Source: a virus (lineage: Duplodnaviria > Heunggongvirae > Uroviricota > Caudoviricetes). Taken from it: DNA of 11,688 nucleotides. Positions 1-11,688 of the stretch are shown piece by piece (positions within the stretch are counted from its first letter, which is position 1; each line of letters begins with the position of its first letter). The position numbers and the translations under genes are program-made. Under the pieces are notes generated by a model. That model did not search any database. It was not told the origin of the DNA and was given only the letters and a program-made list of their open reading frames with translations. The stretch is taken from the IMG/VR virus record IMGVR_UViG_3300011888_000006. The stretch is one strand, 5' to 3'.

Positions 1-66
1 TTTTTTGATTTCAGAATTAGCCTGACGGGCAATGCTGCGAAGGGCGTTTTCCTGCTGAGGTGTCAT
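1..66 (-). CDS. Hypothetical protein, 5' end only (first 22 codons MTPQQENALRSIARQANSEIKK; gene runs off the window start)
   Basis: Minus-strand ATG at 66..64 overlaps the TGA of the upstream micro-ORF (ATGA arrangement); frame stays open to position 1. No recognisable family from 22 residues. Confidence 0.35.
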   Translation of the reverse strand, partial: MTPQQENALRSIARQANSEIKK

Positions 67-146
67 TGAACAAGTCCCATGTCGGCAAGCATAAGCACAC
101 AGAATATGAAGCCCGCTGCCAGAAAAATGCATTCCGTGGTTGTCAT
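63..146 (-). CDS. 27-aa hydrophobic micro-protein (MTTTECIFLAAGFIFCVLMLADMGLVQ), putative single-pass membrane peptide
   Basis: Below the ORF-track size cutoff. Its ATG (146..144) overlaps the methyltransferase TGA and its TGA (65..63) overlaps the next ATG, so it is sandwiched by two ATGA couplings. Hydrophobic core of about 20 residues. Confidence 0.35.
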   Translation of the reverse strand: MTTTECIFLAAGFIFCVLMLADMGLVQ

Positions 147-700
147 GCAGCCTCCCGACGGGCAAGAATCCTTGAGCCGAACGCCATCAACTCTCCACGA
201 TCAACGGTCGTAAAGTGGCAGTGTGTACGGGGGTATGGGTGCCAGATAATGAGCATCGAGCCTTTATTATTTCCACTGACGGGTTTCTCAGTGAGTGGGT
301 TAATAAATGCCAGTCGTCCTGCCGTGATGAATCTGACCTCACTGGCGGTTTGTATCGCTTCATGAAACCATCCGACAGATGTGTCAGCAGGCAATAACAT
401 TACACATCCCACACTACTGAATTTGTTTTCAGTGGCTGCCTTTTTCACAAAAGGGGAAATATTGCTGTATGGTGGATTCAACCAGACATAACCAGAGGCA
501 TATCCCATTGCTTCAGGCCATGAAGTGGTTAATGTGTTCTGCTCCTGTGAGATAAAAAGCCGACATAGTCGGTTTTTTTCGCTGGCGGCAGCATCAAGTT
601 GAAAAACGAACTCTGCATTAAGCGCAGCAAAAATCTCTGGTGGTGTACGCCAGCTGTCGCGATGTTCGGCAGGAGTATTGCTTCCGGTGAAATCAGTCAT
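143..700 (-). CDS. Phage-type DNA N6-adenine methyltransferase (Dam-like orphan MTase)
   Basis: 185-aa ORF with the catalytic NPPY motif (WLNPPYS) and an N-terminal WRTPPEIF segment typical of phage Dam-family methyltransferases. Sits downstream of exo in the leftward operon. Confidence 0.85.
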   Translation of the reverse strand: MTDFTGSNTPAEHRDSWRTPPEIFAALNAEFVFQLDAAASEKNRLCRLFISQEQNTLTTSWPEAMGYASGYVWLNPPYSNISPFVKKAATENKFSSVGCVMLLPADTSVGWFHEAIQTASEVRFITAGRLAFINPLTEKPVSGNNKGSMLIIWHPYPRTHCHFTTVDRGELMAFGSRILARREAA

Positions 701-850
701 ACAGCCCCCGTTTATTATTTATCTCCTCAGCCAGCCGCTGTGCTTTCAGGGGATTTCGGATAACAGAAAGGCCGGGAAATATCCAGCCTCGCTTTGTAAC
801 GGAGTAGACGAAAGTGATCGTGCCTACCCGGATATTATCGTGAGGATGCT

Positions 851-1531
851 TCATCGCCATTGCTCCCCAAATACAAAACCAATTTCAGCCAGTGCCTCGT
901 CCATTTTTTCGATGAACTCCGGCACCATCTCGTCAAAACTCGCCATGTACTTTTCATCCCGCTCAACCACGACATAATGCAGGCCTTCACGCTTCATACG
1001 CGGGTCATAGTTGGCAAAGTACCAGGCATCTTTTCGCGTCACCCACATGCTGTACTGCACCTGGGCCATGTAAGCCGACTTTATGGCCTCGAAACCACCG
1101 AGCCGGAACTTCATGAAATCCCGGGAGGTAAACGGGCATTTCAGCTCAAGGCCATTGCCGTCACTGCATAAACCATCGGGAGAGCAGGCGGTGCGCATAC
1201 TTTCGTCGCGATAGATGATCGGGGATTCAATAACATTTACGCCGGAAGTGAACTCAAACAGGGTTCTGGCGTCGTTCTCGTACTGTTTTCCCCAGGCCAG
1301 CGCTTTAGCGTTAACTTCCGGAGCCACACCGGTGCAAACCTCAGCCAGCAGGGTGTGGAAGTAGGACATTTTCATGTCAGGCCACTTCTTTCCTGATCGG
1401 GGCTTTGCTATCACGTTGTGAACTTCTGAAGCGGTGATGACGCCGAGCCGTAATTTGTGCCATGCATCATCCCCCTGTTCGACAGCTCTCACGTCGATCC
1501 CGGTACGCTGCAGGATAATGTCCGGTGTCAT
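851..1531 (-). CDS. exo: Lambda-type exonuclease (Red alpha)
   Basis: 226-aa translation ([40 protein letters not shown]...GEQWR) is near-identical to phage lambda Exo as I recall it. Its start overlaps the bet stop (ATGA). Confidence 0.95.
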
Positions 1532-2313
1532 GCTGCCACCTTCTGCTCAGTGGCTTTCTGTTTCAGGAATCCAAGAGCTTTCACTGCTTCGGCCTGTGTC
1601 AGTTCTGACGATGCGCGAATGTCGCGGCGAAATATCTGGGAACAGAGCGGCAATAAGTCGTCATCCCATGTTTTATCCAGGGCGATCAGCAGAGTGTTAA
1701 TCTCCTGCATGGTTTCATCGTTAACCGGAGTGATGTCGCGTTCTGGCTGACGTTCTGCAGTGTATGCAGTATTTTCGACAATGCGCTCGGCTTCATCCTT
1801 GTCATAGATACCAGCAAATCCGAAGGCCAGACGGGCACACTGAATCATGGCTTTATGCCGTAACATCCGTTTGGGATGCGACTGCCACGGCCCCGTGATT
1901 TCTCTGCCTTCGCGGGTTTTGAATGGTTCGCGGCGGCATTCATCCATCCATTCGGTAACGCAGATCGGATGATTACGGTCCTTGCGGTAAATCCGGCATG
2001 TACAGGATTCATTGTCCTGCTCAAAGTCCATGCCATCAAACTGCTGGTTTTCATTGATGATGCGGGACCAGCCATCAACGCCCACCACCGGAACAATGCC
2101 GTTCTGCTTATCAGGGAAGGCGTAAATTTCTTTCGTCCACGGATTAAGGCCGTACTGGTTGGCGACGATCAACAATGCGATGAACTGCGCATCGCTGGCA
2201 TCACCTTTAAATGCCGTCTGGCGAAGAGTGGTGATCAGTTCCTGTGGGTCGACAGAATCCATGCCGACACGTTCAGCCAGCTTCCCTGCCAGCGTTGCGA
2301 GTGCTGTACTCAT
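1528..2313 (-). CDS. bet: Lambda-type single-strand annealing protein (Red beta)
   Basis: 261-aa translation ([48 protein letters not shown]...) matches lambda Bet from memory; gam-bet-exo order conserved. Confidence 0.95.
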
Positions 2314-2318
2314 CCGTT

Positions 2319-2615
2319 TTATACCTCTGAATCAATATCAAACTGGTGGTGAGCAATGGTTTCAACCATGTACCGGATGTGTTCTGCCATGCGCTCCTGA
2401 AACTCAACATCGTCATCAAACGCACGGGTAATGGCTTTTTTGCAGGCCCCGCAGCGTTGCAAATGATCGATACAGAGTGATTCAAACAGGTGCTGTGGAA
2501 GACCTTTTTCCATGTCGTCTGCCAGTTCTGCCTCTTTCTCTTCACGGGCGATCTGCTGGTAGTGACGCGCCCAGCTTTGAGCCTCAAGACGATCCTGAAT
2601 GTAATAAGCGTTCAT
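2319..2615 (-). CDS. gam: Gam, RecBCD inhibitor (short 98-aa form)
   Basis: Translation [52 protein letters not shown]...IDSEV matches the lambda GamS region. AGGAG lies 7 nt upstream of the ATG on the minus strand. Confidence 0.9.
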
Positions 2616-2690
2616 GGCTGAACTCCTGAAAATGGCTGTGAAAATATCGCCCGCGAAATGCCAGGCTGATTAGGAAAACAGGAAAGGGGA

Positions 2691-2981
2691 TTAGTGATTC
2701 AGGCCGTTACCGCGTCCGTCGAGGAAAACTTCCACGAGCAAATCACGGGTATAAGTGCGCTCGATGCTGCGATGCAGATATAGCCGTCCGCGTAAATTAG
2801 CTGATGCAGTCCAGGTACCATCTTTGTGTTTGACCAGCATTCCTGGCATGACCGCACCTCGATTAACGGTCTGAGTTCCGTAATGTTGATGAACCATAAA
2901 AACTCCTGCCCGTAAGCTGGGCTGCTGAACATATAGAGACTTCTGCGCGTATTCAGGCGGTGGATGGCCGCCGGTTGTCAT
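2691..2981 (-). CDS. Hypothetical protein in the kil/cIII position of the leftward operon (96 aa; alternative 68-aa form starting at 2897)
   Basis: Open frame between the leftward promoter and gam. The internal ATG at 2897 has a strong AGGAG 6 nt upstream, while the ATG at 2981 has only GAGG at 10 nt. No family recognised; not Arg-rich at the N terminus, so not N-like. Confidence 0.45.
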
Positions 2982-3123
2982 AACTAAGCCGCCTCGTTGA
3001 AGCGACTGAGGTATGAGGTGTTGAGTTGAGTTGATTTCAGCTGGTCACACCGACGTTCACGCGTCCGTTTCACCCCTCGCACTCCCCGGAGCCTGCCGAA
3101 ATTCAAGCTGCGGATCTAAGCGG

Positions 3124-3175
3124 TCATCGCAACGGTGAATCAGGTAGTTGCCGTATCGTTGTGTTGTTGCGATGA
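3124..3175 (-). promoter_or_regulatory. 10-bp perfect inverted repeat (3124-3133 / 3166-3175) with a 32-nt loop at the 5' end of the leftward early transcript
   Basis: TCATCGCAAC ... GTTGCGATGA read directly from the sequence. It lies immediately downstream of the predicted leftward promoter, so it would be the first about 50 nt of that RNA. Confidence 0.4.
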
Positions 3176-3240
3176 ACTTATTTAAAACTATAGTTGTTTT
3201 ATCGTCAACAACAAAAGTTGTTTTATTGGTTGTTTTAGAT
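3176..3240 (-). promoter_or_regulatory. Leftward early promoter (pL-like) with operator-like AACAAC/GTTGTT repeats (OL-like)
   Basis: On the minus strand TTGACG-17-TTAAAT (plus 3203-3208 and 3180-3185). The spacer ATAAAACAACTATAGTT is almost the same as the spacer of the rightward promoter. Inverted repeat AACAAC-AAAA-GTTGTT at 3207-3222, and GTTGTTTT recurs at 3193, 3217 and 3229. Confidence 0.5.
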
Positions 3241-3358
3241 ATAACTGGTTGTATTTAGGATGGATTTATTTTGTGACTTGAATCGCATAGCGATAACTGA
3301 AGCGAGGTTATGGTGGTTTTTTTAACGGTGTGTGTGATGAGGGGAGGGCAAAAGAAAA

Positions 3359-3376
3359 CCCGGCACGGTGACCGGG
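3359..3376 (-). terminator. Candidate intrinsic terminator downstream of the repressor gene
   Basis: CCCGG/CCGGG stem with an 8-nt loop; on the minus strand it is followed by TTTTCTTTTG. The stem is short (5 bp), so this is tentative. Confidence 0.3.
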
Positions 3377-3497
3377 ATTCTTACGCCGTTAGGTAAAGAT
3401 ATTATTGCGGTGGCTTAATATTACTACCTAGAGCAAAGATAGGAATTAGTTCTTTACTGAATGAGCACAATGCCCAGTTGATAATTTTTAATTGGTA

Positions 3498-4187
3498 CTA
3501 CCCATGCTTCCTATATGTCTGCGGCATGCTCCCAATAACCTTACCGAAGATGAACACCCGGTTCATCTCGTCTTTCTCGATCGGGTCCCACGGTGAGTAG
3601 CTTTTGTTATCAGAGATGACCAGCAGCTTATCCTTCATCATTTGCAGGCGCTTTACATGGGCTGTGTCGTCGTACAGAAACGCATAGATACCATCACCGT
3701 CGAAAGATTTAACTGTGATATCAACGAACAGCAGATCACCTGGTTCGATCGTTCCTGACATGCTGTCACCACGCACGTTAATGATGCGGATATTTTCCGC
3801 CTTCCTACCATCGAACATGTGACGAGCATCGTCAAACGAGTACTCAACCGAGCGTAGAACTTCTACAAACTCACGGTTGATGACTCCCGGCCCAGCACTG
3901 ACTTCTATATCAAGAACGTCAATCTTGAAGTATTTGGAATGGCTGACAGTTGATTGTATTGGTTGCACTGTACTGTCTGACATATTTCCAACGCCAGAAG
4001 ATAACCATTCTGCGCGCACACCCAAAGCGTTCGCGATCTCCACGATTTTAGTTGTTTGATTAGCTTTCCCTGTTTCGATTTTCTGAATAGCAGCCTGGCT
4101 AACCCCGACCAAATCCCCAAGCGCCTTTTGTGTAAGGCCTCGCGCTAATCTGGCTTCTTTAAGTCTTTCTGAGAGTGTTGTTTTCAT
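3498..4187 (-). CDS. cI: CI-like prophage repressor (N-terminal HTH, C-terminal S24 LexA-like autopeptidase)
   Basis: HTH segment LTQKALGDLVGVSQAAIQKIE, then an Ala-Gly site (VSAGPG), a GDSM serine motif and a HVKRL lysine, the LexA/CI self-cleavage signature. I place the start at the MKTTLSERL ATG (4187) rather than the track's 4253 start, because a TTGATG-17-TACATT promoter ends 6 nt before it. Confidence 0.85.
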   Translation of the reverse strand: MKTTLSERLKEARLARGLTQKALGDLVGVSQAAIQKIETGKANQTTKIVEIANALGVRAEWLSSGVGNMSDSTVQPIQSTVSHSKYFKIDVLDIEVSAGPGVINREFVEVLRSVEYSFDDARHMFDGRKAENIRIINVRGDSMSGTIEPGDLLFVDITVKSFDGDGIYAFLYDDTAHVKRLQMMKDKLLVISDNKSYSPWDPIEKDEMNRVFIFGKVIGSMPQTYRKHG

Positions 4188-4291
4188 AGTCCAAATGTAC
4201 AACCAAGGTTTTATTCCATCAAACGAAAATGGTTGTTGACTAAAAACAACCATAGTTTTAATCTTGATTCAAATTAACCACGGAGGTTGTT
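4188..4291. promoter_or_regulatory. Immunity switch: divergent pRM-like and pR-like promoters with operator palindromes
   Basis: 25-bp perfect palindrome ATGGTTGTT-GACTAAA-AACAACCAT at 4229-4253, overlapping a rightward TTGACT -35 (4236-4241). Leftward TTGATG (4217-4222) -17- TACATT (4194-4199) ends 6 nt before the repressor ATG. Confidence 0.6.
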
Positions 4292-4522
4292 ATGAACCCA
4301 GCTATCAAAACAGCGATCAATATCGTTGGTTCACAAAAGAAACTGGGCGCTGCTTGCGAAGTTTCACAGCAGGCCGTCTATAAGTGGCTTCACAACAAAG
4401 CAAAGGTATCCCCTGAACATGTCGGCAGCATTGTTACGGCTACTGGTGGAGTAGTGAAGGCATACCAGATTCGCCCGGATCTTCCGAAGTTGTTTCCACA
4501 CACCGAAAAGAACGCAGCTTAA
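4292..4522 (+). CDS. cro: Cro-like small HTH regulator (YdaS/Cro family)
   Basis: 76 aa, first gene of the rightward operon. HTH segment LGAACEVSQQAVYKW; GGAGG 6 nt upstream of the ATG. Confidence 0.8.
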   Translation: MNPAIKTAINIVGSQKKLGAACEVSQQAVYKWLHNKAKVSPEHVGSIVTATGGVVKAYQIRPDLPKLFPHTEKNAA

Positions 4523-4591
4523 ATTTCCATTTCACGCTCTTTAACAATAAGCAATCAACTTAACAGTCAATTCAAACTAAAGGAGTCAATT

Positions 4592-5131
4592 ATGCAACCA
4601 CTTACATACCAACAGACTAGCGGATTTAGCCCGACTGCGGTGATAAATCGTTCTCAAACAAAACAGGTGCCAGGCCACGAAAAAATCCGTGATGCCGTCC
4701 GCGCCTGGTCGGCTGTAGATAATCAGGATGTCGTTGCCACACTCATTGTGAATGAGTATCGGGAGCAGGGCGGCGGCACCATCGATTTCCCTGATGATGT
4801 CAGCCGTGCACGCCAGAAGCTGTTCCGCTTCCTCGATAACAAATTCGATTCTGAAAAATACCGAAATAACGTGCGTGAACTGACCCCGGCAATTCTGGCG
4901 GTACTACCGCTGGAATATCGCGGTTACCTGGTTGAGCAGGATAGCTTCATGGCTAGGTTGGCTGAAATGGAAAAGGAACTCAGTGAGGCAAAACAGGCTG
5001 TCATTCTCAACGCACCACGCCACCAGAAACTGAAGGAAATTAGTGAAGGTATTGTGTCGATGTTTCGTGTGGACCCAGATCTGGCTGGTCCATTGATGGC
5101 GATGGTTACTACCATGCTGGGGGCGATATGA
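4592..5131 (+). CDS. YdaT-family protein in the cII position (likely CII functional analogue)
   Basis: 179 aa directly after cro, with AGGAG 7 nt upstream. Segments EYREQGGG and LTPAILAVLP resemble Rac YdaT as I recall it; family assignment is from memory only. Confidence 0.6.
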   Translation: MQPLTYQQTSGFSPTAVINRSQTKQVPGHEKIRDAVRAWSAVDNQDVVATLIVNEYREQGGGTIDFPDDVSRARQKLFRFLDNKFDSEKYRNNVRELTPAILAVLPLEYRGYLVEQDSFMARLAEMEKELSEAKQAVILNAPRHQKLKEISEGIVSMFRVDPDLAGPLMAMVTTMLGAI

Positions 5132-5217
5132 CAGGTTCAGAAATGGCGAAAGCCGGTCTGCTGGAACAGAACCGACTTTCAGGTGCAAATCGTAACACAC
5201 TCATTGCGGGAGGAATT

Positions 5218-6164
5218 ATGGCAAACACTGCTGAGATATTCAATTTTCCAGTGCCGGATGCGGCACAAAAGGAGCCGCGCGTGGCAGATCTCGATGATGG
5301 TTATACGCGCATTGCAAATGAGTTGCTGGAAGCTGTGATGCTGGCCGGATTAACACAGCACCAGCTTCTGGTCTTTCTGGCTGTCATGCGCAAAACATAT
5401 GGCTTTAATAAAAAACTGGATTGGGTTAGCAACGAGCAACTTTCCGAATTAACCGGGATATTGCCGCACAAGTGTTCTGCTGCAAAAAGTGTTCTGGTAA
5501 AGCGTGGGATTTTTATTCAGAGCGGGCGGAATACCGGCATTAATAATGTGGTCAGTGAATGGTCAACATTACCCGAATCAGGTAAGAAAAATAAAGTTTA
5601 CCTGAAAGAGGTAAATTTACCTGAATCAGGTAAAAAAAGTTTACCCAAATCAGGTAAAGGCGTTTACCCGAATCAGGTAAACACAAAAGACAAACTAACA
5701 AAAGACAATATAAAACCTTTTTCGTCCGAGAATTCTGGCGAATCCTCNNNNNNNNNNAATCCTCTGACCAACCAGAAAACGATCTTCCTGTGGTGAAACC
5801 GGATGCTGCAATTCAGAGCGGCAGCAAGTGGGGGACAGCAGAAGACCTGACCGCCGCAGAGTGGATGTTTGACATGGTGAAGACCATCGCGCCATCAGCC
5901 AGAAAACCGAATTTTGCAGGGTGGGCTAACGATATCCGCCTGATGCGTGAACGTGACGGACGTAACCACCGCGACATGTGCGTGCTGTTCCGCTGGGCAT
6001 GCCAGGACAACTTCTGGTCCGGTAACGTGCTAAGTCCGGCCAAACTCCGCGACAAGTGGACCCAGCTCGAAATCAACCGTAACAAGCAACAGGCAGGCAT
6101 GATAGCCAGCAAACCAAAACTCGACCTGACAAACACTGACTGGATTTACGGGGTGGATTTATGA
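5218..6164 (+). CDS. O: Replication initiator O (lambda O family), interrupted by a 10-N scaffold gap
   Basis: N terminus MANTAEIFNFP...VADLDDGY and C terminus ...WANDIRLMRERDGRNHRDMCVLFRWACQDNFWSGNVLSPAKL...DLTNTDWIYGVDL match lambda O from memory. GGGAGG upstream of 5218. The two track ORFs (5128..5796 and 5790..6164) are the same gene split by the gap. Confidence 0.8.
5569..5680 (+). repeat. Replication origin iterons inside O: five 17-bp palindromic repeats TTACC(C/T)(G/A)AA(T/A)(C/G)AGGTAA, followed by an AT-rich tract
   Basis: Copies at 5569-5585, 5598-5614 (degenerate), 5617-5633, 5641-5657 and 5664-5680, then an A/T-rich stretch at 5681-5730. Same layout as lambda ori inside O. Confidence 0.7.
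5748..5757. other. Assembly gap (10 N) with 7-bp overlapping flanks
   Basis: Left flank ends AATCCTC and right flank begins AATCCTC. Collapsing the overlap removes 17 nt and puts both halves of O in one frame. Confidence 0.9.
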
Positions 6165-6862
6165 AAAACATCGCCGCACAGATGGTTAACTTTGACCGTG
6201 AGCAGATGCGTCGGATCGCCAACAACATGCTGGAACAGTACGACGAAAAGCCGCAGGTACAGCAGGTAGCGCAGATCATCAACGGTGTGTTCAGCCAGTT
6301 ACTGGCAACTTTCCCGGCGAGTCTGGCTAACCGTGACCAGAACGAACTGAACGAAATCCGCCGCCAGTGGGTTCTGGCTTTCCGGGAAAACGGGATCACC
6401 ACAATGGAACAGGTTAACGCAGGAATGCGCGTAGCCCGTCGGCAGAATCGACCATTTCTGCCATCACCCGGGCAGTTTGTTGCATGGTGCCGGGAAGAAG
6501 CATCCGTTATCGCCGGACTGCCAAACGTCAGCGAGCTGGTTGATATGGTTTACGAGTATTGCCGGAAGCGTGGCCTGTATCCGGATGCAGAGTCTTATCC
6601 GTGGAAATCGAACGCGCATTACTGGTTGGTTACCAACTTGTACCAGAACATGCGGGCCAATGCGCTGACTGACGCGGAATTACGGCGCAAGGCTGCCGAT
6701 GAACTGACCTGTATGACAGCGCGAATTAACCGTGGTGAGACGATACCTGAACCAGTAAAACAACTTCCTGTTATGGGCGGTAGACCTCTAAATCGTGCAC
6801 AGGCTCTGGCGAAGATCGCAGAAATTAAAGCTAAGTTCGGACTGAAAGGAGCAAGTGTATGA
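6161..6862 (+). CDS. P: Replication protein P (DnaB helicase loader)
   Basis: 233-aa translation MKNIAAQMVNFDREQMRRIANNMLEQYDEKPQVQQVAQIING... is near-identical to lambda P from memory. ATGA overlap with the O stop. Confidence 0.95.
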   Translation: MKNIAAQMVNFDREQMRRIANNMLEQYDEKPQVQQVAQIINGVFSQLLATFPASLANRDQNELNEIRRQWVLAFRENGITTMEQVNAGMRVARRQNRPFLPSPGQFVAWCREEASVIAGLPNVSELVDMVYEYCRKRGLYPDAESYPWKSNAHYWLVTNLYQNMRANALTDAELRRKAADELTCMTARINRGETIPEPVKQLPVMGGRPLNRAQALAKIAEIKAKFGLKGASV

Positions 6863-7260
6863 CGGGCAAAGAGGCAATTATTCATTACCTGGGGACGCAT
6901 AAGAGCTTCTGTGCACAGGACGTTGCCGCGGTAACAGGTGCAACCGTAACCAGCATAAATCAGGCTGCGGCTAAAATGGCGCGGGCAGGAATCCTGGTCG
7001 TTGATGGTAAGGTCTGGCGAACGGTGTATTACCGGTTTGCTACCAAGGAAGAACGGGAAGGAAAGATGNNNNNNNNNNNNNNNNNNNNNNNNNNNNNNNN
7101 NNNNNNNNNNNNNNNNNNNNNNNNNTATTACCGGTTCGCTACCAGAGAAGAACGGGAAGGAAAGGTGAGCACGAATCTGATTTTTAAGGAGTGTCGCCAG
7201 AGTGCCGCGATGAAACGGGTATTGAGGGTATATAAAAGAACATCAATGGGTACACAATGA
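6859..7260 (+). CDS. ren: Ren, interrupted by a 45-N scaffold gap with duplicated flanks
   Basis: MTGKEAIIHYLGTHKSFCAQDVAAVTGATVTSINQAAAKMARAGILVVDGKVWRTVYYRFAT... matches lambda Ren from memory. ATGA overlap with the P stop. The apparent length of 133 aa is inflated by the gap and flank duplication. Confidence 0.75.
   Translation: MTGKEAIIHYLGTHKSFCAQDVAAVTGATVTSINQAAAKMARAGILVVDGKVWRTVYYRFATKEEREGKMXXXXXXXXXXXXXXXXXXXYYRFATREEREGKVSTNLIFKECRQSAAMKRVLRVYKRTSMGTQ
7069..7113. other. Assembly gap (45 N) flanked by an imperfect 42-bp duplication
   Basis: Left TATTACCGGTTTGCTACCAAGGAAGAACGGGAAGGAAAGATG versus right TATTACCGGTTCGCTACCAGAGAAGAACGGGAAGGAAAGGTG, 4 mismatches. Removing gap plus overlap (87 nt) keeps ren in frame. 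Confidence 0.9.
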
Positions 7261-7277
7261 TGAAACAGGTGAGTTGA

Positions 7278-7312
7278 GTTCAAACTGTAGTACAATTCTC
7301 TCCAGTTTGAAC
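7278..7312. repeat. 10-bp perfect inverted repeat (GTTCAAACTG-N15-CAGTTTGAAC) between ren and emrE
   Basis: Read directly from the sequence. Lies 16 nt upstream of the emrE ATG, at the left edge of the AT-rich insertion. Confidence 0.3.
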
Positions 7313-7327
7313 AGGAAAGAATATGTT

Positions 7328-7660
7328 ATGAACCCTTATATTTATCTTGGTGGTGCAATACTTGCAGAGGTCATTGGTACAACCTTAATGAAGTTTTCAG
7401 AAGGTTTTACACGGTTATGGCCATCTGTTGGTACAATTATTTGTTATTGTGCATCATTCTGGTTATTAGCTCAGACGCTGGCTTATATTCCTACAGGGAT
7501 TGCTTATGCTATCTGGTCAGGAGTCGGTATTGTCCTGATTAGCTTACTATCATGGGGGTTTTTCGGCCAACGGCTGGACCTGCCAGCCGTTATAGGCATG
7601 ATGTTGATTTGTGCCGGTGTGTTGGTTATTAATTTATTGTCACGAAGCACACCACATTAA
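7328..7660 (+). CDS. emrE: EmrE, small multidrug resistance (SMR) efflux transporter
   Basis: 110-aa translation MNPYIYLGGAILAEVIGTTLMKFSEGFTRLWPSVGTIICYCASFWLLAQTLAYIPTGIAYAIWSGVGIVLISLLSWGFFGQRLDL... matches E. coli EmrE from memory. The track's longer 7274 start is probably not used. Confidence 0.95.
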   Translation: MNPYIYLGGAILAEVIGTTLMKFSEGFTRLWPSVGTIICYCASFWLLAQTLAYIPTGIAYAIWSGVGIVLISLLSWGFFGQRLDLPAVIGMMLICAGVLVINLLSRSTPH

Positions 7661-7904
7661 AAATAATTTCTTTTAAAAGACTGCAATATGGCGGTTCATA
7701 TCTTTACATGGGCCGCTTTTGTTAATGTTTTTAGTTTTTGTGTATTCTTTTGTGCCTTCAAGATTATTGCGTAAGCAAATTGCAATACGATTATTGTTGT
7801 ATATTCAAGATAGTGTGATCGTAATTGTCTTTTTAAATAAAAATTAAACAAAAATTATATCTCACCACTAAGGTTTATAAAAGCATACGTTAGCAGGTGT
7901 CACC

Positions 7905-9431
7905 ATGAAAAAAGCCATAGCATATATGCGATTTTCATCACTAGGTCAGATGTCTGGCGACTCATTAAACCGACAGAGAAGACTTATTGCTGAATGGTTA
8001 AAGGTAAATAGTGATTATTATCTTGATACCATAACATATGAAGATTTAGGATTAAGTGCATTCAAAGGAAAGCATGCACAATCAGGAGCTTTTTCGGAAT
8101 TTTTAGATGCTATAGAGCATGGTTATATATTGCCAGGAACTACATTGTTAGTTGAAAGTCTGGACAGACTTTCAAGAGAAAAAGTCGGTGAAGCGATTGA
8201 ACGTCTGAAATTGATTTTGAATCACGGTATTGATGTTATAACTCTTTGCGACAATACAGTCTATAATATTGACTCTTTGAATGAGCCATATTCATTAATA
8301 AAAGCCATACTTATAGCACAAAGGGCAAATGAAGAAAGCGAGATAAAGTCAAGTCGGGTTAAATTATCATGGAAGAAAAAACGGCAGGATGCACTGGAAT
8401 CAGGTACGATTATGACGGCGTCTTGTCCGAGATGGCTCTCCTTAGATGACAAAAGAACGGCTTTTGTTCCAGACCCCGACAGGGTGAAAACTATTGAGCT
8501 AATTTTTAAACTCAGGATGGAAAGGCGCTCATTGAATGCAATAGCCAAGTATTTAAATGATCATGCTGTAAAGAATTTCTCAGGAAAAGAAAGTGCATGG
8601 GGGCCTTCTGTAATTGAAAAATTATTAGCGAATAAAGCTCTGATAGGTATATGCGTACCTTCATATCGTGCAAGAGGGAAAGGGATAAGTGAAATCGCTG
8701 GCTATTATCCCAGAGTCATATCAGATGATTTGTTTTACGCTGTACAGGAAATTCGGTTGGCACCTTTTGGTATTAGCAATAGTAGCAAGAATCCTATGCT
8801 AATAAATCTACTTCGAACAGTTATGAAGTGTGAGGCTTGTGGTAATACCATGATTGTTCATGCGGTATCTGGAAGTTTGCATGGCTATTATGTTTGTCCG
8901 ATGAGAAGATTACATCGATGTGACAGGCCATCAATAAAGAGAGATTTGGTTGATTATAATATCATTAATGAATTGCTTTTTAATTGTAGCAAAATTCAAC
9001 CAGTTGAAAACAAGAAAGATGCTAATGAAACGTTAGAGTTAAAAATTATTGAGCTTCAGATGAAAATTAATAATTTAATCGTTGCATTGTCTGTCGCGCC
9101 TGAAGTTACCGCTATAGCAGAGAAAATAAGACTATTAGATAAGGAATTACGAAGAGCTTTGGTATCATTGAAAACTTTGAAGAGTAAAGGTGTAAATTCA
9201 TTCAGTGATTTTTATGCTATTGACTTAACCAGTAAAAATGGACGAGAGTTATGCCGTACACTTGCCTATAAAATATTCGAAAAAATCATAATTAATACGG
9301 ATAATAAAACCTGTGATATCTATTTTATGAATGGCATTGTTTTTAAACACTATCCTTTAATGAAAGTAATATCCGCCCAGCAGGCGATAAGTGCTCTCAA
9401 ATATATGGTTGATGGTGAGGTTTATTTTTGA
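7905..9431 (+). CDS. ybcK: Large serine recombinase (YbcK-like)
   Basis: 508 aa. N-terminal resolvase-type motif AYMRFSSLGQ with the catalytic serine, then a recombinase domain and a Cys-rich zinc ribbon (CEACGNT...YYVCP...HRCD). Strongly AT-rich coding sequence compared with the flanking genes. Confidence 0.85.
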   Translation: MKKAIAYMRFSSLGQMSGDSLNRQRRLIAEWLKVNSDYYLDTITYEDLGLSAFKGKHAQSGAFSEFLDAIEHGYILPGTTLLVESLDRLSREKVGEAIERLKLILNHGIDVITLCDNTVYNIDSLNEPYSLIKAILIAQRANEESEIKSSRVKLSWKKKRQDALESGTIMTASCPRWLSLDDKRTAFVPDPDRVKTIELIFKLRMERRSLNAIAKYLNDHAVKNFSGKESAWGPSVIEKLLANKALIGICVPSYRARGKGISEIAGYYPRVISDDLFYAVQEIRLAPFGISNSSKNPMLINLLRTVMKCEACGNTMIVHAVSGSLHGYYVCPMRRLHRCDRPSIKRDLVDYNIINELLFNCSKIQPVENKKDANETLELKIIELQMKINNLIVALSVAPEVTAIAEKIRLLDKELRRALVSLKTLKSKGVNSFSDFYAIDLTSKNGRELCRTLAYKIFEKIIINTDNKTCDIYFMNGIVFKHYPLMKVISAQQAISALKYMVDGEVYF

Positions 9432-9784
9432 GTAATAATCACTTTTTCAACCGTGCTATGGTATGAAAGTAAAGTAACTACTATGATATTAACTATCGAG
9501 CAAGAATATCCCCAGGCACTCAACAGGGCGCAGGTCAACGTGAATCGGTCATGACACGACACCGATTTTGCGGAATCAATGTTGCTTATGAATACAACAT
9601 CCCGCTTAGTACATGTTCAACACATCAGCAAATTTTGAACTGGGTGTGGCACTTAACTGAAAAAACATGGATGACACAAAATGTTACTCGTCGCTTCATT
9701 GAAGTAGCTTGTGGATATCACAAGCTAGACTATCGCCAATGATATTCAATTTTTGATTTTTTAGTATCAACCTTCCATAATAAT

Positions 9785-9813
9785 GTCACCGGAGCTTGAA
9801 CAACTCCGGTGAC
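9785..9813 (+). terminator. Stable hairpin (10-bp perfect stem GTCACCGGAG/CTCCGGTGAC, 9-nt loop), possible terminator closing the insertion
   Basis: Read directly from the sequence. Followed by TTCTGCGCATTT, which is only moderately U-rich, so terminator function is uncertain. Confidence 0.25.
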
Positions 9814-9837
9814 TTCTGCGCATTTAAGGGGACTTAA

Positions 9838-9936
9838 ATGCGACCACAATCTGAACTCCTTACCTTGTCACAGATGCAGAAATGCACCTGCGATGTCTTG
9901 CATCCAGCGTTTGATCTCTGCGGAGGTGAAGCGTGA
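9838..9936 (+). CDS. ylcH: 32-aa micro-ORF ([32 protein letters not shown]), YlcH-like small protein
   Basis: Below the track cutoff. AGGGGA 7 nt upstream; its TGA overlaps the GTG start of ybcN (GTGA). Same position and size as DLP12 ylcH by recollection. Confidence 0.4.
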
Positions 9937-10388
9937 ACCTCCCACAAGATGGCATCAAATTACATCGCGGTAACTTCACCGCTGTCGGTCAGCAGATCCA
10001 GACTTATCTGGAAGACGGCAAATGCTTTCGCATGGTTCTTAAACCGTGGCGCGAGAGACGCAGTCTTTCCCAGAATGCACTCAGCCACATGTGGTACAGC
10101 GAAATCAGTGAATACCTCATCAGCAGGGGGAAATCGTTCGCTACTTCAGCATGGGTAAAAGATGCTCTCAAACACACATACCTCGGTTATGAAACCAAGG
10201 ACCTGGTTGATGTCGTAACCGGCGAAATCACTACTATCCAGTCGTTACGCCATACCTCCGATCTTGGTACCGGAGAGATGTATGTCTTCCTGTGTAAGGT
10301 TGAAGCCTGGGCGGTGAATATTGGCTGCCACCTGACTATTCCGCAGAGCTGCGAGTTCCAGCTGCTCCGTGACAAGCAGGAGGCGTAA
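9933..10388 (+). CDS. ybcN: YbcN, NinB-family DNA-binding (base-flipping) protein
   Basis: 151 aa with GTG start and GGAGG upstream. Segment [17 protein letters not shown] resembles the NinB family; matches DLP12 YbcN by recollection. Confidence 0.85.
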
Positions 10389-10558
10389 TGGCTACACCGC
10401 TTATTCGTGTCATGAACGGACACATCTACAGAGTATCAAATCGTCGTAAGCGTAAGCCTGAGCCGAAGCCATCCGAAATACCAACACTGCTCGGATATAC
10501 CGCTAGCCTGGTTGATAAAAAATGGTTGCGACTGGCAGCAAGGAGGAATCATGGCTGA
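10388..10558 (+). CDS. ninE: NinE-family small protein (56 aa)
   Basis: [56 protein letters not shown]. Its ATG overlaps the ybcN TAA (TAATG). Below the ORF-track size cutoff. Confidence 0.75.
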   Translation: MATPLIRVMNGHIYRVSNRRKRKPEPKPSEIPTLLGYTASLVDKKWLRLAARRNHG

Positions 10559-10841
10559 TTTGAGAAAAGCAGCGCGTGGTCGGGAATGCCAGGTAAGAAT
10601 CCCTGGCGTATGTAATGGCAATTCTGAAACGTCTGTACTGGCACATATCCGGCTGGCTGGATTGTGCGGTACCGGTATCAAACCGCCAGACCTGATTGCC
10701 ACCATTGCATGTTCTGCCTGCCACGACGAAATCGACCGCCGCACACATTTTGTCGATGCTGCATATGCAAAAGAATGCGCGCTGGAAGGTATGGCGAGAA
10801 CACAGGTTATTTGGCTGAAAGAGGGGGTTATTAAGGCGTGA
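10551..10841 (+). CDS. ybcO: YbcO-family protein (96 aa; putative nuclease, Cys-rich)
   Basis: Start [23 protein letters not shown] with AGGAGG 5 nt upstream. I use the internal ATG at 10551 rather than the track's 10512. Overlaps the ninE stop. Confidence 0.8.
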
Positions 10842-11200
10842 ATACCTACAGCATCACATTACCCTGGCCTCCGAGCAATAATCGCTATTACCGCCATAAT
10901 CGCGGGCGCACGCACATCAGCGCAGAAGGGCAGGCATACCGCGATAACGTCACCCGAATCATTAAAAACGCAATGCTGGATATCGGCCTGGCTATGCCAG
11001 TGAAAATCCGTATTGAGTGCCACATGCCGGATCGCCGTCGCCGTGACCTGGATAATCTGCAAAAAGCCGCTTTTGACGCACTCACCAAAGCAGGTTTCTG
11101 GCTGGATGATGCTCAGGTCGTTGATTACCGCGTTGTGAAGATGCCTGTTACCAAAGGTGGGAGGCTGGAACTGACCATCACCGAAATGGGGAATGAATGA
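10838..11200 (+). CDS. rusA: RusA Holliday-junction resolvase
   Basis: 120-aa translation [38 protein letters not shown]... matches E. coli RusA from memory. GTG start overlapping the ybcO stop (GTGA). Confidence 0.95.
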
Positions 11201-11337
11201 TGTTTGAGTTTTATATGGCAGAACTTCTTCGCCACCGCTGGGGGCATCTGCGCTTATATCGTTTCCCCGGTTCTGTTTTGACCGATTACCGAATACTGAA
11301 GAATTACGCCAAAACCCTGACAGGAGCAGGAGTATGA
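11197..11337 (+). CDS. ylcG: YlcG-like 46-aa protein
   Basis: [46 protein letters not shown]; start overlaps the rusA stop (ATGA). Below the ORF-track cutoff. Confidence 0.55.
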
Positions 11338-11422
11338 AGTCAGAGATAACAATCAACTAATACTGTTTTGTTGATTTTTGCTTGTAATTGGCGTTCTGGT
11401 CTGATTTTTGTGGAGTAAGTTG

Positions 11423-11688
11423 ATGCGTGATATTCAGATGGTTTTAGAGCGTTGGGGCAGTTGGGCTGCGAACGACAGTTCCGGAGTCGATTACTCACAT
11501 ATAGCGGCTGGCTTTAAGGGGTTGTTACCACCAACAGGGAAGTCTCGTCCATCCTGTACTGACGACGACGGGCTGATTATTGAGAGCTGCCTGGCACGTT
11601 TGCAGAAGAAGAAGCCAAATGAGCATTCTCTGCTCGTGGCGCATTACCTGTATGGCATTTCCAAGCGCAGCATAGCGCGAGCCAGGAA
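11423..11688 (+). CDS. quuD: Late-gene antiterminator Q (phage 82 / QuuD type), 5' part only; continues past the window end
   Basis: MRDIQMVLERWGSWAANDSSGVDYSHIAAGFKGLLPP... matches 82-type Q / DLP12 QuuD N terminus by recollection. GGAG upstream. No stop within the window. Confidence 0.8.
   Translation, partial: MRDIQMVLERWGSWAANDSSGVDYSHIAAGFKGLLPPTGKSRPSCTDDDGLIIESCLARLQKKKPNEHSLLVAHYLYGISKRSIARAR

Follow-up and report, generated by a model that had tools for sequence, protein, structure and literature searches.

The window, as we call the whole 11,688-nucleotide stretch of viral DNA analysed here (Caudoviricetes; IMG/VR record IMGVR_UViG_3300011888_000006), contains the tail of a lambdoid pL operon, in which the genes follow one another in the order bet, exo, orf60a, methyltransferase, micro-ORF and orf61 (Table 1). 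[quoted passage not shown] Only the first 22 codons of orf61 lie within the window, and they are identical to those of relatives in which the full protein has 71 aa, a form that matches phrog_303 (E = 4.7e-36).

Table 1. Genes and signals around the micro-ORF, in window coordinates
Feature	Position	Strand	Basis or remark
orf61 (lambda-family), 5' part, codons 1-22, MTPQQENALRSIARQANSEIKK...	1..66	-	cut by the window edge
ATGA: micro-ORF stop TGA / orf61 start ATG	63..66	-	
Micro-ORF, 27 codons, MTTTECIFLAAGFIFCVLMLADMGLVQ	63..146	-	ORF call and translation, identity with lambda, synonymous bias, hydropathy
Rival start ATG of the 'extended' 93-aa orf61	130..132	-	crosses the micro-ORF in another frame
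ATGA: methyltransferase stop TGA / micro-ORF start ATG	143..146	-	also the mosaic joint
Dam-family methyltransferase, 185 aa	143..700	-	profile matches
GGGAGG Shine-Dalgarno	151..156	-	4 nt 5' of the micro-ORF ATG, within the 3' end of the methyltransferase gene
orf60a (DUF1317)	693..854	-	8-nt overlap with the methyltransferase start, 4-nt overlap with the exo stop
exo (lambda exonuclease)	851..1531	-	start ATGA-coupled to the bet stop
bet (RecT family)	1528..2313	-	upstream member of the pL operon

Overlapping genes at the operon tail

The two ATGA overlaps that the original prediction had placed at either end of the micro-ORF (146-143 and 66-63) are present as claimed, between minus-strand ORFs that end in GCA-TGA (methyltransferase) and CAA-TGA (micro-ORF). 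The prediction also held that two such overlaps in a row are unlikely by chance. The overlaps themselves are real, but as a statistical argument alone they carry little weight: four-nucleotide overlaps occur at four of the six operon junctions (bet/exo, exo/orf60a, methyltransferase/micro-ORF and micro-ORF/orf61), and 46% of dinucleotide shuffles of the 76-nt spacer between the two ATGAs stay open in the micro-ORF frame, so that the geometry is suggestive and not decisive.

A methyltransferase cassette in the slot of orf63

The gene upstream of the micro-ORF, predicted to be Dam-like, scores above the cut-offs of both relevant profiles. It matches Pfam PF05869 'Dam' over profile positions 1–168 of 169 (E = 2.3e-56; 190.5 bits, cut-off 28.1) and the NCBIfam equivalog TIGR01712, phage N-6-adenine-methyltransferase (165.6 bits, cut-off 97.05), and it carries the catalytic (D/N)PP(Y/F) motif as NPPY at residues 75–78 (window 478-467). 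Dam-family N6-adenine methyltransferases of these profiles include the Dam enzymes of phages T1, HP1 and VT2, and characterised members of the phage family methylate adenine in GATC. The protein shares with the phage enzymes the full-length profile matches, the NPPY motif and the absence of an adjoining restriction enzyme; it is surrounded by orf60a (DUF1317), the micro-ORF and orf61, with no restriction endonuclease gene beside it, and PADLOC matches it best to 'orphan methyltransferase' (E = 8e-32). No solved structure was detectable by sequence among its relatives.

Relatives of the methyltransferase are found in 1,811 phage records. Those of lambdoid and Stx phages differ in location, lying in the nin region beside ninE (46.6% identity), whereas the allele here sits in the exo-xis slot of orf63. 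Among 85 distinct contexts of the micro-ORF, the gene immediately upstream is orf63 (DUF1382) in 69 and the methyltransferase in 14, and the methyltransferase arrangement occurs in 244 of 5,426 E. coli genomes, plus one phage, as against 3,142 genomes that have the micro-ORF. Aligning the orf63 and methyltransferase contexts, we found that the sequences show no relationship upstream as far as the ATGA and are identical downstream of it, with two unrelated upstream genes both terminating exactly in the ATGA of the micro-ORF. Together, these alignments and profile matches show a putative orphan Dam-family N6-adenine methyltransferase cassette in the slot of orf63, swapped precisely at the gene boundary. 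The methyltransferase itself is ordinary, an orphan cassette of its family in a variable slot.

Conservation and substitution pattern of the micro-ORF

Using the peptide as a tblastn query, we obtained matches in 176 phage records, 175 of which cover at least 80% of the peptide and 138 of which reach at least 99% identity; below 90% identity, the phage search returned nothing except one chance-level match (E = 5). The match in phage lambda spans 30928-31008 and belongs to an ORF at 30925-31008 on the minus strand that encodes the identical peptide and is ATGA-coupled at both ends. Micro-ORF DNA is present at up to five copies in each of the 3,142 complete E. coli genomes counted above, and lambda, Stx phages and most E. 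coli genomes keep the ORF with both couplings. Most of what a scan of genome contigs recovered was lambda DNA contaminating unrelated assemblies, and the gain in diversity was small.

Close homologues were then compared for disruption of the frame, which the original prediction had named as a refuting outcome, and the result favours the ORF. Start, stop and frame of the micro-ORF are intact in 31 haplotypes representing 334 loci, with few exceptions: L009 is a recombinant, L109 carries an IS66 insertion, L252 has a deletion and L239 is a start/stop mutant. In the recombinant, the 5' end of the micro-ORF has been replaced, leaving a start only in the extended frame of orf61, and one orf61 lineage (P0046, 344 members) lacks the micro-ORF. 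The micro-ORF is dispensable in some relatives; the region has been reported to be non-essential for plaque formation by lambda (PMC10695390).

The substitutions within this set point to selection on the encoded peptide. Among the 26 distinct variants of the 334 loci, 13 are synonymous in the micro-ORF frame against 25% expected (p = 0.006), compared with 6 of 26 in the extended-orf61 frame and 6 of 26 in the third frame (p > 0.6); since DNA identity among the homologues nowhere drops below about 91%, the test has some 26 variants to draw on, including metagenome singletons that may be sequencing errors. The six commonest variants, each found in 39–134 loci, are all synonymous in the micro-ORF frame. 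When a cleaned set was limited to common variants, the synonymous fraction was 8/12 for the micro-ORF (p = 0.003), 11/26 for orf63 (p = 0.037) and 16/24 for orf61 (p = 2.5e-5), with no off-frame enrichment for any of the three; the synonymous bias of the micro-ORF therefore matches that of the real genes on its flanks. The most diverged allele has seven changes, of which five are silent third-position changes and two are replacements (A21S and D22G), and the replacements F>L, I>V, V>I and A>S all retain hydrophobic character. On this evidence, positions 63–146 of the minus strand probably hold a genuine protein-coding micro-gene, one that is part of the exo-xis region in the lambda-family early-left (pL) operon and is not the partner of the methyltransferase.

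Start signals and coupling to orf61

The start of the micro-ORF has the best predicted ribosome-binding signal of the operon starts tested, with an anti-Shine-Dalgarno duplex of -10.3 kcal/mol in the window and of -5.1 to -5.6 kcal/mol where orf63 lies upstream. By comparison, the orf61 ATG scores -3.9 and the extended ATG -2.6 kcal/mol, against a median of -2.4 and a 5th percentile of -7.3 kcal/mol for all 214 minus-strand ATGs in the window. The strong signal at the micro-ORF start and the weak one at the orf61 start suggest relay translation, in which ribosomes would reach the micro-ORF both through its own Shine-Dalgarno and by termination-reinitiation at the upstream ATGA, and those stopping at the second ATGA would reinitiate on orf61. 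In 39 related loci, this second overlap is GTGA, with GTG as the orf61 start. These signals, as read from the DNA, support the prediction that the micro-ORF would be translated and coupled to its neighbours.

Classic cases of translationally coupled ATGA overlaps come from the gene pairs of the trp operon. The arrangement here resembles them in its four-nucleotide stop/start overlaps, which are found at both ends, and in the weak Shine-Dalgarno of the downstream gene, but differs in that the middle cistron has only 27 codons, so that the micro-ORF may be both product and relay. If it were a relay only, the 27 codons would be translated merely so that ribosomes reinitiate on orf61, and the peptide would be functionless. 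The weak orf61 signal at an ATGA overlapping the micro-ORF stop, the GTGA form, which fits reinitiation, and the stronger Shine-Dalgarno (-5.6 kcal/mol) carried by an orf61 variant without the micro-ORF all agree with this explanation. A relay, however, needs just a start, a stop and a length, whereas the amino-acid sequence is under purifying selection as strong as that on the flanking genes and its observed replacements are all conservative in hydrophobicity; in lambda, moreover, a frameshift truncates orf61 but the micro-ORF is intact. We therefore consider a relay without a functional product unlikely, and favor a micro-ORF that encodes a peptide under selection.

We also looked for other signs of expression. 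The peptide is absent from the small-gene supplements of E. coli O157:H7 Sakai RIBOseq, which is uninformative since the cells were uninduced, a state in which lysogens repress the pL operon. A review that cites the lambda ribosome profiling of Liu et al. 2013 gives only 7-aa and 31-aa extra ORFs for this region (PMC8614690). Inspection by eye for a programmed frameshift fusing the peptide to Orf61 revealed no in-frame slippery heptamer.

The extended frame of orf61

RefSeq, Pfam, PHROGs and NCBIfam contain no entry for the micro-ORF, and older annotations run through it as 'orf61'. The exo-xis literature likewise assigns the 84 nt, read in another frame, to the 5' part of orf61; the peptide is unmentioned in the searchable papers, and a full-text literature search with the peptide string found no mention of it. 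These annotations amount to a second explanation, in which the micro-ORF is a chance open frame and the real gene is an N-terminally extended orf61, either 93 aa long and starting with the ATG at window 132 or in the form of the lambda 61-aa ORF. The extended frame is indeed open and is annotated in GenBank lambda, VT2-Sakai (H0081), Phi24B (vb_24B_7c) and phrog_303; in the L009 recombinant, the upstream gene is ATGA-coupled exactly to it; and the shuffled spacer, as noted above, is often open by chance. The substitution pattern argues otherwise. Besides the absence of synonymous bias across all 26 variants, only 1 of 12 common variants is synonymous in the extended frame, and common polymorphisms within the extension change the amino acid in that frame (G>R, T>A, M>V and H>Y). 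The Shine-Dalgarno of the extended ATG is no better than that of a random ATG, and in 134 loci a TGA lies directly 5' of the ATG at window 132, making the annotated lambda start of orf61 unusable in those loci. Structural models point the same way: AlphaFold2 of the 93-aa form gives a pLDDT of 46–55 for residues 1–20 and of 74–91 for residues 21–90, and a published review folds only residues 24–93, with no consistent fold for residues 1–23 (PMC8614690). PGAP, too, now begins orf61 at the short ATG (window 66), leaving the micro-ORF unannotated. An extended orf61 as the sole gene at this position is thus very unlikely.

A predicted single-pass membrane peptide

The original prediction read the middle product as resembling a single transmembrane helix, and its hydropathy agrees. 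The best 19-residue Kyte-Doolittle mean of the peptide, 2.33, is the highest among the 40 window ORFs of 25–40 aa and is reached by 0.12% of composition-matched open shuffles; the hydrophobic stretch CIFLAAGFIFCVLMLADMGLV averages 2.42 over 21 residues. E5 and D22 are the only charged residues, giving a net charge of -2, and the peptide contains no K, R or H. It therefore has none of the flanking basic residues of the positive-inside rule, an absence that is unusual for a membrane anchor and leaves its topology undefined. We found no family model for it in Pfam, PHROGs, NCBIfam or PADLOC. The product would be a 27-residue peptide with one predicted helix that inserts in the inner membrane, and we infer that it is an accessory peptide of the exo-xis region, spanning the inner membrane once.

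Enterobacteria have several small single-pass inner-membrane proteins that modulate larger membrane proteins, among them MgrB, AcrZ, MgtS and KdpF. The peptide is like this class in being small (27 aa), in having one predicted hydrophobic helix, in having been missed by gene callers and in lying within an operon, and unlike it in having no sequence similarity to known families and no basic flanks. Type I toxin peptides such as Hok, TisB, Ibs and DinQ are also short and very hydrophobic, but we found no antisense RNA gene accompanying the micro-ORF, nor did it have its own promoter or a regulatory 5' UTR. The plus-strand promoter-like site touching the region (140-169; 9/12 matches) is one of three such sites, compared with 1.5 ± 1.1 in shuffles, so that promoters are not clearly above shuffles, and neither a fold nor an Rfam match indicates an antisense or overlapping sRNA gene. 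Instead of having a separate toxin mRNA, the ORF lies inside the long pL operon, coupled by four-nucleotide overlaps on both sides.

Two further explanations fare worse still. A stretch that does not code for protein and is open by chance, as a spacer or an RNA element (terminator, processing site or sRNA), would fit the 76-nt gap that PGAP leaves unannotated in thousands of genomes, but it is very improbable given that the folding energy is the same as in shuffles (z = 0.10), that no terminator-like site or Rfam family was found at 63–146, leading us to reject an RNA element there, and that the variation shows a triplet, third-position pattern. Similarly, the original suggestion that the methyltransferase, the peptide and the third gene form one module (anti-restriction, exclusion, or a membrane toxin with a partner) draws on their tight coupling here, on an order that is unchanged in the 244 E. 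coli genomes and the one phage, and, for the toxin variant, on the size and hydrophobicity of the peptide, but is already largely refuted by distribution and hardly credible now: the peptide and orf61 are an old, widespread pair normally found after orf63, the methyltransferase family lies mostly elsewhere in phage genomes, the joint coincides with a gene boundary, the usual pattern of lambdoid mosaicism, and PADLOC gives no match other than 'orphan methyltransferase'.

Published orf61 mutants

Phenotypes attributed to 'orf61' have been reported in lambda and in the Shiga-toxin phage Phi24B and concern prophage induction timing, host survival, lysogenisation frequency and adsorption. In lambda, an 'orf61' frameshift delayed phage development after induction (PMC4195576). 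Mapping this mutation, we found that the C deleted at lambda 30957 belongs to micro-ORF codon 18 and lies 5' of the true orf61 ATG. The lambda delta-orf61 allele (PMC4699033) similarly takes out micro-ORF codons 13–27. If the micro-ORF is real, the published frameshift and deletion strains are micro-ORF mutants or double mutants, and the 'orf61' phenotypes need reassigning.

The most speculative steps of our proposal concern what the peptide does. As a non-essential accessory factor, it may tune lytic development and may account for at least part of the published 'orf61' mutant phenotypes of lambda and Phi24B. That the peptide, and not Orf61, is the effector of the pro-lytic phenotypes, acting as a membrane micro-protein on a host inner-membrane target to bias lysis-lysogeny and Shiga-toxin release, is a tentative idea that we regard as possible but doubtful; the phenotypes of the frameshift and deletion mutants could equally stem from polar loss of orf61 translation.

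Implications for lambda and E. coli prophages

Comparison across phages and hosts indicates that the micro-ORF is very probably a membrane peptide gene carried unannotated by lambda and by more than half of complete E. coli genomes. If it is real, the 93-aa and 61-aa 'orf61' models used in annotation, PHROG 303, structural modelling and expression bear a spurious N-terminus, which may explain the reported insoluble orf61 product. Lambda is the best-studied temperate phage, and exo-xis is the least understood part of its early program, one that influences prophage induction in Stx phages; a real micro-ORF would mean that the gene lists accepted for lambda and thousands of E. coli prophages miss a conserved membrane peptide.

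Genomic context of the micro-ORF

The micro-ORF, an 84-nt reading frame for a hydrophobic 27-residue peptide, lies in a tightly packed minus-strand operon that spans window 1-2313. The best matches are to Escherichia phage PhiR30_1 (99.1% over 900 nt) and to E. coli prophages that lie next to icd (99.9%). Past the window edge these records carry a 71-aa orf61 homologue, followed by a TraR/DksA (orf73) gene, a DUF4222 gene, and then xis and int; the region is the 'exo-xis' part of a lambdoid pL operon. The gene following the micro-ORF clearly belongs to the orf61 family, its 71-aa form matching phrog_303 (E 4.7e-36). NCBI often names orf61 proteins 'cell division protein ZapA' (protein clusters P0008, P0011, P0043, P0046 and others); Pfam and NCBIfam models give this name no support, and it is probably a propagated misannotation.

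Features of the window and of related loci
Feature	Position	Strand	Remarks
gam	2319-2615	minus	upstream of bet
bet	1528-2313	minus	RecT family
exo	851-1531	minus	
orf60a/DUF1317	693-854	minus	
Methyltransferase	700-143	minus	185 aa; 3' end reads GCA-TGA
Micro-ORF	146-63	minus	27 codons, product MTTTECIFLAAGFIFCVLMLADMGLVQ; start ATG within the methyltransferase's ATGA
orf61 start	ATG 66-64	minus	second ATGA contains micro-ORF stop TGA; frame exits window
S24/HTH repressor	3498-4253	minus	
YdaS-like Cro	4292-4522		facing the repressor
YdaT-like protein	4592-5131		facing the repressor
EmrE-like gene and serine recombinase	7274-9431	plus	
Micro-ORF in lambda	NC_001416 30925-31008	minus	peptide 100% identical
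Annotated lambda orf61	lambda 30839-31024		frame crosses the micro-ORF
Lambda orf61 with A-run frameshift	L005 413-725 (lambda 30712-31024)	minus	
31-aa ORF in lambda	L005 321-416 (lambda 30620-30715)	minus	product MNMKSKIIRELQAPFLLFAFTLKRINQQFRD
orf60a-orf61 slot	L009 683-1716; L108 741-1716; L352 1201-1604		

Re-reading ORF ends and starts on the minus strand reproduced exactly the coordinates, both overlaps and the peptide of the original prediction. Its argument that two consecutive 4-nt overlaps are unlikely by chance was overstated: such overlaps occur at four of six operon junctions, a further junction being an 8-nt overlap, and the frame stays open in 46% of dinucleotide shuffles of the spacer between the two ATGAs.

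Elsewhere in the window, the immunity region (3498-5131) encodes YdaS-like and YdaT-like proteins whose families Pfam names 'toxins'. Replication gene P is separated from the nin genes (NinB-like, NinE, YbcO, RusA) by a small multidrug-resistance gene of EmrE type (PF00893, E 3.3e-35) and a large serine recombinase of 508 aa. The DLP12 cryptic prophage is known for this cargo; its carrier in the window is apparently a complete lambdoid prophage.

The micro-ORF is independent of the methyltransferase

The Dam-like call for the methyltransferase held. Two models match the protein over the full length, Pfam PF05869 'Dam' (E 2.3e-56) and the phage N-6-adenine-methyltransferase equivalog of NCBIfam, TIGR01712; residues 75-78 form an NPPY motif, and the PADLOC match is to 'orphan methyltransferase'. 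By sequence it is a clear PF05869/TIGR01712 member and an ordinary orphan Dam-family enzyme, with a role presumably in phage DNA protection or marking. Relatives occur in 1811 phage records; those of lambdoid/Stx phages (46.6% identity) lie in the nin region, adjoining ninE.

Against most related phages, only 39% of a 900-nt query aligns, as two pieces either side of the methyltransferase. In ev243, VT2-Sakai and lambda, orf63 (DUF1382) fills this slot, and the 84-nt micro-ORF follows it with ATGA kept at both ends. Checking peptide conservation across phages gave tblastn matches in 176 phage records; micro-ORF DNA is present in 3142 of 5426 complete E. coli genomes, at up to five copies per genome, and the methyltransferase arrangement in 244 genomes and one phage. 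The proposed trio of methyltransferase, peptide and third gene thus breaks down, since the gene 5' of the micro-ORF is orf63 in 69 of 85 distinct sequence contexts, the methyltransferase in 14 and something else in two. Because the orf63 and methyltransferase contexts are identical 3' of the ATGA and diverge completely 5' of it, the swap is a clean gene-boundary mosaic joint, and the micro-ORF is independent of the methyltransferase.

The genes between orf60a and orf61 vary, making the slot a site of variable cargo. Depending on the relative, it is occupied by orf63, the methyltransferase, an unknown protein of 250 aa or a 251-aa protein in which a DGQHR motif was spotted by eye only. orf61 always lies 3' of the micro-ORF except in one deletion remnant (L252, deleted as far as int), and is also found without it, as in an orf61 lineage that follows a 250-aa gene (P0046, 344 members). 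In another case an ATGA couples a diverged orf63 (78% identity) straight to an unrelated soluble 71-aa protein in place of orf61, again with no micro-ORF.

Substitutions and start signals of the micro-ORF

Viral, metagenomic and genomic loci anchored on the sequence flanking the 84 nt were pooled, giving 334 loci and 31 haplotypes, a small divergence for an evolutionary test. Among all distinct variants, 13 of 26 were synonymous in the micro-ORF frame (25% expected, p=0.006), compared with 6 of 26 in the extended-orf61 frame (25% expected) and in the third frame (24% expected; p>0.6 for each). Common variants of a cleaned set gave 8/12 for the micro-ORF (p=0.003), 11/26 for orf63, whose product has an NMR structure (p=0.037), and 16/24 for orf61 (p=2.5e-5), all against 25% expected, with synonymous enrichment in none of the off-frames. 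Each of the six commonest variants (39-134 loci each) is silent in the micro-ORF frame, and the seven changes of the most diverged allele comprise five silent third-position changes and two replacements, A21S and D22G. The micro-ORF is conserved, with a substitution pattern of the coding type.

Its ribosome-binding site is good, and its stop/start overlaps are exact. GGGAGG precedes its start in the window (anti-SD energy -10.3 kcal/mol), and its SD is moderate in the orf63 context (-5.1 to -5.6 kcal/mol). The orf61 start reaches only -3.9, and an orf61 variant without the micro-ORF has a better SD of its own (-5.6). In 39 loci orf61 starts with the GTG of a GTGA, which is consistent with reinitiation after termination.

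An alternative is that the 84 nt encode the N-terminal part of a longer orf61 read in another frame, as in older annotations (lambda orf61, VT2-Sakai H0081, Phi24B vb_24B_7c and 93-aa phrog_303 members). This frame shows no constraint in either the 334-locus or the cleaned set, and the extended start at ATG 132 has an anti-SD energy of -2.6, near the median of all ATGs. A TGA lies just 5' of ATG 132 in 134 loci, which rules out lambda's annotated start as a general one. An AlphaFold2 model of the 93-aa form, in which the extension is covered by few aligned sequences, has a low-confidence N-terminus (pLDDT 46-55 for residues 1-20 vs 74-91 for residues 21-90); a review likewise describes residues 1-23 as lacking consistent structure, with only 24-93 folded (PMC8614690). 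NCBI PGAP now uses the short ATG, leaving a 76-nt gap without annotation. The toxin-like peptide of the original prediction is not supported: two defining features of type I toxins, an antisense RNA and an independent mRNA, are absent. A non-coding RNA element is unsupported, with a fold z-score of 0.10, no Rfam match and no terminator found within 63-146.

Several loci depart from the intact frame. In L009 (Escherichia sp. E1V33) another gene lies upstream and its ATGA leads into the extended frame, the micro-ORF frame having no ATG; L239 has lost the shared stop/start; three loci stop one codon early; and in L109, one E. coli assembly (1-1803), an IS66-family transposase is inserted within the micro-ORF. 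These exceptional loci show that the micro-ORF is dispensable and losable, which is not proof of non-coding status. The L109 insertion gives 'orf61' a foreign N-terminus and a length of 100 aa (P0039, a cluster of 125 sequences). Some database proteins are 89-aa in-frame Orf63::peptide fusions: among the 89-aa entries P0116, P0118, P0120, P0121, P0122 and P0126, the fusion was read in P0116, P0120 and P0121, where it arises from small changes at the ATGA junction. Such fusions represent either errors in sequencing or natural variants of Orf63 that are membrane-anchored.

The micro-ORF in published lambda mutants

The peptide sequence was not found in searchable literature, and its nr/UniProt entries read only 'hypothetical protein' (e.g. 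A0A0A2SGE8). A lambda ribosome-profiling study of 2013 may already have detected the micro-ORF. In lambda, the orf61 C-terminal frame is coupled at its end, by an ATGA, to a 31-aa ORF, which is probably the 'orf2313' that a review credits to lambda ribosome profiling.

Bloch et al. 2014 studied a lambda 'orf61' frameshift, deletion of C at 30957, and in their plasmid assay it made phage development slower to proceed after induction with mitomycin C or H2O2 (PMC4195576). This position is micro-ORF codon 18, 5' of the true orf61 ATG, and its loss replaces the peptide with a 42-aa read-through product, bypassing the ATGA. The lambda delta-orf61 allele (30971-30889 deleted; PMC4699033) removes micro-ORF codons 13-27 and about the first 13 codons of orf61. 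Phi24B delta-orf61, a deletion of the annotated orf61 homologue vb_24B_7c (PMC6213356), should also remove most of the micro-ORF, because that 93-aa frame begins inside it. The whole region is dispensable for plaque formation (PMC10695390).

Lambda orf61 itself looks like a pseudogene, because an A-run frameshift breaks it: the frame terminates at ...SEIKKSQTAVSG*, and the 60 residues conserved at the C-terminus run on in another frame. The micro-ORF upstream is intact, and given the truncation of orf61 it is the more plausible functional target in lambda. Lambda's frameshifted orf61 is also encoded, at 100% identity, by contigs labeled Shewanella, Bradyrhizobium, Pseudomonas, Kitasatospora, Oceanobacillus and others (L010-L023, some about 48 kb); lambda DNA has almost certainly contaminated the assemblies concerned.

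Proposed role of the peptide

We rate the micro-ORF as an overlooked gene for a predicted small membrane protein. It would be transcribed from pL within the delayed-early left operon, with ribosomes entering at its own SD or reinitiating after they have translated orf63 or the methyltransferase gene; those ending on it would restart at orf61. The peptide has no family match; it has a Kyte-Doolittle mean of 2.4 over 21 residues and would form one transmembrane helix, and by analogy its mode of action may resemble that of enterobacterial small single-pass membrane proteins. We speculate that it could modulate a host membrane component, adding to the pro-lytic effect credited to orf61. Lambda itself carries the micro-ORF, as do Shiga-toxin phages, and the predicted translation and function of the peptide would correct the orf61 gene model and reassign published mutant phenotypes.

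Follow-up and report, generated by a model that had tools for sequence, protein, structure and literature searches.

The closest described relatives of the locus are DLP12-type lambdoid prophages. The complete genomes MEI003 (NZ_CP071263) and O157:H7 493/89 (NZ_CP038412) carry the same DLP12-type arrangement as the locus, and the phages PhiR34_1 and Lambda_4C10/4A7 likewise share it. Inducible phages with the ren-emrE-ybcK arrangement are represented in the phage collection by PhiR34_1, 4A7, and Perceval. The marker of this arrangement on the 3' side of ren is emrE, a multidrug efflux gene of the SMR family, which is carried as cargo and, as in DLP12, is flanked by ren and ybcK. A second form of ren, the lambda type (96 aa; WP_000145926 / WP_000145927; ...ATKEEREGKMSTNL...), has another C-terminus and is found without emrE. 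Genomes that matched a query covering O-P-ren-emrE held the module in a median of 2 places, and multiple copies of it are therefore normal. RM14723 carries both ren allele types, in different prophages, which bears out the remark of a first-pass annotation of this DNA that lambdoid prophages are often multi-copy.

The window, which is the whole stretch of 11,688 nt that was analyzed (IMG/VR record IMGVR_UViG_3300011888_000006), was compared with these systems. Between positions 1 and 10313, its identity to MEI003 was 99.98-100%. The gene order, which was derived from the RefSeq annotation of near-identical complete genomes, related phage records, and Pfam, is dam-like methylase, exo, bet, gam, kil, S24 (cI-like) repressor, cro-like gene, YdaT-domain gene, O, P, ren, and emrE, followed on the 3' side of emrE by ybcK, ybcN, ninE, ybcO, rusA, ylcG, and the start of a Q gene. 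The window contains exactly two N-runs, one of 10 N (5748-5757) and one of 57 N (7069-7125), and is probably a scaffold of three short-read contigs, namely A (1-5747), B (5758-7068), and C (7126-11688). Sequence comparison points to a single DLP12-type lambdoid prophage of E. coli as the source of all three. The features around the two N-runs are as follows.

5128 to 5747, plus strand: 5' part of O, end of contig A; annotated 'replication protein' in MEI003; includes the ori iterons
5741 to 5747, unstranded: left copy of the 7-nt overlap AATCCTC; exact match to the right copy
5748 to 5757, unstranded: 10-N scaffold gap; true distance -7 nt, contig A ending at position 6156 of the MEI003 locus and contig B starting at 6150
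5758 to 5764, unstranded: right copy of the 7-nt overlap AATCCTC, start of contig B; 7/7 nt identical
5758 to 6164, plus strand: 3' part of O; the 339-aa O obtained after removal of 17 nt is identical to MEI003 O
6161 to 6862, plus strand: P, 233 aa, identical to MEI003 P; Pfam Phage_lambda_P is recorded on the 233-aa product of locus L007
6859 to 7068, plus strand: 5' part of ren, end of contig B; identical to MEI003 up to 7037
7006 to 7037, unstranded: 32-nt stretch common to DLP12-type and lambda-type ren, from allele comparison
7027 to 7068, unstranded: left copy of the 42-nt overlap; 38/42 nt match the right copy
7038 to 7068, plus strand: putative foreign tail of contig B, 31 nt (...ATKEEREGKM); matches the lambda-type ren allele
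7069 to 7125, unstranded: 57-N scaffold gap; true distance -42 nt, contig B projecting to position 7460 of the MEI003 locus and contig C starting at 7419
7126 to 7167, unstranded: right copy of the 42-nt overlap, start of contig C; identical to MEI003 and to loci L002, L007-L010, and L013
7126 to 7260, plus strand: 3' part of ren, DLP12 type (...ATREEREGKVSTNL...TSMGTQ*); the collapsed 100-aa Ren is identical to that of MEI003
7328 to 7660, plus strand: emrE; Pfam PF00893, E = 2e-35; annotated emrE in MEI003 and locus L002

The window has the parts of a lambda-type replication module, with O containing internal iterons, an overlapping P, and then ren, and the RefSeq annotation agrees. Five iteron copies resembling TTACCCGAATCAGGTAA were found between 5569 and 5685 inside O at a spacing of 19-29 nt, and on their 3' side, up to 5712, comes an A/T-rich stretch that contains a tandem repeat of 15 nt. 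The iterons and the A/T-rich stretch are the expected lambda-type origin inside O. The domain Phage_rep_O of Pfam is recorded on the corresponding 339-aa O product of GCA_051153545.1 (locus L007). The first gap interrupts O about 60 nt past the ori iterons, and O as written runs out of frame after the 10 N and then reaches a stop. Other lambdoid O genes are similar to that of the window only from about 5681, just past the iterons and near the first contig break.

Each N-run is bordered by a direct repeat. The 7-nt copies around the gap in O match exactly, and the 42-nt copies around the gap in ren differ at four positions (7038, 7046, 7047, and 7066). In a simulation that drew separated positions of the window as random junctions, a suffix/prefix overlap of at least 7 nt arose by chance in 32 of 300,000 draws (~1e-4), and an overlap of at least 30 nt with at most 10% mismatch in 0 of 300,000 (below 3e-6). 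Neither flanking repeat is expected by chance. The first-pass annotation had reported both the 10-N run in O with its identical AATCCTC flanks and the 42-bp duplication with four mismatches around the gap in ren, and both were recovered here, the latter as 7027-7068 against 7126-7167. Its coordinates need correction at two points: the run in ren, given there as 45 N with a boundary at 7113, was miscounted by 12, and the end of the affected region, placed at 7160, falls short of the right repeat copy, which reaches 7167.

Next, the sequence was collapsed by taking out each gap together with one repeat copy (17 and 99 nt). More than 1,300 complete E. coli genomes contain the collapsed sequence without a break. 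Of 5,426 complete E. coli genomes, 1,340 had 80% or more of the query 4592-7660 in one place, and the corresponding interval of the best-matching ones is 2,953 nt long, which equals 3,069 - 17 - 99. Contigs A, B, and C, each aligned separately to MEI003, abut with overlaps of 7 nt (positions 6150-6156 of the MEI003 locus) and 42 nt (positions 7419-7460). The collapsed junctions, an 84-mer for ren and an 80-mer for O, occur exactly in complete genomes, with 788 and 959 records, respectively, in the bands of at least 99% identity. The collapsed sequence encodes O (339 aa), P (233 aa), and Ren (100 aa) without any difference from the proteins of MEI003. The uninterrupted reference sequence and the restored O, P, and Ren thus indicate that both gaps are "negative" scaffold gaps, i.e., unmerged contig overlaps. 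The same had been proposed for both N-runs from the letters of the window, and the 2,953-nt span, the reference overlaps of 7 and 42 nt, and the restored proteins agree with it. The accompanying claims about reading frames also hold, as collapsing the 7-bp flanks (17 nt) gives a single O frame of 339 aa, and removing gap plus overlap in ren (57 + 42 = 99 nt, or 33 codons) keeps the frame and gives the 100-aa Ren.

The four mismatches of the 42-nt overlap were assigned by comparing ren alleles. The final 31 nt of contig B contain all four variants (7038 T, 7046-7047 AG, and 7066 A). The lambda-type ren equals the window over 7006-7068, all four variant bases included, but departs from it before 7006, and on the 3' side it is unlike the right contig. 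The lambda-type alleles of loci L004-L006 are identical to the window over this interval and differ at 7005, 7002, 7000, and further upstream, where the window carries DLP12-type bases. The 54-mer 7015-7068 was found exactly in many complete genomes, Nissle 1917, RM14723, and E2865 among them, within a lambda-type ren that is followed by ninB and not by emrE. Since the match to the lambda type begins only at 7006 and the match to MEI003 extends to 7037, contig B switches allele within 7006-7037. The foreign part would accordingly amount to the 31 terminal nt that carry the variants, or to as many as 63 nt (7006-7068) with the shared stretch included, and the copy at 7126-7167 would be the authentic ren allele of this prophage. 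The suggestion that the mismatches reflect different ren copies therefore stands in that the tail is exactly lambda-type ren, while the contribution of the other copy shrinks to a chimeric end of 31-63 nt.

Taken together, the window very probably consists of contigs of one DLP12-type prophage with unmerged end overlaps of 7 and 42 nt, in which the tail of contig B comes from a second ren allele. A short-read assembler would have broken the prophage inside the replication module, which is common to other lambdoid elements; the identity of this module to those elements is about 95-97%, with exact runs of up to 339 nt. The end of contig B could then have been extended through the 32-nt identical stretch onto reads of a paralogous ren. 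The scaffolder would have placed the contigs in the right order while leaving the overlaps unmerged and writing N-runs instead, because neither the 7-nt overlap nor the 42-nt overlap with its four mismatches could be merged; the latter stayed unmerged because the last 31 nt of contig B follow the other ren allele. This would have created spurious direct repeats and made O look frameshifted and ren look as if it had gained 33 codons. The tail allele may derive from a further ren copy, carried by a different lambdoid prophage of the genome or by a different strain of the sample. The comparisons show the coordinates, the agreement of the collapsed sequence with the reference, the intact proteins, the restriction of the variants to the tail, and the second allele with its context; from this pattern we infer that a scaffolder wrote the N-runs, how the allele was switched, that B and C are physically joined, and that the second ren copy resides in the genome itself. 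In Velvet and SPAdes, a run of 10 N serves as the minimum or artificial gap; the 10-N run is presumably such a minimum placeholder, and the 57-N run is presumably a distance estimate from paired reads. When the contig ends and the nearest variant sites of other lambdoid copies were compared by hand, no single k among those tried fitted both junctions. No simple de Bruijn-graph repeat boundary matched the contig ends, and the origin of the 31-nt tail was not explained by the k values tried.

The alternative that fares best, although it is improbable, is that contig B is a collapsed two-copy repeat, so that its tail is real in a second prophage and the path A-B-C is still right for the first. 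A 1.3-kb contig with an assembly break at either end is what a repeat typically yields, and 7038, the first variant, is found immediately inside the overlap, at the point where two copies would part. Such a reading asks for a second prophage that is identical over 5758-7037 and then continues into a lambda-type ren 3' end, i.e., a natural recombinant allele, and the chance of this is equally small. However, none of the 5,426 complete E. coli genomes contains the required recombinant 84-mer of contig B exactly (0/5,426), the best match being 97.6%, and the chimeric 72-mer is absent from IMG/VR and from the JGI metagenome contigs. The other lambdoid copies examined also differ from contig B at 28-76 positions, over different sub-stretches. 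The 42-nt variant tail alone had no exact match in the GTDB species-representative genomes. Nothing was recorded for the X-containing Ren ORF in an exact look-up, and look-ups of YbcK and the Dam-like methylase yielded many related assemblies, the source assembly not among them. It is accordingly doubtful, to the same degree, that the tail is a real recombinant ren of a second prophage in the same genome, with a DLP12-type 5' part, a lambda-type 3' part, and the crossover within 7006-7037. If it were, the recombinant ren would be previously unseen and would point to a very recent exchange between resident prophages across the identical 1.3-kb O-P-ren segment.

Slightly less probable still is a scaffold that mis-joins two prophages at ren, with A and B from one and C (the 3' end of ren, emrE, and ybcK onward) from another. 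The four overlap mismatches do show two ren alleles in the reads, the left module (exo to O-P) is found with several different downstream modules in other genomes, and ren modules are multi-copy in many E. coli. Against this, A, B, and C are colinear in MEI003, with 1, 0, and 1 mismatches. Contig A has its single mismatch in 5,747 nt, and MEI003 is its closest genome (100.0% against 99.1% for the next best); contig B is free of mismatches over 5758-7037, and its 4 variants are restricted to the final 31 nt; contig C has one (9032) over 7126-10313. The assembly L007 is likewise colinear with A, B, and C, showing 3 mismatches across 4,332 nt of contig C. The ren sequence of contig B up to 7037 is itself the emrE-linked allele, as the 53-mer 6985-7037 runs into the allele of the right contig, and never into the tail allele, in all eight of the fetched loci that contain it (8/8). 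The near-identity of A, B, and C to MEI003 and L007 up to the junction thus indicates that one prophage type flanks the gap in ren on both sides; the two sides match the same two references and not different best-matching prophages. The idea in the first-pass annotation that everything to the right of this gap could belong to another prophage is not supported, given this colinearity and the constant association of the 53-mer with the right-contig allele in the fetched loci, and the B-C junction is most likely a correct join.

That the repeats are real tandem duplications, of 17 nt in O (leaving a frameshifted pseudogene) and of 99 nt in-frame in ren, with the N-runs as same-length masks or low-quality calls, can hardly be credited: the geometry permits it, the copy spacings being 17 and 99 nt and 99 a multiple of 3, but neither duplication is present in any genome examined, fresh copies would be identical whereas the ren copies differ at 4/42 positions (9.5%) between flanks that are 100% identical to MEI003, the four differences exactly reproduce a known foreign allele, two independent masks would have to fall each precisely between repeat copies, and the gap-spanning pattern had 0 matches in the GTDB representatives, a weak point given that N-to-N matching is uncertain. 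A genuine tandem duplication would be read as continuous base calls through both copies, and the copies in the window are separated by N only.

The preferred reading of one prophage with unmerged contig overlaps concerns the two N-runs; a separate change of similarity was observed at the right end of the window. After about 1 mismatch in 3,188 nt, the stretch 10314-11327 shows 43 mismatches in about 1,000 nt against MEI003 and O157:H7 493/89. This drop covers ybcN, ninE, ybcO, and rusA, and the unrelated assembly L007 stays near-identical there. The drop marks a natural mosaic (recombination) boundary inside contig C and is unconnected with the N-runs. Because the end of contig C (10314-11688) diverges from MEI003, the prophage itself is mosaic. 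The window is nearer to L007 than to MEI003 over 10314-11457, and from about 11458 its Q gene is unlike both. The segment 11423-11688 holds the first part of an antiterminator gene, Q (Pfam PF06530, E = 1e-40), which is cut by the window end and which diverges from MEI003 and L007 from about 11458. In a near-match search, no complete E. coli genome in the collection covered more than 59% of 11300-11688, which suggests that the Q allele here is an uncommon one, located at a mosaic boundary. In ybcK, the window has G at 9032, where MEI003, O157:H7 493/89, and L007 have T; the change is synonymous, and the G is a private SNP of the source strain.

The left arm was also found in other settings. 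The exo-bet-gam-dam module lies beside several different integrases and chromosomal sites (loci L011, L012, L014-L017, L019, and L020), and the cargo between the repressor and kil varies in these loci (HipA-like/DUF3037, DUF6414, ASCH, and others). These varied contexts illustrate the free recombination of the exo-bet-gam-dam module.

In summary, the two N-runs are an assembly artefact in a very common prophage and hold nothing biologically novel. The collapsed sequence, with the allele of the right contig at ren, is the correct one. The scaffold taken at face value would give a frameshifted O, a Ren with 33 additional codons, and 7 + 42 nt of duplicated sequence, and the relevance of this is limited to annotation hygiene. 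A short-read contig that ends in a multi-copy phage module can have a paralogue as the source of its final few tens of bases; taken alone, mismatches in an overlap therefore do not mean that different elements were joined.

Both negative gaps (English et al. 2012, PMC3504050) and false duplications on the two sides of an assembly gap (Ko et al. 2022, PMC9516828) are documented artefacts of assembly. The cases described in both reports resemble the window in that an N-run stands between overlapping contigs and the same sequence is duplicated at both gap edges, and also in that mismatches in the overlap block merging and gene models are disrupted. The difference lies in the origin of the diverged copy, which in the vertebrate cases is usually the other haplotype, whereas in the window it is a paralogous ren allele of another prophage or strain and extends over 31 nt only.

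Follow-up and report, generated by a model that had tools for sequence, protein, structure and literature searches.

Morons and mosaic accessory slots are an established concept for lambdoid phages. An arrangement of this kind is found in prophage DLP12 of Escherichia coli K-12, which lies at argU and carries renD-emrE-ylcJ-ybcK-ybcL-ybcM-ylcH-ybcN with an IS3 in ren, and in prophage Sp8 of O157:H7 Sakai (ECs_1613-ECs_1616) and the equivalent O157 prophages at icd; at each of these two integration sites the prophage has its own tyrosine integrase. Eleven isolated lambdoid phages (12 records) also carry the block, with ren-emrE-(ylcJ)-ybcK in the same place in Turner, PhiR70_1/PhiR68_2/PhiR34_1, Perceval, 4A7, Lambda_4C10, 1W, 3W, D2, and PhiR47_2. 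After ybcK, the cargo consists of a rha fragment and small open reading frames (ORFs) in Turner, of ybcL-ybcM in PhiR70_1, and of an alpha/beta hydrolase on the opposite strand in Perceval and 4A7. The product of ybcK has the same three-domain architecture as A118 Int, SPbeta SprA/YokA, and TP901-1 Int. However, these enzymes adjoin their own attP and integrate their own phage, whereas ybcK occupies a central position in the early-right operon of prophages. A tyrosine integrase of their own is present in the E. coli prophages and in the Pantoea prophage whose ends were visible.

We analyzed a stretch of viral DNA of 11,688 nucleotides (IMG/VR record IMGVR_UViG_3300011888_000006), referred to here as the window. 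Its positions 7225-9750 are the known emrE–ybcK accessory block of many E. coli lambda-like prophages, situated between ren and the nin genes and present in the shortened form found in Sp8. The block is not new, and its genes are annotated in both O157-type records whose annotation was examined (Sakai Sp8 and UTME-1). Sp8 carries the same allele in the same ren-to-Q gene order, and the 335 bp following ybcK are 100% identical in Sakai; it differs in lacking the exo/bet/cI/cro part still present in the window and in having a ren of 303 bp as compared to 402 bp. DLP12 has the same slot and flanks, and its emrE-ylcJ-ybcK is 97.7% identical over 7126-9440. An earlier interpretation of the letters alone (the sequence-only reading) had noted that K-12 has ybcL and ybcM between ybcK and ylcH and that both are missing here, which the comparison with MG1655 confirmed. 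Its description of a different or shorter variant is accurate as to length; however, the interval is not the K-12 sequence with a hole, as the 335 bp at 9441-9775 are unrelated to the 1,869 bp, including ybcL-ybcM, at the same position in DLP12. The 335-bp allele was present in 307 complete genomes of E. coli, and about 1,400 have the block in one variant form or another; the locus carries little weight as a discovery.

The block stands out by its base composition. Its GC content is 36.3%, as compared to 49.2% on the left (1-7224) and 49.7% on the right (9751-11688), and the GC minimum among 2.5-kb windows of the whole sequence starts at 7251. The ybcK coding sequence has 35.6% GC and a GC3 of 0.29, while GC3 of the backbone genes is 0.56-0.60. 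Thus, the lower-GC block that the sequence-only reading had placed between ren and the nin-type genes is real (~36% versus 49-50% on both sides), and the absence of a compositional shift, which that reading had named as grounds for its refutation, was not observed. The limits it had assigned, 7261 and 9837 (36.4% GC), need correction: phage alignments put the homology breakpoints at ~7224/7225, within the final 12 codons of ren, and at ~9751. On the left, homology of ren with phages that do not have the block ends at 7224, and a run of N lies inside the gene at 7069-7125. On the right, the breakpoint falls directly before a promoter-like site and a palindrome, which are conserved in all six alleles aligned; in record X92588, from phage 82, they are labeled as a putative -35, a -10, and a "possible regulator-binding site." PhiR5_1 and PhiR30_1 have the same ren as far as 7224 and the same ylcH promoter starting at ~9751, with unrelated genes between them. 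This supports the earlier suggestion that the block was acquired separately. The coordinates of all features are given in Table 1.

Table 1. Features of the emrE–ybcK block and its borders in the window.
Feature	Coordinates	Strand	Details
ren	6859..7260	+	"protein ren" in matching records; 3' end from 7225 on (~12 codons) falls within the variable block
emrE module, mosaic piece 1 (ren 3' tail, upstream hairpin, emrE)	7225..7668	+	39.4% GC
Inverted repeat, 13-nt arms	7278..7312	.	GTTCAAACTGTAG/CTCCAGTTTGAAC; between ren stop and emrE start (repeat search)
emrE, SMR multidrug efflux transporter, 110 aa	7328..7660	+	PF00893 full length, E 2.1e-35
ylcJ-ybcK unit, mosaic piece 2	7669..9497	+	34.7% GC; common to all ybcK-bearing alleles, including 66 bp past the stop
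Intrinsic terminator-like hairpin followed by T run	7690..7717	+	downstream of emrE; first feature of the ybcK unit
ylcJ-like small hydrophobic ORF	7719/7725..7847	+	PF23688, E 4.5e-19; annotated in UTME-1
ybcK, intact large serine recombinase, 508 aa	7905..9431	+	Resolvase, Recombinase, and Zn_ribbon_recom domains
rha 3'-part remnant	9495..9550	+	231-bp deletion junction at 9495-9497 (ATC microhomology)
Chimeric 63-codon ORF	9551..9742	+	8 codons plus last 55 codons of a 105-codon ORF (L036 9415-9732)
Right slot border: promoter-like TTGATT-N17-CATAAT (9753-9781) and palindrome with 12-bp stem (9785-9813)	9753..9813	+	upstream of ylcH
ylcH (orf33 of phage 82)	9838..9936	+	first backbone gene past the slot; followed by ybcN

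The SMR efflux gene that had been read in the block is indeed present, intact and with a full-length domain (PF00893, E ~2e-35). The domain spans residues 3-94 and E14 is present in MNPYIYLGGAILAEV, which identifies the product as an SMR transporter. EmrE differs from its K-12 counterpart by two amino acids; dN/dS of the gene is 0.02-0.32, and it belongs to phrog_1395, a family of the moron category. On the + strand, no promoter-like site was found ahead of either emrE or ybcK. The hairpin downstream of emrE shows a compensatory A:T to C:G change in the alignment with K-12. About 2,300 genomes of E. coli have the stretch 7251-7668 by itself at the fliE locus, with ~91.6% identity. In this prophage remnant, emrE is followed by 63 bp and then ybcL-ybcM, without ybcK, while K-12 has about 2.1 kb including ylcJ-ybcK at this place. 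As cargo of the lysogen, the emrE module would supply a drug/cation efflux pump.

The limits of the ylcJ-ybcK unit were set on the left by comparison with the fliE locus and on the right by alignment of the window, K-12, and FEX669. The start of the ylcJ-like ORF is shortened by a 10-bp deletion as compared to K-12. The proposed intact 508–amino acid serine recombinase with catalytic serine and zinc ribbon was corroborated by three Pfam domains and by invariant residues. In the PF00239 catalytic domain (E 6.8e-19), R9, S11, D87, R88, and R91 do not vary among 23 members of the family; PF07508 and PF13408 are also present, with zinc-ribbon cysteines C309, C312, C331, and C339 invariant across the family. 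YbcK is therefore a large serine recombinase by both its catalytic domain and its Recombinase/zinc-ribbon/coiled-coil part. The profile built from the family matches A118 integrase 4KIS over its recombinase, zinc-ribbon, and coiled-coil region (profile positions 190-475) as well as SPbeta YokA (142-471), while a phmmer search of the solved structures with the single YbcK sequence gave no match; PHROG places the protein in an integrase family. Of 5,426 complete E. coli genomes, 1,424 (about a quarter) encode YbcK. The gene is intact in 79 of 80 related copies and differs from K-12 ybcK at 10 nucleotides, 4 of which change an amino acid, and the proteins of the isolated lambdoid phages are 97.6-99.4% identical to that of the window. 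Its dN/dS of 0.07-0.18 indicates purifying selection, the strength of which shows that YbcK does something. We found no functional study of YbcK in the literature, only its domain assignment and a Rho/NusG-dependent terminator in the ybcK leader that halts transcription into the gene in K-12 (PMC4150792). The unit opens with the emrE terminator and encodes an entire large serine recombinase that selection preserves. Production of YbcK would depend mainly on read-through by antiterminated early transcription once the phage is induced or infects a cell.

In the window, 406 bp (9432-9837) separate the stop codon of ybcK from the start of ylcH. The sequence-only reading saw no convincing gene there, which is essentially right; the specific reason is that the single ORF, of 63 codons, is a fusion made by deletion. 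The interval corresponds to the L036-type arrangement of 1,213 bp minus 231 bp and 663 bp, with 3 and 2 bp of microhomology at the respective junctions. The 663-bp deletion junction at 9575-9576 (AT) is the fusion point of the chimeric ORF, which matches phrog_2559 and phrog_12459 but has no Pfam family and no tblastn match in 50,697 phage records. The ~250-bp scar at 9498-9750 is what these two microhomology deletions left of a longer arrangement, which contained an rha fragment, small ORFs, and the 105-codon ORF. The "short" form is a deletion scar and not a distinct functional arrangement.

The alleles after ybcK share nested lengths of one rha fragment (96, 248, 356, about 450, and 516 bp). 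The DNA of Turner on the right-hand side of the ybcK unit corresponds to nucleotides 422 to 749 of the 750-nt rha gene, and shorter parts of the same fragment are present in L036 and FEX669. This indicates that the block took the place of the region between the tail of ren and the middle of rha in a backbone like that of PhiR5_1. Among the 80 IMG/VR loci, the distance from ybcK to the ylcH promoter falls into at least eight length classes, including the ybcL-ybcM, alpha/beta hydrolase, and Turner types, in addition to two longer IS-like variants. Because of the nested rha fragments and the microhomology deletions at the window junctions, we rejected an integron-like exchange of cargo at a fixed site after ybcK. 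The alpha/beta-hydrolase cargo repeats 38 bp of the emrE 3' end. We rejected a target duplication as its origin, since this copy is far longer than the 2-bp crossover typical of serine integrases, runs into its own terminator, and is confined to one class; it resembles what is left of a second emrE allele.

These results point to a moron or mosaic slot: backbone genes flank different cargo in related phages, the insert deviates in base composition, and phages without the block carry other cargo rather than an empty site. The locus shares with lambdoid morons the AT-rich insert, the varying cargo, and the terminator after emrE, but it is a composite with a recombinase gene and deletion scars, and no promoter of its own was found. 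We therefore consider it probable that 7225-9750 is one allele of a hypervariable lambdoid accessory slot, made of three pieces with separate histories. We infer that the block spreads together with the phage genomes that contain it, through homologous exchange at the conserved flanks (ren and the ylcH promoter region), and that it was assembled by illegitimate recombination, presumably not by YbcK.

The sequence-only reading had raised the possibility that an intact recombinase next to an efflux gene could mobilize the cassette. That emrE and ybcK form one unit excised and integrated by YbcK would fit their adjacency, the low GC of both genes, and the intact recombinase. It would also fit their linkage in essentially all ybcK-bearing E. 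coli genomes: among 5,426 complete genomes, 1,398 carry ybcK and 1,399 the emrE+ybcK block, so that the context of ybcK is fixed. Nevertheless, the two genes are separable, as emrE occurs without ybcK in the roughly 2,300 fliE remnants and YbcK relatives with 40-61% identity reside in prophages of other genera without emrE, which never adjoins the homologue in the seven other loci. The left end of the block lies within ren codons and the right end, in related loci, abuts mid-rha, and all sampled E. coli copies sit in the same ren–nin slot rather than in several unrelated target contexts. Discrete ends and empty sites, as in recombinase-mobilized cassettes or transposons of the Tn4451/TnpX or SCCmec/Ccr type, were not seen. 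A search of the flanks, which the earlier reading had suggested, revealed no att-like ends: terminal inverted or direct repeats of the block were not found, only short AT-rich matches of chance size, and two adjacent inverted matches (8006-8036 versus 9433-9472) were rejected as att sites because they are not collinear. Serine-integrase att sites are short imperfect palindromes with a 2-bp crossover, too degenerate for missing repeats to exclude them. Nothing indicates that the recombinase moves the drug-efflux gene, and we regard a joint cassette as highly improbable.

The ylcJ-ybcK unit by itself might be, or have been, a minimal serine-recombinase element that inserted immediately after emrE and has not moved since. 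It could be a mobile element of a single gene or a fossil integrase from a second phage. The emrE-ybcL-ybcM remnant at fliE, where 63 bp stand in place of the 2.1 kb of K-12, could mean that ylcJ-ybcK was at one time a discrete element that inserted directly behind emrE. The PHROG assignment to an integrase family is in line with this, as are family members in Yersinia, Erwinia, and Ewingella at outer prophage ends, beside host genes or a neighboring prophage, where integrases sit. However, a synthetic excised junction joining the emrE 3' end to the rha fragment had no match across the junction in any of the 5,426 genomes, and in E. coli the unit was never seen without emrE. The right limit deduced from K-12 versus fliE (L002 ~7757) is 260 bp off the limit common to all alleles (L002 ~7497), and the ends are thus not discrete. 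Because the fliE remnant also has other deletions, the absence of ybcK there may be one more of them. Last, a search for a conserved noncoding motif beside YbcK homologues of eight genera returned only marginal scores. An element of this sort is thus an unlikely origin for the unit. We consider it slightly less likely still that YbcK is kept for another phage or host function, such as a second integration route or inversion or deletion of DNA elsewhere. The small serine recombinases PinQ and PinR carry out DNA inversion or deletion in cryptic prophages, and recombinase-driven inversion has reportedly been found to block phage adsorption, which provides a precedent. Another function would also account for the purifying selection and intact copies, the presence of ybcK in viable phages, and the recurrence of homologues in the P-to-Q region of Atlantibacter and Pantoea prophages, the Pantoea locus having a tyrosine integrase at the prophage end. 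The Rho-controlled expression in K-12 (PMC4150792) agrees with it as well. However, neither the 80 loci nor the phage records revealed a target site, an invertible segment, or an orientation polymorphism, and there was no match to known defense-system models; Rfam and tRNA-gene searches were likewise negative.

Thus, the mosaic-slot allele remains our preferred reading. Within it, ybcK does not occupy the position of a functional phage integrase, as it is internal, between ren and the nin genes, and the prophages that carry it, at argU and icd, encode tyrosine integrases of their own. Our best guess is that YbcK is a still-functional site-specific recombinase whose target site lies away from the block edges. 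That YbcK-family recombinases are active enzymes with a conserved target, as a second, serine-type route of lambdoid integration or in a programmed rearrangement at the time of induction, is a long shot: the copies are intact and under selection, but no site was seen. If true, the emrE-ybcK linkage in E. coli would reflect an old site-specific insertion beside the emrE 3' end. YbcK is a selectively maintained large serine recombinase present in roughly one in four complete genomes of E. coli. As for emrE, this widely used drug-efflux gene is not part of a recombinase-driven resistance cassette; viable temperate phages carry it along passively as their genomes recombine.

The window corresponds to a lambdoid prophage's early region, with the gene order exo/bet-like, cI, cro, cII-like, O, P, ren, emrE, ybcK, ylcH, ybcN, ninE, ybcO, and rusA. 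From ren to the Q side, it is 98.9-99.7% identical to icd-located prophages of O157:H7 strains, Sakai Sp8 among them. The block between ren and ylcH (7225-9750) has a GC content of 36.3% as compared to 49-50% to its left and right, the 2.5-kb stretch with the lowest GC in the whole sequence begins at 7251, and GC3 is 0.29 in ybcK versus 0.56-0.60 in backbone genes. Alignment of YbcK with 22 relatives demonstrated that the S11 nucleophile, R9, D87, R88, R91, and four cysteines are invariant, and a profile of the family could be aligned with the serine integrases of A118 and SPbeta. By its architecture, YbcK belongs to the large serine recombinase family; any role as an integrase would be putative. 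Cryptic prophage DLP12 of E. coli K-12 MG1655 carries ybcL-ybcM between ybcK and ylcH, whereas the window lacks both and has the O157 form of the block, as does Sp8. Thus, the compositional break, the presence of emrE beside an intact recombinase with catalytic serine and zinc ribbon, and the K-12 gene order, all put forward by the sequence-only reading, were confirmed. What the window carries is the emrE-ybcK accessory block of the DLP12 type, in the form known from O157 prophage Sp8. Although real, the feature is unremarkable and has existing annotation: the matching O157:H7 records label its genes "multidrug resistance protein"/emrE and "phage recombinase"/ybcK.

Features of the block and its right edge, and classes of the distance from the ybcK stop codon to the ylcH promoter
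Feature or class	Position or length	Description	Loci
emrE	7328-7660	full-length SMR gene	
ylcJ-like small ORF		after emrE	
ybcK	7905-9431	Resolvase, Recombinase, and zinc-ribbon domains	
231-bp deletion junction	9495-9497	shared ATC	
663-bp deletion junction	9575-9576	shared AT	
Promoter-like site and perfect 12-bp-stem palindrome (GTCACCGGAGC...GCTCCGGTGAC)	9753-9813; locus L011, 50-110	conserved upstream of ylcH, right slot edge	
Class	1,882 bp	ybcL-ybcM	28
Class	1,270-1,271 bp	Turner type	12
Class	1,680 bp	alpha/beta hydrolase, other strand	11
Class	1,402 bp		7
Class	319 bp	type of the window	6
Class	1,204-1,205 bp		4
Class	1,575 bp		3
Class	1,213 bp		2
Two longer forms beside the classes		about 1.3-kb insert common to both	

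Elsewhere in the window, ren (6859-7260) measures 402 bp versus 303 bp in Sp8, and a 39-bp stretch of it (peptides YYRFATKEEREGKM and YYRFATREEREGKV) lies on either side of a run of 57 Ns (7069-7125). This repeat either reflects an in-frame tandem duplication of about 99 bp or is an artefact of assembly or masking. The O replication gene contains an AT-rich, repetitive dip (5401-5850; GC 0.39-0.40; ESGKK... repeats; N run 5748-5757), which probably corresponds to the origin with its iterons. A stretch of about 510 bp (2984-3498) that separates the leftward early genes from the end of cI contains no ORF of at least 40 codons, with a GC of 0.38, a strongly positive GC skew (+0.37), and no match in Rfam.

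Comparison with two isolated phages, PhiR5_1 and PhiR30_1, set the outer limits of the block at 7224/7225 and about 9751-9766. Both have the backbone of the window as far as 7224, 36 bp short of the ren stop codon, and their homology to the window picks up again at the second limit. Their cargo is unrelated to the block: one phage has rha together with small ORFs and a 168-codon ORF, the other an acyltransferase and a lipoprotein. The right border, TTGATT-N17-CATAAT followed by the palindrome just upstream of ylcH, was kept in all six aligned alleles, and the phage 82 record labels these elements a putative promoter and a "possible regulator-binding site" (the palindrome). Such conserved flanks around unrelated cargo show that the ren-to-ylcH interval is a mosaic cargo slot, of which the AT-rich block is one allele. 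The comparison supports the separate acquisition of the block suggested by the sequence-only reading.

In 80 IMG/VR loci whose YbcK is 97-100% identical, at least eight classes of the distance from the ybcK stop codon to the ylcH promoter could be distinguished, and ren and emrE preceded ybcK in every locus with a long enough flank. All non-K-12 classes have in common 66 bp after the stop codon, followed by nested lengths of one sequence, which in phage Turner corresponds to nt 422-749 of the 750-nt rha gene of PhiR5_1. Thus, the emrE-ylcJ-ybcK block once replaced the segment from the ren tail to mid-rha in a PhiR5_1-like genome. The interval of the window equals the 1,213-bp class (locus L036) minus two deletions of 231 and 663 bp. 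Its sole ORF (9551-9742, 63 codons) runs across the junction of the larger deletion and is a fusion of eight codons from one frame with the 55 terminal codons of a 105-codon ORF. This ORF has a match in a PHROG family, presumably built from prophages, and gave no Pfam family and no match among 50,697 phage records. The description of the interval as a shorter variant with no convincing gene was therefore correct, but the interval is the scar left by deletions in another arrangement rather than a cut-down version of that of K-12. In identical form, the 335 bp after ybcK are found in 307 complete genomes, the 16 listed being mostly O157:H7. The K-12 type has its own 260-bp spacer between ybcK and ybcL (K-12 locus L002, 7498-7756), absent from the window, which holds an 11-bp perfect inverted repeat (AATACGTGACA ... 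TGTCACGTATT) and a small hairpin.

The block failed the tests for a cassette mobilized by its recombinase, a possibility raised by the sequence-only reading. Its ends fall in coding sequence (ren and, in related loci, rha), the search of the flanks for att-like sites revealed no terminal repeats beyond chance, and the synthetic junction expected from ylcJ-ybcK excision was found in none of 5,426 complete E. coli genomes; thus, mobilization is unsupported. The block always occupies the same slot, although the prophages that carry it differ in integration site (argU in K-12, icd in Sp8) and have their own tyrosine integrases. Across genera, we found no conserved non-coding site accompanying the ybcK-type gene.

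The first 38 bp of the alpha/beta-hydrolase cargo of FEX669 (locus L004, 6274-6340) are a copy of the emrE 3' end and the sequence downstream of it, and a GC-rich terminator hairpin belonging to this copy comes next; the phage Perceval locus is 99.95% identical. We rejected a target duplication, as the copy has its own terminator and resembles what is left of another emrE allele that would at one time have been convergent with the hydrolase gene.

Among the 5,426 genomes, ybcK was present in 1,424 and nearly full-length in 1,398, and at least 80% of the whole block was found in 1,399. Thus, ybcK practically always adjoins emrE in E. coli. About 2,300 further genomes match only 7251-7668 (emrE and its upstream hairpin, about 91.6% identity), which makes emrE far more common than ybcK. 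Two of these genomes were examined (L012, 6001-8624, and L013), and in both emrE lies between fliE and yedK with ybcL-ybcM directly after it and fragments of ylcH, quuD, and nmpC downstream of ybcM. This locus is a decayed DLP12-like remnant (emrE-ybcL-ybcM-ylcH'-quuD'-nmpC'), in which 63 bp stand in place of the roughly 2.1 kb with ylcJ-ybcK in K-12. An IS200/IS605 tnpA-tnpB pair adjoins it.

The ybcK gene is not decaying: dN/dS between E. coli alleles is 0.07-0.18, 79 of 80 sampled copies are intact, and the gene occurs in eleven viable lambdoid phage isolates (12 records). In a subset of O157:H7 strains, an IS1203 (IS3-family) insertion splits it into two annotated pieces. Codon 13 of the window copy (7941-7943), two residues after the catalytic serine, encodes leucine, while proline was found in all 80 sampled E. 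coli-type copies; family members differ at this residue, with leucine the usual one in the Pantoea branch. In K-12, a Rho/NusG-dependent terminator in the ybcK leader blocks transcription into the gene, which rises in Rho or NusG mutants (PMC4150792). Together with the early-right operon location, this suggests that ybcK would be expressed mainly under antitermination after induction or infection. No known defense-system model matched, and the literature searched contained no functional study of YbcK.

In Enterobacterales, YbcK has relatives with 40-61% identity that make up a well-defined family of proteins about 505-522 amino acids long, and emrE was beside the gene in none of seven loci inspected. 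Lambdoid prophages of Atlantibacter and Pantoea carry the gene between their replication genes and Q, and the one in Pantoea has a tyrosine integrase at its end. Yersinia, Erwinia, and Ewingella carry it at an outer prophage end, after the tail-fibre genes, Citrobacter in a transfer-gene region, and Kluyvera near umuC/dinI-type genes. In Citrobacter koseri (L102, 6145-9530), a 50% identical homologue stands back to back with a 555-amino acid protein in a TraD and MobA region; the neighbor has a faint Shufflon_N (PilV-like) match, and the arrangement could be a link to pilus-tip variation. The relatives at prophage ends suggest that some members of the family are genuine phage integrases, and the E. 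coli gene may be one that was internalized and has retained a role.
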